Positions 1 to 64,000 of a stretch of 64,000 bases of DNA are shown piece by piece. The notes below the pieces were generated by a model. The model worked only from the letters and a program-made list of their open reading frames with translations. It was not told the DNA's origin and did no database searches. How positions within the stretch are numbered: the stretch's first letter is position 1; every line of letters begins with the position of its first letter. Source of the stretch: an uncultured Clostridiaceae bacterium (GTDB lineage Bacteria > Bacillota > Clostridia > TANB77 > CAG-465); the NCBI GenBank assembly GCA_947169155.1, contig CAMVON010000003.1, forward strand, positions 5,910 through 69,909, read 5' to 3'. The position numbers were made by a program, and so were the translations under genes.

Positions 1-1193
1 TAGACTTTAAAAATCCTTCAAAGAGTACAAGATATAATTATTTACAACCTGTTATAGATGCAGTAAATAATAATGATTTTAGAAAAGCTGAAGAATATGC
101 TTGGGATATAACACAAGGATTAGTTGGAGAAGATAATTCAAGAATGGAGAAAATTTGGAGAGATGGCGAAATGGCTGTAATTGCAGGAGCGATTATAAGT
201 GTTGTATTTGACAATAAAGAACATCCTGAATATCAGAATTTAACTAATGTTTATTCTTTTATTTCAGAAATGTGTAAAACAGTAGGACAACAAATGCCTA
301 TAAACAAATACATTGAGAGCCTTCCTCCTGAACATCCTGCAAGTACAATATTTGGAATTGCACGAATTGCACCTGAAAAAACAAGAGGATCTTTTTTCAC
401 TTCAGCACTAATAACACTTAGATTATTTACGAGTAAAAGTATTTATGGAATGACTTGTAAGAGTGATTTTAGTTTAAAGCAATCAGGAGAACGAAAAACA
501 GCTACTTATATAATTCTACCTGATGAAAAAACAACATACTATCCTTTAGCCTCTCTTTTTGTATATCAGAACTATGTTTCACTTGTTGAATCAGCTGATG
601 AACGAGGAGGCGAATTAAAAACAAGAGTAAATTATATATTAGATGAATTTGGAAACTTCACTACTATACCTGCATTTAGCAATATGCTTACTGTTGCAGG
701 TGGTAGAAGAATCAGATTTAATTTGTTTTTACAATCATTTTCACAACTTGAAAATAAATATGGTCGTGAAATAGCAGAAAATATTAGAGATAACTGTCAA
801 ACTTGGATATACCTTAAAACTGCCTCAAATGAAACAGCCTCAATTATTTCAAAGAAATTAGGTTGTTATACTACTTCAAGTTATAGTAGATCGAGCAGTT
901 ATAGTAAATATCAAAATGGCAGTAATTCAGAATCAGTAAACTTAATTAGCAGAAGTTTACTTACTGAAGATGAAATACTTAGAATTGAAAGACCTTATGT
1001 TTTAATAATTCAAACAGGTTTATTTCCTATTATAACTAAACTTCCTGATCTCTCAAAATGGAAATTTAATAGTTTATTTGGTATGGGAAATCAAGAACAT
1101 AATAGAGTATTAAGGCTTAAAAGAGAATCTAAAAGACCTGTGAAAGAAACTGAAGAAATAAAACTATGGGGAATTTGGAATATGTATAGATAA
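1..1193 (+). CDS. T4SS coupling protein, VirD4/TraG family, C-terminal part (5' end cut by window edge)
   Basis: Reading frame is open from nt 3 to the stop at 1193. The translation resembles the C-terminal region of TraG/VirD4 coupling ATPases (…LDEFGNFTTIPAFSNMLTVAGGRRIRFNLFLQSFSQL…). It sits at the head of a T4SS gene string. Confidence 0.55.
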   Translation, partial: DFKNPSKSTRYNYLQPVIDAVNNNDFRKAEEYAWDITQGLVGEDNSRMEKIWRDGEMAVIAGAIISVVFDNKEHPEYQNLTNVYSFISEMCKTVGQQMPINKYIESLPPEHPASTIFGIARIAPEKTRGSFFTSALITLRLFTSKSIYGMTCKSDFSLKQSGERKTATYIILPDEKTTYYPLASLFVYQNYVSLVESADERGGELKTRVNYILDEFGNFTTIPAFSNMLTVAGGRRIRFNLFLQSFSQLENKYGREIAENIRDNCQTWIYLKTASNETASIISKKLGCYTTSSYSRSSSYSKYQNGSNSESVNLISRSLLTEDEILRIERPYVLIIQTGLFPIITKLPDLSKWKFNSLFGMGNQEHNRVLRLKRESKRPVKETEEIKLWGIWNMYR

Positions 1194-1206
1194 GGAGAAT
1201 TTATGT

Positions 1207-1554
1207 ATGAAAAAGATAAAAGAAAGAACAAAAAGAATTTTAGAAAAAATAGGAAAAGCAGGACTTGTTACAACAAGTCTTTTTTGTGCAACAAGCACTT
1301 GTTTTGGAGCTGTGCAAGACAGCAAAATAGCAACAGGAACACAGGACTTAATAACTGATTTAACAAATTGGCTTTTAATTCTTGCTCCTGTATTAACTGT
1401 ATTATTAGTTGGATATTATTTGCTTAGAAAATCATCTAGCGATGAAATGGATGGCAAAAGATGGGACTCAAGAATAAAAGTAGCAATTATTTGCTGTGTT
1501 GGTGTAATTGTTGCTAGTGGACTTATAAATTTGATAGTTGGATATTATAGATAA
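1207..1554 (+). CDS. small membrane protein (2 predicted TM helices), conjugation-associated
   Basis: 115-aa ORF with an RBS AAGGAGA upstream, two hydrophobic segments, tightly packed in the T4SS operon. Confidence 0.45.
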   Translation: MKKIKERTKRILEKIGKAGLVTTSLFCATSTCFGAVQDSKIATGTQDLITDLTNWLLILAPVLTVLLVGYYLLRKSSSDEMDGKRWDSRIKVAIICCVGVIVASGLINLIVGYYR

Positions 1555-1565
1555 GGAGGTACATT

Positions 1566-2423
1566 TTGGAATCAATTTTAACTGGCTTAATTACCAGTAT
1601 TATTGGTGGTGCTGATAATGTAATAAACTCTGCATTTAATGGACTTATTGATATGTGCTTTAATTCAGAAAATTATATAACTTCTAATTTTGGAAGTACA
1701 GTAATTAGTTTTTATAACTTGAAAGCACTTATATTAAGTTTATCTATATCCTTAATTGTATTAAAGTTTTTAAAAAAGGGTTTTGATATGTATGTAATGT
1801 GGACTGATGGAGAATCCGATACTCCTCCCCTTACTTATATAGTTTATTTTATAAGAGCAATAGTTGTGGCAATTAGTTTTTCTGTTCTCTACGATTGGAT
1901 TATAGATATTGCTAAGTCGTTTGGAGAATCAATACTTACAGCAATGAATTTAGCTGATAATATTTCTTTAACGACTACTATTGCAAATATAGCAACATCA
2001 GGACTATTTACAGCGATTGTAGCCTTAATTGCTTTAATACTATTATTTGTTTTATATATACAATTTTTAATGAGATCCTTAGAAATGTTTGTATTAAAAC
2101 TTGGATTTCCTTTAGCTTGTGTTGGTTTAGTAAATCCTGATGGAGGAGTTTTTAAATCATATTCAGAAAAGCTAATAAAAAGTATTCTAACAGTTTTAGT
2201 ACAAATTATATTATGCAAAATCGCAATAATACTGATAATAAATGTAAAAATGTTATTTGGAATCGCCGCAATAATTATGGCGATTAAAACACCTAAGTTC
2301 TTACAAGAGTTTATGCTTGGTGGTGGAACAGGTGGAATTAGTAATGTAATAGTTACTACAAGTAAAACTATGGAACTTTCTTCTCAAATTAAGAGAAAAC
2401 TTAGTACATTAAAGAAAGGGTAA
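1566..2423 (+). CDS. polytopic membrane protein, candidate VirB6/TrbL-like channel component
   Basis: TTG start 8 nt after AAGGAGG; 285 aa with at least 6 hydrophobic helices; position between coupling protein and VirB3/VirB4-like genes. Confidence 0.4.
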   Translation: MESILTGLITSIIGGADNVINSAFNGLIDMCFNSENYITSNFGSTVISFYNLKALILSLSISLIVLKFLKKGFDMYVMWTDGESDTPPLTYIVYFIRAIVVAISFSVLYDWIIDIAKSFGESILTAMNLADNISLTTTIANIATSGLFTAIVALIALILLFVLYIQFLMRSLEMFVLKLGFPLACVGLVNPDGGVFKSYSEKLIKSILTVLVQIILCKIAIILIINVKMLFGIAAIIMAIKTPKFLQEFMLGGGTGGISNVIVTTSKTMELSSQIKRKLSTLKKG

Positions 2424-2426
2424 AAT

Positions 2427-2693
2427 ATGGATACATTAAATGAAATAATAAGTTTATTAAGAGTTGTAATAATACCACTTGGAGTTACTTTCCGAGTGGT
2501 ATTTTGCTTAATAAAAATGATCTATGATGAGGAGGCTCAGGGATCATACAAAAGAAAAATTAGAAATACCATAGTTTTTGGAATAATTGCAGAACTTACA
2601 TTTGTTATTTTAGCATTAGTTCAAGGTTACTATGGTGGTAATGTTGGTGGAGGTGGCTCATCAGGTGGAGCTGGAGCTACTAGAAGTTTTTAA
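2427..2693 (+). CDS. small membrane protein with Gly-rich C-terminus
   Basis: 88-aa ORF, two hydrophobic helices, GGNVGGGGSSGGAGA tail; within the T4SS operon. Confidence 0.4.
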   Translation: MDTLNEIISLLRVVIIPLGVTFRVVFCLIKMIYDEEAQGSYKRKIRNTIVFGIIAELTFVILALVQGYYGGNVGGGGSSGGAGATRSF

Positions 2694-2705
2694 AGGAGGA
2701 ACAAG

Positions 2706-3029
2706 ATGAATAATGAAGATGATTACAAATTATATATTCCTTCTAATGTAAAAACTAGAATGGAATTTTTTAAAGGATATGGAGTTAAGGAACTCATATC
2801 TACAATAATTGTTTTTGCTTGTTTACTTCCTGTTAGTTTACTTATATATAAATTAAAAGGCAATTTACTGTTGCCTGTTGTTATTGAATTTATAGGAGTT
2901 GCAGGAACAATTATAGCAACTGCAAAAGATGAAAATAATTTATGTGTTACAAGACAAATTAAGTTTTTAATTGAATTTGCTAACACTCAAAAACAATACA
3001 GATATAGATACTTTAATAAATGGAGGTAG
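2706..3029 (+). CDS. PrgI/VirB3-like small membrane protein
   Basis: 107 aa, one or two TM segments, immediately upstream of the VirB4 ATPase as in Gram-positive T4SS (PrgI/Orf17 position). Confidence 0.4.
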   Translation: MNNEDDYKLYIPSNVKTRMEFFKGYGVKELISTIIVFACLLPVSLLIYKLKGNLLLPVVIEFIGVAGTIIATAKDENNLCVTRQIKFLIEFANTQKQYRYRYFNKWR

Positions 3030-3032
3030 AAA

Positions 3033-3641
3033 TTGGGAAAGTTATTTAATTTATTTAGAAAAAAATCAAAAGAGAAAACTTGTAATGAAGAAGTTGGTAT
3101 TTTAGATATTAGAAATAACTACATTTATACAAGAGATGGCAATGTAATTGCAGGACTGAAAATATATTCTATAAATACACAATTACTTACTGAAAGAGAA
3201 AAACAAAATTTGATAAATGAACTCTCTGCTGAACTATCTTCAGAACAAGGAGAAATGAAATATTTTAATATTGCAAGAGCTGTTGATATATCTCCTTTGC
3301 AAGAATACTTAACGGAGATTATAAACACAACAGATAATACAAATCAGAAAAAACTTTTACGAACTCATTTAAACGAAGTACAAAGATTGTCTTTAAACGG
3401 AGAAATCGTTGAGAGGCAATCTTTTTTAATGCTAAATGCTAAATACGATGATAATGCTGAAAAAGATCTACTTAAAAGATGTTTAGATTTAAGTAACAAA
3501 TTTGAAAGATGTAGCATAAAAACAGAAATACTTGATGAGCCTTCTCTAATACAATTATGTAATAGTTTTTTAAATATGAATTATGCTCATAGAGAAGATT
3601 CAGATGTTGAGGATAAAGTTTTAATGCTGAAGGAGGCATAA
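3033..3641 (+). CDS. VirB4-family ATPase, N-terminal domain fragment (separate ORF)
   Basis: 202-aa ORF ending TAA at 3639-3641. Together with the next ORF (610 aa) it totals about 812 aa, the usual VirB4 length. N-terminal sequence style matches VirB4/PrgJ N-domains. Confidence 0.5.
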   Translation: MGKLFNLFRKKSKEKTCNEEVGILDIRNNYIYTRDGNVIAGLKIYSINTQLLTEREKQNLINELSAELSSEQGEMKYFNIARAVDISPLQEYLTEIINTTDNTNQKKLLRTHLNEVQRLSLNGEIVERQSFLMLNAKYDDNAEKDLLKRCLDLSNKFERCSIKTEILDEPSLIQLCNSFLNMNYAHREDSDVEDKVLMLKEA

Positions 3642-3642
3642 A

Positions 3643-5475
3643 TTGAAGAAAAAAGAAATTGAAAGAATAATTGAAAATCAGACATTACTTAATATTCTTA
3701 GCCCTATTGGTGGTTTTGAATTCTTTAAAAATTATTTTAGAGTTGGAGATTATTTAGGCAGAGTTTATGTGATTTCAAAATACCCACAAAAAGCTAGAAT
3801 TGGATGGCTTGAAAGTATTGCTAATATTCCTAATACTGTATGCACATTTAATATAACTCCTACTGAAAAAGATACTTTAATGCAAAATATAAGTAAAGGT
3901 ATTAGACAAAATGAAATTCAGTACGATAGCATAAAAGATGAAATATTAAGGCAAAGAACTGAAAGGGAAATAAACGATGCTAGAGAACTTATAGAAAAAA
4001 TAGATGTAAACGGAGAAACTGTTGTATATGTTACTATTGCAATAATGGTAATAGCTGAAGATATGGAAGAATTAAAGCAAAGGTCAAAAACAGTTCTTAC
4101 TAAACTTGCAACAATGCAAATGAAAGGTCGATTATTAACTAATTTAAGTAAAAAAGCATTCAAGTTGATGTCGCCTTTTTCTATTACAGATCCTGTTGTA
4201 AAAGAAATTGCAGATAGAAATATGCTAGAAAGTTCTTGGATTGGTGGACTTCCGTTTTCAAGTTCAGGATTTAATGATGGAAACAAATATTACTTTGCTA
4301 GAGATACTAAAGGTGGAATTGTAATACTTGATCCTTGGAAAAGAGGAGGCGACCGAACTAACTCTAACTTTGTTATTATGGGTACAGCAGGAGTTGGAAA
4401 ATCTACTGTTGCAAAACATTTAATTTTAAACGAATATATGACAGATACTAAAGTTATTTTAATAGATCCTGAGAGAGAGTACAAAGAAATGACTAAAAAA
4501 CTTGGGGAAAAATGGATTGACATCGGTAGTGGTAAAGGTGGAATTATAAACCCTTTACAAATAAAAGCTGTTCCATTAGATGATGATACTGAAGAAGAAA
4601 TTGGCTATAAAGATGAAGGCAAAGGAATGGGAGCTATGGCTTTACACTTCCAAACTCTAAGAACATTTTTCAAACTTCTATATCCTGAATTAAATTCAAT
4701 TCAAATAGCTTATTTAGAAGAAGTTTTAGAAGAATTATACGGAAAATTTAATATTACTTGGAATACTGATATAACAGGAATTCCTAACAATAAATTTCCT
4801 ATAATGACAGATTTTTATAATTTACTTGAAGAAAAAGCAAATACAGAAAAAGATAAAGAAAAACAAAAAGCCTTTGCTACTTTGAAAAGTTTAATTAGAG
4901 GAATTAGTACAGGTGCAGAAAAAGGATTATTTAATGGTTATACTTCTGTTGATGATATTGCAAAGGTTGTATGTTTTGATACATTCAATTTGCAAAATGC
5001 CTCAGATAGAATAAAAAAAGCTCAATACTTTAATATACTTACTTATTGTTGGGAAATAATGAGTAAAGATAAAGAAGAAAAAACAATGTTAGTTTGTGAT
5101 GAGGCATATTTACTAATTGATCCTGAAGTTCCACAAAGTTTAATATTTTTAAGAAATGTTGCAAAGAGATGTAGAAAATATGAAGGAAGTTTAATTATTA
5201 TTTCACACTCTATTGTTGATTTCTTAGATAGTTCTGTAAAAATGTATGGTCAAGCAATACTTGATATGGCTACTTATAAAATTTTAATGGGTACAGATGG
5301 ACAAAACTTAGAAGAATCAACAGAGCTTTTTAAATTAAGCGAGGCACAAGCAGAATTCTTATATAAAAAGAAAAGAGGTTTAGCACTATTTATCATAGGC
5401 TCAAACAGAATATTTGTTAGATTTGATATATTCCCTATTGAGTTTGAGTATTTTGGTAAAGGTGGTGGTCGTTAA
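3643..5475 (+). CDS. VirB4-family conjugative ATPase, ATPase portion
   Basis: TTG start 6 nt after AGGAGG; Walker A GTAGVGKST, Walker B MLVCDEAY; length and context typical of VirB4/TrbE/PrgJ. Confidence 0.8.
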   Translation: MKKKEIERIIENQTLLNILSPIGGFEFFKNYFRVGDYLGRVYVISKYPQKARIGWLESIANIPNTVCTFNITPTEKDTLMQNISKGIRQNEIQYDSIKDEILRQRTEREINDARELIEKIDVNGETVVYVTIAIMVIAEDMEELKQRSKTVLTKLATMQMKGRLLTNLSKKAFKLMSPFSITDPVVKEIADRNMLESSWIGGLPFSSSGFNDGNKYYFARDTKGGIVILDPWKRGGDRTNSNFVIMGTAGVGKSTVAKHLILNEYMTDTKVILIDPEREYKEMTKKLGEKWIDIGSGKGGIINPLQIKAVPLDDDTEEEIGYKDEGKGMGAMALHFQTLRTFFKLLYPELNSIQIAYLEEVLEELYGKFNITWNTDITGIPNNKFPIMTDFYNLLEEKANTEKDKEKQKAFATLKSLIRGISTGAEKGLFNGYTSVDDIAKVVCFDTFNLQNASDRIKKAQYFNILTYCWEIMSKDKEEKTMLVCDEAYLLIDPEVPQSLIFLRNVAKRCRKYEGSLIIISHSIVDFLDSSVKMYGQAILDMATYKILMGTDGQNLEESTELFKLSEAQAEFLYKKKRGLALFIIGSNRIFVRFDIFPIEFEYFGKGGGR

Positions 5476-6203
5476 TGGCGATAGATCCACATACAGCAAA
5501 AATTATAGCACAGGCTGTTATTAGTCAAATAACAGATGAAGAAAAAAGACAAAGGTTAATTATAGGAATTATTATTATGATTGTTACAATAACACTTATA
5601 ATTTTAATTCCTATTTTTGCGATTACTTCTACTATTGATAAAATTAAAAGTTTTTTTGGCTTTGGAGATGATGGAACAACTTCAGATAGTTCTTACTATT
5701 CATTAGTTGAAATGCACGATACTTATGCTCCTACTGTAACGGTTGAAGATTTAGAATATAACGGAACATTCCCTATGCCTGTTCAAAATGCAGTTGTTAC
5801 AAGTGAATTTGGAGCTAGAGTTCATCCTGTTACAGGAAAGCAAAGTTTTCATACAGGAATAGATTTAGCAGGAGCTTGGCACTCTAATATATCTTCAGTA
5901 GAAAAAGGTACTGTTGTATGGGCAGGAGTACAGAGAGGATATGGGAATTGTGTTGAAGTGAAACATACTACTGAAAATGGGACTGTGTATTATACCTTCT
6001 ATGCACATTTGGCTAGGATTGATGTCGTAGAAGGTCAAGAAATACAACAAGGAAGTGTTGTAGGTATTCAAGGAGGCGATCCTAACCGTGATCCGAATCC
6101 TGGATATAGTACAGGCTCACATTTACATTTTGAAATTAGAAAGTCAGCAGGTGGCGACTTTGTAAATCCTAGAGAATACTTATTTGGAGATAAGGAGGTG
6201 TAA
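5475..6203 (+). CDS. membrane-anchored M23 family peptidoglycan endopeptidase (conjugation cell-wall hydrolase)
   Basis: N-terminal TM helix; M23 motifs FHTGIDLAG (HxxxD) and HLHFEI (HxH). Confidence 0.8.
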   Translation: MAIDPHTAKIIAQAVISQITDEEKRQRLIIGIIIMIVTITLIILIPIFAITSTIDKIKSFFGFGDDGTTSDSSYYSLVEMHDTYAPTVTVEDLEYNGTFPMPVQNAVVTSEFGARVHPVTGKQSFHTGIDLAGAWHSNISSVEKGTVVWAGVQRGYGNCVEVKHTTENGTVYYTFYAHLARIDVVEGQEIQQGSVVGIQGGDPNRDPNPGYSTGSHLHFEIRKSAGGDFVNPREYLFGDKEV

Positions 6204-6204
6204 A

Positions 6205-6753
6205 TTGATAACAGATATTTATACAACTGATAAAAAATATAATATAATTTATGCTGATCCACCTTGGAAGTATAAAACTTGGAGAGAAGGTACAGGAACA
6301 GCAGAAAAGCATTATCCTACAATGAATATCGAGGATATAGTAAATATGCAGAATACAATTAAGCAGATTTCAGATCGTGATTGTATTCTTTTTTTATGGG
6401 TTACATTTCCTTGCCTCTTAGAAGGACTAAGAGTAATGAAGGAATGGGGCTTTAAATATAAAACTTGTGGTTTTAATTGGATAAAACGAAACAAGAAAAG
6501 TAATACTTTCTTTTTTGGAATGGGACATTGGACTCGAGCAAATTCAGAACTTTGCTTAATTGGAACTAGAGGAACAATAAAAAGAAAATCTAACAAAGTA
6601 TTTCAAATAGTAGATACTCCTATTGAAGAACATAGCAAAAAGCCTGACATTGTTAGAGAAAGAATAATAGAACTTGTTGGAGATTTACCACGAATTGAAT
6701 TATTTGCAAGACAGACTGCAGATGGATGGGATTCGTGGGGAAACGAAGTTTAG
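6205..6753 (+). CDS. MT-A70 family N6-adenine DNA methyltransferase (orphan, conjugation-module encoded)
   Basis: Likely TTG start at 6205, 8 nt after AAGGAGG, in frame with the track ORF 6184..6753. DPPW catalytic motif (IIYADPPWKY). Confidence 0.7.
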   Translation: MITDIYTTDKKYNIIYADPPWKYKTWREGTGTAEKHYPTMNIEDIVNMQNTIKQISDRDCILFLWVTFPCLLEGLRVMKEWGFKYKTCGFNWIKRNKKSNTFFFGMGHWTRANSELCLIGTRGTIKRKSNKVFQIVDTPIEEHSKKPDIVRERIIELVGDLPRIELFARQTADGWDSWGNEV

Positions 6754-6769
6754 AAAGGAGCTGATAAAA

Positions 6770-7867
6770 TTGATTTTAGCAATTACTAGAGATAATGAAA
6801 AGCTAATTTATGAGGTTTGCAAAGAAAATGGCTTTGAAAGTCCACAGGTATTGACTGGAGTTGAAAGTTTAAAAAGGTTTGCAGTACAAGAACTTAGGAA
6901 TTTGAATAATTATAATCAAATAATAATTGATGTTGCCTCTACTAAAGAAACGGAAGATGAAATAGTGCAATCAGTTGTTGCTATTAAAAGTATGTATAAT
7001 ATACGAATAATCATAGTTGCTCTAGGCTTTCAAGAAGGCAATAATCTACTTTCAAAATTATTTAGCGAAGGTATTTATAATTTTGTAAATGCTAATACTT
7101 ATTTTGAACAAAAAGAACAATTTAAAAGTTGTTTAAGTAGTGAAGGCTGTCAATATAAAGATGCTGTGAGATTTAGACAAAAAATTGAAGATGGAAAGAA
7201 AAATAAAGTTATTATAAAAAAAGAATATAAGAAATTAAAACAATTTGTAAATATTGCAGTTGCAGGAACAGAAAAACATATAGGAGTTACTACACAGGCA
7301 ATACTTATTACAATGTTTTTAAAAAGTCTTAATATGAATGCTTGTTATATATGTGCAACCGATAAAGATGAAATAAAGAATATTGAAACTTTAGAAGGTG
7401 TTATAAAAAAAGATGGATTATATTCATATAAAGGAATTGATTTATATAGTAATGACAATAAAGTTGATGCTATGAAATATGGTTATGATTTCTATATTTA
7501 TGATTATGGAATACTAAACGAAATAACTTTAGATAACTTTTTATCTAAAGAAGTAAAAATAATTGTTGGTGGAACTAAGGCTTGGGAAACTGATGAAACT
7601 TTTAGAGTATTAAGTTTATTAGAAAAAATACCTGAAGTAAATTATATTTTTAATTATTCTAGTAATGAGGAAAAAACAAAGTTTAGAAAAATATTAAAAC
7701 AATATATAAAACATATATATTTTTCTGAATTTACAACAGATGCCTTTAATAGCAGTATAAATACAGAAACATATCACGAAATCTTTAAAGACTATATTTC
7801 TGAGAAATCTAATAAACTTGAAGTAGTTGAGAAAAAAGGTTTATTTAGCTTTCTGAAAAGAGGTTAA
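6770..7867 (+). CDS. TadZ/CpaE-like protein: pseudo-receiver N-domain plus degenerate ParA/MinD-like domain (tentative)
   Basis: Likely TTG start at 6770 after AAAGGAG. N-terminal CheY-like alternation (IIIDVAS…IIIVALG) without a clear acceptor Asp context. VAGTEKHIGVTT resembles a deviant Walker A lacking GK. Confidence 0.3.
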   Translation: MILAITRDNEKLIYEVCKENGFESPQVLTGVESLKRFAVQELRNLNNYNQIIIDVASTKETEDEIVQSVVAIKSMYNIRIIIVALGFQEGNNLLSKLFSEGIYNFVNANTYFEQKEQFKSCLSSEGCQYKDAVRFRQKIEDGKKNKVIIKKEYKKLKQFVNIAVAGTEKHIGVTTQAILITMFLKSLNMNACYICATDKDEIKNIETLEGVIKKDGLYSYKGIDLYSNDNKVDAMKYGYDFYIYDYGILNEITLDNFLSKEVKIIVGGTKAWETDETFRVLSLLEKIPEVNYIFNYSSNEEKTKFRKILKQYIKHIYFSEFTTDAFNSSINTETYHEIFKDYISEKSNKLEVVEKKGLFSFLKRG

Positions 7868-7869
7868 AA

Positions 7870-8097
7870 ATGCAAAAAAATTTATATAAAGATTATTTAA
7901 AAAAACAAAAAATAAAAGAAAAGTATGATGAACAAGTAGTTGTAAACGAACAGAGTCCTGTTCTAAAAGCACTACTTTTTTTATTTGATATTTTGTCAAA
8001 GATATTCAGTATATTATTCTATTTAGGCATTATAATATTATGCTCTATTGGAGCTACTTATCTTGCTAATAAATTTGGAATAATAAATATATTTTAG
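7870..8097 (+). CDS. small membrane protein
   Basis: 75-aa ORF with a hydrophobic C-terminal half; operonic. Confidence 0.35.
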   Translation: MQKNLYKDYLKKQKIKEKYDEQVVVNEQSPVLKALLFLFDILSKIFSILFYLGIIILCSIGATYLANKFGIINIF

Positions 8098-8108
8098 GAG
8101 GATGTAAA

Positions 8109-9194
8109 ATGAAGTGGATAAAAAGAATATTAGCAGTATGTAGTTTTTGCACTCTACTTACTGTTTCAAAATGCTTTGCAGTAACATTAGATAAAACTAA
8201 TGTTACAGATGATAAATTAAATTGTTATAGAACATATTTAGTACAAGAAGATGAACAAAATTCTTTTATAGAGAATATGGAAAAGAATATTGAAGTGTTT
8301 GGAGATAAATATACTTTTGATAGTTATACTATTGAAGGTGGATCTACAACAGATACGATTGATATTACTACTACTAAAAAAATAACAAGTAGAACGAATA
8401 ATATAGAAAGCATAATAAATCAGCTTGGAAGTACAATTAGTTATAATCAAGATGGATATGTTGGAGAGTATTTATTAAATACACAAAACATACAAATTAA
8501 AACAAACTACAATGGCTTTAGAGAAGATTTAATTGAAGAAACGATAAATTACACTAATTTATCAAGAAATGACCTAGATTTTATACCTAAGCAAACAGTA
8601 AAAGATGGATTAACACTTGATTTATTAAATATTGAATGGGAAGTTGAAACAACAAAGATGATAGGCGAATATGAAGTTGCAGATCTTTATACAGCAAAAT
8701 GTTATTATGCAGGAAAACAAAGAATTGATTACCCTAATACTTATAGCATAACAGCAGAATATACAGGAACAGCAACAAAAGATATTCCTAGTCCATATAA
8801 ATATACAATAAAGTATAATAAAATTGAAGAAAAAAAGCCTGATCCTGTGCCTGAAGTAGTTGAAGAAAAAGACAATAAGCTACTTCCTATTGCAGGTGGT
8901 ACTACTGGAATTATATTAGTAATTATATTCTTCTTTACAAGAAATATTACGGTTTATAATTACAGAGATGGAGAATATATTAAAGTTGGTAAAACTAGAA
9001 TGAATAAAAACAATACAATTAACCTAACTAAATTTTCTTTATTTGAAACTACAAACAAATACAAAATAGAATTCTCTAAAGGATTAACAAATAAAATGCA
9101 AGGCAAAATGATAACTATTACAAAAGGAAATAATAAAATAAAAATGTTAGTAAATACTGATTATGAAAAATATAGTATTGAAACTAGAATTTAG
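8109..9194 (+). CDS. exported, membrane-anchored surface protein (signal peptide, internal TM near residue 270)
   Basis: N-terminal signal-like segment MKWIKRILAVCSFCTLLTVSKCFA; later LLPIAGGTTGIILVIIFFFTRN hydrophobic stretch followed by basic residues. Confidence 0.5.
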   Translation: MKWIKRILAVCSFCTLLTVSKCFAVTLDKTNVTDDKLNCYRTYLVQEDEQNSFIENMEKNIEVFGDKYTFDSYTIEGGSTTDTIDITTTKKITSRTNNIESIINQLGSTISYNQDGYVGEYLLNTQNIQIKTNYNGFREDLIEETINYTNLSRNDLDFIPKQTVKDGLTLDLLNIEWEVETTKMIGEYEVADLYTAKCYYAGKQRIDYPNTYSITAEYTGTATKDIPSPYKYTIKYNKIEEKKPDPVPEVVEEKDNKLLPIAGGTTGIILVIIFFFTRNITVYNYRDGEYIKVGKTRMNKNNTINLTKFSLFETTNKYKIEFSKGLTNKMQGKMITITKGNNKIKMLVNTDYEKYSIETRI

Positions 9195-9202
9195 GAGGCA
9201 TT

Positions 9203-9802
9203 ATGAAAAAAGAAAATAAATTTATAATTGCAATAATACTAATTGCTATTATAACTCTTTCAGGAGTTATTTTTTTTGCACTTAAATACCCATATATAAA
9301 AGCAAATAAAGATGCTGATAATATACAAGTTGGAGATAATACAGACTTAGAAGATACACCACTTAAAGATATTGAGCAAGATATAATTCATTATGATGAT
9401 GAAATAGGAACACTTACTATTCCTGATATTTTACTTGACAATGCACCTATTAGAGAAAGTGTTGAATTAACTACACTTAAAGAAACAATAGGACATTTTC
9501 CTTCTACTTCTATTTATGAGGGTAATGTTGGTCTAGCATCTCATAATTCAGGAGAACAAGGAGATTTCTTTAAAAACTTAAAGAAAATAAAAATCGGTAG
9601 TGAGATATTTTATCAGACTAACTATGGAACTAAAAGATATGTTGTAACAGTAAAAGAAATAATTGATGAGGAAAATTGGTCTTATTTGCAACCTACTGAA
9701 GATAATAGAATCACTTTAATTACTTGTGTTGCAGGACAAAGAGAAAAACGACTTTGTGTTCAAGCAGTAGAATCTTCTGAAGGTATGGATTACGGACAAT
9801 AA
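9203..9802 (+). CDS. sortase (membrane-anchored cysteine transpeptidase)
   Basis: N-terminal TM; conserved His (LASHNSG), TLITCV active-site Cys motif (TLxTC) and downstream Arg. Confidence 0.75.
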   Translation: MKKENKFIIAIILIAIITLSGVIFFALKYPYIKANKDADNIQVGDNTDLEDTPLKDIEQDIIHYDDEIGTLTIPDILLDNAPIRESVELTTLKETIGHFPSTSIYEGNVGLASHNSGEQGDFFKNLKKIKIGSEIFYQTNYGTKRYVVTVKEIIDEENWSYLQPTEDNRITLITCVAGQREKRLCVQAVESSEGMDYGQ

Positions 9803-9874
9803 AAAAGTTTTGAAAAGGGTTTTGGATTGTCTTTAAAATCGTTTTATAATGATAGTATAAGGAGATGATCTATT

Positions 9875-10573
9875 ATGAAAAAATATGTATTTTTAGCCTT
9901 TATTATAATATTTGGAACTTCTATATTGTCAGGCACAATGACTTACAATAAAACAAATAGGAAAAATGACATTAGTATTCCACAAAACATAGTAGAAAAT
10001 GTGGATAACACAAGTCAAATAGAAACTTCAAATGAGGAAATATTATCAGAAGAAAAAACAGATGAAAGTATTTCTTCACAAGAAGAAGTCGAACAGACTC
10101 CAGTTGTAGAAAATACACCTGAAGTAAAGCAAAAAAAGCCTTCTACTCCTTCAATTACAGCGATTCAAGAACAACCTATTGTAGAAGTAAAACAGGAAAG
10201 TACAGAAATAAAAGAAAATAATAATAACAATACACCACAAACAAAAGAAGAAGCCATACAAACTGTTCCTGAAACACCTAAACAAGAAGTTATAGAAGAA
10301 CAACCTGTAATTATTGGAGAAGAATATAAAACTAATGATGCTATGATTAACACTATTAAAAATGTTATAAATAGCAATCAAAGTGAAGATATGAAATTAT
10401 ATGGTTATAATGTTGTAGTTGATAGCTCTATTATTGACATTACTTCTCAATTCACATATACTGAACAAAGAGTAATTGATAAAATTAAATATAAATTTGG
10501 AACAATCAGAATATATGCAAGAGATTATTACAATAATGGAGAGTATATTTGCACACAATGTTATATCATATAG
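9875..10573 (+). CDS. secreted Glu/Gln/Thr-rich low-complexity protein
   Basis: Signal peptide MKKYVFLAFIIIFGTSILSG; long E/Q/T/P-rich region. Confidence 0.45.
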   Translation: MKKYVFLAFIIIFGTSILSGTMTYNKTNRKNDISIPQNIVENVDNTSQIETSNEEILSEEKTDESISSQEEVEQTPVVENTPEVKQKKPSTPSITAIQEQPIVEVKQESTEIKENNNNNTPQTKEEAIQTVPETPKQEVIEEQPVIIGEEYKTNDAMINTIKNVINSNQSEDMKLYGYNVVVDSSIIDITSQFTYTEQRVIDKIKYKFGTIRIYARDYYNNGEYICTQCYII

Positions 10574-10895
10574 GAAAGGAGGAATTATCATAGACTTAGA
10601 GAAATTGGCAAATAAAATAATAGAATATGAGGCTGAGTATAATTGGTATGATCTTGTTGATGACTATGGAAATATTGAAATAGATGATGATGCAAGAAAG
10701 CATTTATTTGAAGAAACTCTAAGAGTATTGCAAAACAGCCCTGATGATATTATTACACACTTAAATACAATAAAAGAAGATTTAGAGTGTGATGAAGATT
10801 TTGAAAACAATAAGGAATATCAAGATACTAAAGAACTTATTGATAGTATTGAAAAATTTAAAGCTGAACAATTAGATGACAGCTTAGAAATGTAA
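10536..10895 (+). CDS. small strongly acidic protein (possible DNA-mimic/anti-restriction-type, speculative)
   Basis: ORF open from 10476, but the start is uncertain. The first in-frame ATG with coding look is at 10536, overlapping the previous gene; GGAGG at 10578 may instead serve a non-ATG start. Very D/E-rich. Confidence 0.35.
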   Translation: MESIFAHNVISYRKGGIIIDLEKLANKIIEYEAEYNWYDLVDDYGNIEIDDDARKHLFEETLRVLQNSPDDIITHLNTIKEDLECDEDFENNKEYQDTKELIDSIEKFKAEQLDDSLEM

Positions 10896-10957
10896 TAAAT
10901 AGATATAAGGCACTTAACTAAGGTTAGGTGCTTTTTCTATGGAAAGGAATTGATAAA

Positions 10958-13573
10958 ATGTTAAAAGTAAATAGTAAAAGAATAATAGCAATGTTAATGT
11001 TAGTATTAACATTATTTTCTACTTTAAGTCCTAGTGTATTTGCTACTGAAATAAGCTCTGCAAATATTGAAAATAACGGAGATGTTGAATGGCATTTACA
11101 ATATTGGAATGAGGATAAAAATGTATGGTCTTATGTTACAACAACATATACTACTTATAATGAAGGTGGAAGAAGTTATCCTGCTTATTGTGTAAATAGA
11201 GAATATCCAGGTGTTGGAGAACTAGATGGCTATACTGTTGATGTCAATGCAAGTGTTACTGATGTTTTAGGAAATGTGCAAATATGGAGAACAATTATAA
11301 ATGGATTTCCTTATAAATCAGCAGGAGAACTTGGCTTAGCAAATGACCTAGAGGCTTTTCAAGCAACAAAACAAGCTGTATATTGTATTCTATATGGTTT
11401 TGATCCTGCTAGTCGTTTTAGAAGTGCTGAACAAGGTGCTGATGACAGAGGCGATGCAATAAGAACAGCAATAATAAATATGGTTAATACAGGAAGATAC
11501 GGAGCTCAAATGCCTTCTGATCCTGATATAACACTTTCTAATTCAGGAAATTTATATGAGGATGGAAATTACTATACTCAAAAAATAAATGTTTCAAGCA
11601 CAGTAGATATGGCAAATTATACAATTACTGCGACTGCTAATTTACCTGAAGGAACAATTATTACAAATTCAAATGGAACACAAACAAACTCTTTCAATGG
11701 AAATGAAAGTATGTATGTTAAGATACCTAAATCTCAATTAGGACAAGACATTTCTAATGCAATAATAAATGTGCAAGGAAAATGTAAAACATATCCTGTA
11801 TTCTATGGGCAAACTAGAATGGCTGAAACTCAAAATTATGCACTAACTTACGATCCTTTTGGCGATGGTGTTGGTCGTGCCACTTTAAATATTAAAACTA
11901 ACACAGGAAAAGTTGTTGTTAATAAAACAGATGATGAAACTAAACAGCCTATTGAGGGAGTAAAATTCTCTTTAAAGAAAACTGATGGAACAGTTGTAGG
12001 AACAGCTACTACTGATAAAAATGGTGTTGCTACCTTTGAAAAGTTATATCAAGCAAATTATAAATTAGTTGAGGTAGAAACGAATCCTAAATATATTCTA
12101 AATAAAGTAGAATTTGATGTCCCTGTTGAATATAACAAGACAGCAAAAGTTGATGTTGAAAATGAACACAAAAAAGGCAATATAAAGGTTTATAAAATTG
12201 ATAAAGATAACAATAGAGTTGTACTAGGAAATGTTGAATTTGACCTATTCTCGCACGAATTTGATAAGGTTATTGGAACATACCATACAGATGTAAATGG
12301 AGAACTTGAAATTAAGGATTTAAGAATAGGAGATTATTCACTAATCGAAAAGAAAACGAATAGATGGTACAATCTTGCTGAAGATACAGACATTGAGGTT
12401 GAATGGAATTTAACAAAAGAACTTCAAATAGAAAATGAGCTAAAAAAAGGCTCTATAAAAATTATAAAAGTTGATGAAGAAGATCACGAAGTAAAACTTG
12501 AAAATGTTAAATTTAAAGTTATGGATAAAGACAATAATGTTTTAGAAGAACTAACAACAGATAAAAACGGAGAGGCTGAAACTTCTAATTATCCTGTAAG
12601 AGATTTTTCAGAATTAAAAATACAAGAAGTTGAAACATTAGATACTTATGTTTTAGATGATGAAATTCATACTATTACACTTGAAGAAAATCAAATAAAA
12701 AATGTTACTTTTGAAAATGAAAAAATCAAAGGACAAATTGAAGTAACAAAAGTAAGTGCTAATGACAATAAATTAACAGGAGATAAAAAAGGTACTCCAC
12801 TTGAAGGAGCTATATTTGAAGTATATAATTCGAACGATGAATTAGTTGATACTCTAACTACTGATAAAGATGGTAAAGCTATTTCAAAATTACTTGTAAA
12901 GGGAGAATATCACTTAAAAGAAGTTGACTCAGGATCACCTTATTACTTAATAAATTCAGATATATTTAAAGCTGAAATAAAAGAGCATAAAGAAATTGTT
13001 GGTGTAAATGTTGATGAGGAAAGTGTTGACATTGAGGTTGAAGTTGAGAAAAAAGGTTTTATTGAAACACAATCAAAAGACAGTATTTACTATAATTTCA
13101 AAAATATTAAAAATAAATCAAATGTTGCATTAGACAATTTTACTTGGCAAGATACACTACCTACACAAGCATTAAGAGTTGATAGAATTTATACAGGTAC
13201 TTGGAATGAGGATTTAGAATATTCAATTTGGTATAAAACTAATAAAAATGACTATAAAATGTTAGTAGATAAACTAAGTACACAAGTTAATAACGAAATA
13301 AGCTTTAAGACTGCAGATTTAGAAGAAGATGAATTCATTACTGAATATGAATTTAGATTCGGAACTGTTAAAGTAGGCTTTTCAGAAGTAGATGCACCTG
13401 TGCTTTACTGTGATATGTTAGAAGGTTTAGGTAATGGTTTTGTATTTACTAACTATACAAAAGTATTTGGAACTTATGAGGATAAATATGTTGAAGATAC
13501 TGATGAATGGACTACTGTTACTTATTTCAAAGAAATAGAAGTTACTCAAAAACTACCTAGAACAGGTTGTTAA
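10958..13573 (+). CDS. large surface adhesin: candidate thioester (TIE-like) N-domain, 4-5 CnaB/SpaA-type repeats, C-terminal LPRTG motif
   Basis: Signal peptide after a likely ATG at 10958. YCVNREYPG and FQATKQAVY segments resemble thioester Cys/Gln motifs. Repeated …VVVNKTDDETKQPIEGVKFSL…TTDKNGVATF… units. Ends …KLPRTGC-stop. Confidence 0.65.
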   Translation: MLKVNSKRIIAMLMLVLTLFSTLSPSVFATEISSANIENNGDVEWHLQYWNEDKNVWSYVTTTYTTYNEGGRSYPAYCVNREYPGVGELDGYTVDVNASVTDVLGNVQIWRTIINGFPYKSAGELGLANDLEAFQATKQAVYCILYGFDPASRFRSAEQGADDRGDAIRTAIINMVNTGRYGAQMPSDPDITLSNSGNLYEDGNYYTQKINVSSTVDMANYTITATANLPEGTIITNSNGTQTNSFNGNESMYVKIPKSQLGQDISNAIINVQGKCKTYPVFYGQTRMAETQNYALTYDPFGDGVGRATLNIKTNTGKVVVNKTDDETKQPIEGVKFSLKKTDGTVVGTATTDKNGVATFEKLYQANYKLVEVETNPKYILNKVEFDVPVEYNKTAKVDVENEHKKGNIKVYKIDKDNNRVVLGNVEFDLFSHEFDKVIGTYHTDVNGELEIKDLRIGDYSLIEKKTNRWYNLAEDTDIEVEWNLTKELQIENELKKGSIKIIKVDEEDHEVKLENVKFKVMDKDNNVLEELTTDKNGEAETSNYPVRDFSELKIQEVETLDTYVLDDEIHTITLEENQIKNVTFENEKIKGQIEVTKVSANDNKLTGDKKGTPLEGAIFEVYNSNDELVDTLTTDKDGKAISKLLVKGEYHLKEVDSGSPYYLINSDIFKAEIKEHKEIVGVNVDEESVDIEVEVEKKGFIETQSKDSIYYNFKNIKNKSNVALDNFTWQDTLPTQALRVDRIYTGTWNEDLEYSIWYKTNKNDYKMLVDKLSTQVNNEISFKTADLEEDEFITEYEFRFGTVKVGFSEVDAPVLYCDMLEGLGNGFVFTNYTKVFGTYEDKYVEDTDEWTTVTYFKEIEVTQKLPRTGC

Positions 13574-13652
13574 TATTGACTTTTAATCATTTTTTATTAT
13601 AATGTATATGAATTTATGAATTCATATATATAAATTATTTTTTATTTATTTT

Positions 13653-13696
13653 AATAGGGGAGTATGGGTTTATAGCCTATCTCCCCTATTTTTTCG
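13653..13696 (+). terminator. rho-independent terminator after the adhesin gene
   Basis: AATAGGGGAG … CTCCCCTATT 10-bp stem followed by TTTTT. Confidence 0.6.
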
Positions 13697-13720
13697 TTTC
13701 TATCCCCTATTTTATTGCAT

Positions 13721-13767
13721 AAAAAAATACTAGAGCCACTAACAAGCCACCTAGTATTTTATTTTAA
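13721..13767. terminator. bidirectional terminator (A-run / ATACTAG…CTAGTAT hairpin / T-run) serving the minus-strand XRE gene
   Basis: 7-bp stem flanked by A7 and TTTATTTT; lies just 3' of the minus-strand stop at 13759-13761. Confidence 0.45.
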
Positions 13768-14019
13768 AGATTTAAAATATTCATCAGTTAAATCATTTAC
13801 TGATATGTTAAAACATTTAGCGAATCCACATAGCTCGTAATCTACAACAGTTCTAATTCCAATCTCAATATTATAAATTGCTTGTTTATGAATATCTATT
13901 CCTAACAACATTAGCTTATCTGATAATTTTTGATAAGATAATTTATTTAATTCTCTATAATATTTTATTTTAGAGCCGACTACATTTAATTCGCCTTCTT
14001 TTGACCTTGTATTATTCAT
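13759..14019 (-). CDS. XRE-family helix-turn-helix transcriptional regulator (ICE repressor-like)
   Basis: 86 aa; HTH_XRE pattern (…YRELNKLSYQKLSDKLMLLGIDIHKQAIYNIEIG…); opposite orientation between conjugation and cargo blocks, as orf9 in Tn916. Confidence 0.7.
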   Translation of the reverse strand: MNNTRSKEGELNVVGSKIKYYRELNKLSYQKLSDKLMLLGIDIHKQAIYNIEIGIRTVVDYELCGFAKCFNISVNDLTDEYFKSLK

Positions 14020-14151
14020 ATCGACATCTCCTCTATCTATTGATTTTATAATAAAAGTTTGATATTATTATAAATGCCTGTATTTATACCTATTTATTAT
14101 TCGCAATTTATATGCTAAAATACTAAAAATGTAGAAGGAGATGTTGAAATT

Positions 14152-14775
14152 ATGAGTAAATTATTTGAAGAATACTCAGCAGATGAAATAGATGATGCAA
14201 AAGGAAAAATAAAAAGAATTGAAATTAGAAAAAAAGAATTTAATTTACTTAAAGAAAAATTAGAAAAACACTTTAATTTTGAAATTACAGAGTATATAAT
14301 AGCTGATATTTTAGATTATGAAACATATCATCATACTTGTTTAATGATAAATTTAGCTGTTGTTAATAATAGAATGACAGTAGTTGATGGAGAAATATTA
14401 AAAGCAGGACTAAAAATATTATTTAATATTCAAAGTAGTAATGATAGGTTTGACAGGAGTGTTTATATGGATACTTTCGATTTTGATGTTTGGTATGAAA
14501 AGTACAGTACACTTGAAATTGTTGACCTAAAGAAACATCTTTCAAAAGAAGATTTTGATTTACTAAAGAGCTTAAATATTGAAATTAAGGATAAGGTATA
14601 TACAGAGCAAGAATTTGAAATCTTAGATATGGAACTTCTAGGGTATTATATTGATGAAGATATGGATGAAGAAGAACTTAAAGAATCTAAGCCACTTCCT
14701 GAAGGAATTACAAGAGAAGAATACAATAAATTACTTGAAAAACTAAGCAATATATCAAGTGAATATAATTTTTAA
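14152..14775 (+). CDS. acidic hypothetical protein (cargo region)
   Basis: 207-aa ORF with RBS GAAGGAG; no recognisable motif. Confidence 0.5.
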   Translation: MSKLFEEYSADEIDDAKGKIKRIEIRKKEFNLLKEKLEKHFNFEITEYIIADILDYETYHHTCLMINLAVVNNRMTVVDGEILKAGLKILFNIQSSNDRFDRSVYMDTFDFDVWYEKYSTLEIVDLKKHLSKEDFDLLKSLNIEIKDKVYTEQEFEILDMELLGYYIDEDMDEEELKESKPLPEGITREEYNKLLEKLSNISSEYNF

Positions 14776-14801
14776 TACCAGTAGTTAGACTGGTATTTTT
14801 T
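14775..14801 (+). terminator. rho-independent terminator
   Basis: ATACCAGT agttag ACTGGTAT followed by TTTTTT. Confidence 0.55.
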
Positions 14802-14892
14802 GTGCTTGTAAATTTCTGTAAAATTGTTGAGAAAAATGTCGTTTTGTGATATAACATATACTAGAGTTTTTATAAGTAATTAAGGGGTTGAA

Positions 14893-15111
14893 ATGATGGA
14901 AACAAATAAATACTTCAATCAGTATATAGATAGACTTGATGTAAATCAAAATGCACTAGAAAAACTTAAAGCTAACGAGATTATTACTTTAGGAAAATTA
15001 AGCAATTATAAAAAATCTCAATTAAAAGATTTTGGATTACAACAAAATGAAATAAGTAAAATTGAAGTTGAACTTGAATTATTAGGCTTATCATTAAAAG
15101 GCTCTTTATAA
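14893..15111 (+). CDS. small protein resembling the RNA polymerase alpha-subunit C-terminal domain (HhH DNA-binding)
   Basis: 72 aa. The pattern L.V..N.L..L…I.TLG.L…….L….G…EI..IE..L..LGLSL parallels alpha-CTD (LELTVRSANCLKAE…[20 protein letters not shown]). Confidence 0.45.
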   Translation: MMETNKYFNQYIDRLDVNQNALEKLKANEIITLGKLSNYKKSQLKDFGLQQNEISKIEVELELLGLSLKGSL

Positions 15112-15125
15112 TAGGAGGATAAATA

Positions 15126-15734
15126 ATGAGTCATAAAAGTTTTTGGGATAGTTTAGGAGATACGATTAGCTTTATTATTTTTATAAAATATGTACTACCA
15201 ATATTGATAATTTTTATTATTGGATTAGTAGCATATCAAGGCATATATGGATCAAGTATGGATAAAAAGTATGAGAATATGGAAAATGTTATTGTTACTT
15301 CTAAATTAGTAAGTACAGTTTGTGATTATGCAAGAGAAGTTTATAACAAAGAAGTTTTTTCTGAAGTAAAAGGAGATCCTGATAATTCAGATCCTATGAG
15401 TATGTATTCAGTTGAAGTAGATTATGTTTTTAATGATAATACAAAAACAGCTGAAGAATACGATTCTTTAATTAAAGATGAACTAACTAAACTATACAAT
15501 AAACTTAAAGGAAAGGTAATTGAGAAAGACCAAATATTTGCTGAAACTGATAGAAAAAGTATAGGATTAAGTTTCTATATTCCAAACAATAACGGTGGAA
15601 CTTCTATATTGTGTTCAGCCTCATTGATATATAACAAAGATATTGGATTTGTTGAAGAATCCTATCAAAAAGAGCTTAGCAGAACAATAGTAACAAGTGA
15701 AAGAATTGAAGATGCTATAAAAAGGAGCTATTAA
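15126..15734 (+). CDS. N-terminally membrane-anchored hypothetical protein
   Basis: 202 aa, one TM near the N-terminus, no recognisable motif. Confidence 0.5.
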   Translation: MSHKSFWDSLGDTISFIIFIKYVLPILIIFIIGLVAYQGIYGSSMDKKYENMENVIVTSKLVSTVCDYAREVYNKEVFSEVKGDPDNSDPMSMYSVEVDYVFNDNTKTAEEYDSLIKDELTKLYNKLKGKVIEKDQIFAETDRKSIGLSFYIPNNNGGTSILCSASLIYNKDIGFVEESYQKELSRTIVTSERIEDAIKRSY

Positions 15735-15758
15735 AATAATTTAGGAGAATGATGAAAT

Positions 15759-18700
15759 ATGATTAATAATGATTTAACTTTCTTTACAAACGAGCCTGAA
15801 AGAAATTTATATGATAGATTTAGTAAAATACTTAACAGAAATACACAATTTTTTGATGTTCTTGTTGGATATTTTAGAGCAAGTGGATTTTATTTAATGC
15901 AAGATGCTTTGGATAAAGTGGAAAAAACAAGAATTCTAATAGGTATAAATACTGATAAACAAATTGTTGATATGTTTGAAGAAACACAAGGCGAAATAAA
16001 GGAATTTAGTTTGTCAAATAAAGAATCTATAACTGAATATAAAAAAGAGCTTGAAAAAGAATTTGAAAAGTCTGAAGATACAGAAAATGTTGAAAAAGGT
16101 GTAAATAAGTTTATATCATTACTAAAAGAAGGAAAGCTTGAAATTAGAATATATACTAAGCAACCTATACACGCAAAAATTTATATTATGAGAGATTTTA
16201 AGGATAGTGCTGATTTTGGTAGAGTAATCACAGGATCAAGTAACTTTTCTCAATCAGGATTAGTAAATAATCTTGAATTTAATGTTGAATTAAAAAATTC
16301 AGCAGATGTTCAATTTGCTTTAGAAAAATTTGAAGAATTATGGAAAGAATCTGTTGAAGTAAATCAAGAATGTGTTGATACAATAGAAAATAAAACTTGG
16401 GTTAGATCAGACATAACACCTTATGAAATGTATGTAAAATTTTTATATGAATATTTTAAAGAAGAAATAAACGATGATTTAATTGATAGTTCTAAAGACT
16501 CATCAAGATATTATCCTGATAGCTTTGTACCTTTACAATATCAGAAGGATGCTGTAATTCAAGCAAAAAGAATATTAGAAAAACATAATGGTATTTTTAT
16601 TTCTGATGTTGTTGGTCTAGGAAAAACTTATATATGTGCTATGTTAGCTCAGGAATTAGATCATAAAAAACTAATACTTTGCCCTCCTGTTCTAGTGGAT
16701 TATTGGGAAAATGTAATGTTTAATTTTGGAGTTAGAGGTGTAAAGGTAGAATCAGTTGGAAAGTTAGATAAAATTATTGAGAATGGTACAGAACAATACG
16801 GATATGTTTTTGTCGATGAATCACATAGATTTAGAAATGCTGAAACTGAACAATATAGACAATTACACGAAATATGTGTTGGAAAAAAAGTTATTCTTAT
16901 TTCTGCAACACCACAAAATAACTATAATACAGATATTGCTAATCAATTATATTTATTCCAATCAAAAAATAAATCTACCATAGTAAATGCAAGAAACTTA
17001 GAATTGTTTTTTGATAATCTTAGAAAAAAGGTTAGATCTTATGAGAAAGATACTGATGAATATAAACAAGCAATAAGAGAAACATCTGAAGAAATAAGAG
17101 ATAAAGTTTTAAGAGAAGTAATGATTAGAAGAACTAGGACAGAAATTCAAAAAACTTATGCTGATGATTTAAAGAAACAAGGATTAAAATTTCCAAAGGT
17201 TTCTGATCCTATAAAACTAATTTATGAATTTAGCGAAAATGCTGAAGAAGTATTTGAAACAACAATTCAAAAAATAACAGAGTTAAATTATTCAAGATAT
17301 AAACCTTTAACTTATGTTAAAGATAATAAACTACAATCTAGTCAAAGATCTTTATTAGTAGGTCAAGCTAATATGGGTGGATTTATGAAAGGTATTCTTG
17401 TAAAAAGATTAGAAAGTAGTAAATATGCTTTTGAAATGACTTTAAATAGGTTTATAGATTCTTATAATGAATTTATAAAAATGTATAAAGAAAATGGTGT
17501 CGTTTGGATTAGTAAAAAACTTAATGTTGCTGAGTTATTAGATAATGATGATACTGAGAAATTAGAACAAGCTGTAAAGAATGAAGATGCTTTTAAGTTT
17601 AATGCAGAAGATTTTAACAAAGATTTTATTATAGACTTAGAGAAAGACTTAGCAATATTACAAAATTTAAAATATATTTGGGATACAGTTAAAACTGATG
17701 ATAAACTAGAATATTTTATAAATGAATTAAAAAATAATAAAGACTTAAAACATAATAAACTAATTATATTTACTGAATCTAAAGAAACAGCTGAATACTT
17801 AACTAAGAGTATTGAAAATAGACTTAATGAAAATGTTATTGTATTTAGTGGATCAATGCCTGATAGTATTAGAACATCTATTAGAGCAAACTTTGATCCT
17901 AACTATAACAAAGATAAACAAAAGAATGATTATAGAATATTAGTTACTACTGATGTACTTGCTGAAGGTATGAATTTACATAGAAGTAATGTAATCATAA
18001 ATTATGATTTACCTTGGAATCCTACTAAAATAATGCAAAGAGTTGGAAGAATTAACAGAGTTGGAACAGCACATAATGAGATATATGTTTATAACTTCTT
18101 CCCTACAAGCAAATCAAATGAACAGATGTCATTGGAAGAAAACATTATTACTAAAATGCAAATGTTTCACGATATTTTAGGAGAAGATTCAAAATTCTTA
18201 ACAGATGATGAGGAAGTTTCTACACATGAGTTATTTAGAAGAATGACAACAATTATTGATGATGAAGATGAAGAAATTAGCTCAGAACTTTCTTATTTAA
18301 AGACAATCCGTGATATTAGGGATAAAGATAAAGAATTATTTGAAAAGATTAAAAACTATCCTAAGAAAATTAAAATCGGAAGAAAAAAAGACAATATAGA
18401 TGGACTAATTACTTTCTTTAGAAAGGGATATTTAAAGAAGTTCTATATTTCAAGTGTTGAGGATACAAAAGAAATTACTTTTGAACAAGCTATTGATTAT
18501 GTTAAAGCAACAAAATCAGAACAAAGCAAAAAAGTTAAAAGCGATTATTATGATTTACTAAAAGCAAATAAACTAGCTTTTGAAGAATCAGAAAAAGAAG
18601 ATAATAGTAATGAAATAACTGCTGTGAATAAAAAGGGATCTAGTAATGCTAAAAATATTATTAAAGTGCTTAAAGAGTGCTTAAAAATGGAATCAAGTTT

Positions 18701-18956
18701 TACTGATATAGAAATTGATAATATAAATAAAATAATAAACTTATTAGAAAATGGCGAATTGCCTGTTAGAATAGTTAAAGATGGAAATAAAGCCATAAAG
18801 AAGATAACAGGAGTTAATGATATTATAAAATTCTATAAAGAATTGGAACTTATGATACCTAAAGTTTATCTTGAGCAAGAAACAAAAGTTGAGGCAAATA
18901 ATAAGAAAATAAGTAAAAATGAAAGAGAAATAATCTTGTCAGAATACATTTTTTAA
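15759..18956 (+). CDS. PLD-family (HKD) nuclease domain fused to an SNF2-family helicase/translocase
   Basis: Single HKD motif IHAKIYIMRD…GSSNFSQSG near residue 140. SNF2/SF2 motifs SDVVGLGKT (I), VFVDESHRFRN (II, DESH), LVTTDVLAEGMNLH (V), QRVGRINRVGT (VI). Confidence 0.85.
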   Translation: MINNDLTFFTNEPERNLYDRFSKILNRNTQFFDVLVGYFRASGFYLMQDALDKVEKTRILIGINTDKQIVDMFEETQGEIKEFSLSNKESITEYKKELEKEFEKSEDTENVEKGVNKFISLLKEGKLEIRIYTKQPIHAKIYIMRDFKDSADFGRVITGSSNFSQSGLVNNLEFNVELKNSADVQFALEKFEELWKESVEVNQECVDTIENKTWVRSDITPYEMYVKFLYEYFKEEINDDLIDSSKDSSRYYPDSFVPLQYQKDAVIQAKRILEKHNGIFISDVVGLGKTYICAMLAQELDHKKLILCPPVLVDYWENVMFNFGVRGVKVESVGKLDKIIENGTEQYGYVFVDESHRFRNAETEQYRQLHEICVGKKVILISATPQNNYNTDIANQLYLFQSKNKSTIVNARNLELFFDNLRKKVRSYEKDTDEYKQAIRETSEEIRDKVLREVMIRRTRTEIQKTYADDLKKQGLKFPKVSDPIKLIYEFSENAEEVFETTIQKITELNYSRYKPLTYVKDNKLQSSQRSLLVGQANMGGFMKGILVKRLESSKYAFEMTLNRFIDSYNEFIKMYKENGVVWISKKLNVAELLDNDDTEKLEQAVKNEDAFKFNAEDFNKDFIIDLEKDLAILQNLKYIWDTVKTDDKLEYFINELKNNKDLKHNKLIIFTESKETAEYLTKSIENRLNENVIVFSGSMPDSIRTSIRANFDPNYNKDKQKNDYRILVTTDVLAEGMNLHRSNVIINYDLPWNPTKIMQRVGRINRVGTAHNEIYVYNFFPTSKSNEQMSLEENIITKMQMFHDILGEDSKFLTDDEEVSTHELFRRMTTIIDDEDEEISSELSYLKTIRDIRDKDKELFEKIKNYPKKIKIGRKKDNIDGLITFFRKGYLKKFYISSVEDTKEITFEQAIDYVKATKSEQSKKVKSDYYDLLKANKLAFEESEKEDNSNEITAVNKKGSSNAKNIIKVLKECLKMESSFTDIEIDNINKIINLLENGELPVRIVKDGNKAIKKITGVNDIIKFYKELELMIPKVYLEQETKVEANNKKISKNEREIILSEYIF

Positions 18957-18971
18957 TGGGGGTATGTAAAA

Positions 18972-21900
18972 ATGGCGATAGCAAGTGATAAAACAAAAGA
19001 ATATTTACAAATGCTTGAAGAAAAATTTGATATAAACAATTTTTGTGAATTTATAAAAGACTTATTGAACTTGGAAAATAGCAATATTGTAAATGGTCAA
19101 AAGCAAAAGGCTACAAGCGAACAATATAAAAATTATATAGACACCACTCAATTATATGCAAAATACGAAGACAATAAGAGAAGAACAATAGGTGTTTTAG
19201 TTATAAAATTACAAGATAATAAACTTCCCGCAAATGCTAGAACTTTGCAAAGAAATTACATAGCACACTTGCTAGATGCATATAGTTTAGATGCCTCACT
19301 ATCTGCAATATATAGTGAAACTGATGATACTTGGAGATTATCTTTTGTAAAACAAGAATTAGATTTTGGAGATGGAAAATTAAAAGCAAAATTTACTCCT
19401 GCAAAAAGATATTCATATCTTTTTGGAAAAGATGAGCCTAATCATACAGCTAAAGAACAATTATTAGAATTATTAGAGAATAATAATAAGCAATATTCTA
19501 TTGAAGAAATAGAAGAAAAATTTAGTGTTGAAAAAGTTACAAAAGATTTCTTTGAAAATTATAAAGAAAACTATTTAAAATTAAAAGAAACATTAGAGGC
19601 AAACGAGGAATTTATTAGTGAGGCTAATAGATGTGATTTTACTTCAGAAGAATTTACAAAAAAACTTATGGGACAAATTGTTTTTATATATTTCTTACAG
19701 AAAAAAGGATGGCTGGGTGTTAGATTAGTTCCTCAGTTATTAAGTATGGAAGAATACAATAACATCTATACCAAAAGTGATATTATTCAAAAGAAAATTT
19801 TAGATAAATACTACATTACTTTTAATGGTAATAAGAAAATTAAAAAAGAATTGTTAGAAAAATACAACGATAATAAACAAGAAATTGAGAGTTTATCAGA
19901 TATATTTACTAATACAAGTTTTGATAATAAATGGGGATCAGGACAAAAGAGATTTATTAGAGCTATATTTGATAATTGTATAAATAGAAAAAAGAACTTT
20001 TTTGATGATTATTTAGAGCCATTTTTCTATGATGGACTTAATCATAAAAGAAAAAATCAATATTTTAGCTTGTTTAATTGCAAAATACCATTTCTTAATG
20101 GTGGATTATTTGAGCCATTAGACAATTATCAATGGGAAATAGCAAGATTTAATATTGATAATGAAATATTTTCTAATAAAGAAGAAACAGGAATATTAGA
20201 TTTCTTTGATAGATATAACTTTACAATGAACGAAGAAGAACCTCTTGAAAAAGATGTTGCAGTTGATCCTGAAATGTTAGGAAAAATATTTGAAAACTTA
20301 CTAGATGTTAAAGACAGAAAATCAAAAGGAGCTTTTTATACTCCAAGAGAAATTGTGCATTTTATGTGTCAAGAAAGCATTGCTAATTTCTTAGTAAATA
20401 AAGTTGGAGTAAAATACGAAGAAATTAAAGAATTTATACAATATGGAGAGATGATAAGAGATATTGACTTAAAAGATGCAACTAAAGAGTCTCACATAAT
20501 AGGAGATTCAATATTCAATAACATTATTCAAATAGATAAGGCACTTGAAAATATAAAAATTGCAGATCCATCTGTTGGATCAGGTGCATTTCCTTTAGGA
20601 ATATTAAACGAAATAGTAAAAATAAGAGATATATTAACTTCATATATGTTAATTTATAACAGACTTGGGTTATTTGGAAAGAAATATACAGAAGAACAGA
20701 TAACTAATAATAAAAGAAGTATTTATAATATAAAATGGAATACAATAAAAAACAGTATATATGCAGTTGATATTGAGAATAGTGCAGTAGATATAACTAA
20801 ATTAAGATTATGGCTTTCAATAGTTGTAGATCAAACTGATGATCCTGAGCCTTTACCAAACCTAAATTGTAAAATTATGCAAGGTAATTCCTTAATAGAT
20901 GAATATAACGGAATAAAGCTAATTGATGAAAAATTTATTGAAGAATTAAAAGATCGTGAGAATGTAAAATTAAATGATGGTGGAAGAATAAAAAGCAAAA
21001 ATAAGTATATTGATGTTTCAGCAAATCAAATACAATTTGGAGATGGGCAGAAAAAAGCCCAAATTGATGATTTAATTAACTTGAAACAAGAATTATACGG
21101 AGAAAATGAGCCTAGTAGAAAAAAATTACTACTTGAAAAAATAGAAATAGCTAGAAATGAATTATTACGATTAAACTTTGCTGGAACTAATAAAGAAAAA
21201 GAACTTTTAGAAATAGACAAATCACACAATAAACCTTATTTTGCTTGGATGCTCGAATTTATTGAAGTTTTTATATCAAATAATGGGTTTGATATAGTAA
21301 TAGGAAATCCTCCGTATGTTGGAGAAAGTGGAAATAAAGACATTTTCCGACCTATTGCTAATACAGAGTTTGGTAAAAGATTCTATATGGGCAAGATGGA
21401 TTTATTTTATTTCTTTTTCCATAAAGGAATTGATATTTCAAATAATATGGGAGAAATTGCTTTAATAACTACAAACTATTATACTACTTCTGATGGTGGT
21501 AAAAAACTAAGGAAAGATTTAAAAGAAAGAACATATATTAGAAAATTTATAAACTTTAATGAAATTAAAGTCTTTGATTCTGCTAGAGGACAACATAATT
21601 CTATTATGTTTTTAACAAAAAATAAAGAAGAAAAAATAAAATGCAATGTAGTATTATGTAATGGAAAGGGCAATGCATCAGCAAACGATATAAAAAATAT
21701 CTTAATTGGTAATTATAAAAATAATATAAAAATTGAATTAGACCAAAATAATATTTATGATGGAGATAACTATTATATAAGACAAACAGGGGTACATTCA
21801 GTGGGAAACATATCCTCAGTTGAAACTATATTAGATAAGATGTCTAAATGTAAAAAACTTTCTGAGAACTATTTTGTAAATCAAGGTGTTGTTACTGGAT

Positions 21901-22685
21901 GCGATACATTAACAAAAAAATATATAAACAGTTTTAACATACAAAATCCAAGAGTAAATGAAGGAATTTATGTTTTAGATTTAACTAATCCTGATGATGT
22001 TGAAACTGCAAACAAGTTTAAAGAAGGAAAGGCATTATTAAGAGATTTTTATAAAAATTCAGATATTGAAAAATGGGTTTCTTCTTCAGAGGCAAAAAAG
22101 AAATTGATTTATTTTCAAGGACAAATTGTAAAAGAAAAATACCCTGATATATATAATCATTTATTAAGATTTAAACCTATTCTTGAAAAAAGATTAGAAA
22201 CATATAATGAACATTATCATTGGACGGCAATTCATAGATCAAGAGAGGAAAAAATATTCTGTGGAGAAAAAATTGTTGTACCTTATAGAACAAAGAAAAA
22301 TACATTTGCTTATAATAACATAGAATGGTTTTGTAGATCTGATGCTTATATCATTACTGCAAAAAATGAAAAATCAAATTTAAAAGAATTGCTTGGAATT
22401 TTAAATTCAAAAGTATATTATCTATGGTTATGTTATAGGGGAAAAAGAAAAGGAGAGACTTTAGAATTATTCCAAAAGCCATTAACAGAAATTCCAATTG
22501 TTACATTATCAGAAGATGAAAAAGAAAATGTAATTGATATTGTAAACAAAATTATAAATCAGAAAGCATTAAATAAAGAATGTGATGTTACAGAATTAGA
22601 AAAACAAATAGATAATATTATTTATAATGCATTAAAACTAAATCCTGAAGAAATAAAAATAGTGGAGGAAAACTATAATGAATGA
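18972..22685 (+). CDS. large gamma-class N6-adenine DNA methyltransferase with ~500-aa N-terminal domain and C-terminal target-recognition-like region (Type IIG / PglX / DrmMI-like)
   Basis: AdoMet motif I IADPSVGSGAFPLG, catalytic motif IV VIGNPPYVG downstream (gamma order). 1237 aa. Conserved FIYFLQKKGWLG segment typical of large type IIG/IIL-like enzymes. Confidence 0.85.
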   Translation: MAIASDKTKEYLQMLEEKFDINNFCEFIKDLLNLENSNIVNGQKQKATSEQYKNYIDTTQLYAKYEDNKRRTIGVLVIKLQDNKLPANARTLQRNYIAHLLDAYSLDASLSAIYSETDDTWRLSFVKQELDFGDGKLKAKFTPAKRYSYLFGKDEPNHTAKEQLLELLENNNKQYSIEEIEEKFSVEKVTKDFFENYKENYLKLKETLEANEEFISEANRCDFTSEEFTKKLMGQIVFIYFLQKKGWLGVRLVPQLLSMEEYNNIYTKSDIIQKKILDKYYITFNGNKKIKKELLEKYNDNKQEIESLSDIFTNTSFDNKWGSGQKRFIRAIFDNCINRKKNFFDDYLEPFFYDGLNHKRKNQYFSLFNCKIPFLNGGLFEPLDNYQWEIARFNIDNEIFSNKEETGILDFFDRYNFTMNEEEPLEKDVAVDPEMLGKIFENLLDVKDRKSKGAFYTPREIVHFMCQESIANFLVNKVGVKYEEIKEFIQYGEMIRDIDLKDATKESHIIGDSIFNNIIQIDKALENIKIADPSVGSGAFPLGILNEIVKIRDILTSYMLIYNRLGLFGKKYTEEQITNNKRSIYNIKWNTIKNSIYAVDIENSAVDITKLRLWLSIVVDQTDDPEPLPNLNCKIMQGNSLIDEYNGIKLIDEKFIEELKDRENVKLNDGGRIKSKNKYIDVSANQIQFGDGQKKAQIDDLINLKQELYGENEPSRKKLLLEKIEIARNELLRLNFAGTNKEKELLEIDKSHNKPYFAWMLEFIEVFISNNGFDIVIGNPPYVGESGNKDIFRPIANTEFGKRFYMGKMDLFYFFFHKGIDISNNMGEIALITTNYYTTSDGGKKLRKDLKERTYIRKFINFNEIKVFDSARGQHNSIMFLTKNKEEKIKCNVVLCNGKGNASANDIKNILIGNYKNNIKIELDQNNIYDGDNYYIRQTGVHSVGNISSVETILDKMSKCKKLSENYFVNQGVVTGCDTLTKKYINSFNIQNPRVNEGIYVLDLTNPDDVETANKFKEGKALLRDFYKNSDIEKWVSSSEAKKKLIYFQGQIVKEKYPDIYNHLLRFKPILEKRLETYNEHYHWTAIHRSREEKIFCGEKIVVPYRTKKNTFAYNNIEWFCRSDAYIITAKNEKSNLKELLGILNSKVYYLWLCYRGKRKGETLELFQKPLTEIPIVTLSEDEKENVIDIVNKIINQKALNKECDVTELEKQIDNIIYNALKLNPEEIKIVEENYNE

Positions 22686-22893
22686 AATAAAATATGAAAT
22701 AATTGAACAATTAGGTGTTCTATCTGAAACTGAAAAAGGATGGAAAAAAGAATTAAATCTTATTAGTTGGAATGAAAGAGAGCCAAAATATGATTTAAGA
22801 GATTGGTCAGAAAATCACGAAAAAATGGGAAAAGGCATTACTTTATCTAAAGATGAAGTTGATAAATTAAAGAGCATTTTAAATACTTTATAA
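22678..22893 (+). CDS. small protein (possibly YdbC/PC4-like ssDNA-binding family, tentative)
   Basis: 71 aa; start ATG overlaps the MTase stop (ATGAATGA); GWKKELNLISWNEREPKYDLRDW segment. Confidence 0.4.
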   Translation: MNEIKYEIIEQLGVLSETEKGWKKELNLISWNEREPKYDLRDWSENHEKMGKGITLSKDEVDKLKSILNTL

Positions 22894-22903
22894 GGAATTA
22901 AAT

Positions 22904-23410
22904 ATGATTGTTTTTATAAATGGAACTTATGGTGTAGGAAAAACACAAGTAGCAAATAAAATAAATCAATTATATGGGGATAAATCAAAAGTTCTAGATC
23001 CTGATCAATTATGGACTGACGAATTGAAAAAGAATTGTACTATTATTTTTGGAGATGGAGCATATCCTCAGAATAATAAGAAATTTCTACAAATATTAAA
23101 GAATAGATTAGATAAAGAAATTAAAGAATATAGAGGTATTCTTATTATTCCTATGACAGTAGCAGAAGATTTGAGTTATAATACACTTATATCACCGTAT
23201 AACAATACTATAAAGCATTTTATTTTAACAGCTAGGGATGAAATAGTAATAGAAAGAATACATAAGGATAAATTAAGAGATCAATCATTTGCTATTTGCA
23301 ATATGGAAATAAATAATAAATATATAAAAAATATAGAAAATGCCACATTTATTGACACATCAGATATGAGTATTGAAGAAGTGGCAAAATATATTATTGA
23401 AAGGATTTAG
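22904..23410 (+). CDS. P-loop NTPase, TmrB-like / AAA-kinase fold
   Basis: N-terminal MIVFINGTYGVGKTQVANK Walker A, closely resembling the TmrB-family start MIIWINGAFGSGKTQ. Confidence 0.5.
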   Translation: MIVFINGTYGVGKTQVANKINQLYGDKSKVLDPDQLWTDELKKNCTIIFGDGAYPQNNKKFLQILKNRLDKEIKEYRGILIIPMTVAEDLSYNTLISPYNNTIKHFILTARDEIVIERIHKDKLRDQSFAICNMEINNKYIKNIENATFIDTSDMSIEEVAKYIIERI

Positions 23411-23414
23411 TATT

Positions 23415-23591
23415 ATGGGTTTATTTAGTTCAGGTAGCGATAATCTTAAAGTTGGAGATAAGGTTAGAGTAAAGTATAGAGATCAAGAAGGCTATATTAT
23501 TGATAAAAACGGAGATTTATATATGGTATCAATAAATAATGGTCAATATGTAGATTCTTATTCAGCTAGTGATCTTGAAAAAACTTGGTAA
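23415..23591 (+). CDS. small hypothetical protein
   Basis: Likely ATG at 23415 within the track ORF 23373..23591; 58 aa; KOW/SH3-like small beta protein look (…VGDKVRVKYRDQEGYII…). Confidence 0.3.
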   Translation: MGLFSSGSDNLKVGDKVRVKYRDQEGYIIDKNGDLYMVSINNGQYVDSYSASDLEKTW

Positions 23592-23624
23592 TAATAAGAG
23601 AGTAGTATATTTAATTACTACTCT

Positions 23625-24332
23625 CTATTCTTCTCTAAAATACTCTACAAGCAGAGTTATAAAGTATTTAGGTGTTACTGTATCAGGTCTAAATTTTAAT
23701 GAAAAAACGGAGCAAAGGTTATCAATAGACAGAGATCGATTTAATGTGTCTATTGAAGTTCTAATACTCCATTTAACTGTTTTCGGACTTATATTGTATA
23801 GTTTTGCTACCTCTGAATATAAGTCTTTTATATTATTTAATAAATAAGGTTGTTTATATGCTATATTTATTGCTGAAATTAGTTGTTTTCCTCTTGTAGA
23901 AAAAACATTTAATCTTAATTCTGTCAATATTTCTTTTAATTCTTTTTGATTTATTTCTTCATTTTTAATAGGTACTTCCTTTATAGTTTTTAATATGTAC
24001 TCAAAGTCAGCAGGTTTAGGGATTACTCTAAAAACTTGTGCTGTATTATATAGCTTATGCAGATATTCTATACTTCCTGAATATACAATTATATTACATT
24101 TTGATCTTTCTTCAGAAAATCTACCAATAGTGTTTATTACATCAAGCCCACTTATTTTAGGCATATCTAAATCTAATAAGAGAACATCAGGTTTAGATTC
24201 AAAATAATTCTTTACAGTTTCCTCCCCATCTGTAGCACAAGATACAATTTTAATATCTTCATCATTTGTTAGAAATTCAAAACAACTTTTACATAGGAAT
24301 TTGTTATCCTCTGCAATCATAACCTTAATCAT
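23625..24332 (-). CDS. orphan response regulator: receiver domain plus Spo0A-like C-terminal DNA-binding domain
   Basis: REC motifs (MIKVMIAEDN…LLLDLDMP, Asp ~54). C-terminal AKLYNISPKTVKWSIRTSID and …RPDTVTPKYFITLL parallel the Spo0A_C signature (AKQYNTTASRVERAIRHAIE / KPTNSEFIAM). No histidine kinase nearby. Confidence 0.6.
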   Translation of the reverse strand: MIKVMIAEDNKFLCKSCFEFLTNDEDIKIVSCATDGEETVKNYFESKPDVLLLDLDMPKISGLDVINTIGRFSEERSKCNIIVYSGSIEYLHKLYNTAQVFRVIPKPADFEYILKTIKEVPIKNEEINQKELKEILTELRLNVFSTRGKQLISAINIAYKQPYLLNNIKDLYSEVAKLYNISPKTVKWSIRTSIDTLNRSLSIDNLCSVFSLKFRPDTVTPKYFITLLVEYFREE

Positions 24333-24428
24333 TGTCTACCTCCATTAAAATTAACATATTGCAAAATTCCCAATTAGCTTATCTAACTGGAATGCATTAT
24401 ATCACTTTTTATGTGAACTTTCAATCAT

Positions 24429-24455
24429 TTCGACAAAACTTTCCAATATTCGACA
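24429..24455. promoter_or_regulatory. two direct TTCGACA repeats (reverse complement of the Spo0A 0A box TGTCGAA) spaced 20 bp, in the divergent regulatory region
   Basis: TTCGACAAAACTTTCC … TTCGACAAGACTTTC at 24429-24435 and 24449-24455; followed by CACTTTTCAACACTTTTTCAGCCCTTTTCATCA repeats and a TATAAT at 24501. Confidence 0.35.
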
Positions 24456-24663
24456 AGACTTTCAGCACTTTTCAACACTTTTTCAGCCCTTTTCATCATT
24501 TATAATGAAAAATTTCCAAAAAGTTCTAAGATATAGACAGGACAAGTAGTCCATAACTTAGAGGCTTTTATATTTCACAAAGGTTGAGTATGAAAATACT
24601 AAGGATGATAGAATATTTACTTTTATCTATGGACTAATTGTGCTTTTAAGGAGGAATTTTTAT

Positions 24664-24696
24664 ATGTTTAAGTTTTTTCTGTATTTAAGATTATAA
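24664..24696 (+). CDS. 10-codon leader ORF (MFKFFLYLRL) upstream of the sigma-like gene
   Basis: AAGGAGG 9 nt upstream of ATG; immediately precedes a hairpin that masks the next gene's RBS. Confidence 0.3.
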   Translation: MFKFFLYLRL

Positions 24697-24732
24697 TTTT
24701 ATATGTTTTAACAAGGTAATAATATAAAAATG

Positions 24733-24770
24733 CCTCTGTTCTATGGGCTTAACTGTGCCTAGAACGGAGG
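24733..24770 (+). promoter_or_regulatory. RBS-sequestering hairpin (CCTCTGTTCTA … TAGAACGGAGG) in front of the sigma-like gene
   Basis: 11-bp stem (one U-G), 16-nt loop; the 3' arm contains the GGAGG used by the ATG at 24772/24778. Confidence 0.4.
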
Positions 24771-24771
24771 T

Positions 24772-25176
24772 ATGCTTATGAATTCTAATTATAATGAGGA
24801 AACTGTTAGAGCATTTAAAAGTTATATTATGCAAATTATACAACACTCTGCTGTTGACTATATTAGAAAGGTAAAAAGTTCAAAATATACTGAAATTGCT
24901 TTTACTGATGCTATTGATAATACTGTGTCTTTGTCAAGTTTTGATGAAGGCACTTTTTTTGACTTTGATAGTATAAGTGATTTTAGTTTTAGCAATAAGA
25001 AAAATGAAAGAGCCTTTTATGCCTTAACTAAAAAAGAAAGAAAAATTTTTTTATTACTTGCTGATGGATATACTCCTGAAGATATTTCAAAAAAACTCAA
25101 TATTAGAATAGATAATGTCTATTCTTCTATTTATGTTGCAAGAAAGAAATTTAAGAAAAGATGGGAGGAAAAATAA
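24772..25176 (+). CDS. sigma-70 region-4-like regulator (Tn916 Orf7-like)
   Basis: C-terminal LTKKERKIFLLLADGYTPEDISKKLNIRIDNVYSSIYVARKKF (region 4 HTH); the true start may be the second ATG at 24778. Confidence 0.55.
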   Translation: MLMNSNYNEETVRAFKSYIMQIIQHSAVDYIRKVKSSKYTEIAFTDAIDNTVSLSSFDEGTFFDFDSISDFSFSNKKNERAFYALTKKERKIFLLLADGYTPEDISKKLNIRIDNVYSSIYVARKKFKKRWEEK

Positions 25177-25377
25177 ATGACTGAGGAAGATAAAAAATTA
25201 TATGAATTGTTACTTTTAGCGAAGAAAGGAAATACTAAAGCTACTTTTGAAATAATACTTATGTTTGAAAAATATATAGATAAACATTGCTATATAAATG
25301 GCTGTTTTAATCAAGAATGTAAAGATTATATTATAGATAAATTATACATAGAAATAAAAAAATTCAAAAAAATTTAA
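25177..25377 (+). CDS. small regulatory protein (Tn916 Orf8-like position)
   Basis: 66-aa ORF coupled to the sigma-like gene (stop/start adjacent). Confidence 0.35.
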   Translation: MTEEDKKLYELLLLAKKGNTKATFEIILMFEKYIDKHCYINGCFNQECKDYIIDKLYIEIKKFKKI

Positions 25378-25736
25378 AAAATTTTCAAAATTTTTTCAGA
25401 TTTTAAGAAAAAATTTCGCCTATGTGTGTAACAGGACAAAAGCTGTTATGCACATTGACAATTAAATATATTAGTTACAAGACTTTAACTAATATAGGTA
25501 GCTCCAAGAAGGCGAATGTTAATTTTAATTAAATAGCGACTATAACAAGGGAAAAAGTAAACAATGGTAAGTTTATGTAGGCGAAGATCTATATTAGTGT
25601 GATAATGATACTTCGGCTCGGCTTAATATGATGTTGAGGAGTCGCTCGGTGGAAACGGAGAGGTGCAATTCCTATGTAGATGATGCCAAATCTACTTGTA
25701 ACTAATCTTAAAAAGCTATGAAGGAGGAATTGTAAA

Positions 25737-25955
25737 ATGGAATTATACAATATCAAAACTGTTAGCAAAAAACAAGCAAAAGCATATACAGTAATTGCAC
25801 TTGATACTTTAAGTGTTGCTCCAAATGATCTTGATATAAAACTATTATGGGATGAGATTGAAGTTGTTATGAAATTGTACTCTCCAAGAGAGGCAACAAT
25901 AAAAGCAAAACATATATTAGAAACAAATAAAACTAGATGGAAAAAAATTAAGTAA
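25737..25955 (+). CDS. small hypothetical protein
   Basis: 72 aa with RBS GAAGGAGG 7 nt upstream. Confidence 0.4.
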   Translation: MELYNIKTVSKKQAKAYTVIALDTLSVAPNDLDIKLLWDEIEVVMKLYSPREATIKAKHILETNKTRWKKIK

Positions 25956-26103
25956 GGACAAGTTTGTATAGCTTGTTCTTATTTTTACTCATAAAAATCA
26001 AAAAAATTTATAAATGGGTTTGGGATTCGTTTTTGTAGGAGTTTATAATAAAAATAATGATATTTTAACTCTTTTACGAATTTCAAGGATTGGAGGTTTT
26101 GTA

Positions 26104-26334
26104 ATGGATGAGAATAAAATATCAGAAGAATTTATAAAAGTTCTATTAAGTAATATGAAACAAGATCCTTTTGAAATGATGACAGTAAATGATGTGGCAA
26201 AAGATTTAGGTATGGGAGTAAATACAGTAAATTCAATTTTTAAAAGAGATGACTTCCCTACGATAAATCTAGGAAAAAGAAAAATAGTTACTAGACTTGC
26301 ATATTACTTGTGGAAAATGAAAAGGAGAGATTAA
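26104..26334 (+). CDS. xis: excisionase / HTH_17-type DNA-binding protein
   Basis: Likely ATG at 26104 (GGAGG 7 nt upstream) inside the track ORF 26014..26334. MTVNDVAKDLGMGVNTVNSIFKRDDFPTINLGKRKIV is a typical Xis/MerR-like HTH. Directly precedes the integrase. Confidence 0.5.
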   Translation: MDENKISEEFIKVLLSNMKQDPFEMMTVNDVAKDLGMGVNTVNSIFKRDDFPTINLGKRKIVTRLAYYLWKMKRRD

Positions 26335-26335
26335 A

Positions 26336-27535
26336 ATGTATAATACTCGTGAAAAAGGCTCTATTTATTATAACAAAGCAAGAGATAACTGGACTGTTCT
26401 TTACTACGAAACAGATCCTAAAACAGGACAGAAAAAGAGAAAAAGCAAAAGTCAGCCAACAAAAGAAATGGCAGAAAAATTTTTAACTTCTCTAATGTAT
26501 CAAAGAAAAAATCCTTTATATATGAAAAAACATAAAATTTGTCTAGGAGATTATATGAAATTAAGAACTAAAACAAAACTTGAAACAAATATAATTTCAG
26601 AGAATTCACTAGGTAGAATAAATCAAACATTAAATATAATTAAAAAATCTTATTTATACAATAAGAAGATTGATGAAATTACTACTGAAGAAATACAAAA
26701 TTATTTTAATACTTTAACAGATTACAGTAGTTCTACTATAAATAAGATTTTTAGCGAGTTTAGGCAGATTTTTAATTATGCTTTTTCACAAAATATTATA
26801 TTAGCAAATCCTATGGTAGATATAATAAAACCTAAAAGCAAGATTATAAATAAGCCTTTGAGAGCTTTAACTCTTGATGAAGAAGAAAATTTAGTAAATT
26901 ATTTAACAGGAATAACTTTAAAAAAATGTAGATATAGAAATGTGTTTTTAATTCAAATGTTTACAGGAATGAGAATCGGCGAAGTGTTGGCATTGAAAAC
27001 TACTGACATTGACCTTGCTCATAACCTTATAACTGTTGAAAGAACAATTAGTAAAGACAAAAATTCTAAAGTAATAATGGGTAAAACAACAAAAACTTAT
27101 GCAGGACAAAGAGAATTGCCTGTACCTATTTTAATAAGAGATTTTATAATAGAACAAATGCAAATTGCAAATAAATCAAATCACAAAACAAAATTATTAT
27201 TTAGGAATTCACTAGGAAATTTAGCAAATCCTGCACAGGTTAATACAGCATTTAAAGAAGTTATAAAAGATTTAGGTTACGAAGATATTACTTCACATAC
27301 ATTAAGGCATACTTTTGCAACAAGATGTATTGAAAGTGGAATGAAACCTGTTGTAATTCAAAGACTTATGGGACATACAAATATACAAATAACATTAAAT
27401 ACTTATACATCTATTTTTAATAAATATAAAGAATCAGAAATAACTAAAGTAAATAACTACTATTTAGAGAATAATATTATTACAGATACACATAAACAAA
27501 TTAGTGATTATTCAGTAGTAGTGATTGAAGAATAA
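26336..27535 (+). CDS. int: tyrosine recombinase / integrase (copy 1)
   Basis: N-terminal SAM-like DNA-binding domain; catalytic R (MFTGMRIGE), HxxR (HTLRHTF), Y (LNTYTSI). Confidence 0.85.
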   Translation: MYNTREKGSIYYNKARDNWTVLYYETDPKTGQKKRKSKSQPTKEMAEKFLTSLMYQRKNPLYMKKHKICLGDYMKLRTKTKLETNIISENSLGRINQTLNIIKKSYLYNKKIDEITTEEIQNYFNTLTDYSSSTINKIFSEFRQIFNYAFSQNIILANPMVDIIKPKSKIINKPLRALTLDEEENLVNYLTGITLKKCRYRNVFLIQMFTGMRIGEVLALKTTDIDLAHNLITVERTISKDKNSKVIMGKTTKTYAGQRELPVPILIRDFIIEQMQIANKSNHKTKLLFRNSLGNLANPAQVNTAFKEVIKDLGYEDITSHTLRHTFATRCIESGMKPVVIQRLMGHTNIQITLNTYTSIFNKYKESEITKVNNYYLENNIITDTHKQISDYSVVVIEE

Positions 27536-27548
27536 GGAGAGATATTTT

Positions 27549-28694
27549 ATGAGTAGAAATCAAGGAGCAAGTTTATTTTATAGAAAAGAAAGAGATACTT
27601 GGATTGTTCAATATTATACAAATGGAGATAAAAGAAGTAAGAAAAGTTTTAAGGAAAAGCAGGAGGCTGAAAATTTTTTAGAAGAAATAATGTTTAAGAA
27701 AGATAATAAAAAATATGTTAGAAACAATGGAATGACTTTAAGAACAATAATTGTTAGTAATATAAATAAAAAGTTTGGATCAGGTATTATTTCTGAAGGA
27801 CAACTTATGAGAACAAATAAAACAATAAAACAAATGCCTGAAGAACTATTAAATACTAATATTGAAGAAATTACTGAAGAAGATATACAAACCTATTTGA
27901 ATTCTTTAAAAAATTACAGTAATTCAAGCATTAAAAAGTTTTATGAGTTATTAAGTCAGGCTTTTAGGATTGCATTTGAAAGAGATTATATAAAATTAAA
28001 TCCTATGAAAAATGTTCTTAGACCTAAAAGCAAGAAAAAAGATAAAAAAGTTAGAGCATTGACTGTTGATGAACAAGAAAGATTTACACAATATTTATTA
28101 GATCAAAATATAAAAGATACACCTTATAGAAATGTATTCTTAGTTCAAATGTTTACGGGGATGAGAATCGGCGAAGTGTTGGCATTGAAGACTACTGACA
28201 TTGACCTTGCTCATAACCTAATTACAGTTGAGCATACAATATCAGTTGATGCAAAAGAAAAAACTATACTTAAAGAAACACCTAAATCATTTAATGGAAT
28301 GAGAGAGATACCGATGCCTTCGTATTTAAAACCTTATATTATGGAGCAAATGAAAATTGCTAATATAAATAATCATAAGGAAAATTTATTATTTGTAAAT
28401 AGAAATAAAGGCTATGTGGATCATAGAATAGCAAATAAAATATTAAAAAAAATGTTAGAGGAACTGGATATAGAAGGCATATCTACCCATAGTTTAAGAC
28501 ATACTTTTGGAACAAGATGTATTGAAAGTGGTGTACGAGATGTTGCATTACAAAGAATAATGGGACATTCTTCAATTACAGCAACACTTAATAACTATGT
28601 AGATGTATCTGAGGAGTTAAAAGAAAGCGAACTAGAAAAAGTATATAGTTATTATAGAGAAAATATGAATATTGACATAGATGATTTTGACTGA
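27549..28694 (+). CDS. int: tyrosine recombinase / integrase (copy 2, paralog of copy 1)
   Basis: Likely ATG at 27549 (AAGGAGAG 7 nt upstream); the track ORF starts at 27525, overlapping copy 1. Same catalytic residues (MFTGMRIGE, HSLRHTF, LNNYVDV). Confidence 0.85.
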   Translation: MSRNQGASLFYRKERDTWIVQYYTNGDKRSKKSFKEKQEAENFLEEIMFKKDNKKYVRNNGMTLRTIIVSNINKKFGSGIISEGQLMRTNKTIKQMPEELLNTNIEEITEEDIQTYLNSLKNYSNSSIKKFYELLSQAFRIAFERDYIKLNPMKNVLRPKSKKKDKKVRALTVDEQERFTQYLLDQNIKDTPYRNVFLVQMFTGMRIGEVLALKTTDIDLAHNLITVEHTISVDAKEKTILKETPKSFNGMREIPMPSYLKPYIMEQMKIANINNHKENLLFVNRNKGYVDHRIANKILKKMLEELDIEGISTHSLRHTFGTRCIESGVRDVALQRIMGHSSITATLNNYVDVSEELKESELEKVYSYYRENMNIDIDDFD

Positions 28695-28838
28695 TTTTTG
28701 GGGAGCTGAAAATAGCTCCCCAAATTTCCAATAAAAATTTTTTGGGGAGCTAACTGTATGCAGTTGTGAAAAAGTCTGAGAGTGGCTATGAAAGTCCAAC
28801 AGTGAAAAATAGTACATTTCAGCCACTTACAGACACTC
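28695..28838. repeat. repeat cluster between int2 and tRNA-Pro: TTTTTGGGGAGCT hairpin/direct repeat and ~60-bp imperfect inverted repeat (candidate attR / arm-site region)
   Basis: TTTTTGGGGAGCT-gaaaat-AGCTCCCCAAA at 28695-28724; TTTTTTGGGGAGCT again at 28738-28751; GAGAGTGGCT…AGCCACTtacagaCACTCTC at 28778-28838. Confidence 0.4.
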
Positions 28839-28927
28839 TCAAATACACTTGAAAAGTAGTATAAAAATAGACAAAATAAAATGCCCGAAACCTACTGATT
28901 TCAAGCATTACAAAAGATTTTTTCTTT

Positions 28928-29003
28928 TGGTCGGAGTGACAGGACCCGAACCTGCGACCTCATGGTCCCAAACCACGCGCTCTACCAACTGAGCTACACC
29001 CCG
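28928..29003 (-). tRNA. tRNA-Pro (anticodon TGG), CCA encoded
   Basis: Reverse complement folds as a canonical cloverleaf: acceptor CGGGGTG/CACTCCG, D arm GCTC-AGTTGGTA-GAGC, anticodon loop TTTGGGA, T arm GCAGG-TTCGGGT-CCTGT, ACCA end. Confidence 0.9.
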
Positions 29004-29195
29004 ATTTGTTACAGATGTAATTATAACACTAGTTTTATTGAAAATCAATAGTTTTAAAATAAAATTTTACATTTTTTTACTTTTGTTCTTTTCTTGTATA
29101 TTTTATTATCTTTTTTACATTTTATTCATATTTTTTAGCATATTATCTTTTATGTAATCATTTAGACATTTTCTTTTCCTTAATTTGCCTATTTT

Positions 29196-29228
29196 CATTG
29201 ACTTTTTTACCCCAAAAGTATATGATAT
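29196..29228 (+). promoter_or_regulatory. sigma-A type promoter for acpS-metG
   Basis: TTGACT – 17 nt – TATGAT upstream of acpS. Confidence 0.35.
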
Positions 29229-29275
29229 TAGTGTATTAAATCGACCTTGAGGTCAATTATTTAGAAAGGAAGAAA

Positions 29276-29680
29276 ATGAGCGTATATTGTGGAACAGATA
29301 TAATAGAAGTTGCAAGAATAAAAAAATCTATGCAAAAGTCTATTTTTAAAGTTAGTATATATACAGATTTTGAAATTGAAGATATAGATAGTGCTTCAAA
29401 TGAAGATGTAAGATACCAAAGATATGCTGGAAGATTTGCTGCTAAAGAGGCAGTATATAAAGCTTTATCTCCACTATGTAAACGTGAAGACTATGCACCA
29501 TCATTTAAAGATATAGAAATTGCAAATGATGAGTCTTTAGGTGGAAGACCATTTGTTAGACCACTTTGTGATAAAATGATTGAATTATTTTCTAAGTATG
29601 ATATTAAGTTAGATTTAAGTATTTCGCATGTAAAAGAAACTGCGATTGCAATATGCGTAGCAACAGTAGAAAAGGAGTGA
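29276..29680 (+). CDS. acpS: holo-[acyl-carrier-protein] synthase
   Basis: 134 aa; GTDIIEVARI, RFAAKEAVYKAL and C-terminal ISHVKETAIAICV segments typical of AcpS. Confidence 0.75.
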   Translation: MSVYCGTDIIEVARIKKSMQKSIFKVSIYTDFEIEDIDSASNEDVRYQRYAGRFAAKEAVYKALSPLCKREDYAPSFKDIEIANDESLGGRPFVRPLCDKMIELFSKYDIKLDLSISHVKETAIAICVATVEKE

Positions 29681-29687
29681 AGAGAAA

Positions 29688-31616
29688 ATGGAAGAAAATA
29701 AGAAATACTACATAACAACACCTATATATTATCCAAGCGGAGACTTTCATGTAGGAACATGTTATTGTACAATTATGGCTGACACATTAGCAAGATATAA
29801 AAGATTAAGAGGTTATGATGTATTTTTTATGACAGGCACAGATGAGCATGGTCAAAAAATCCAAGAAAAAGCCAATGCACAAGGTATAACTCCTAAAGAA
29901 TTTGTAGACGAATTCGTAAGAAGAGCTAAAGATCTTTGGAAGGTATTGGACATTTCTTACGATAAATATATGAGAACAACAGACGATTACCATGTTAAAG
30001 CTGTTCAAAAAATATTTGAAAAACTTTTAGAAAAAGGTGACATTTACAAAGGAGAATATAAAGGATTATACTGTACTCCTTGTGAATCATTCTGGACACC
30101 TACTCAACTTGTTGATGGAAAATGCCCAGATTGTGGAAGAGAAGTAAAAGAAGTAAGTGAAGAAGCATATTTCTTCAAATTATCTAAATATGCAGATAGG
30201 CTTCTTGCATATTATGATGAACACCCAGAGTTCTTAGAACCAGAAATTAGAAAAAATGAAATGGTTAAAAACTTTTTTGAAAAAGGTCTTGAGGACTTAT
30301 GTGTAACAAGAACAACTATTGAATGGGGTATTCCTATTCTTTCAGATCCAAAGCACACTGTATATGTTTGGTTAGATGCCCTAACAAACTATATAACTGC
30401 ACTTGGATATACAACAGATGAAGATGAAATGTTTAAAAAATACTGGCCTGCAGATATGCACCTAGTTGGAAAAGAAATATTTAGATTCCATAGTATTATT
30501 TGGCCAGCAATTCTAATGGCTTTAGACCTACCTCTACCAAAGAAAGTATTTGGACATGGTTGGTTAGTAGTAAACGGAAAGAAAATTTCTAAATCATTTG
30601 GAAACTATAAAGACCCAAGAATATATATTAGAGACACAAGTAGAGATGCTCTAAGATACTACCTAGTTAAAGAAATAACATTTGGAGACGATGGTAACTT
30701 CTCAGAAGATCTATTTGTAGAAAGAGTTAACTCAGACTTATCTAATGACCTTGGAAACTTAGTAAGTAGAGTAACAGCAATGACAGAAAAATATAATAAC
30801 GGAATTGTTGTTAAAAATGATAACCTACCTGTAGAAGACATAGATAAAGAATTAATTGAATGTGCAAAAGAAACTATTACTAATTTTGAAAACTTTATGG
30901 ATGATTATAAAACAAATGAAGCAATTAGTGAGATTTGGAAACTTATCTCTAAAGCAAATAAATACATAGATTTAAGTACACCATGGATTCTTGCAAAAGA
31001 AGAAAAAACAGAAAGACTTAACCAAGTTCTATACAATCTACTTGAAACAATAAGAATAGTAACTATTCCACTACAATGTTTCTTTGTAGATACACCTGCA
31101 AAAATATTTGAACAAATTGGTGTAGGTAAAGAAGATACTACTTGGGAAACTTCAAAAACATTTGGAGTACTTAAAGATGGAACAAAAGTTACAAAAGGTG
31201 AAATCTTATTCCCAAGAATAGAAAAGACAGAAGAACTATTTAAAGTAGAAGAGGAAGAAGAACCTCAAGAAGATAAGAAAAATATAATCACTATAGATGA
31301 ATTAGATAAAGTTGAACTTAAAGTTGGTCAAATACTAACTGTAGAAAAAGTTCCAAAAGCTAAAAAACTATATAAATTAAGTGTAGATGTTGGAGAAAAA
31401 ACTCCAAGAACAATAGTATCTGGTTTAGTACCATACTACACAGAAGAAGAACTACAAGGAAAACAAGTTGTAGTTGTAACAAACTTAAAACCTGCAAAAC
31501 TTTGTGGTATTGAATCTCAAGGAATGCTACTTGCAGCAGGCGATGATGATGTAGTAAAATTATTAGTACTAGATAATAATGCTGGGGTACTTGAAAATGG
31601 TTCAAATATACATTAA
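29688..31616 (+). CDS. metG: methionyl-tRNA synthetase with C-terminal tRNA-binding (EMAP-like) domain
   Basis: Class I motifs (PIYYPSGDFHVGTCY HIGH-region, KISKSFGN KMSKS), zinc knuckle CTPC…CPDC, C-terminal LKVGQILTVEKVPKAKKLYKLSVDVGE. Confidence 0.9.
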   Translation: MEENKKYYITTPIYYPSGDFHVGTCYCTIMADTLARYKRLRGYDVFFMTGTDEHGQKIQEKANAQGITPKEFVDEFVRRAKDLWKVLDISYDKYMRTTDDYHVKAVQKIFEKLLEKGDIYKGEYKGLYCTPCESFWTPTQLVDGKCPDCGREVKEVSEEAYFFKLSKYADRLLAYYDEHPEFLEPEIRKNEMVKNFFEKGLEDLCVTRTTIEWGIPILSDPKHTVYVWLDALTNYITALGYTTDEDEMFKKYWPADMHLVGKEIFRFHSIIWPAILMALDLPLPKKVFGHGWLVVNGKKISKSFGNYKDPRIYIRDTSRDALRYYLVKEITFGDDGNFSEDLFVERVNSDLSNDLGNLVSRVTAMTEKYNNGIVVKNDNLPVEDIDKELIECAKETITNFENFMDDYKTNEAISEIWKLISKANKYIDLSTPWILAKEEKTERLNQVLYNLLETIRIVTIPLQCFFVDTPAKIFEQIGVGKEDTTWETSKTFGVLKDGTKVTKGEILFPRIEKTEELFKVEEEEEPQEDKKNIITIDELDKVELKVGQILTVEKVPKAKKLYKLSVDVGEKTPRTIVSGLVPYYTEEELQGKQVVVVTNLKPAKLCGIESQGMLLAAGDDDVVKLLVLDNNAGVLENGSNIH

Positions 31617-31666
31617 AATATAATTGATGATATGTTTAGAAATATTATAGGAGGTAAACAAAAGAT

Positions 31667-32524
31667 ATGAACGAAGACGAAAAAAAGGTTCAAGAAGAAC
31701 AAGAAGAAGCTACTCAAACTACAGTAGAAGAAACTGTAGAAACTGCAGAAACAGAAGAAACTGCACAAGTAGAACAAGAAGAGCAAGCACCTGTAGAAGA
31801 AGCAACTCAACAAAAAGAAGAAGCTCCTCAAGACAGTGAAAAATACTACGATGATATTAATTACCAACAAAAAGAAGTATCTGAAGAAGTTAAAGCTAAA
31901 ACAAGAGGAATTCTAAGAGAAGTACTAGACTGGGTAGTTTGCTTTGCAATTGCATTTATTGTTTATTTACTAATTAATTACTTCTTTATCTGTGCACCAA
32001 CAGTAAAACAACAATCAATGCATCCAACTATTAAAAATAATGAAAAAGTCCTAACTATTAGACCTTGGATGAAAGGATCTAAATTTGAATATGGACAAAT
32101 CATTACTTTTGAAGCACCTATAGACAATAAATTATACATAGATTCAGATGAAACATTATACACAGCACAATACGAAAACTACACAGGAATAACATTATTC
32201 CTATACAATTTCCTAGATGTAAATAAAGTAAGTTACATCAAAAGAGTAATTGGTCTTCCAGGGGATCACATCGTAATAAAAGATGGAATAGTTTATAGAA
32301 ACGATGAAAAAATTGAAGAACCATACTTAAGAGAAATGAATACTGAAATTCAAGAACAAGAATATGCAGATGTTATAGTTCCAGAAAATACAATTTATGT
32401 AATGGGAGATAACAGAGAACAATCTAAAGATTCTAGAAGTTTTGGATGTATTCCATATGATAGAGTAAACGGATATGTTCTATGCAGAATTTGGCCTTTA
32501 AACAAACTAGGGGCAATTAAATAA
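31667..32524 (+). CDS. lepB: signal peptidase I with ~75-aa acidic N-terminal extension
   Basis: TM helix, catalytic S box QSMHPTI, YIKRVIGLPGD, GDNREQSKDSRSFG. N-terminus MNEDEKKVQEEQEEATQTTVEE… is E/Q/T-rich. Confidence 0.8.
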   Translation: MNEDEKKVQEEQEEATQTTVEETVETAETEETAQVEQEEQAPVEEATQQKEEAPQDSEKYYDDINYQQKEVSEEVKAKTRGILREVLDWVVCFAIAFIVYLLINYFFICAPTVKQQSMHPTIKNNEKVLTIRPWMKGSKFEYGQIITFEAPIDNKLYIDSDETLYTAQYENYTGITLFLYNFLDVNKVSYIKRVIGLPGDHIVIKDGIVYRNDEKIEEPYLREMNTEIQEQEYADVIVPENTIYVMGDNREQSKDSRSFGCIPYDRVNGYVLCRIWPLNKLGAIK

Positions 32525-32557
32525 TCTAAAATATAGAAATTAAAAGGAGAAATAGAT

Positions 32558-33400
32558 ATGTTTGAAAATATTGTTGGACATCAAAAACAAAAAGACATTT
32601 TAACTAGAGCTTTATCGTCTGGCAATATTTCTCACGCATATCTATTTTTTGGTAATAGTGGTATTGGAAAATTTGCAATAGCAAAAGAATTTGCAAAAGA
32701 ACTTTTACACACAGATAATGTGGACAATCATCCAGACTTTAAAGTTATATCTAAAATAGAAGATAAAAAAGATATTCTAGTAGAGCAAATAAGAAAAGAG
32801 TTAATAGATGATGTCTATGTTGTACCAGCTGCTGGAGATAGAAAAGTATATATTATAGATGATGCAGAAAGCTTAAATATTGCATCACAAAATACATTAT
32901 TAAAAACACTAGAAGAACCACCTAGATATATAACAATTATTCTAGTTGCTTCTAATATAAGTGCATTTTTAACTACAATACTATCTCGTGTTAACCAAAT
33001 ACCATTTGAAGGAATAAGCAATCAAGAATTAAAGACATATATATATGAAAAATATAACACATCTTTATCAGACAATATTGTAGATTATCTAGATGGATCT
33101 ATTGGAAAAGCAATAGATTTAATAGAGAATAATACACAAGAAAAACTAATAGCTGTAGATGAATTATATACTTGCATAAAAGAACAAAATGTTATAAAAG
33201 CTATGAAAAAAGTGCAAGAAATTAGTTTTGCACAAGACGATACATTAGACTATTTAGAGTATGTTTTATATAAAAATAATGCATATTCTGGTGTAAAAAT
33301 AGTAGAAAATGCAAAAAATAGGTTAAAATTTAACGGAAACTATGATATAATAATTGACAGTATGTTACTAAGATTAATTGATAGCATTAAGGAGGAATAG
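32558..33400 (+). CDS. holB: DNA polymerase III delta-prime subunit
   Basis: HAYLFFGNSGIGK P-loop-like motif; 280 aa; followed by ricT/yaaT as in Bacillus. Confidence 0.75.
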   Translation: MFENIVGHQKQKDILTRALSSGNISHAYLFFGNSGIGKFAIAKEFAKELLHTDNVDNHPDFKVISKIEDKKDILVEQIRKELIDDVYVVPAAGDRKVYIIDDAESLNIASQNTLLKTLEEPPRYITIILVASNISAFLTTILSRVNQIPFEGISNQELKTYIYEKYNTSLSDNIVDYLDGSIGKAIDLIENNTQEKLIAVDELYTCIKEQNVIKAMKKVQEISFAQDDTLDYLEYVLYKNNAYSGVKIVENAKNRLKFNGNYDIIIDSMLLRLIDSIKEE

Positions 33401-34270
33401 ATGAAGAAAGTAGGAATTAGATTTAAAAGAACTGGAAAACTTTCTTTTTACTTAACAGACGAAGATGGAATAAAACTATCAGATAGTGTTGTAGCAGATA
33501 CAGAAAAAGGTGAAGAAATTGGTGTTGTAGCTAAAGTTGTTGAACCAGAAGATGGAGAAGAACTTGAAACAATAAAAAGAATGGCTACAGACAAAGACTT
33601 CAAAAGACAAAAAGAAATGGACGATAAAGCACATGAAGCTTTAAAATTCTGTAAAGAACAGGCAAAAAAACTTGAACTAGATATGAAAGTTCTTACTGCT
33701 GAATATACATTAGATGGAACTAAACTTACTATCTATTTTGTATCAGAAGATAGAATAGATTTTAGAGAATTAGTAAAAATTATTGCATCAAAATATAGAG
33801 CAAGAATTGAGTTAAGACAAATAGGCCCAAGAGACGAAGCAAGAGAATACCCAACACTAGGTATGTGTGGTAGAGAAGTTTGTTGTAGAACTCATATAGA
33901 AAACTTTGATCCTGTTACTATCAAAATGGCAAAGGAACAAGGATTACAAATTAATATGTCAAAGCTTTCTGGAGCTTGTGGTAAACTAATGTGTTGTCTA
34001 CGTTATGAAGAAGAAACATATAAAGAAAACTTAAAACAACTTCCAAAAGTAGGCGAAATAGTTAAAGTAAAAGGTGAACAAGATAAAGCAAAAGTTACTT
34101 CAGTAGATATTTTAAATAAAATGGTAAAAGTTAGATTTAATTTTGATAGTGAAGATGAAGACAGATATGAAACTTATCCTGTAGAAAAACTTAAATGGAC
34201 ACCTAAAGCGCCTAAGAAGGAAGAAAAAGAAGAAGTTTCAGATAATGATGATGAAATAGTTGAAGAGTAG
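33401..34270 (+). CDS. ricT: PSP1-domain protein RicT/YaaT
   Basis: Conserved Cys cluster GMCGREVCCRTH … GACGKLMCCLRYEE; holB-yaaT synteny. Confidence 0.8.
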   Translation: MKKVGIRFKRTGKLSFYLTDEDGIKLSDSVVADTEKGEEIGVVAKVVEPEDGEELETIKRMATDKDFKRQKEMDDKAHEALKFCKEQAKKLELDMKVLTAEYTLDGTKLTIYFVSEDRIDFRELVKIIASKYRARIELRQIGPRDEAREYPTLGMCGREVCCRTHIENFDPVTIKMAKEQGLQINMSKLSGACGKLMCCLRYEEETYKENLKQLPKVGEIVKVKGEQDKAKVTSVDILNKMVKVRFNFDSEDEDRYETYPVEKLKWTPKAPKKEEKEEVSDNDDEIVEE

Positions 34271-34294
34271 AAATGCTCTAGGAGGTGAAAAGAG

Positions 34295-34468
34295 ATGAGA
34301 TATAAAATTAGTGAAAATTGTATCGCATGTGGTGCATGTGAAATGAACTGCCCAGTAGGAGCTATTTCAATGGGTGATGGAAAAATGGAAATTGACCCAG
34401 AAAAATGTATAGGATGTGGAGCTTGTGCATCTATATGCCCAGTTGGAGCACCAAACCCAGAAGAATAA
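34295..34468 (+). CDS. fdx: 2x[4Fe-4S] clostridial-type ferredoxin (57 aa; not in supplied ORF track)
   Basis: MRYKISENCIACGACEMNCPVGAI…KCIGCGACASICPV: two CxxCxxCxxxCP motifs; GGAGGTG RBS. Confidence 0.7.
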   Translation: MRYKISENCIACGACEMNCPVGAISMGDGKMEIDPEKCIGCGACASICPVGAPNPEE

Positions 34469-34484
34469 TTTAAAATTTTATGAT

Positions 34485-34508
34485 GACAGAGTTAAACTCT
34501 GTCTTTTT
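34485..34508 (+). terminator. rho-independent terminator after ferredoxin
   Basis: GACAGAG ttaaa CTCTGTC followed by TTTTT. Confidence 0.6.
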
Positions 34509-34675
34509 ATATGTCTATTTTACTTTACATAAAATTGATTTTGCGCCTAAAATACATTTTTAAATTGTTACAAAATACTAGTTTTGTCTATGACAAATTA
34601 TAACACAGAAAACACCTTGAAATCGCTTTGTGTATGGGCTTTGCAGTGGTATAACTTTAACCGAGGTGATTAAAA

Positions 34676-35688
34676 TGAAAGAAAATATAGAAGACTATAG
34701 AAAAAATGGTCAAATAAATCTAGATGAATATTTTAGAAACAATCCATCTAGTTTCACATATCCATATTACATAGATGGATATGATGAGTTAAACTTTTGG
34801 GCTCAAGTAGGAAAGGGGAATAAAGAAAAATACATATATATTAAGCCACGGGATAACTATGATGAAAATCCAAATTATAACATCTATGCAGAATTAGTAT
34901 ATGAAGAATTAATTAAACAAGTAGGAATAAAAAGTGCATCTTTAGATTTAGGAAAATATAATGGTATGGATGCTACATTTTCAGATAATATCTTAGACGA
35001 CTATGATAAAGATATTTTCTTAATTAACGGCTCTGAACTTGTAGAAGGTAAAAGATATCTAAGTGGAACAGAAAGTTCGCTAGATGACCTTTTTGACGCA
35101 ATTGAGGACTATTGTAGAGCAGAATATCTAGAAAGAAATGTACAAAATGATTGTATAGAGGATATAGAAAAGATTTGTATAGCAGATATTTATACTTTAT
35201 CTACAAATAGAAGAGTAACAGATTATGATTTTCTAGCAGGAAAAGATAAATATGGAAATGAGATTTTTAAAGTTGCACCAAACTGTCATAATACATATCC
35301 ACTTGGGTCAAATAGTTCTTTAGATGATATGTATGATATGTTAGAAAATGAAGACATGCTAGCAGACAGAGTAAACACTTTTTATACAGATTCTGGAGTT
35401 CCAGAAAACAAACGCAATATAGACTATCCTTATTGGGAGGATACGCTATATTACATTATTGAAGAAAATCCTTATATGTTAAACTTTGCAAGAAATTGTG
35501 CAAAGAAGATGGATATAGCTAAAGCAATTTATAATGTAGAAGAAAAAATTAAATCTAGAATACCAATTGAGTATAAAGAATTTATGTATGAAGTATTTAA
35601 TAACAGATTACAAAATATATGCGAATGTATAGATATAGATTATTATGAACTAATAGATCAAAAAGAGATAGAAAGAGAGGAGATATAA
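34676..35688 (+). CDS. hypothetical protein (337 aa)
   Basis: Probable ATG at 34676 inside the track ORF 34630..35688; no motif recognised. Confidence 0.45.
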
Positions 35689-36029
35689 TGTCTACATTAA
35701 TTATTTCATGGGATGACGAAAAAATAGTTGAAATAGAAAAAAGAGGAGAACTATTTTACTCAAGTGTAATTTATGAAAATGTAATAAGAGCAAAAGAAAA
35801 AGGTTTTCCTATATCTCTATTAAAACAAATAAGCATAGTATCAGATGAACTTGCACCTATTATTAAAAGGAGAATACCAACACCTAAAACATTAAGAAAA
35901 AGAATATCATTTAAGAATGAAGAAGATGATAGAGAAGTAGAAAATGCAATATGTGAATATATAAATGAAACAAAATGTAGAAGACCTACAGATAAGTTTA
36001 GTATAAGAATAGATATAAACAATAACTAA
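35688..36029 (+). CDS. hypothetical protein (113 aa), translationally coupled to the preceding gene
   Basis: ATG overlaps the upstream TAA (TAATG); no motif recognised. Confidence 0.4.
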   Translation: MSTLIISWDDEKIVEIEKRGELFYSSVIYENVIRAKEKGFPISLLKQISIVSDELAPIIKRRIPTPKTLRKRISFKNEEDDREVENAICEYINETKCRRPTDKFSIRIDINNN

Positions 36030-36069
36030 ATAAAAAAGAGATATACAATTAAATGTATATCTCTAATTT

Positions 36070-37005
36070 TTATCTTATTTTTCCTGTGTTTGGATTTTCT
36101 ATCCAATCATCTGGTTTGTTTTTAGTATCAGAATTAACTACTTTAAACATAGTAGTTTTTCCACCATCTTTAACTTTATTTCCTGCTTTGTCTTGTGCAG
36201 TTCCAGCAGCTATAGTGACGTATTTAAGTCCACCTAAGTTACCAGAAATATTAGATAGTGTTACTGTTCTTTTTGAGTTTCCTTCACCTGTAATCTTAAT
36301 ATCTGCTTTAAATCCGTATAGTTCTATATCTTTTGGCTCTAAAGTAATTGAAGTGACTTCTTTGTTATCTTTATATATGATATCAAAAGTAATTGTTTCT
36401 CCAATTTCACAACTAGATTTAGAAAATTCAGCTATCTCCATTGTTGGAGCAACTTCATCTTTTTCTTCTGGTTTTTGCTCTGGATTTTGGTTGTTATTAT
36501 TTCCGTTGTCTGTTGAAGGTGGTAATTGGTTATTACCATTATCTGGATTGCTTGGTTGTGGTTGAGGAGTAGGTTCTGGAGTATATGATGCTATAATTGT
36601 AAATCCAGTTGAATACCCTGTCTCTTTAGATCCACCACTTGCATTTGATGCAGCACCAGCTACAATACATATTTGCCCAACAGCACCAACACTACCTTGA
36701 ATATTACTTAGTACTATAGTTCTTTCTGAGTTACCAGAACCAGAGATACTAATGTTTGCTGTAACTCCGCCAATAAGTCTAACATCACTTGGTTTTAGTG
36801 TTACACTTGTAGCCCCATTATATATAGATACTGGATAAGTAACTGTTCCACCAACTTCAACAGTTCCAGAACTTGGTCCACCTATACCAAATCTAGGAAT
36901 AACAGCAAATACAATATTTGAACATGTACATACTAGTACCATTACTAGTACCATACATAAATATAATGCTTTTTTCTTCATATTTATCTTTCTCCTTAAA
37001 TACAT
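36070..37005 (-). CDS. exported surface protein with internal duplication and Pro/Asn-rich linker
   Basis: Signal peptide MKKKALYLCMVLVMVLVCTCSNIVFA; two related ~100-aa modules (…LSNIQGSVGAVGQICIVAGAASNASGG… / …LSNISGNLGGLKYVTIAAGTAQDKAGN…) joined by PEPTPQPQPSNPDNGNN…. Confidence 0.55.
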   Translation of the reverse strand: MYLRRKINMKKKALYLCMVLVMVLVCTCSNIVFAVIPRFGIGGPSSGTVEVGGTVTYPVSIYNGATSVTLKPSDVRLIGGVTANISISGSGNSERTIVLSNIQGSVGAVGQICIVAGAASNASGGSKETGYSTGFTIIASYTPEPTPQPQPSNPDNGNNQLPPSTDNGNNNNQNPEQKPEEKDEVAPTMEIAEFSKSSCEIGETITFDIIYKDNKEVTSITLEPKDIELYGFKADIKITGEGNSKRTVTLSNISGNLGGLKYVTIAAGTAQDKAGNKVKDGGKTTMFKVVNSDTKNKPDDWIENPNTGKIR

Positions 37006-37089
37006 TTTTTATTATATCATAAGTAAAAAACGTAGTCAATTAAGCAAACTAAAAGATGGTAAATTACCATCTCTTAGTATTATTATTCT

Positions 37090-39714
37090 CTATTGATTGT
37101 TTAATTCATTTAATCTTTCATCTATTTTTTCAATCATTTCAGTATATTTTGTAACTTTTTCTTTTTCACCTTCGATTAATTTTTCTGGTGCTTTAGATAC
37201 GAATTTTTCATTTGAAAGCATACCTTGAGCTCTCTTTAATTCGCTTTGTGCAGTTTCTTTTTCTTTTGTAAGTCTTTCAATTTCTGCAGCAATATCTACT
37301 AAATCATTAAATGGTATATATAGTTCAAGGTCTTGTGCAATGATTGAAATAGCGTTAGAATCAATTCCATCTTTTGTGTCTTGAATTTTAATCTCATTTG
37401 CAAATCCTAATTTTTCTAAGAATGCTTTACTTTCTTCAATTAAATCATTATATTTAGTAGTTACAAAGATTAATTCAGATTTTTTAGATGGATGAACATT
37501 CATATTATTTCTAATATTTCTAATTCCAACTATTAATTCTTTTAACATCTCAATTTGAGCTTCTTCGTCTTCAAATGCAAATTCATCTGTATATTCTGGG
37601 AAAGCTGTAATCATAATAGATTCTTCAGTATTTGGAAGCTCTTTATAGATTTCCTCAGTTACAAATGGCATTATTGGATGAAGCATTTTTAAGCTGTTTA
37701 TTAATACTGTATAAAGTGTGAATTGTGCTTCTGCTCTTGTTGTACAATTCTCATCATATAATCTTGGTTTAACAAGCTCAATGTACCAGTCACAGAACTC
37801 ATTCCAAATGAAGTCATAAATTCTTTGGCAAGCAACACCTAAATCATAATTATCCACATTTTGAGTGATTTCTTTTGCTAGTGTGTTAGTTTTAGATAAT
37901 ATCCATTTATCTTCAGCACATAGTTTAGATTTATCATAATCACCAGTAAATCCTTCAAGATTCATTAGGACAAATTTAGATGCATTCCATAGTTTGTTTG
38001 CAAAGTTTGAACCTTGTTCAACTTTTGCAGGAATATATCTAATGTCATTACCAAAAGTAATACCAAGAATTAATGAAAATCTCAATGCGTCTGTACCATA
38101 TTCTGCTATAACGTCTAGTGGGTCAACTCCATTTCCAAGAGTTTTACTCATTTTTCTTCCTTGGTCATCTCTAACCATACCATGGATAATAACGTCAGAG
38201 AATGGCTTTTTACCTAGATATTCAAGACCACTAAATATCATTCTAGATACCCATAGAGGTATAATTTCATATCCAGTAACAAGTGTATTTGTTGGATAGA
38301 ATGTTTTTAAATCCTCTGTTTCATTTGGCCAACCTAATGTTGAGAAAGGCCATAAAGCAGAAGAGAACCAAGTATCTAGTGTATCTGGGTCTTGTGTTAA
38401 ATGTTCACATCCACACTTACTACATTTTTCTGGCATAGTTGCTCCAACATGAATTTCACCACAATTATCACAATAGTAAGCTGGAATTCTGTGTCCCCAA
38501 TATAATTGTCTAGAAATACACCAATCTTGAATGTTTTCCATCCAATTGAAATATGTTTTATCATATTTATTTGGTATAAATCTTGTATCGCCATTTCTTA
38601 CACATTCAATAGCTGGTTTAGCAAGTTCACTCATTTTAACAAACCATTGATCTGAAATATATGGTTCAATTGTTGTTTTACATCTTTCACATTTTGCTAC
38701 ATTATGTGTATAATCTTCTATTTTTAATAGATATCCTTGCTTATCTAGTAGATCTACTATGATGTCTCTGGCTTCCATAGTTGTTTTTCCTTCAACTTCT
38801 GGAATTAAAGGATGCATCATTAAATCATCTGTAAATACTTCTACAAATTCTAGATTATTTTTAATACCAGATTGATAGTCGTTTGGATCGTGGCAAGGAG
38901 TAAGTTTAACACATCCTGTACCAAATTCCATTTCAACGAATGGATCAGCTACAATTGGTATTTCTTTGTTCATTAATGGTAGAGTACAAGTTTTACCAAT
39001 TAAGTGTTTGAATCTATCATCTTTAGGGTTTACTGCAACACCAGTATCTCCAAGCATTGTTTCAGGTCTTGTTGTTGCAACTGTTAAGTATTCATCGCTT
39101 CCAGTAATTGGGTATTTAATATACCATAAATGTGAAGCTTCTTCTTTATATTCAACTTCAGCATCTGAAATACTTGTTTTACAATTTGGACACCAGTTAA
39201 TCATTCTTTTGCCTTTGTATATGTATCCTTTATTATATAATCTTAGGAATACTTCTTGTACAGCATTAGATAGTCCTTCATCTAAAGTAAATCTACTTCT
39301 AGACCAGTCACAAGAGCAACCAAGTTTTCTTTGTTGTTTTTGAATTGTTCCACCATATAGTCTTGTCCAAACCCAAGCTTTTTCTAAGAATTCTTCACGA
39401 GTTAAATCACTCTTTTTAATTCCTTGTTCCCTTAAACTTTGAACAACTTTCATTTCTGTAGATATAGCTGCATGATCAGTACCAGGAAGCCATAAAGTAT
39501 TAAAGCCTTTCATTCTTTTATATCTAATTAGGAAATCTTGAATAGCAGCATCTAGTGCATGTCCCATATGAAGTTTTCCTGTTACATTTGGAGGAGGCAT
39601 CATTATACAATAGCTTTCACGGCTTTTGTCCATACTTGGTTTAAAGTATCCTTTTTCCTCCCAATTTGAATAAATTTTATCTTCTCTTTCTTTAAAATTA
39701 AAATTACTTTCCAT
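37090..39714 (-). CDS. valS: valyl-tRNA synthetase
   Basis: PPPNVTGKLHMGHA (HIGH), KMSKTLGN (KMSKS), editing-domain and C-terminal coiled coil; 874 aa. Confidence 0.9.
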   Translation of the reverse strand: MESNFNFKEREDKIYSNWEEKGYFKPSMDKSRESYCIMMPPPNVTGKLHMGHALDAAIQDFLIRYKRMKGFNTLWLPGTDHAAISTEMKVVQSLREQGIKKSDLTREEFLEKAWVWTRLYGGTIQKQQRKLGCSCDWSRSRFTLDEGLSNAVQEVFLRLYNKGYIYKGKRMINWCPNCKTSISDAEVEYKEEASHLWYIKYPITGSDEYLTVATTRPETMLGDTGVAVNPKDDRFKHLIGKTCTLPLMNKEIPIVADPFVEMEFGTGCVKLTPCHDPNDYQSGIKNNLEFVEVFTDDLMMHPLIPEVEGKTTMEARDIIVDLLDKQGYLLKIEDYTHNVAKCERCKTTIEPYISDQWFVKMSELAKPAIECVRNGDTRFIPNKYDKTYFNWMENIQDWCISRQLYWGHRIPAYYCDNCGEIHVGATMPEKCSKCGCEHLTQDPDTLDTWFSSALWPFSTLGWPNETEDLKTFYPTNTLVTGYEIIPLWVSRMIFSGLEYLGKKPFSDVIIHGMVRDDQGRKMSKTLGNGVDPLDVIAEYGTDALRFSLILGITFGNDIRYIPAKVEQGSNFANKLWNASKFVLMNLEGFTGDYDKSKLCAEDKWILSKTNTLAKEITQNVDNYDLGVACQRIYDFIWNEFCDWYIELVKPRLYDENCTTRAEAQFTLYTVLINSLKMLHPIMPFVTEEIYKELPNTEESIMITAFPEYTDEFAFEDEEAQIEMLKELIVGIRNIRNNMNVHPSKKSELIFVTTKYNDLIEESKAFLEKLGFANEIKIQDTKDGIDSNAISIIAQDLELYIPFNDLVDIAAEIERLTKEKETAQSELKRAQGMLSNEKFVSKAPEKLIEGEKEKVTKYTEMIEKIDERLNELNNQ

Positions 39715-39738
39715 TATATTATCTCCTTTTCATTAAAA

Positions 39739-39936
39739 TTATCTAATTAACAAGTATAAGCAAAATAAAGAAATCATGCTCACGACGGAAGCTATAACCT
39801 TTATTTTTCCTACCATGTTATTTTCTAAATCATAGTTATTGTCTATACTTTTTATTACCCATCTTGCGTTTAACACAAAGACTATTGAAACTAAAAGACA
39901 GACGAGTGTAATAAATATTCCAAAATCTTTAAGCAT
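39739..39936 (-). CDS. small two-TM membrane protein located between the T-box leader and valS
   Basis: 65 aa; good RBS AAAGGAGATAAAGATT-ATG on the minus strand; hydrophobic throughout. Confidence 0.35.
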   Translation of the reverse strand: MLKDFGIFITLVCLLVSIVFVLNARWVIKSIDNNYDLENNMVGKIKVIASVVSMISLFCLYLLIR

Positions 39937-39970
39937 AATCTTTATCTCCTTTCAACTTAAAAATAATATA

Positions 39971-40230
39971 AAAAAACAGTCATTCTCCTTAAAACTTAAG
40001 GACGAATGACTGATAATTCGCGGTACCACCTTAATTCACAAACAAGTTGTGCACTTAATTAACAGATTTACCGACTGCAACGGAGCATACCTACACAAAA
40101 TTAATCTTCAATATGCCAGCTCGCAAGCTACCTTCAAATGTGTTTTTATAGAAGACCTTTCAGCCTGGTCGAGTCTTCCTCTCTAAATATAACCTTCATT
40201 TTACTCCTCTTGGTCATAGCTTTTGTATCA
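39971..40230 (-). promoter_or_regulatory. T-box riboswitch leader (tRNA-sensing) for valS
   Basis: Minus-strand AATTAAGGTGGTACCGCGAATT matches the T-box consensus AAUUAGGGUGGUACCGCG with one mismatch (plus coordinates 40015-40036). A terminator CAGTCATTC…GAATGACTG + U7 lies immediately downstream (39971-40012). A candidate promoter TTGAAT–17–TATACT is near 40226-40258. Confidence 0.7.
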
Positions 40231-40501
40231 ATATGTCATTAGTATAACATAATATTTTCCATAATTCAAGAAAAATTTCAAATATACTTGTATATTTTTT
40301 TTGTTTTAGATAAAATTTAAATGAAGAAGTGTTTTTTGTATAAAAAATGAAAAATAAACAAAAATATGTATTAAAAGAGCGTTATTTTGGTTTACATAAT
40401 TGAAAAATAACGTAAAATATGATATAATATTACATATAAAACGATAGAATAACAATGCAGAAAACAATAAAAAATTAATATTTGAAACGGAGGATAAGAA
40501 T

Positions 40502-40837
40502 ATGGAAGAAGATAAGGAAATGTTAAAACTTTTACATGATATTGAAGGTGGTAGAATTGGAGTTGAAGAAGTTGATGAAGAAACTGCAACAAGATTCCTT
40601 CAATTTATGAAAGAGCATATAAAAAATAAAATGGATGACATTAAGAGAATTAACAAAGAAATAGAAGAAGTAGAAGAAGAAACTGAAAGAGTTAATGCTG
40701 AAACAGCAGAAATTAACAAAGAGACAAGAAGAATAGAAGAAGAAAATGAAAAAGTAGATTCTCAATTAGTTGAAATGGAAAAAATAACAAAAGAATTCCA
40801 AGACAAAATTGAAAATATAACTGGAAACAATAATTAA
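40502..40837 (+). CDS. coiled-coil acidic small protein, paralog family A (copy 1)
   Basis: 111 aa; shares DEET..RF..FMKEHI.N.M..I with the ORF at 42026. Confidence 0.5.
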   Translation: MEEDKEMLKLLHDIEGGRIGVEEVDEETATRFLQFMKEHIKNKMDDIKRINKEIEEVEEETERVNAETAEINKETRRIEEENEKVDSQLVEMEKITKEFQDKIENITGNNN

Positions 40838-40860
40838 ATGTAGTAAAGGAGGAGATTAAA

Positions 40861-41802
40861 ATGGATGAGAAAAAATTATTAACAATCAAAAATTCAAAAG
40901 CTAGAGAGATGTTAGAAGCTATTGCAATTAACAAACAAACAGAAAACTTAAGAAAAAATAAGTTAGGTTTGTTTGACAGAGCAAAACAAATCTTAAATAG
41001 TGCAAGAAATGCAAAAGATAATGCTATAGTTAAGATGAAAGGTGCAATCTCAGATTTACAACTTAAACAAAAAGTTAAAGATAATGCAAAATCTATTTTA
41101 ATTGGTTCAACTGCATTTATAACTTTAACTGGAGGCATTATAGGATTTAATGCTCTACAACACAATGGACCAAGTCTTGAAGATGACGTTAAAGACAGAA
41201 CTGTACTTAGAGTAGATGATGGAAACAAAGAGACTGAAGCTCCAACAGAAGATGAAGTTAAAGAAGAAAATCATAAAGATCCAAATCAAAAAGTTACAAA
41301 AAATGGTACTGTAGACAAACATGGTAAATATACAAATGAAGATGGTACATTAAAAGATGAAATTAAAACTACAACAGAACATAATAAAGCTCCAGAAACT
41401 AAAACTGCAACTGGATCTAAAGAAAATACAATAAAAACTGAATCAAGCAAAGAATATGAAAAACAACAAGATGCTAAAATTCAAGCAGATAAAGATGCAG
41501 GAAAAAGTGTAGAAAGCTATTCTTCTACTGTAGAAATAGGTGGAAATAAAGTAACATACAATATTGAAGTTACAACAGATGCAAATGGTAAAAAAGATAC
41601 TTCAGTAACTAAGAAAGAAGAGCCAACAGCTCAAATTAGCAGCAAAGAAAATAAAGATTTATCTCAAGGTGAAGTTAAACAAGCTCAAGATGTAAATCAA
41701 GCAAAACAAAATATTGAACAAAAGAAAGAAGAAACAAAACCTGCACCACAACAAGAAGTTCAAGAAATGAGCGATGACGATTTAGCAGATTTATTCAAAT
41801 AA
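40861..41802 (+). CDS. membrane-anchored protein, paralog family B (copy 1)
   Basis: N-terminal coiled region, one TM (ILIGSTAFITLTGGIIGF), conserved KNGTVDKHGKYTNEDGTLKDEI box, acidic C-terminus EMSDDDLADLFK. Confidence 0.5.
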   Translation: MDEKKLLTIKNSKAREMLEAIAINKQTENLRKNKLGLFDRAKQILNSARNAKDNAIVKMKGAISDLQLKQKVKDNAKSILIGSTAFITLTGGIIGFNALQHNGPSLEDDVKDRTVLRVDDGNKETEAPTEDEVKEENHKDPNQKVTKNGTVDKHGKYTNEDGTLKDEIKTTTEHNKAPETKTATGSKENTIKTESSKEYEKQQDAKIQADKDAGKSVESYSSTVEIGGNKVTYNIEVTTDANGKKDTSVTKKEEPTAQISSKENKDLSQGEVKQAQDVNQAKQNIEQKKEETKPAPQQEVQEMSDDDLADLFK

Positions 41803-41817
41803 TAACTAACTAAATAG

Positions 41818-41850
41818 CCAAGTAGCTAAAAACTACTTGGTTATTTTTTT
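41818..41850 (+). terminator. rho-independent terminator (CCAAGTAG…CTACTTGG + T10)
   Basis: 8-bp stem then TTATTTTTTT; a near-identical terminator follows the second module at 43337-43370. Confidence 0.6.
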
Positions 41851-42025
41851 GCCAAATAAACTAGATTTTTAATGAAAGTAAACAAATTTAAACAAAATGG
41901 GTTTACATAATTGACAAGCTGTCTCAAAAGTGGTATAATTATATACGTGTTCAAAATTCGGGTGAACAAGAAAAAAATTATTAAATCTTAAGGAAAAATA
42001 AGTATTTAAACGGAGGATTTAGTAA

Positions 42026-42364
42026 ATGAAAAAATATGAAAATATGGAAAAATTATTAGAAGATCTTAAGTCTGGAGTAGTCAGAAGTATAGATCTAGAT
42101 GAAGAAACAGAATTGAGATTCATCATATTCATGAAAGAACATATAAGGAATAATATGGAAGAAATCGAAAACATGAATAAACAAATTCAAAAAACAGAAG
42201 AGGAGACAGCTCAAATCCTAGAAGAAACATCAAAAATGAATTTTCAAAATAAAGAGCTAAATTTAGAAAATGCAAAGCTAGATAAAGAGCTCATAAAACT
42301 AGCTTTAGCGACTGAAGATTATCAGAATAAAATTAATCAAATTAAAACTAACTTAAATAACTAA
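42026..42364 (+). CDS. coiled-coil acidic small protein, paralog family A (copy 2)
   Basis: 112 aa; paralog of 40502..40837. Confidence 0.5.
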   Translation: MKKYENMEKLLEDLKSGVVRSIDLDEETELRFIIFMKEHIRNNMEEIENMNKQIQKTEEETAQILEETSKMNFQNKELNLENAKLDKELIKLALATEDYQNKINQIKTNLNN

Positions 42365-42405
42365 TAGTACAAACATAATTAATGTAGTAGGAAATGAAGT
42401 AATAA

Positions 42406-43326
42406 ATGGAGGAAAGAAAAATGTCAAAGAAAAGAAATAATTATATTAGTAAAACAATCGAATTAGATAATCAAGTAAATCAAGTAAAAAGAGAAACTGA
42501 AAAGAAAGAATATGAGGCAAATGTAAAAAATATTGAAGCTAAAGCAAATAAAAAAGTTGCTCAAGCTGAAAATAAAGCAGCTAAAGAAACTAAAAAAGCT
42601 AAATCTCATAAGTTAAGAAATACTCTACTTACAATAACAGCCATCGGTATGTTAACAGGTGGAGCAATACTATACAATGGTAAAAACGATGTAAATGTTA
42701 GAAAAGATAATCCAGATGATTCAAGTATAGTTATAAAAGACGATGATAAAGACAAAGATACAAATACAATTGATCCTGGTAAAGTAATCACAGATTATGA
42801 CTATGTTAACAAAAACAAAGGTGGAAAAAGAACAAATAAAGGAACTTATGATGCTCATGGAAAATATACAGATTCAAATGGAAATTTAACAGATTCTATG
42901 AATCAATCACATGAGAATACAAATAATAAACCTCAAGCTAATTCTACAACTCAAGCTCCTGCAAACGTAGGAACTAAAGAAGGAGAAAAAAGCACTGAAG
43001 AGTATAATAATGAAACAAACAATAAAATAGACACTCAAGTACAAAATGGCGGTCAAAAACAAGAGATAGGTGGAGGAATAACTGTTGTAACAACTCCAGA
43101 TAATGAAAACACAACAAATAGTAATACAACTACAAAGCCTCAAACAGAAGATAAATCTAATGTTGATGCTAGGAATGTAACTCCAGATACATCTAGAAAA
43201 GTAACTGGAAATATAGTTGAAGCTCCATCAGACGAACCATCAGTTTCAGCAAGTTCTACAAGCACTCCAGAAAACAATGGAGTACAAGCAATGACAGACG
43301 AAGAACTTGAAGAATGGGCAAGATAA
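42406..43326 (+). CDS. membrane-anchored protein, paralog family B (copy 2)
   Basis: TM LLTITAIGMLTGGAILY, box TNKGTYDAHGKYTDSNGNLTDSM, C-terminus AMTDEELEEWAR. Confidence 0.5.
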   Translation: MEERKMSKKRNNYISKTIELDNQVNQVKRETEKKEYEANVKNIEAKANKKVAQAENKAAKETKKAKSHKLRNTLLTITAIGMLTGGAILYNGKNDVNVRKDNPDDSSIVIKDDDKDKDTNTIDPGKVITDYDYVNKNKGGKRTNKGTYDAHGKYTDSNGNLTDSMNQSHENTNNKPQANSTTQAPANVGTKEGEKSTEEYNNETNNKIDTQVQNGGQKQEIGGGITVVTTPDNENTTNSNTTTKPQTEDKSNVDARNVTPDTSRKVTGNIVEAPSDEPSVSASSTSTPENNGVQAMTDEELEEWAR

Positions 43327-43750
43327 AAATAGGATAACCAAGTAAAAATATCATTACTTGGTTATTTTTTTTACAAAAACTATATACTTTACATAAAATT
43401 TGTGATATAATAATGGTACCTAACATTTATGTTGTATCAATTTTGTGTACATGAATGGTATTTATAATTATGTAACTTTTTAGTTGCAAAATGCACTAAA
43501 TACTTGAAATTTACATAAAAATATGATATAATATAGGTGTAATAATATTGGTCGATATTTGAAGTTATTGCTTCGAATGAGTTAAGTGTAAAATATAATG
43601 TCTAGAGAAATCTAGAGTTTTGTCCGTTATAACACGTTTGCTTATTCTGCATGACTTCATTTTTTTGTACTCAATATTGTTATAGGTTTGGACGTTAAGA
43701 CGTTCAATATTCCATAAATTTAAAATAATAGGAAAGGAAGGAGAATAATT

Positions 43751-45097
43751 ATGGAAAAAAGTAACAATCAATTAAGTAACACCCAGAGAGGAGGTATGTT
43801 AGAAACATTATTCTTATGTTTAGCTCCAATGCTATTCTGGATCATAGTTAAAGAAGTGCTATGCACGGGATTGTTCATCACTTTGTTGATGGTAATCAAA
43901 TATGCTATGTTAAAGAAAGCTAACGCAAAACAAAGAGGATTAGTTCCTAGCAAATACTTCTACATTACATTTGGAGGTCTAACAGCTGTAATAGTTGCTA
44001 TTATGGGTTACCATATGGTATTCTGTCACAATGTTAAGACTGAAGATAACGTAAACAAAGAACCTGAAACAGTTGAATCTGTTCCAGAAGAACAAAAAGA
44101 AGAAGTTAAAGCAGATGACAAAACTGAAGAAACTTCAAACCAAAAAGACCCAAATGGTCGCAAAGTTGCTGGTTCAAGAACTTGGGATGCACATGGTGCA
44201 TACACAAATCCTGACGGAACTTTGAAAGATGCAATCGTGGCTAAGAAAGAAGCTAACGATCCAACAAAATCAGCTCCAAAAGCTGAAACAACTACTGGTA
44301 AGACAGAAAACACAATCGTTGACAATTCAAATGCGAAAGCAGATGAAAAAACAGAGAAAATTATCGAAGAGGCTAGAAAAGATGATACTAAGAAAGTTGA
44401 AGACTATAAGAACGACATCGTAGTTATCACTACTCCAGCTACTGAAGATAAAAAGGTTGAAGAACCAAAATCTGTTGATCCTGCAAAGGATATTAAAGTT
44501 GACGAAAACGAAGTAAAGGACATTCCTTCTAACGAAAACAAAGTTGAAGAAACAACTATCTCAGAAGTATCTGAAGAAGACGACAAAGTCGTTGAAATGG
44601 ATAAAGATGAATTAGCTGAAGTATTCAAAAATGTTAAGAAAGAAGAAAAGTCTGAAAAAACTGCACCTAAAACTGAAGAACCAAAAGAAGAAGTTAAAGA
44701 AGATGTTGAAACTAAAACAGACGCTGTTGTTAAAACAGAAGAAGTAGTAGAAGAAACAATCGTTAACGAAGAAGCTAAAGGTAATGTTAAAGTTGAAGAA
44801 GCAGTTGAGGTAAAAACTGAAACACCTGTTGTTGAAGAAAAAGTTGAAGTTAAAAGTGTAGAAGCAGTAAAAGTTACAGCTATTGATGGTTATAATGCTA
44901 CTGTTGGAAGCACAATTCAATTTAAAGTATCAGGAGACGACGTTAAAATCGATGGATTAGACGGAATCAACTATACATTCAACAATGGAATACTTAGTGT
45001 AAACACTGGATCTGAAGCTACTGTATTAACAGTTGAAGCATCAAACTCAGTAAACACAGTTTCATTTGACATCACAATCAATGGAATTGCTCAATAA
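43751..45097 (+). CDS. membrane protein, paralog family B (copy 3, extended)
   Basis: Two to three TM helices, box RKVAGSRTWDAHGAYTNPDGTLKDAI, EMDKDELAEVFK, then a long K/E/V-rich extension and a beta-rich C-terminal ~90 aa. Confidence 0.5.
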   Translation: MEKSNNQLSNTQRGGMLETLFLCLAPMLFWIIVKEVLCTGLFITLLMVIKYAMLKKANAKQRGLVPSKYFYITFGGLTAVIVAIMGYHMVFCHNVKTEDNVNKEPETVESVPEEQKEEVKADDKTEETSNQKDPNGRKVAGSRTWDAHGAYTNPDGTLKDAIVAKKEANDPTKSAPKAETTTGKTENTIVDNSNAKADEKTEKIIEEARKDDTKKVEDYKNDIVVITTPATEDKKVEEPKSVDPAKDIKVDENEVKDIPSNENKVEETTISEVSEEDDKVVEMDKDELAEVFKNVKKEEKSEKTAPKTEEPKEEVKEDVETKTDAVVKTEEVVEETIVNEEAKGNVKVEEAVEVKTETPVVEEKVEVKSVEAVKVTAIDGYNATVGSTIQFKVSGDDVKIDGLDGINYTFNNGILSVNTGSEATVLTVEASNSVNTVSFDITINGIAQ

Positions 45098-45689
45098 GCT
45101 AAGTATATTTTCTGAGTTACCATACAACAAGATGTTTAAATAATAAGGTTTGGCAAAGAAAGCGTACTTGATTAGTTTTATGATTGGTATAAAGTTTTTT
45201 AGCATCAGAAAAAAACAAATCAGTACACAATAAAAGAATCAGTTTTTGTACGAAACGTGGTTGAATAATAAAAAGGAGTCTTGATTTTATTAATTTTATG
45301 AAAGTTATCGGAAACTCGCTAGAGTTCTTATAATGGAAGTGAATTAATAAAATATACACGTTTGGGGGCAACAAAGCTTATTAAATTCTATGTTGAATTT
45401 TTTAAGACTGACTTTACATCCTAAGAGATACATTGATACTGACTCATGAAGGAGAAAAACCCAATGGACACTTGTCCAGTACGCTTCTTTATTTATTATT
45501 TATTCGGACACTATCCAAGTTATTTAGGTAACGGGGGAAATATTGTGTTAAAGTTTTAATACAATATTTTTTTTGCCTTTTTTATGGTAAATACAACTAT
45601 TTTTCTTAAAAAAAGCAAAAAATAGGCTATCCCCGAAGGGATAGCTTGAAAAAAAATTATTAAAAAGGATTATTTTAACCACAAGGGTT

Positions 45690-45760
45690 AAAACAAGTAG
45701 ATCAGATTCGAACTGACACACCGGCATTGCCGAGCTCTTCCATTGAGCTTACTACACTTA
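45690..45760 (-). ncRNA. degenerate tRNA-like element (pseudo-tRNA) followed by a minus-strand terminator
   Basis: Minus-strand GCTC-AATGGAA-GAGC D arm and GTCAG-TTCGAAT-CTGAT T arm, but the anticodon arm collapses to a CGGCA-A-TGCCG palindrome and the acceptor pairs poorly. Terminator AGCTATCCC-ttcg-GGGATAGCT + T-run lies at 45618-45650 (minus). Confidence 0.3.
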
Positions 45761-45831
45761 TATTATAACATTAATTATTTCAAAATTCAAGTGTATTGTA
45801 TAATGTGGTATAATATTTCAAGGAGAATAAA

Positions 45832-46728
45832 ATGGAAAGATATAATAATTGTAAAATATGCCCACGTGAATGTGGTATAGATAGAACAAAACATAAAGGA
45901 ATATGTGGTGCAACAGACAAACTTAAAGTAGCTCTTGTTTCAACACACAATTTTGAGGAGCCATGTATTAGTGGTAAAGAAGGCTCAGGAACAATATTTT
46001 TTTCTAACTGTAATTTAAGATGTGTATACTGCCAAAACTATGAAATATCTAGAGATGGCTTTGGAAAAGAAATAACTATTGAACGCTTGGCAGATATAAT
46101 GATAGAACAACAAGAAAGAGGAGTAAACAATATAAATTTAGTTACGCCAACAATGTATATAGATAGTATAATTGAAGCAATTAAAATTGCCAAATCTAAA
46201 GGTTTATACATTCCAATAGTATATAACTCTAGTGGTTATGAAAAAAGTGAAACAATAGAAAAATTAAAAGGATACATAGATATATATTTACCAGACTTTA
46301 AATATGCAACAGATAGACTTGCAAAAAGATATTCAGGAATAGATAACTATGTAATAAATGCCAAAGAATCAATTGCTAAAATGATTATGCAAGTTGGAAA
46401 ACCTGTATTTAATGAAAAAGGAATACTAATATCTGGTGTAGTGATACGCCATATGATACTACCAAATAATGTTTTAAATACTAAATCTGTACTAAAATAT
46501 ATAGCAGATAATTTCAAAGATAAAGCATTAGTAAGTGTAATGGCACAATACTTTCCAACTGGAGATGCTATAAAAGACTATCCAGAGATAAATAGAAAGA
46601 TAACTAAAGAAGAACTTGAAGAAGTAGAAGATTACTTAAATGAATTAAATATAGAAAATGGATATATTCAAGAGCTTGGAGAACATGAAGAAGAATATGT
46701 TCCAAATTTTAATTTAGACAATGTATAG
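45832..46728 (+). CDS. radical SAM protein, PflX/COG1313-like (PFL-activase homolog)
   Basis: N-terminal CKICPRECG…GICG cluster and radical-SAM CNLRCVYCQN (Cx3Cx2C). Confidence 0.65.
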   Translation: MERYNNCKICPRECGIDRTKHKGICGATDKLKVALVSTHNFEEPCISGKEGSGTIFFSNCNLRCVYCQNYEISRDGFGKEITIERLADIMIEQQERGVNNINLVTPTMYIDSIIEAIKIAKSKGLYIPIVYNSSGYEKSETIEKLKGYIDIYLPDFKYATDRLAKRYSGIDNYVINAKESIAKMIMQVGKPVFNEKGILISGVVIRHMILPNNVLNTKSVLKYIADNFKDKALVSVMAQYFPTGDAIKDYPEINRKITKEELEEVEDYLNELNIENGYIQELGEHEEEYVPNFNLDNV

Positions 46729-46818
46729 TAGATGATATTAGTCATCTACTTTTTTTATTTATTTTCTATTATTGTTAAATTGAAGAAAATACTATATAAT
46801 TATCTTGGTGATTAAATT

Positions 46819-47379
46819 ATGAGTTTTATAGATGAATTAAAAGAATACCAACCTAAGTGTGAACAAGAAGCAAAAGACAAGGAATATATGTTAGAAGCAT
46901 ATGAAACATTCCCTAATATATTTGTCAGAGAGAATAATTTTGTACATTTTACATCTTCTGCACTTGTAGTAAATAAAGATAGAACAAAAGCCCTACTTAT
47001 ATTCCATAATATATATAATTCGTGGGCATGGGTAGGTGGTCATGCAGACGGAGAAGAAGATTTACTTGCTGTTGCACTTCGTGAAGTTACAGAAGAAACA
47101 TCTGTTAAAAACTTAAAAGTTTTAGGCAATGGAAAAATAATGACTATTGATGCACTTCCAGTTGCTGGACACATTAAAAGAGGAAAATATGTAAGCGCCC
47201 ATGTTCACTTTAGTGCTGCATACATCTTTGAAGCAGATGAAAATGAGCCTATACAAATAAAACCGGATGAAAATAGTAAAGTTGCGTGGGTTCCATTAGA
47301 TAAAGTAGTAGAGTTATCTACAGAGCCACATATGAAACCTGCATATCAAAAATTAGTAGATATTGCTAAAACATTATAA
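46819..47379 (+). CDS. NUDIX hydrolase
   Basis: Nudix box GGHADGEEDLLAVALREVTEETS. Confidence 0.7.
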   Translation: MSFIDELKEYQPKCEQEAKDKEYMLEAYETFPNIFVRENNFVHFTSSALVVNKDRTKALLIFHNIYNSWAWVGGHADGEEDLLAVALREVTEETSVKNLKVLGNGKIMTIDALPVAGHIKRGKYVSAHVHFSAAYIFEADENEPIQIKPDENSKVAWVPLDKVVELSTEPHMKPAYQKLVDIAKTL

Positions 47380-47457
47380 TTAAATTATTGAATAATGTTT
47401 TAAAAGATTATATAATTAATATACTAAAGATAAAATGAATAATATTGGAGGGAGTAT

Positions 47458-48423
47458 ATGGAAATAAGAGAAATCTTTGATACAATTGAAAGTGACTCTA
47501 ATATGGACGAAGAACTTCAAAGAGATATTCTTGAAAAGATAGATAACATAGCTCGTGCAGATAAACTAGTTGATGGACTAGAAGAAAAAATTGAAGAACA
47601 CAAAGATGACCTTTCAGAGAAAGAATTAAAATATATAATAAATAAATGTATATCATATAAAAGCGTTTTTTATAGATTTAGAAATGGTGGAATTGTAGAC
47701 TATGATCAATTAAACGATATTACTTCTAGAATATTTGCTCTAGAAGAGAGCATTCGTGTAAATGATTTTGCTAAATGGAAACAAGAACTTCTAGAATATA
47801 AAGGCTCTAAGGAAGATAAAGAAGAAGATAAAATGCTTAAGAATATGCTTATGGTTGTACCAGAAGAAGCAAATGTTGTAGAAAAAGTAACTAGAATGTT
47901 TAAAAGAGCTTTTTGGAAATTAAAACAAAAATCTCAAAAGCATAAAGAAGAATCTGAAAAAGTAATTGAACTTCCACAAAATACATTTGTAGATTTAGCT
48001 GCAGAAGATGAAAGTTTGAATCCAAATTTAATTAAAGAAGAAAGTATTCAACCACAAGAAGAAATAGATGAAGAAGAAGCTTTAGAAGATAAATTTGGAG
48101 ATGACTTCATAGAAGAAGAAAAAATCACAGAAGAACCAATAGCAGAAGAAGTAGTTGAAGAAACTACTCAAGAAACTCCTATAGAAGTAGAAGAAAAGGT
48201 AGAAGTAATAGAAGAAGAACCAGTTAAAGAGGCACAAGAAATTGTCCCAGAAACAATAGAAGAAGTTGAAACTGTTGAAGAAATTTTAGAAGAACAACCA
48301 AAAAGAAGAAGAGCTGCAGTTATGAAAGAAGAAAAAGAGGAAATTAAGGAAGAAGCTAAGGAAGAAAGTGAAGAAGTACCTCAAAAAAGAGTAAGAAAAG
48401 CTGTTCAAAAGAAAAATAAATAA
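47458..48423 (+). CDS. Glu-rich acidic hypothetical protein with basic C-terminal tail
   Basis: 321 aa; long E/I/V/T-rich region; ends KRRRAAVMKEEKEE…KRVRKAVQKKNK. Confidence 0.45.
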   Translation: MEIREIFDTIESDSNMDEELQRDILEKIDNIARADKLVDGLEEKIEEHKDDLSEKELKYIINKCISYKSVFYRFRNGGIVDYDQLNDITSRIFALEESIRVNDFAKWKQELLEYKGSKEDKEEDKMLKNMLMVVPEEANVVEKVTRMFKRAFWKLKQKSQKHKEESEKVIELPQNTFVDLAAEDESLNPNLIKEESIQPQEEIDEEEALEDKFGDDFIEEEKITEEPIAEEVVEETTQETPIEVEEKVEVIEEEPVKEAQEIVPETIEEVETVEEILEEQPKRRRAAVMKEEKEEIKEEAKEESEEVPQKRVRKAVQKKNK

Positions 48424-48591
48424 CAATAATTAAGCCTACATATGTGTAGGCTTTTCTTTTTACACTAAAAAGTTGACATAAATGTAAAAAAGTGGTATAA
48501 TAATATCGCGATTGATTATATTCAAGTTCATCAATGATTATTCATGAACAATCGTAAAAAAAATATTCGTCATATAAGGAGGAAAAAAATT

Positions 48592-48942
48592 ATGACAAAA
48601 AACACTTTTGTTAAAACAGGAAGTTCTAAAAAAGAACAAAATGAGGTTGCTAGATATCTAGCAGTAAGAAGCAGTGATCGTATTTTGTATGATCCAAAAC
48701 AATTATTAGTAATTGACGACAACAATTTAGTTGAGGAATTACAAGTAATAGAAGACGAAGATTTAGAATATGGGAATATGAAAGTAGTAAGAGTCGTATT
48801 TTCAGACCGTGTAAACAATGAAGAAGCTCATGAAAAAGCTAAATTTACAATGGATATTATAACATCCTTAACATTAAGCCAGTTTGAAAGAAAACTAGCA
48901 AAATGTAACAATGAGTCTGAAGTAGAAGACTTATGTGAATAG
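48592..48942 (+). CDS. hypothetical protein
   Basis: Likely ATG at 48592 (GGAGG upstream) within the track ORF 48544..48942. Confidence 0.4.
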   Translation: MTKNTFVKTGSSKKEQNEVARYLAVRSSDRILYDPKQLLVIDDNNLVEELQVIEDEDLEYGNMKVVRVVFSDRVNNEEAHEKAKFTMDIITSLTLSQFERKLAKCNNESEVEDLCE

Positions 48943-49187
48943 AAAAATCAGAGGAAATCCTCTGGTTCTTTTTTTGCTTTCAAATGTTGTATTATGTAGT
49001 GCAAAGTTGAAAAATAGCGCGATTTGTGGTATAATATAAGTGTAGATATATTTATAGCTACGGAACGAAATTATGTTCTAGATTATGTGAAAAAATTTTT
49101 TAGCATTTATGAATGCTTTGCCACATTAAAATCTATAGAATTTATGTTCGTTAATTAAAAATACAAAGGAAAGTGAGGTTGAATAAT

Positions 49188-49424
49188 ATGGAATTATTCA
49201 AGAAATTATTAAGGGGAACTAAGGAAGAGGCTATGGAGATTTTAATGAAAGGAGAGTCTACTAAAGGATTTGACAGAGCTGTAGAGTATGCTTATATGCA
49301 TTATGAATCTTATCTTACAGGTAATACTGTAGTATTTAGAGATGGTGCAAATAGAGTAGCCAAGGTAGATCTTGATACAGTTACTGCAATTCTTGGTGTT
49401 GAACCAGCTTTAGATAGACGTTAA
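49188..49424 (+). CDS. small hypothetical protein
   Basis: Likely ATG at 49188 within the track ORF 49173..49424; 78 aa. Confidence 0.35.
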   Translation: MELFKKLLRGTKEEAMEILMKGESTKGFDRAVEYAYMHYESYLTGNTVVFRDGANRVAKVDLDTVTAILGVEPALDRR

Positions 49425-49571
49425 GCATTGATTTCCATAAGTTCAGATTATAGTATCTGAGCTTTTTTTATTGCTCACTTCCTTGACATAATTCGACCTC
49501 TATGTTATAATATTTTATGTAAACAGCATAGATTTACCTTGAAAGAAAATTTTTAGAAGGGAGGCAAGAAT

Positions 49572-49964
49572 ATGTGTAATAATATTCGAGCAAATATTTT
49601 AAAGAAACCTCAGACAAAGGAGGTCGTAAAAGACAAAATAACAGATTGGATTGAAGATAGACCCAATCTAACAGCTAATGGTAAAGCAAAAAGAAATAAG
49701 GTGCAAGGTGAAACCTACATTTCGTATGAGAGTGGTTCACCACTAAAACTTCATGATGGCACTAGAATCCATAGCATAAAAACAAAGAAAATAGATGATA
49801 AGTTTAAAGAAGTAATTATAGAATTTGTATTTGCAAGAGAAAGTAAAGAACAAACAGTAAGAATAAAAAGATATGCAGATGATTCGCTAGATACTTTAGA
49901 AAACTTTTTAGAAAATAGTCAATCAATATTTCAAACAAGGAATATAGACTTAAATTATGACTAA
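49572..49964 (+). CDS. hypothetical protein
   Basis: 130-aa ORF, RBS AGAAGGGAGG. Confidence 0.4.
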   Translation: MCNNIRANILKKPQTKEVVKDKITDWIEDRPNLTANGKAKRNKVQGETYISYESGSPLKLHDGTRIHSIKTKKIDDKFKEVIIEFVFARESKEQTVRIKRYADDSLDTLENFLENSQSIFQTRNIDLNYD

Positions 49965-50243
49965 TAAATTAGAGATGAATAATTCATCTCTTCTTTTTTT
50001 GCAAATTTTGAATTTAAGAACTTTTGTTACAAAAGTTACTAAATTATTAAAGATGAATCTAAAAGTTGAAAATTTTTACCATATTGCGTAAAATAAGTAT
50101 ATATCAGTTGTAAAGAGGAGTTGCAAAATCATACGAAAGAGAAAAATTACAAAAAAATTACAAAAATATTAAATTATTTTCAAAAATATCTTGTCAAAAT
50201 GAATATCGTATGATATAATGAACTCCTTTTTGATAGGAGGTTA

Positions 50244-51110
50244 ATGGTGAATTTAGAAATAGTAACTACACCAAATGGCGCTGAGCTAAAAAGTATAATT
50301 TACCAAGGCAGACAATATTTACATCAAGGAGAAAAAGTTCTAGACGAAAAAGGCAATGTATACTGGAAGCGAAGAGCACCTATCCTTTTCCCAATAGTTG
50401 GAGCATTAAAGAATAACACTACTAAAATTGGAGAAAAAGATTTTTATATGTCACAACATGGATTTGCGCGCGACATGAAGTTTGACATTGTAAAGATATC
50501 AGAAAGGGAGCATACGTACGTATTAAAATATAACGAAGAAACTCTCAAAATGTATCCATATAAATTTGAGTTGTATGTAACATATACTATACGCAACAAT
50601 AGTCTTACTGTTTCATATAGGGTAAATAATGTGGATGATAAAGAGATTTATTTCGCGATAGGCGGTCATCCTGCATTCTCAATTAACTTGAAAGAGAACA
50701 GGTATAAAGTTGAGTTTGATGATATTGAAGAAGATGTTAGGTTTTTGCAATTAGAGAACGGACTTGTATCATATAATAATGATTATGTGAATAGTTCGTG
50801 TATGACAGATAAGAAATTTATCAATATTAAAAAGGACACTTTTGCGCATGATGCGATCATAATGAGTGATTTAAAGTCTAGAAAAGTAAGGTTGATAGAA
50901 AACGATAAGGAACTATTAGAAATGGATTTTTCAGGGTTTAAGTATTTGGCTTTATGGTCTAAGAATAACGCGCCATTCATATGTATTGAACCATGGTATA
51001 ATACTGCGGACTATACCGATTCAAACGGAATGTTTTTAGACAAAAAAGACATAATTAAACTTGAGGTTAACAAGTCGTTTAAATGTGAATATACAATAAC
51101 ATTTAAATAA
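50244..51110 (+). CDS. aldose 1-epimerase family protein (LacX/YihR-like)
   Basis: 288 aa; GGHPAF and …LALWSK…ICIEPW… segments typical of galactose-mutarotase-like proteins. Confidence 0.6.
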   Translation: MVNLEIVTTPNGAELKSIIYQGRQYLHQGEKVLDEKGNVYWKRRAPILFPIVGALKNNTTKIGEKDFYMSQHGFARDMKFDIVKISEREHTYVLKYNEETLKMYPYKFELYVTYTIRNNSLTVSYRVNNVDDKEIYFAIGGHPAFSINLKENRYKVEFDDIEEDVRFLQLENGLVSYNNDYVNSSCMTDKKFINIKKDTFAHDAIIMSDLKSRKVRLIENDKELLEMDFSGFKYLALWSKNNAPFICIEPWYNTADYTDSNGMFLDKKDIIKLEVNKSFKCEYTITFK

Positions 51111-51240
51111 ATAAAAAAGTGAAATTTGGTTTAGGTATACCGAAAGCATGCGGTATACCATTTTTTTATGCAAAATAAAAGCAGGGAATTTCCCTGCTTA
51201 TTTACGTATTAAAATATAAAATTTGGTTATTATTTAATTA

Positions 51241-52398
51241 CTATATATTAGTTAGTAATTCCTCAACTTTATCTGTTTTTTCAAAAGATACATTTAAATC
51301 TTCTCTTCCTATATGACCATAATGACTTAAGTCTGCAAAAGGTAATTCTTTTAGGTTTAAAGATTTAATAATACCTTCTGGAGTTAGATTAAATACTTTT
51401 TCTATTGCATTAAGTATTTTTTCTTCTTCAACTGTATTTGTTCCAAAAGTATTAATATAGATTGATACTGGTGCTGAAACTCCAATTGCATATGAAAGTT
51501 GAATTTCACATTTTCTTGCAAGTTTAGCTGCAACAACATTTTTTGCAATATATCTAGCAGCATATGCAGCACTTCTATCTACTTTAGTTGGATCTTTTCC
51601 ACTAAATGCACCGCCACCATGACGAGCATATCCACCATAAGTGTCGACAATTATTTTTCTTCCAGTAAGACCACTATCACTTTCAGGTCCACCAATAACA
51701 AATCTTCCTGTAGGATTGATATAGTATTTAGTGTTTTCATCTAGTAATTGAGACGGAATAACAGGAAGAATAATTTCTTTTTTTACAGCATCTCTAAGAT
51801 CATCTACTGAAATAGTGTCTGTATGTTGTGTAGAAACAACAACTGTATCAATTCTTACAGGTTTATCTCCATCATATTCTACTGTAACTTGTGTTTTTCC
51901 ATCTGGTCTTAAAAAGTCTAATATTTTGTTTTCTCTTGCATATTCAAGTCTTTTTGCAAGTTTATGTGCAAGTGAAATTGGAAGTGGCATTAGTTCTTCT
52001 GTCTCATCACAAGCATATCCAAACATAATCCCTTGGTCTCCAGCACCTAGAGTTTCTTCGTTATCATAAGATGAGTTAACTCCTTGTGCAATATCTGGAG
52101 ATTGTTGTTGTAATCCAATGATTACTTTGCAATTTTCAACATCAAAACCAGAACCCGCAACAGTGTATCCGATTTTTCTTAATGCGTCTTTTGCAATTTT
52201 TTCATAATCTAGTTTAGCACTAGTTGTAATTTCTCCAAAGATAAATAGTGTATCTTTAGAAATAGAAGTCTCACAAGCAACTCTAGAATTCTTATCTTCT
52301 TTTATTGCTGCTTCTAAAATTGAATCTGAAATGCAGTCGCAAACTTTATCTGGGTGTCCTGCAGTAACACTTTCAGATGTAAACAAAAATCTACTCAT
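51241..52398 (-). CDS. metK: S-adenosylmethionine synthetase
   Basis: [47 protein letters not shown]. Start taken at the internal ATG (MSRFLF…, 52398) with AGGAGTG RBS; the track ORF extends spuriously to 52485. Confidence 0.9.
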
Positions 52399-52464
52399 TT
52401 TAACACTCCTTTCATAATGAATATATAAAAATAATATTAAAATATATTGAATAAGGCATAAACG

Positions 52465-52593
52465 AAAAAAGACTAGCACTCGCATGCTAGTCTAAAGCTT
52501 ATCTTTCGGTCTAGTATGCCGCAGGAATTAGCACCTTACATTATGCAGGTTGCTGGACTTCATAGGGCCTGTCCCTCAGTCACTCTGGATAAG
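52465..52593 (-). promoter_or_regulatory. SAM-I (S-box) riboswitch with intrinsic terminator, leader of metK
   Basis: Minus strand: CTTATCCAGAGTGACTGAGGGACAGGCCCTATGAAGTCCAGCAACC…GGTGCTAATTCCTGCGGCATACTAGACCGAAAGATAAG matches the SAM-I consensus. Terminator GACTAGCA…TGCTAGTC + U6. Consensus promoter TTGACA–17–TATAAT at 52614-52642 (minus). Confidence 0.85.
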
Positions 52594-52726
52594 ATATATT
52601 TTAATTTGAAAATATTATAATACAGCACAGTAATGTTGTCAAGTAAAAAAAGAACAAATATTTGATTTTTTATTGAAAAGAAGTTCAAATTAAAGTATAA
52701 TATACATACTAGAAAGAGGTAAAATT

Positions 52727-53251
52727 ATGTTTGAAGATAGCTTTGTAATAGTGGATTTAGAAACAACAGGTTTAAGTGCACAAAATGCAGAAATAATAGA
52801 AATTGGAGCAATTAAAGTAGTAGATAACAAAGTAGTAGATACAATGGATGTATTTGTTAGACCATCAAGACCTCTCCCATGGTTTACAACAAATCTTACA
52901 GGAATAACAAATGAAATGGTAGAGGAAGGGTTAAGCTGTGAAGAAGCTTTACGTGTTTTTGATGAATTCTCAGGTGATTTAAGACTTATGGCTCACAACG
53001 CTAAGTTTGATATGTCTTTTATTAATAGATACATGGAATTAAAGCTTGGTAAAAAACCAAGACAAGATACAATGGACACACTAGTACTATCTAGAAATAT
53101 CCTAAAGGGCTTACCAAATTATAAACTTGGAACACTAGCAAATCATTTTAATATAGACTATAGTGGTGCACATAGATCTTTAAGAGACTGTGAAATAACT
53201 TTAGATGTATATAACAATATACGTAAAGTATGGAATGGAGAAGGTGTATAA
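52727..53251 (+). CDS. DnaQ-like 3'-5' exonuclease (DEDDh, Pol III epsilon family)
   Basis: Exo I VIVDLETTG, Exo II HNAKFDMSFI, Exo III HRSLRDCE. Confidence 0.7.
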   Translation: MFEDSFVIVDLETTGLSAQNAEIIEIGAIKVVDNKVVDTMDVFVRPSRPLPWFTTNLTGITNEMVEEGLSCEEALRVFDEFSGDLRLMAHNAKFDMSFINRYMELKLGKKPRQDTMDTLVLSRNILKGLPNYKLGTLANHFNIDYSGAHRSLRDCEITLDVYNNIRKVWNGEGV

Positions 53252-53795
53252 AGTGGAAAACGTAGGACTAAAACGTGGATATCTTGAATTAATGGATTAT
53301 AGAGAAGATTATAAAGATATTTATGAAAAAGAAAAAGATGAATTATTAAATATTTATAAAGATAGAATATTTAAAATTGACCATGTTGGAAGTACAAGTA
53401 TCAAGGGAATTAAATCTAAACCAATTATAGATATACTTATACAAACAAATGATTTAGAAGATTTTAAAACATATACTGAGTCTAATGTTGAAGGAGATAT
53501 TTACACTGTAAAAAAAGAGCCAACTATGGGTGGAGATTATCTAATACGTAAGGAAGAAGATGGAAAAGTAAAAGCGTTCATTCATGTATATAAAACAGGA
53601 GATATGAATGGTATAACATCTATTATGTTTAGAGATTATATGAATTCACATGAAGATGAAGCAAAAAGATATGAAGCATTAAAAGTTGAACTGGCTACTA
53701 AGTACAAAGATAATAGAAAAGAATATACATATGGTAAAGATTCATATATTAAAGAAATAATTAAAAAGGCAATTGAAGAAACAAATAATAAATAG
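53235..53795 (+). CDS. GrpB-family (UPF0157) protein
   Basis: IDHVGSTSIKGIKSKPIIDILI signature. Start uncertain: ATG 53235 overlaps the previous gene, GTG 53253 has the better RBS. Confidence 0.55.
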   Translation: MEKVYKVENVGLKRGYLELMDYREDYKDIYEKEKDELLNIYKDRIFKIDHVGSTSIKGIKSKPIIDILIQTNDLEDFKTYTESNVEGDIYTVKKEPTMGGDYLIRKEEDGKVKAFIHVYKTGDMNGITSIMFRDYMNSHEDEAKRYEALKVELATKYKDNRKEYTYGKDSYIKEIIKKAIEETNNK

Positions 53796-53926
53796 AAATA
53801 TAAGAATATAGAGTAAATCTATATTCTTTTTTTATCTGTTACAAAAAAATAGGAAAATAAATAATAAGAGAACAATTGTAAGCTTGCCATTACAAAACAA
53901 ATTTTCTACACATGAATTGTTACAAG

Positions 53927-54532
53927 TCATATATTAAATCCTCTATTGTCATTCATAACCCAAGAAAAATCTCCTCTTGTAGAACTTCTAAGCCTATCCA
54001 TTAATTCAACATAACCGTTTGGAGAATCAACTATTACATCATTTCCAGGTAACCAATTTGCAGGTGTTAAAGAATTGCTTACATCAGTTTCTTGCATTGC
54101 ACAAACAGTTCTTAGTATTTCACTCATATTTCTTCCTATATTTTTAGGATATGTAATATTTGATCTTATCACTTGATTAGGATCAATTATATAAACAGAG
54201 TTTGCACTTGAAGTGTTATATAGATTAGATATTTCTCCAGTTTCATCAGATACTATAGCAAAGGGAACAGATACATTAGTATTTTTAGATATATCGTTAA
54301 TCCATGCTATATGAGTAGGAAGTGTATCCTTGCTAAACATTAATATATCACAATTATTATCCAAAAAGTTATTATATAGTTTTGAAAGAGCAATTACCTC
54401 AGTAGTACAAACAGGCGTAAAGTCATTATCATAAGACAAAATAACTAACCATTTGCCCATATAGTCAGTAAGTTTAAGCGGCCCTATTGTTGAGTTTGCA
54501 CAAAATCTTGGCGCTAAATTCATATTATTCAT
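53927..54532 (-). CDS. peroxiredoxin (AhpC/TSA family, 1-Cys type)
   Basis: Peroxidatic Cys motif FTPVCTTE; thioredoxin-fold length (201 aa). Confidence 0.7.
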   Translation of the reverse strand: MNNMNLAPRFCANSTIGPLKLTDYMGKWLVILSYDNDFTPVCTTEVIALSKLYNNFLDNNCDILMFSKDTLPTHIAWINDISKNTNVSVPFAIVSDETGEISNLYNTSSANSVYIIDPNQVIRSNITYPKNIGRNMSEILRTVCAMQETDVSNSLTPANWLPGNDVIVDSPNGYVELMDRLRSSTRGDFSWVMNDNRGFNI

Positions 54533-54722
54533 ATTAACCTCCTTACTGTATAATATGCTAAATATAGGCGTTTGTTAAACAATATGTAATATTGTTGTAA
54601 CATTTGGTTAACTGCCAAGAAATATAGTTCGTCTTTTTTAAAACATTTTACTAATTAACTTATAATTTTTGATTATTTATTATATTATATAAGTACGTAC
54701 AATAGTTGGGGGAGTGATTTGT

Positions 54723-55226
54723 ATGGATAAGAAAAAATTACTAGTATTTGTAGCTGTTATTCTTGCAGTTGTTTTTGTATTTAATAATGCTACAGTAAGA
54801 GCTGAAACAGAATTTTTAGGTGGAAGTAGACCACTAGTACTTTTAGAAGAGGAAGAAGAGGAAGAAGAAATTGTAGAAGAACCAGCAACAGAAGAAGTAC
54901 AAACTCCAGTAACAGAAGAAGTAACAACAATCGTACTAAGTGAACGACCAGCTATAACAGAAGAATACTACTATGAGGAACCAGAAGTTGAAGAACCAGT
55001 TGTAGAAGAACCTGTAGTAGAAGAAATGAAAGAATACAAAGCAGACGCAACTGAAAAAGAAGAGGCTGTTGAAGCTGTTGAAACTGAAACTACAGGAGCT
55101 CAAGAACCTGTACAAGAACCAAAAACAGTAAATACAGGAGATATAGATTTAGCTCAAGTACTAATGATTGCTGCATGCTCATTAGCAGGAGCATATCTTG
55201 CAGTAAAGCAAAAAGCTATTAACTAA
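54723..55226 (+). CDS. secreted acidic repeat protein with C-terminal membrane anchor
   Basis: Signal peptide; EEPVVEEPVVEE repeats; C-terminal LAQVLMIAACSLAGAYLAV hydrophobic anchor + KQK. Confidence 0.45.
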   Translation: MDKKKLLVFVAVILAVVFVFNNATVRAETEFLGGSRPLVLLEEEEEEEEIVEEPATEEVQTPVTEEVTTIVLSERPAITEEYYYEEPEVEEPVVEEPVVEEMKEYKADATEKEEAVEAVETETTGAQEPVQEPKTVNTGDIDLAQVLMIAACSLAGAYLAVKQKAIN

Positions 55227-55540
55227 TACAAATAATTTAAGCAGTATAAAATATACTGCTTTTTTTGTATCTTTATAACTAAAAAAGTATTGTTTTGTCT
55301 AAAAATATCTAAAGCCTTTAAGCTATTTGTTTTGAGAGTATAATGGTTTTGTAAACAAAAATCACTATAATAAAATATGAAAACTAAAAAGTCTATCCAT
55401 AATATAAAGCAAAGCTTATAGTGATAATTTTTATATATAACACTTTAAAACTAATAAAAAGGGAGGCGAAAACGAAGGATAAAACTAAAGATTTCCAAAC
55501 AGCAGGAGAGGTTAACACCTCTCTTTTTTATATAATAAAA

Positions 55541-55575
55541 AAAGCGGGTAAAAATCAAATTTACTCGCTTTTGTA
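55541..55575. terminator. bidirectional terminator hairpin
   Basis: AGCGGGTAAA…TTTACTCGCT with A-run upstream and T-run downstream; a second hairpin GAGAGGT-taac-ACCTCTC + T6 lies at 55503-55530. Confidence 0.5.
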
Positions 55576-55578
55576 TTA

Positions 55579-56019
55579 CTATTTTCTTTTAAAATAATAT
55601 CTAAATAAAAGACCAACACCAACAGCAATTAATCCAACAATAATAATATAGTCAAATAGTGTCATATATTGTAGATGTATACCAGTATTTAGAATTATAC
55701 TAACAACAATTAATATACCGCCAACAGCACTTAATATTTTTGCCCACAAAGATTTTGGATTATAACACATCCACATAACTCCAAAAATAAGTGGAAGGAT
55801 AACTAGACCAAAGCCCATATTAAATCCCCATAAGCTTAATCCAAAAAATCCAGATGTAACTGTCACTTTTCTACTAAGTATAAATAAACCAATAATTAGT
55901 AGTAAAGCACCAACTACAAAATATAGAGGATCTCTTTCTTTTTCTGGTGTTTTTTTCTTAACATCATCCACAATTTTTTCTATTGTGCTTCTTTCATCTT
56001 TTTCACTCATTGTATTCAC
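55579..56019 (-). CDS. four-TM membrane protein
   Basis: 146 aa, hydrophobic helices throughout. Confidence 0.45.
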   Translation of the reverse strand: MNTMSEKDERSTIEKIVDDVKKKTPEKERDPLYFVVGALLLIIGLFILSRKVTVTSGFFGLSLWGFNMGFGLVILPLIFGVMWMCYNPKSLWAKILSAVGGILIVVSIILNTGIHLQYMTLFDYIIIVGLIAVGVGLLFRYYFKRK

Positions 56020-56156
56020 CTCATTATTATTACAATAACTATTATACTATAAAATGAAAAAAAGGTAAATATAGAGAATGTACAAAACATAAAATCTGTG
56101 ATATAATACTCACACATTAAAAATATACAGATGAAAAAAATAATTTTTAAGGAGGG

Positions 56157-56684
56157 ATGAGTATGTTTAAAAATTTTGAACTACTACAAATTGGGGATCC
56201 TATGTTAAAACTTAGGGCTAAAGAAGTAGATATTGAAGCACTTCAAGAAGGAAAGCAGGATGCACTGCTAAAAATAATGAGAATGGTAGCAAACAAAAAT
56301 AATTACTTTGAGCTTACTGCACCACAGATGGGCGTATTATTAAGAGTGGTAGCACTAAAAATAGATTTGTTTGACGAGAATTATCCACAAAACATTAAAG
56401 ATAATGAAGTTATACTAATGATTAATCCAAAGATTAAGCATATTGAGGGGGTAACAAGTAGCGCAGAATATGAACTATGTACAAGTTGCAAAGGTAGAAC
56501 ATCTTTAGTAGATAGACCAGATAGAATATTCTTAGAATATTTCACACCTGAAGCAATTAAGGTACAAATATTTGTTAATGGATATTCTGCTCATATTGTT
56601 CAGCATGCAATAGACCATTTAGATGGAAAAGATTTTCTTATCTTACAAAATGAAGAGGAAGAAATAATACATAGGCATAGATGA
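56157..56684 (+). CDS. peptide deformylase-like protein with altered metal/catalytic motifs
   Basis: Motif-3 region QHAIDHLDG (canonical QHEIDHLNG, catalytic Glu replaced by Ala); motif-2 region YELCTSC (canonical EGCLS); motif-1 region LTAPQMGV (canonical GIGLAAPQ). Confidence 0.5.
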   Translation: MSMFKNFELLQIGDPMLKLRAKEVDIEALQEGKQDALLKIMRMVANKNNYFELTAPQMGVLLRVVALKIDLFDENYPQNIKDNEVILMINPKIKHIEGVTSSAEYELCTSCKGRTSLVDRPDRIFLEYFTPEAIKVQIFVNGYSAHIVQHAIDHLDGKDFLILQNEEEEIIHRHR

Positions 56685-56789
56685 ATTTTATAAAATAAAA
56701 TGATGGAGATTTTCTGTCATTTTATTTTTTGCTCTTTTCAAAACTACTATCTTTAAGATATAATAATATTATCTAAGGAGGATAATAAT

Positions 56790-57329
56790 ATGTCAGTAAA
56801 AATAATGTATTATGTACATGGCACAACAACAGATAATGAAAAACATGTTTCATCTGGTTGGAAAAACGTTGAACTATCTCAAAAAGGTGTAGAGCAAAGC
56901 TTTGCATTAAAAGAAAAAGTACCAATGGAAAAAATAGATATTGTTTTTTGTTCAGATTTAAAAAGAGCAGTCGTTTCAGCAAACAATATTTTTGGTGGTA
57001 CAAAAGAAATAATTGAAGACAGAAGAATACGTGAATGTAACTATGGAGACTTAGATGGAAAAGATACTGCTTTAGTAAAATATGAAGAACATATAGATAT
57101 TCCTTTTCCAAATGGTGAATCACTTAAAGATGTTGAATCAAGAATAAGTGACTTTTTAAAATATTTAAAAGAAAACTTTGATGGAAAGACTGTAGCTCTT
57201 GTTGCACATAAAGCTCCACAACTTGCAATAGAAGTAATTACACAAAATAAATCATGGGACGAAGCAATTCAAACAGATTGGAGAAAAACAAAAGCATGGC
57301 AACCAGGCTGGGAGTATGAAGTAAAATAA
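56790..57329 (+). CDS. histidine phosphatase superfamily (PGAM-like) protein, tentative
   Basis: YYVHGTTTDNE (RHG-like region with R replaced) and VAHKAPQL second His region. Confidence 0.4.
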   Translation: MSVKIMYYVHGTTTDNEKHVSSGWKNVELSQKGVEQSFALKEKVPMEKIDIVFCSDLKRAVVSANNIFGGTKEIIEDRRIRECNYGDLDGKDTALVKYEEHIDIPFPNGESLKDVESRISDFLKYLKENFDGKTVALVAHKAPQLAIEVITQNKSWDEAIQTDWRKTKAWQPGWEYEVK

Positions 57330-57339
57330 TATAAAAGAG

Positions 57340-58215
57340 GTGTTTTATATGATTGAGTATTTAGGTATAGATATTGGTGGAACAAACATTAGAGTTGGAG
57401 CAATAGACGAAAAAGAAAGACTTGTGTGCTTCAATTCACAAAAAACACTTGAAAATGTAAAGACAGCAAATGATTTATATAGAAAAATAAAAGAAATGGT
57501 AAAAAGTATAACAGATTATGAATCTGTTAAAAGAATTGGCGTAGGATATCCAGGTGCAATAGATGAAAAAGGAAATATTACGACATCCAGAAATATACCA
57601 GTTTTTAAAACTTTTCCGCTTAAAGAAAAATTAGAAAAAGACTTTAAAACAGAAGTAATAATAGAAAATGATGCACGAGTTGCAGCACTAGGTGAGGCTA
57701 CAAAAGGTGCAGGAAAAAATTCCAAATCTATATGCTACGTAACTATTAGTACAGGCCTTGGAGGAGGAGTAGTAATAGACAATAAAATATACAAAGGAGA
57801 TACCAATATTGCAGGATACTTTTCTCGTATGATGTTAGACTCAGAAGATATAGCAGAACATAGACTAAGTGGGACTTATCTAATCCAAAAAGCAAATAGA
57901 GAATTTTTCTTAAATGTAAATAATGTTCAAGAAATATTCTTGTTAGCAAAGAAAAATGATGCTGCAAAAAAGATACTAGAAGACTTTAAAAAATATCTAA
58001 CAATGCTTCTTTTAAATATATCAATTACTATAAATCCAGACACAATAGTAATTGGTGGTGGAATAATGAATGCTAAAAAATACTTCTTTGATGAAGTTAA
58101 AGAAAACTTTAAGAAAAAAGCTCATAGTTTTGCTAAAGAAACAAACATAGTACAAGCAAAACTAAAAGAACCTGGAATAATTGGTGCATGCCTTATGGCA
58201 AAATATAAAGAATAA
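57340..58215 (+). CDS. ROK-family sugar kinase (no N-terminal HTH)
   Basis: LGIDIGGTNIRVG ATP-binding motif; ROK-like length and glycine motifs. Confidence 0.7.
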   Translation: MFYMIEYLGIDIGGTNIRVGAIDEKERLVCFNSQKTLENVKTANDLYRKIKEMVKSITDYESVKRIGVGYPGAIDEKGNITTSRNIPVFKTFPLKEKLEKDFKTEVIIENDARVAALGEATKGAGKNSKSICYVTISTGLGGGVVIDNKIYKGDTNIAGYFSRMMLDSEDIAEHRLSGTYLIQKANREFFLNVNNVQEIFLLAKKNDAAKKILEDFKKYLTMLLLNISITINPDTIVIGGGIMNAKKYFFDEVKENFKKKAHSFAKETNIVQAKLKEPGIIGACLMAKYKE

Positions 58216-58393
58216 AAAGTGAAAAAGACTAACAAAAATGTTAGTCTTTTTTTAATGCAATTTTTAATGCAACCCGAATAAAAATAGCTATAATTATTAG
58301 TAAAAATACAATTTTAATAAAAATTAAAAGTACATTAAATCCTTGAAAATACAAGCATAAAAAAATACAAGCTAAAAGCTTGTATTAATATTC

Positions 58394-58482
58394 TGGTGGG
58401 AATGACCGGAATCGAACCGGTACGGGATTTGACTCCCGCAGGATTTTAAGTCCTGTGCGTCTGCCAGTTCCGCCACACTCCC
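58394..58482 (-). tRNA. tRNA-Leu (anticodon TAA), long variable arm, CCA encoded
   Basis: Reverse complement: acceptor GGGAGTG/CATTCCC, D arm GCGGAACTGGCAGACGC, anticodon arm CAGGA-CTTAAAA-TCCTG, long variable arm, T arm ACCGG-TTCGATT-CCGGT, ACCA. Confidence 0.85.
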
Positions 58483-58701
58483 GCTCAAGAACAACATTAT
58501 TTTAACACTTATATGTTTAATTGTCAATAGAAAAAACACATTAAATTAAATAAAATTCTAAAGTAGAATTATTTTTATGTTTAGTTGTACTTTATCTATA
58601 TTTGAAACAAATAGATTTTTTTACAGATATTTTGTCTAAAAACATTGTAAACAAAAAAAATAAGTGATATAATAACGTTTCGTGGTAAAGGAGACATTAT
58701 T

Positions 58702-59694
58702 ATGATTAAAATTCTATTTTACGATACAAAGGAATATGATAAAGAGCTATTTAATAGCTATAACAAAAAGTATAATTATGAAATAAAATACTTAGAAACA
58801 AAACTAAATCATGAAACTGCACCTCTTGCAGCAGGATATGATGCAGTATGTATATTTGTAAATGATATTGCAGATAAAGAAACATTAGAAATACTAAAGA
58901 GTTGTGGAGTAAAACTATTAGTGCTAAGATGTGCTGGATTTAACAATGTAGATATTGCACATTTACCAGAAGGATTAAAAGTTGTAAGAGTTCCAAGATA
59001 TTCACCAAATGCTGTTGCAGAACACGCAGTAGCACTTCTACTTAGTGTAGACAGAAAAATATATAAATCTTACCAAAGAACAAAAAAATATAACTTTACA
59101 TTAAATGGTCTTCTAGGTTTTGATATTCATGGAAAAACTGTTGGGGTAATTGGTACTGGTGCAATAGGTAAAGTATTTATACAAATCATGAAAGGTTTTG
59201 GAACTGAAGTAATTGCATATGATGTATATGAAGATAAAAAAGCTGAGGCTGAACTTGGATTTAAATATGTATCATTAGATGAAATTTATGAAAGATCAGA
59301 TATCATTTCTCTTCATTGCCCACTGACAAAAGATAATGAAAACATGATAGATAAAGTGGCTATGAAGAAAATGAAAAAAGGCGTAGTAATAATTAACACA
59401 AGTAGAGGTAAACTAATAAACTCAAAAGATTTAATTAAAGCATTATCTACTGAAAAAATAGGTGGAGTAGGACTTGATGTTTTTGATGATGAAGGAGATT
59501 TCTTCTTAAATGATATGTCTAATTCATATTATAGAAGTACAGAATTATCTGTTTTACTATCTATGCCAAATGTTGTAATTACTTCACATCAAGCTTTCTT
59601 TACTAAAGAGGCACTAGATAAAATTGGAGAAGTATCAATGGAAAATATTAAATCATTCTTTGAAACTGGAGAATGTGAAAACTTTGTAGAGTAA
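58702..59694 (+). CDS. ldhA: D-lactate dehydrogenase / D-isomer-specific 2-hydroxyacid dehydrogenase
   Basis: NAD-binding GVIGTGAIGKVF; catalytic Arg/Glu/His context (…NTSRGKLI…VVITSHQAF…). Confidence 0.75.
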   Translation: MIKILFYDTKEYDKELFNSYNKKYNYEIKYLETKLNHETAPLAAGYDAVCIFVNDIADKETLEILKSCGVKLLVLRCAGFNNVDIAHLPEGLKVVRVPRYSPNAVAEHAVALLLSVDRKIYKSYQRTKKYNFTLNGLLGFDIHGKTVGVIGTGAIGKVFIQIMKGFGTEVIAYDVYEDKKAEAELGFKYVSLDEIYERSDIISLHCPLTKDNENMIDKVAMKKMKKGVVIINTSRGKLINSKDLIKALSTEKIGGVGLDVFDDEGDFFLNDMSNSYYRSTELSVLLSMPNVVITSHQAFFTKEALDKIGEVSMENIKSFFETGECENFVE

Positions 59695-59721
59695 TAATTA
59701 ATATAAATTAAGTGAGTATTT

Positions 59722-59994
59722 TTACTCACTTTTTTTATTTCCAAATCCAGTTAAAATGTTAGATATAGCAGTAGAACCTAGCACAACCCCATTTACTATT
59801 ATCATAGCAGTTTGGTTTTGAATATGAGAAAAATTCTTTTGTATATAATCTCTAATACCATTTGCTGTATTAATTGCGTTGTTGCGTATTTCATTAAAAT
59901 CTGTTGCAAATTCATATTCAATTGGAGTATAGCAATATAGCACTACTTGTGCAATTCCATCTCGCATTTGAAATCTATGAGTAATTTGAATCAT
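59722..59994 (-). CDS. small hypothetical protein (weak)
   Basis: 90-aa ORF; its 3' end overlaps the terminator hairpin AAGTGAGTA…TACTCACTT + T-run that follows ldhA, so it may be spurious. Confidence 0.25.
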   Translation of the reverse strand: MIQITHRFQMRDGIAQVVLYCYTPIEYEFATDFNEIRNNAINTANGIRDYIQKNFSHIQNQTAMIIVNGVVLGSTAISNILTGFGNKKSE

Positions 59995-60081
59995 ATAATC
60001 ACCAATAATATTATTAGAAAAAAGTAGTATAAATATTCAAAAAAATATAATTTGTGATACAATATATTCGAGGTAATAATT

Positions 60082-61299
60082 ATGAAAAAGATAAAAACGA
60101 TATTAATAGCATTATTATGTGTTTTAACGTTATGCAGTGCAGTTTATGCAGATGAAATTAATTCACCATATTATGGCGTATATAATGCAGAAAATATGGA
60201 ATTACTAATTGGAGAAAATACACAAGAAAAAATTTCTATTGCAAGTATAACAAAAGTAATGACTGCAATAGTTACAATAGACAATATACAAGATGTTAAT
60301 GATAAAATAACAATTGATATGGAAAACATTTATGGAAAAGTAGATGAAGATTTAGTAACAGCGGGACTCTTAGACGAAGAAACACTAACATATTATGATT
60401 TACTTGCAACAATGCTTGTACCATCCGGAGCAGACAGTGCTGTTTATCTTCAAAATATAGTATTTGGAGATGAAAATGTATTTATAGAAAAAATGAATGA
60501 AAAAGCACAAGAAATTGGAATGTATAATACACATTTTTCTAATGTAACTGGTCTTGATGATGAAAATAACTACTCAACTATAGAAGATGTTGCAAAAATG
60601 ATGAATTATGCAAGAAATAACCAAACTTTAAAAGAAATAATGTCACTTAAGACATATACAACAAGTGATGGAAATATAACTGTAAAAAGTACAATTAGTA
60701 ATCTTTCAACTAAAGCTGGAATTACAACTCATCTAATACTTGGTGGAAAAACTGGAACAACAGGGAATGCAGGAATATGTCTTGCAAGTTTTTCTAGAGA
60801 TGAAAAAGAAGATGTAGATTTAATAGCAGTAGTTACAGGAACTAATATGTATTCATCAACTCCATACAATGTTATAGATTCAGAAAAATTATATGAAGAG
60901 GTAATAACTCATTATATATACAGGCCAATAGTATTAAAAGATGAATTATTAGTAAGACTTCCAACTCATCTTGCAAAAGAAGAAGTTATTGAGATACATG
61001 CAAAAGAAGATATAAAAAAATATCTAGCAAATGTAGATTATGATAAAGTGGATATAATTTATGAAGGCGAAGAAGTAATAGAGTATAACACAAAAGTTGG
61101 AACAAAACTTGGTACTATTACATATTACTATGATTCAAAAGAAGTAGGAAGCATGGATGTAATACTTGAGGAAGAACTTCACTTAGATATTGTAAAGTGG
61201 GCAAAAGAACATAAAAAAGAATTGGTAACTGGAGTAGTAGTATTTCTATCACTTATAGTTATAGCATTATTATTTACCAAAAAGAAAAGTAAAAGATAA
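60082..61299 (+). CDS. D-alanyl-D-alanine carboxypeptidase (S11 serine peptidase) with C-terminal membrane anchor
   Basis: Signal peptide; SIASITKVM (SxxK), KTGTT (KTG); C-terminal VVVFLSLIVIALLF TM + KKKSKR. Confidence 0.7.
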   Translation: MKKIKTILIALLCVLTLCSAVYADEINSPYYGVYNAENMELLIGENTQEKISIASITKVMTAIVTIDNIQDVNDKITIDMENIYGKVDEDLVTAGLLDEETLTYYDLLATMLVPSGADSAVYLQNIVFGDENVFIEKMNEKAQEIGMYNTHFSNVTGLDDENNYSTIEDVAKMMNYARNNQTLKEIMSLKTYTTSDGNITVKSTISNLSTKAGITTHLILGGKTGTTGNAGICLASFSRDEKEDVDLIAVVTGTNMYSSTPYNVIDSEKLYEEVITHYIYRPIVLKDELLVRLPTHLAKEEVIEIHAKEDIKKYLANVDYDKVDIIYEGEEVIEYNTKVGTKLGTITYYYDSKEVGSMDVILEEELHLDIVKWAKEHKKELVTGVVVFLSLIVIALLFTKKKSKR

Positions 61300-61352
61300 T
61301 ATTAAAAAAAGAAAATCAAAAAACAGAGTGAAAACAATCACTCTGTATTTTT

Positions 61353-62057
61353 TTATTTTATTATAACTGCACCATGGAATATGTCTGTATTCTTGTTATA
61401 AATATATACAATATTATCTTTGTAATAACATTCAACTGTATCAGCATAAGTTATTTCTCTTTTAAATACTATATTAATATTTTTAGCATTATTAAGTATT
61501 TCATCTGGTACAATCTCACTTGCAATAGATAAGTAACTTAAATTATTTACATGATGGTTTACATCTAAGTCTCTCTTCATTATTTTATACTCTAGTGAAG
61601 AATCATATTCTTCAGGCATAACAAATTTTTCTTTTAAATCATCTTCAAAAACTCTTTGTTCAACAACACCATATTTTTCTTCCATTTCATCAGGTATTTT
61701 CAATACTTTATGAGATTCTATATCTACTAGTGTCCACTTTGAGTCTGCACGAGCTATTAATTTTTCTCCAACATACATTTCAAAATTTCTTATTGAATAT
61801 AACTTTTTAGAAAATGTAGCCCATGTTTTTATAGTTATTTCATCATCATATTGTGGTCTGTCTATTATTTCAAGTCTCCAATAAAGAATAACCCAAGTAA
61901 AATGTGTAGCTTCTGTTTGAGTAATTCCAAATCCTATTTTTGTACTTGCAATATTTGCTGCTTCTTGAAACATACGTAGAAAGCCTCTATTATTCATTTT
62001 TAAATTAATTCCTATATCCTCAACAATAGGTTTTGTTTTAATTTCAAGTATTCCCAT
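61353..62057 (-). CDS. acyl-[acyl-carrier-protein] thioesterase
   Basis: DLDVNHHVNNLSYL signature of the FatA/FatB-type hotdog thioesterase; about 234 aa. Confidence 0.65.
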   Translation of the reverse strand: MGILEIKTKPIVEDIGINLKMNNRGFLRMFQEAANIASTKIGFGITQTEATHFTWVILYWRLEIIDRPQYDDEITIKTWATFSKKLYSIRNFEMYVGEKLIARADSKWTLVDIESHKVLKIPDEMEEKYGVVEQRVFEDDLKEKFVMPEEYDSSLEYKIMKRDLDVNHHVNNLSYLSIASEIVPDEILNNAKNINIVFKREITYADTVECYYKDNIVYIYNKNTDIFHGAVIIK

Positions 62058-62195
62058 AATTATAACCTCACTTTAATCTGTATTTTACCATGAAGAATAA
62101 ATATAGTAAATATATAATTAAATAATAAAAAGTCGTTTTTTTATAATTTTAACTTTACTACTCAAAATAATTATGCTATAATAATCTATGTGAGA

Positions 62196-62270
62196 GGCCC
62201 CTTGGTCAAGCGGTTAAGACGCGACCCTCTCAAGGTCGAATCATGGGTTCGATTCCCGTAGGGGTCACCA
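62196..62270 (+). tRNA. tRNA-Glu (anticodon CTC), CCA encoded
   Basis: GGCCCCT acceptor, GGTCAAGCGGTTAAGAC D arm, anticodon arm CGACC-CTCTCAA-GGTCG, T arm ATGGG-TTCGATT-CCCGT, ACCA; body closely resembles Bacillus tRNA-Glu. Confidence 0.85.
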
Positions 62271-62306
62271 AAAAAATAAAAAGCACCAATAAGGTGCTCT
62301 TTTTTT
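62271..62306. terminator. bidirectional terminator between tRNA-Glu and the convergent minus-strand gene
   Basis: A7 – AGCACC aataa GGTGCT – T7. Confidence 0.55.
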
Positions 62307-62308
62307 AT

Positions 62309-63178
62309 TTACATATATGTATCATCATCGTCAGTAAATAATATTTCATCATCCATATCATCTAACCTTGTATCTCCTGTGTCAAAATCTTGTTCTTCAA
62401 CACTTTTTTCTCTTTGGTCACGAATACATGCATTTTTATATTTTTCTATACTAAAATTACCATTTTCATCTGTAATAAATTCAAATCTTCTCTTTAAAAT
62501 GAAGATTGCTTCAACTGGGCTTAAATTAACTATAGTTTTATTACCTTTATCATCAAATGAATCAGCAGTATTACTATTTAAGACGTTATATATATAATTT
62601 AAATCTAAATCTATCTCATAAAATTTAGGAGTTATTTCTTTAATTAACTCAGAAGTTGTTAGAGATTCGTCTACAACAATACTTCTGTAGTGATACATTT
62701 GGTATAAAGCTTTTCTAATTTTATTTTCTAACAATTCTTTAGTTGACTCAATGCCATTATTTTCTTCAATGTATTTTAATGCTTCAAAGTAGTCATCAAT
62801 TGCATGAGCTGCATAATATGAAGAATTTAGAAAATAATAAAAACTATCTTCAGTTCTATAATTATTTTCATAGTCTAAAAGTTTACGTAGAGTATAGTCA
62901 CCTAATAGAATTGGTTTAACATAATTGAGCAAACCATCAACCATACAGTAGTATTCTGCAAAAATATAGCTGTTTTTAAACATTGAATCTGCTATATTTT
63001 GTATTAAAGCTTCTCTTTCAATATTAAATTTATATTTAATACCAGTTAGTTCAGCAATGTATTTTCCCATTTTAACGGCAATGTCTAAATATCTTTTATA
63101 CGATAACTTTAAGTTTTTCTCTTCTTTATAATTATTTTTATCTAATAAATTTCTAAATTCTTCAGCTCTATTTTCCAT
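62309..63178 (-). CDS. hypothetical protein with poly-Asp/Glu C-terminus
   Basis: 289 aa; ends …RLDDMDDEILFTDDDDTYM; no motif recognised. Confidence 0.45.
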   Translation of the reverse strand: MENRAEEFRNLLDKNNYKEEKNLKLSYKRYLDIAVKMGKYIAELTGIKYKFNIEREALIQNIADSMFKNSYIFAEYYCMVDGLLNYVKPILLGDYTLRKLLDYENNYRTEDSFYYFLNSSYYAAHAIDDYFEALKYIEENNGIESTKELLENKIRKALYQMYHYRSIVVDESLTTSELIKEITPKFYEIDLDLNYIYNVLNSNTADSFDDKGNKTIVNLSPVEAIFILKRRFEFITDENGNFSIEKYKNACIRDQREKSVEEQDFDTGDTRLDDMDDEILFTDDDDTYM

Positions 63179-63285
63179 GACTTACTCCTTATATGTTTAA
63201 CATTATATACTAAAATTATATATTGTGCAAAAAAATACACTAAACTTTTTAGCTTAGTGTATTATATTTTAAATTATATTTTTTG

Positions 63286-64000
63286 TTATTTTATTTCTCC
63301 TAAGAAATATTTTTTCTTACCTTTTCTAACAACAACATATTTGTCGTCTAGTGCAAGGTCTTTAGAAATAACAGTTTCAACATCAGTAACTTTATCTCCA
63401 TTGACTGTTATACTTCCAGCATTTACAAATTCTCTAGCTTCTCTTTTAGAAGTACAGATTCCATTGTTTGCTAAAAAGTCTATAATGTTTTGTTCTTCAG
63501 TAATATCTATATGATCTACTTTAGCAAAAACTTTAGAAATTAAGTTAGAAGGGATATTTTTAATATCTCCGCTAAATAATGCACGAGAGATTTCAACTGC
63601 TTTTTGGTATTCTTCTTCACCATGAATGTCTCTAATAACTTCATGAGCAAGAGTTTCTTGAGCAAGTCTTTTTTCTGGCTCTGCATTGTGTTTTGCCATT
63701 ATATCTTCAATTTCAGGTCTAGTTAAGAAAGTAAATCTCTTTAAGTAAGTTTCCATCATTGAATCTTCTAGATTAAATAGGTATTGATATAATTCGTATG
63801 CAGATGTTTTTTCTATATCTAGCCATACTGCATTTCCTTCAGATTTACCCATTTTCTTACCAGTTGAATCTGTAGCAAGAGGAATAGAAAATGCATATAC
63901 CTCGTCTCCTGTAAGTTTTCTAATTATTTCAATTCCTGTAGTTAGGTTACCCCATTGATCTGAACCACCAATTTGTAAAGTAACACCAAATTCATCATGA
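63286..64000 (-). CDS. tyrS: tyrosyl-tRNA synthetase, C-terminal two-thirds (N-terminus beyond window)
   Basis: Reverse frame is open to the window end. …GGSDQWGNLTTGIEIIRK…KMGKSEGNAVWLD (KMSKS), C-terminal S4 domain …KYVVVRKGKKKYFLGEIK. Confidence 0.85.
   Translation of the reverse strand, partial: HDEFGVTLQIGGSDQWGNLTTGIEIIRKLTGDEVYAFSIPLATDSTGKKMGKSEGNAVWLDIEKTSAYELYQYLFNLEDSMMETYLKRFTFLTRPEIEDIMAKHNAEPEKRLAQETLAHEVIRDIHGEEEYQKAVEISRALFSGDIKNIPSNLISKVFAKVDHIDITEEQNIIDFLANNGICTSKREAREFVNAGSITVNGDKVTDVETVISKDLALDDKYVVVRKGKKKYFLGEIK

Follow-up and report, generated by a model that had tools for sequence, protein, structure and literature searches.

A tandem array of paralogous membrane-protein genes with a putative surface role in a clade of uncultured Clostridia

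The window analyzed here, a DNA stretch of 64,000 nucleotides, contains an array of five plus-strand genes in the order A1-B1, A2-B2, B3, which form three paralogous transcription units. We tentatively interpret the array, at somewhat less than an even chance, as encoding lineage-specific, N-terminally membrane-anchored cell-surface coat proteins, with B3 as the main form and B1 and B2 as derived copies that probably dock A. Surface exposure, abundance, A-B binding and the biological role are what we infer within this interpretation.

Organization of the array

The two A proteins share 40% identity across 111 aa (E=4e-26), whereas B1 is 30% identical to B2 across 140 aa (E=1e-7) and 31% identical to B3 across 289 aa (E=5e-18). 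The array genes have an omega below 1 (0.12-0.34 against locus L006, and 0.06-0.11 for the Ig domain), which argues that they are real genes. The whole layout is kept in orthologous loci. The original observation of paralogous modules in tandem, equipped with expression signals of their own, is thus borne out by significant paralogy, promoters, terminators and orthologous layout.

The three top sigma70-type matches between 39700 and 45900 coincide with the three unit promoters, each with a TG extended -10 (12/12 for 41911-41939; 11/12 for both 40400-40428 and 43504-43532). All three are extended −10 σA promoters close to consensus, and a terminator of its own closes each of the first two units. 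Within the previously described promoter sequence TTTACATAATTGA(A/C)A, the real -35 box is TTGA(A/C)A, and GTTTACATAA is an additional invariant element immediately upstream.

The unit 1 promoter (40389..40428, + strand) consists of the invariant upstream element GGTTTACATAA followed by TTGAAA-N17-TGaTATAAT; in five loci the hexamers and the upstream element are invariant, and the spacer is variable. A1 (40502..40837, +; ribosome-binding site AACGGAGGA) encodes an acidic, cytoplasmic protein of 111 aa (net charge -16) with a conserved N-terminal head (aa 1-45) and a long coiled-coil helix. In the AF2 model (pLDDT 90) a helix at residues 2-15 precedes a single helix at residues 26-108. The ~110-aa A protein is thus predicted as one 83-residue helix. 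Its earlier description as a cytoplasmic coiled-coil-type protein is supported. B1 (40861..41802, +) is a type II membrane protein of 313 aa with a transmembrane (TM) segment at aa 79-99, an acidic, low-complexity ectodomain and the C-terminal motif EMSDDDLADLFK. The unit ends with a terminator at 41818..41850 (+), CCAAGTAGCTAAAAACTACTTGG then TTATTTTTTT, a hairpin and T-run found both in the sequence and by a scan and kept in orthologues.

In unit 2, the promoter (41900..41939, +) has GGTTTACATAA followed by TTGACA-N17-TGgTATAAT and is invariant in six loci, the distant L018 and L020 among them. A predicted 5'-proximal hairpin in the leader (41946..41970, +; CGTGTTCAAAATTCGGGTGAACAAG) is likewise invariant across six loci. 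A2 (42026..42364, +) is a 112-aa paralogue of A1 with a net charge of -7. B2 (42421..43326, +) has 301 aa, a TM segment at aa 69-85, the sequence ITVVTTP and the C-terminal motif AMTDEELEEWAR. Its start was originally placed at 42406, which would give 306 aa; position 42421 is the most likely start, given a GGAGG 8 nt upstream and the 301-aa gene call in all other loci. The hairpin and T-run of the unit 2 terminator lie at 43336..43372 (+; AACCAAGTAA...TTACTTGGTT then ATTTTTTTT). The A and B genes of the two operons are separated by 23 and 56 nt, with no terminator in between.

All three B proteins are predicted to be inserted in the membrane N-in/C-out and to have acidic, disordered ectodomains in which short conserved motifs occur. 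The cytoplasmic parts are basic (+9 for the B1 tail, aa 1-76; +10 for the B2 helix, aa 1-66; +5 for the loop between TM2 and TM3 of B3), and the ectodomains have charges of -14, -15 and -32. The original view of B as a membrane protein is supported.

The His/Tyr box of the B proteins reads G-T-x-D-x-H-G-x-Y-T-x-x-D/N-G-x-L-x-D and occurs once per protein, at aa 149-166 of B1 (nt 41305-41358), aa 141-158 of B2 (nt 42841-42894) and aa 143-160 of B3 (nt 44177-44230). In 16 family members the D, G, Y and D positions of the box do not vary. The box is clade-specific, as most distant relatives lack it, and its AF2 pLDDT is only ~50. We rejected its identity as a choline- or cell-wall-binding (YG) repeat or a MORN repeat: at E<=10 the CW_binding_1 and MORN HMMs gave a single match to the box peptides, MORN to B2 (E=0.23), with none for B1 and B3, and tandem repetition was not seen.

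Architecture and expression signals of B3

B3 (43751..45097, +) encodes a protein of 448 aa. AF2 predicts helices at residues 9-34, 36-61 and 68-93, pLDDT below 50 for residues 100-360, and a beta-sandwich at residues 368-445 (pLDDT 94); about 60% of the protein is predicted to be disordered. The three helices (nt 43796-44023) are predicted TM segments, so the single TM segment originally ascribed to the family does not hold for B3. They are followed by a disordered, acidic stalk of ~270 aa (aa 95-365, nt 44033-44845, +), which contains the box, IVVITTP and EMDKDELAEVFK, and by a C-terminal Ig-like domain (aa 366-448, nt 44846-45094, +).

AF2 and Foldseek specify this domain, previously noted as a beta-rich end. 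The best Foldseek matches are the C-terminal Ig-like domain of lambda gpV (Big_2-type; E=3.6e-4, TMt 0.60), ColG PKD and the Ig domains of the S-layer protein SbsC, and the E-values against Ig-like, PKD and Big_2-type domains range from 4e-4 to 1e-3. HMMs of Pfam Big_2 (PF02368), PKD and other Ig families did not match the sequence, nor did they match the isolated domain at E<=0.1; the only entry to appear was DUF5873 (E=0.054). The last 80 residues of B3 thus share the beta-sandwich fold with the Big_2/PKD-type Ig domains of surface and phage tail or decoration proteins. In contrast to the rigid tandem arrays of such proteins, the domain of B3 is solitary and tips a disordered stalk.

Transcription of B3 could start from two tandem promoters. 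The upstream one (43388..43411, +), TTTACATAAAATTTG-TGaTATAAT, is of the extended -10 type and is conserved in six loci; the downstream one (43504..43532, +), TTGAAA-N17-TGaTATAAT, holds TTTACATAA in its spacer and is also conserved. Tandem TGnTATAAT pairs, 112-122 nt apart, are present in all valS-linked B3 loci, including the distant L012 and L013. The 5' leader (43540..43750, +) folds, starting at its 5' end, into a long extended stem; a small hairpin follows at ~43688-43705, and then the strong ribosome-binding site AGGAAAGGAAGGAG. Its minimum free energy is -56.4 kcal/mol (z=-4.7), none of 200 shuffled sequences was as stable, and the consensus fold has six compensatory pairs. Stable leaders of 200-340 nt are kept in orthologous and distant B3 loci. 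The related promoter originally noted for unit 3 is therefore present, but as one of a pair, and the leader has ~211 nt rather than ~190 nt. A terminator for each unit had also been claimed, which fails for B3: none immediately follows its stop codon, and the first good plus-strand one is a candidate at 45538..45574 (AAATATTGT...ACAATATTT then T8), recognized from sequence, whose TTTTTTTTGCCTTTTTT tract is invariant in seven loci. This candidate would imply a 3' UTR of ~440-470 nt.

The codon bias of B3 is the highest of the 56 window genes. The C-ending fraction of its F/Y/H/N/D/I codons is 0.573 (z=5.7), compared with a median of 0.168 and a runner-up value of 0.367 in the reference set of the 55 other window genes, which is free of ribosomal-protein genes. 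The same fraction is 0.40-0.57 in orthologues, 0.33-0.47 in distant homologues and 0.42 in a second B3-like lineage, where the neighboring genes have 0.07-0.17. As a general rule, C-ending Phe, Tyr, Ile and Asn codons are reportedly preferred in translation (Sharp et al. 2005); given the composition of the reference set, it is on this rule that the description of B3 as highly expressed rests. Codon usage of A1, B1, A2 and B2 is ordinary, which argues against these proteins being major coat components.

With two tandem strong promoters, a stabilizing 5' leader, a strong ribosome-binding site and optimized codons, B3 would be very abundant. Production in very large amounts would point to a component of a surface coat or brush and not to a sensor. 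We suggest that B3 could be the ancestral and major form, with a three-helix anchor, a stalk of ~270 residues that would suffice to span the Gram-positive wall, and a distal Ig-like domain. B1 and B2 would be derived paralogues in which the Ig tip and two of the TM helices are gone and a basic, helical tail has been added on the cytoplasmic side. The ectodomains would form long, acidic, intrinsically disordered stalks that bear a few short conserved elements, namely the His/Tyr box, a VV(I/T)TTP strand and an acidic 'EM.DDELA.LFK' helix.

S-layer genes, e.g. Lactobacillus slpA, are described as having paired promoters, efficient promoters near the consensus, a 5' UTR that is long and structured, and a strong codon bias (PMC3666127), and B3 shows all four. 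Also as in S-layer genes, several paralogous surface-protein genes occupy one locus and vary at the strain level. However, B3 has a three-TM anchor in place of a cleavable signal peptide and lacks SLH, CWB2 and other wall-binding domains; no sequence homology to S-layer proteins was found in Pfam and NCBIfam. Since ~60% of the protein is predicted to be disordered, a crystalline B3 lattice is unlikely. No cell-wall-binding or self-assembly domain was detectable.

Strain variation of unit 1 and the A-B partnership

Unit 1 is, judged by comparison of strains, a hypervariable cassette of A1 and B1 swapped as a block. Its proteins are 30-65% identical between strains, whereas those of the flanking genes are 95-99% identical. 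Between the window and L001, identity is 97% for the radical-SAM protein (rSAM), 99% for NUDIX, 97% for A2 and 99% for B2, but 65% for A1 and 34% for B1; dS is 0.7-0.9 for A1/B1 and 0.02-0.12 for the other genes. Compared with L007, A1 is 39% and B1 30% identical, and rSAM 95%. There are at least four allele types, the fourth in L020. Unit 2 and B3 are not hypervariable. The A head is constant, and the A coiled coil and the B1 tail switch together between allele types. No repeats, invertible elements, recombinases or homopolymer switches were seen. The variation seen here is allelic, between genomes.

Block exchange would be expected if phages, host antibodies or competitors imposed diversifying selection on an exposed molecule. 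Variable antigen loci, such as mycoplasma Vlp/Vsa and the Clostridioides difficile S-layer cassettes, likewise have one module replaced between near-identical flanks and low-complexity, charged exposed regions; the array differs from them in that its variable unit includes a cytoplasmic partner and has no visible switching elements. The replacement of unit 1 by recombination between near-identical genomes, the number of allele types and the two-gene format of a small and a membrane protein with their own promoter and terminator would also suit a strain-variable exclusion or defence cassette, in which A-B pairs, chiefly unit 1, act against phages or competitors through superinfection exclusion, receptor masking or an abortive-infection membrane module. 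We consider this quite unlikely. PADLOC yielded only coiled-coil noise for A (E>=7e-4, SMC-like LmuB/JetC) and nothing for B, no effector domain is present, and no relatives were found on viral contigs. Moreover, the site is fixed in the core genome and syntenic across species, without mobile-element genes, and unit 2 and B3 do not share the hypervariability. From these sequence searches the array appears to be neither phage-borne nor a known defence system.

The basic cytoplasmic tails of B1 and B2 probably dock the acidic A coiled coil. This link is suggested by the common operon, the co-occurrence of A with the tails, charge complementarity, the single helix of A, and the joint change of the A coiled coil and B1 tail. 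A would bind the B tail through its variable coiled coil, and the constant head would link or cluster B proteins on the cytoplasmic side. Co-variation of A1 and B1 would, however, also arise from block recombination alone, without physical interaction. L020 has lost the coding sequence of A2 by deletion but keeps the B2 cytoplasmic helix, which makes an obligate A2-B2 complex unlikely.

Family distribution and alternative functions

Searches of Pfam, NCBIfam, PHROGs, PADLOC, PDB sequences and Foldseek gave nothing specific for the A or B families, so the original statement that the family cannot be assigned holds; the proposed Foldseek check of the AF2 models returned no family, only the Ig-like fold of the B3 tip. 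The A-B-A-B-B3 array was confined to a single clade of "Clostridia bacterium" MAGs, uncultured and from the ruminant gut, in every case between valS and the radical-SAM/NUDIX pair. An exhaustive HMMER search retrieved 69 relatives, mostly B3-like; relatives of B3 number about 65. At the distant loci L012 and L013, a short B without the cytoplasmic tail accompanies a B3-like gene, and A is absent; A was found only in the clade whose B1 and B2 carry tails. On these grounds of distribution, B3 appears to be ancestral and widespread, with the A gene and the B1/B2 tails as clade-specific novelties. Unit 3 is not a degenerate copy without its partner and with a gained extension, as the earlier description of it would imply.

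Two candidate identities were rejected. WXG100 (T7SS) substrates are helix-turn-helix hairpins of ~100 aa with a central WxG motif, while A is one unbroken 83-residue helix with no Trp and no Pfam match. Sortase-anchored proteins have a signal peptide at the N-terminus and, at the C-terminus, an LPXTG motif with a hydrophobic segment and a basic tail; the B proteins end in ...DLFK, ...EWAR and ...NGIAQ, and their anchor is N-terminal.

The long cytoplasmic coiled coil of A with its conserved head, and the short linear motifs conserved in the otherwise variable disordered region of B, could fit an envelope-morphogenesis tether. A would then be a cytoskeleton-like adaptor that, in the manner of DivIVA, GpsB or EzrA, places wall-spanning B at division sites or poles, where the B motifs recruit wall enzymes; the second B3-like lineage indeed adjoins PBP1A, NAGPA and PAP2 genes. 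Such a role seems very unlikely, because comparison with DivIVA, GpsB, EzrA, ZapA and FtsL gave only generic coiled-coil scores below the cut-off, the family is limited to one small clade, and hypervariability and A2 loss are unexpected in core morphogenesis factors.

Transmembrane signalling, in which the disordered B ectodomain would, like the disordered region of the anti-sigma factor RsgI, sense the state of the wall or environment and then release or rearrange A, is also unlikely. It would account for the combination of a cytoplasmic tail, TM segment and extracytoplasmic disordered region (IDR) in B1 and B2 with a co-transcribed cytoplasmic partner, and for the head conserved in all A proteins, as for a shared downstream contact. 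Bacillus subtilis RsgI and PBP1 are anchored in the membrane and carry extracytoplasmic IDRs (Brunet et al. 2022, PMC9732909), and IDRs of this kind can sense peptidoglycan gaps. The B proteins share with them the type II (N-in/C-out) anchor and a long low-complexity extracytoplasmic region able to thread the peptidoglycan meshwork; the N-terminal cytoplasmic segment of RsgI binds sigma-I, and for B1 and B2 the proposed partner is A. This partner is a bare coiled coil, however, and B has no SEAL autoproteolysis domain, adjacent sigI or enzymatic domain. An RsgI-type anti-sigma factor was rejected despite the IDR on a type II anchor: RsgI_N had no match in Pfam or NCBIfam, and the locus has no sigma-factor gene. 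More generally, A, B and their neighbors contain no anti-sigma, kinase, DNA-binding or output domain, regulator or protease site. Neither B3 nor the ancestral short B has a partner, and both are codon-optimized like abundant structural proteins; by its codon bias B3 seems far too highly expressed for a sensor, and near-consensus constitutive promoters are unusual in low-copy sensors. Signalling is also difficult to reconcile with the swapping of unit 1 between strains and the dispensability of A2. Of the originally suggested signalling or envelope function, the envelope part is therefore the best-supported reading, and the signalling part is disfavored by the missing output domain, the structural-type expression signature of B3 and the strain variability of unit 1.

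We speculate that the surface coat could be an abundant, membrane-rooted polyelectrolyte 'brush' of Ig-tipped B3, with B1 and B2 as transmembrane tethers coupled through their tails to coiled-coil A, and with unit 1 as a recombining strain-specific identity, phage-receptor or immune-evasion cassette. In this full form the proposal is rather improbable. If true, it would represent an undescribed Gram-positive surface architecture and, for an uncultured lineage of small-intestinal Clostridia, a variable surface-antigen system that includes a cytoplasmic component.

Organization and expression signals of the array

The region 40380-45100 contains five ORFs on the forward strand, which encode two types of proteins, the small acidic coiled-coil proteins A1 (40502-40837, 111 aa) and A2 (42026-42364, 112 aa), and the membrane proteins B1 (40861-41802, 313 aa), B2 (42421-43326, 301 aa) and B3 (43751-45097, 448 aa). 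Units 1 and 2 are the A1-B1 and A2-B2 pairs, and B3 alone constitutes unit 3. The original prediction of a tandem array of paralogous modules is well supported: the similarity is significant between A1 and A2 (40% identity, E=4e-26), between B1 and B2 (30% identity across 140 aa, E=1e-7), and between B1 and B3 (31% identity across 289 aa, E=5e-18). The start of B2, previously placed at 42406, is probably at 42421, with 42406 as an alternative.

The top three σ70-type matches in a scan of 6.2 kb are exactly the unit promoters (12/12, 11/12 and 11/12), all of them with the extended −10 TG. In cross-species alignments, GTTTACATAATTGA(A/C)A and TGnTATAAT are invariant and the 17-nt spacer is variable, and the promoters are read as functional because the hexamer elements persist while the spacer changes. 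The −35 element is TTGA(A/C)A, which supersedes the earlier assignment. Terminators composed of a hairpin and a T-run follow B1 (41818-41850) and B2 (43336-43372). Thus the claim that each unit has its own promoter and terminator holds for all three promoters and for the first two terminators, but no terminator immediately follows B3. Similarly, unit 3 does have a promoter, but in the form of two tandem promoters with a leader of ~211 nt, and not a single one with a ~190-nt 5' UTR.

The 9-mer TTTACATAA has six copies in the window compared to 4.3 expected, that is, without window-wide enrichment. Four of the six lie in the four array promoters (40391, 41902, 43388 and 43510, + strand) and are invariant across species; the others are at 34524 (+) and 49515 (−). 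The 9-mer may be a promoter-proximal or UP-like element, a site of a common regulator, or merely a sign of shared ancestry. The fifth copy, at 34524, is ~100 nt upstream of an unannotated 352-aa ORF at 34630.

Conserved elements and genes around the array

Between B3 and the radical-SAM gene, the minus strand carries a strongly conserved sRNA-like unit of ~145 nt (45616-45790). It comprises a promoter TTGAAT-17-TGtTATAAT (45790-45762), a tRNA-like domain with D- and T-arms (45758-45693), a hairpin followed by the invariant U-rich tract AAUAAUCCUUUUUAAUAAUUUUUUUU on the 3' side of this domain, and a terminator (45645-45616). The anticodon-loop equivalent of the tRNA-like domain is collapsed to 1-4 nt; the domain scores 28.4 bits against the Rfam tRNA model (gathering score 29) and is negative in ARAGORN. 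The unit is near-invariant in all 13 loci covering the site, including the distant L012 and L013, and its T-stem, third hairpin and anticodon-stem equivalent show compensatory changes. No Rfam family hits it at the gathering score, and a literature search turned up no description of it. On the plus strand, ~440 non-coding nucleotides (45098-45537) separate the B3 stop codon from the first good terminator (45538-45574). Within this segment, there are blocks of conserved sequence and a small hairpin with covariation, TGGACACTTGTCCA (45465-45478), and the frame of its possible short ORFs is not conserved; the segment may represent an extended 3' UTR or yet another RNA.

Upstream of the array, on the minus strand, a 65-aa ORF with two hydrophobic helices (39739-39936) lies between a T-box leader (39995-40226, 119 bits in Rfam) and the valS start (39714), and therefore would be transcribed under T-box control ahead of valS; the gene is called in every related locus. 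A 311-aa unannotated protein encoded further away (36070-37005, − strand) has a signal peptide and two beta-rich domains connected by a P/N/Q-rich linker, and has no match in Pfam. The conserved sequence at its very C-terminus, KNKPDDWIENPNTG(K/R), is similar to a sortase-like NPxTG motif and is not followed by a hydrophobic segment. In L012 and L013, the orthologue of this protein is the immediate neighbour of the short-B and B3-like genes. Downstream of the NUDIX gene, a 321-aa, very acidic, E-rich protein without a family match (47458-48423, + strand) is kept in all loci and evolves relatively fast (ω 0.16-0.42, compared to 0.05-0.13 for the radical-SAM and NUDIX genes).

Distribution, ancestry and variability of the units

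Word-index searches retrieved only orthologues, all from one syntenic locus with the gene order valS, the 65-aa ORF, A1, B1, A2, B2, B3, a ~700-nt gap, the radical-SAM gene and the NUDIX gene. The hosts are uncultured "Clostridia bacterium" MAGs from the ruminant gut. A pattern scan of 185,579 species-representative genomes for the His/Tyr box of the B proteins identified one locus, with the same five genes, in the MAG RGIG5622 from sheep duodenum. For A, 241 million metagenome records were scanned, which added only one locus from the same species, and an exact-sequence look-up of the window B1 returned no record. No relatives of A or B were found among 2.9 million viral contigs, and phage origin of these genes was rejected on this ground. 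The array could conceivably be an exclusion or defence cassette; this is quite unlikely, as it has neither a PADLOC nor a viral link, and its position is fixed in the core genome.

An exhaustive HMMER search yielded 69 cluster representatives. Most of them are B3-like, with two or three TM helices, an acidic low-complexity region, a DDEL.DLF-like motif and a conserved C-terminal domain, and most lack the His/Tyr box. The more distant loci L012 and L013 contain valS, a secreted 303-aa protein, a short B (200-216 aa) without the cytoplasmic tail, a B3-like gene and the radical-SAM gene, and have no A gene. The prevalence of B3-like relatives, and the presence of a tail-less short B and a B3-like gene without A in these two loci, indicate that B3 is the ancestral form, and that the array-carrying clade acquired the A gene and the B1 and B2 cytoplasmic tails as novelties. 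This reverses the original prediction, in which unit 3 was a copy that had lost its small partner and gained an extension. A candidate origin of A by fusion or fission from the N-terminal domain of P0007 was rejected (hhalign probability 0.2%).

The A-B-A-B-B3 arrangement is kept in a more distant species (L018). In the L020 locus, the A2 coding sequence is precisely missing (L020:1508-1842), and unit 2 still has its promoter, its 5' hairpin, the A2-B2 junction and B2. Such dispensability of A2, as well as the lack of similarity to known division adaptors, makes it very unlikely that the system serves as a morphogenesis tether. A second B3-like lineage (P0081/P0086, 432-483 aa) was found in another locus of the same MAGs (L015:8742-11299, MAG protein IKD74_00745), where its neighbours are PBP1A, NAGPA and PAP2 genes and an unannotated 332-aa gene. 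In many distant B3-like proteins (P0047, P0048, P0050 and P0065 in the alignment), the junction of TM1 and TM2 carries a conserved 'LGC' that comes after a basic n-region and a hydrophobic stretch, a layout similar to that of a lipoprotein signal peptide and its lipobox; the B3 protein of the window (…EVLCTG…) does not fit a lipobox.

The genes of the locus diverge to a very different extent. Amino acid identity to the window in the related loci L001 and L007 is, respectively, 97% and 95% for the radical-SAM protein, 99% and 92% for NUDIX, 97% and 78% for A2, 99% and 76% for B2, 84% and 66% for B3, 65% and 39% for A1, and 34% and 30% for B1. The dS values against L001 are 0.71-0.91 for unit 1 and 0.02-0.12 for the other genes, except B3 (0.20), which indicates that unit 1 is replaced by recombination and is not merely evolving faster. 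At least four allele types of unit 1 exist. The B1 cytoplasmic tail is entirely different between them, one type has an extra cytoplasmic domain of ~200 aa, and the fourth type, on the L020 contig, lacks the His/Tyr box. The A1 coiled coil and acidic tail also vary, and the N-terminal ~45 residues are constant in all A1 and A2 proteins. The ω values (0.05-0.13 in housekeeping neighbours, 0.3-0.44 in B ectodomains, 0.06-0.11 in the Ig domain) indicate that the array genes are real and under purifying selection of uneven strength.

Predicted proteins, B3 expression and proposed role

None of the five proteins has a match above the cut-off in Pfam, NCBIfam, PHROGs or PADLOC, in agreement with the earlier statement that the family could not be assigned. 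The A matches below the cut-off (COG6_N, APG6_N, SpiroCoCo, SMC, LmuB) are coiled-coil noise. The A model consists of a short helix and a single unbroken 83-residue helix (pLDDT 90), the proteins are strongly acidic (net charge −16 and −7), and comparison of the A profile with PDB sequences and of the model with PDB folds gave generic coiled coils or nothing. In B1 and B2, the N-terminal segment is helical and basic (+9 and +10), and is followed by a single TM helix and an ectodomain that is acidic and rich in K/E/T/D/N. For B3, initially described as a single-TM protein, three TM helices are predicted, along with ~260 residues of pLDDT <50 and a C-terminal β-sandwich (pLDDT 94), which is best matched in fold by generic Ig-like domains of bacteria and phages (λ gpV C-terminal domain, PKD, SbsC). 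All B paralogues share a TM segment, the box G-T-x-D-x-H-G-x-Y-T-x-x-D/N-G-x-L-x-D, a VV(I/T)TTP strand and an acidic 'EM.DDELA.LFK' motif, which stands at the C-terminus of B1 and B2 but inside B3. Searched separately, the box peptides, the Ig domain and the additional N-terminal domain found in the type II B1 allele had no match in Pfam or PDB. Kinship of the Ig domain with the beta domains of the neighbouring secreted 311-aa protein was rejected on comparison. Judging by the positive-inside charge distribution and the Ig-like domain, the large acidic region of the B proteins would lie outside the cell.

Among the codons for Phe, Tyr, His, Asn, Asp and Ile (ATC vs ATT), the C-ending fraction in B3 is 0.573, the extreme of the 56 window genes (median 0.168, next 0.367, z=5.7), and the bias is uniform along the gene. 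It is 0.57, 0.48 and 0.40 in B3 orthologues, 0.33 and 0.47 in distant B3-like genes, 0.32 and 0.47 in the ancestral short B, and 0.42 in the second B3-like lineage (neighbours 0.07-0.17); A1, B1, A2 and B2 are at the background level. Since highly expressed bacterial genes generally prefer these C-ending codons, B3 appears to be expressed at a very high level, with the window genes, rather than ribosomal-protein genes, as the codon reference. All valS-linked loci, including the distant ones, have two extended −10 promoters 112-122 nt apart upstream of B3 and a conserved leader of 200-340 nt. In the window, the leader forms one long stem from the 5' end (−56.4 kcal/mol, z=−4.7, none of 200 shuffles as stable), and some compensatory pairs support its consensus fold. 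The leader was rejected as a riboswitch or another known RNA, with no Rfam match even at E<=1. The second B3-like lineage has a single promoter and an unremarkable 152-nt leader. A review of Lactobacillus S-layer genes attributes their very high expression to exactly the same four properties: their 5' UTR is long and structured, their codon usage is biased, and their promoters are efficient and two in number (PMC3666127).

We tentatively propose, as a plausible reading, that B3 forms a coat, that the B1 and B2 tails dock A, and that unit 1 is a variable cassette. B3 would be an abundant membrane-rooted acidic stalk that spans the wall and presents the Ig-like domain, as a component of a surface coat or brush, and B1 and B2 would be its derived paralogues of lower abundance. 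Binding between their basic cytoplasmic tails and the acidic coiled coil of the co-transcribed A is probable, as suggested by the shared operon, the occurrence of A only where the tails occur, the complementary charges and the concerted change of variable A and B parts; this case is weakened by the deletion of A2 in L020 and by possible simple block recombination. The constant head of A could contact a common cytoplasmic partner or mediate oligomerisation, and the variability of unit 1 would fit diversifying selection on an exposed molecule. Alternatively, the array could be a signalling module using an extracytoplasmic IDR in the manner of RsgI, for which there is a precedent (PMC9732909). 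This is unlikely, as no output domain or regulator is present and the expression signature is that of a structural protein.

Compared to known systems, B3 resembles the S-layer class in its expression signals, but most of it is disordered, and it has neither a signal peptide nor an SLH or CWB2 domain. It shares a membrane-anchored extracytoplasmic IDR with RsgI and PBP1, but not their functional domains, and its tip has an Ig-like fold, yet no match to the Big_2 or PKD HMMs. We rate the array proteins as a new, unclassified family among Gram-positive surface proteins, with a dedicated cytoplasmic coiled-coil partner as an unusual addition and with a strain-variable cassette. The significance is limited by the narrow range, with the box in one of 185,579 species representatives and about 69 protein clusters overall. 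The succession from the tail-less short B, through B1 and B2 with a tail and A, to B3 with its Ig tip would offer a natural series for studying extracytoplasmic disorder in Gram-positive bacteria. If the proposed reading is true, unit 1 could serve as it stands to tell strains apart, and would be a candidate locus for a phage receptor or an antigen. B3-type proteins would then probably be among the most abundant envelope proteins of a widespread uncultured lineage of ruminant-gut Clostridia, whose surface chemistry they would set as a disordered, strongly acidic layer with an Ig-like domain at its end.
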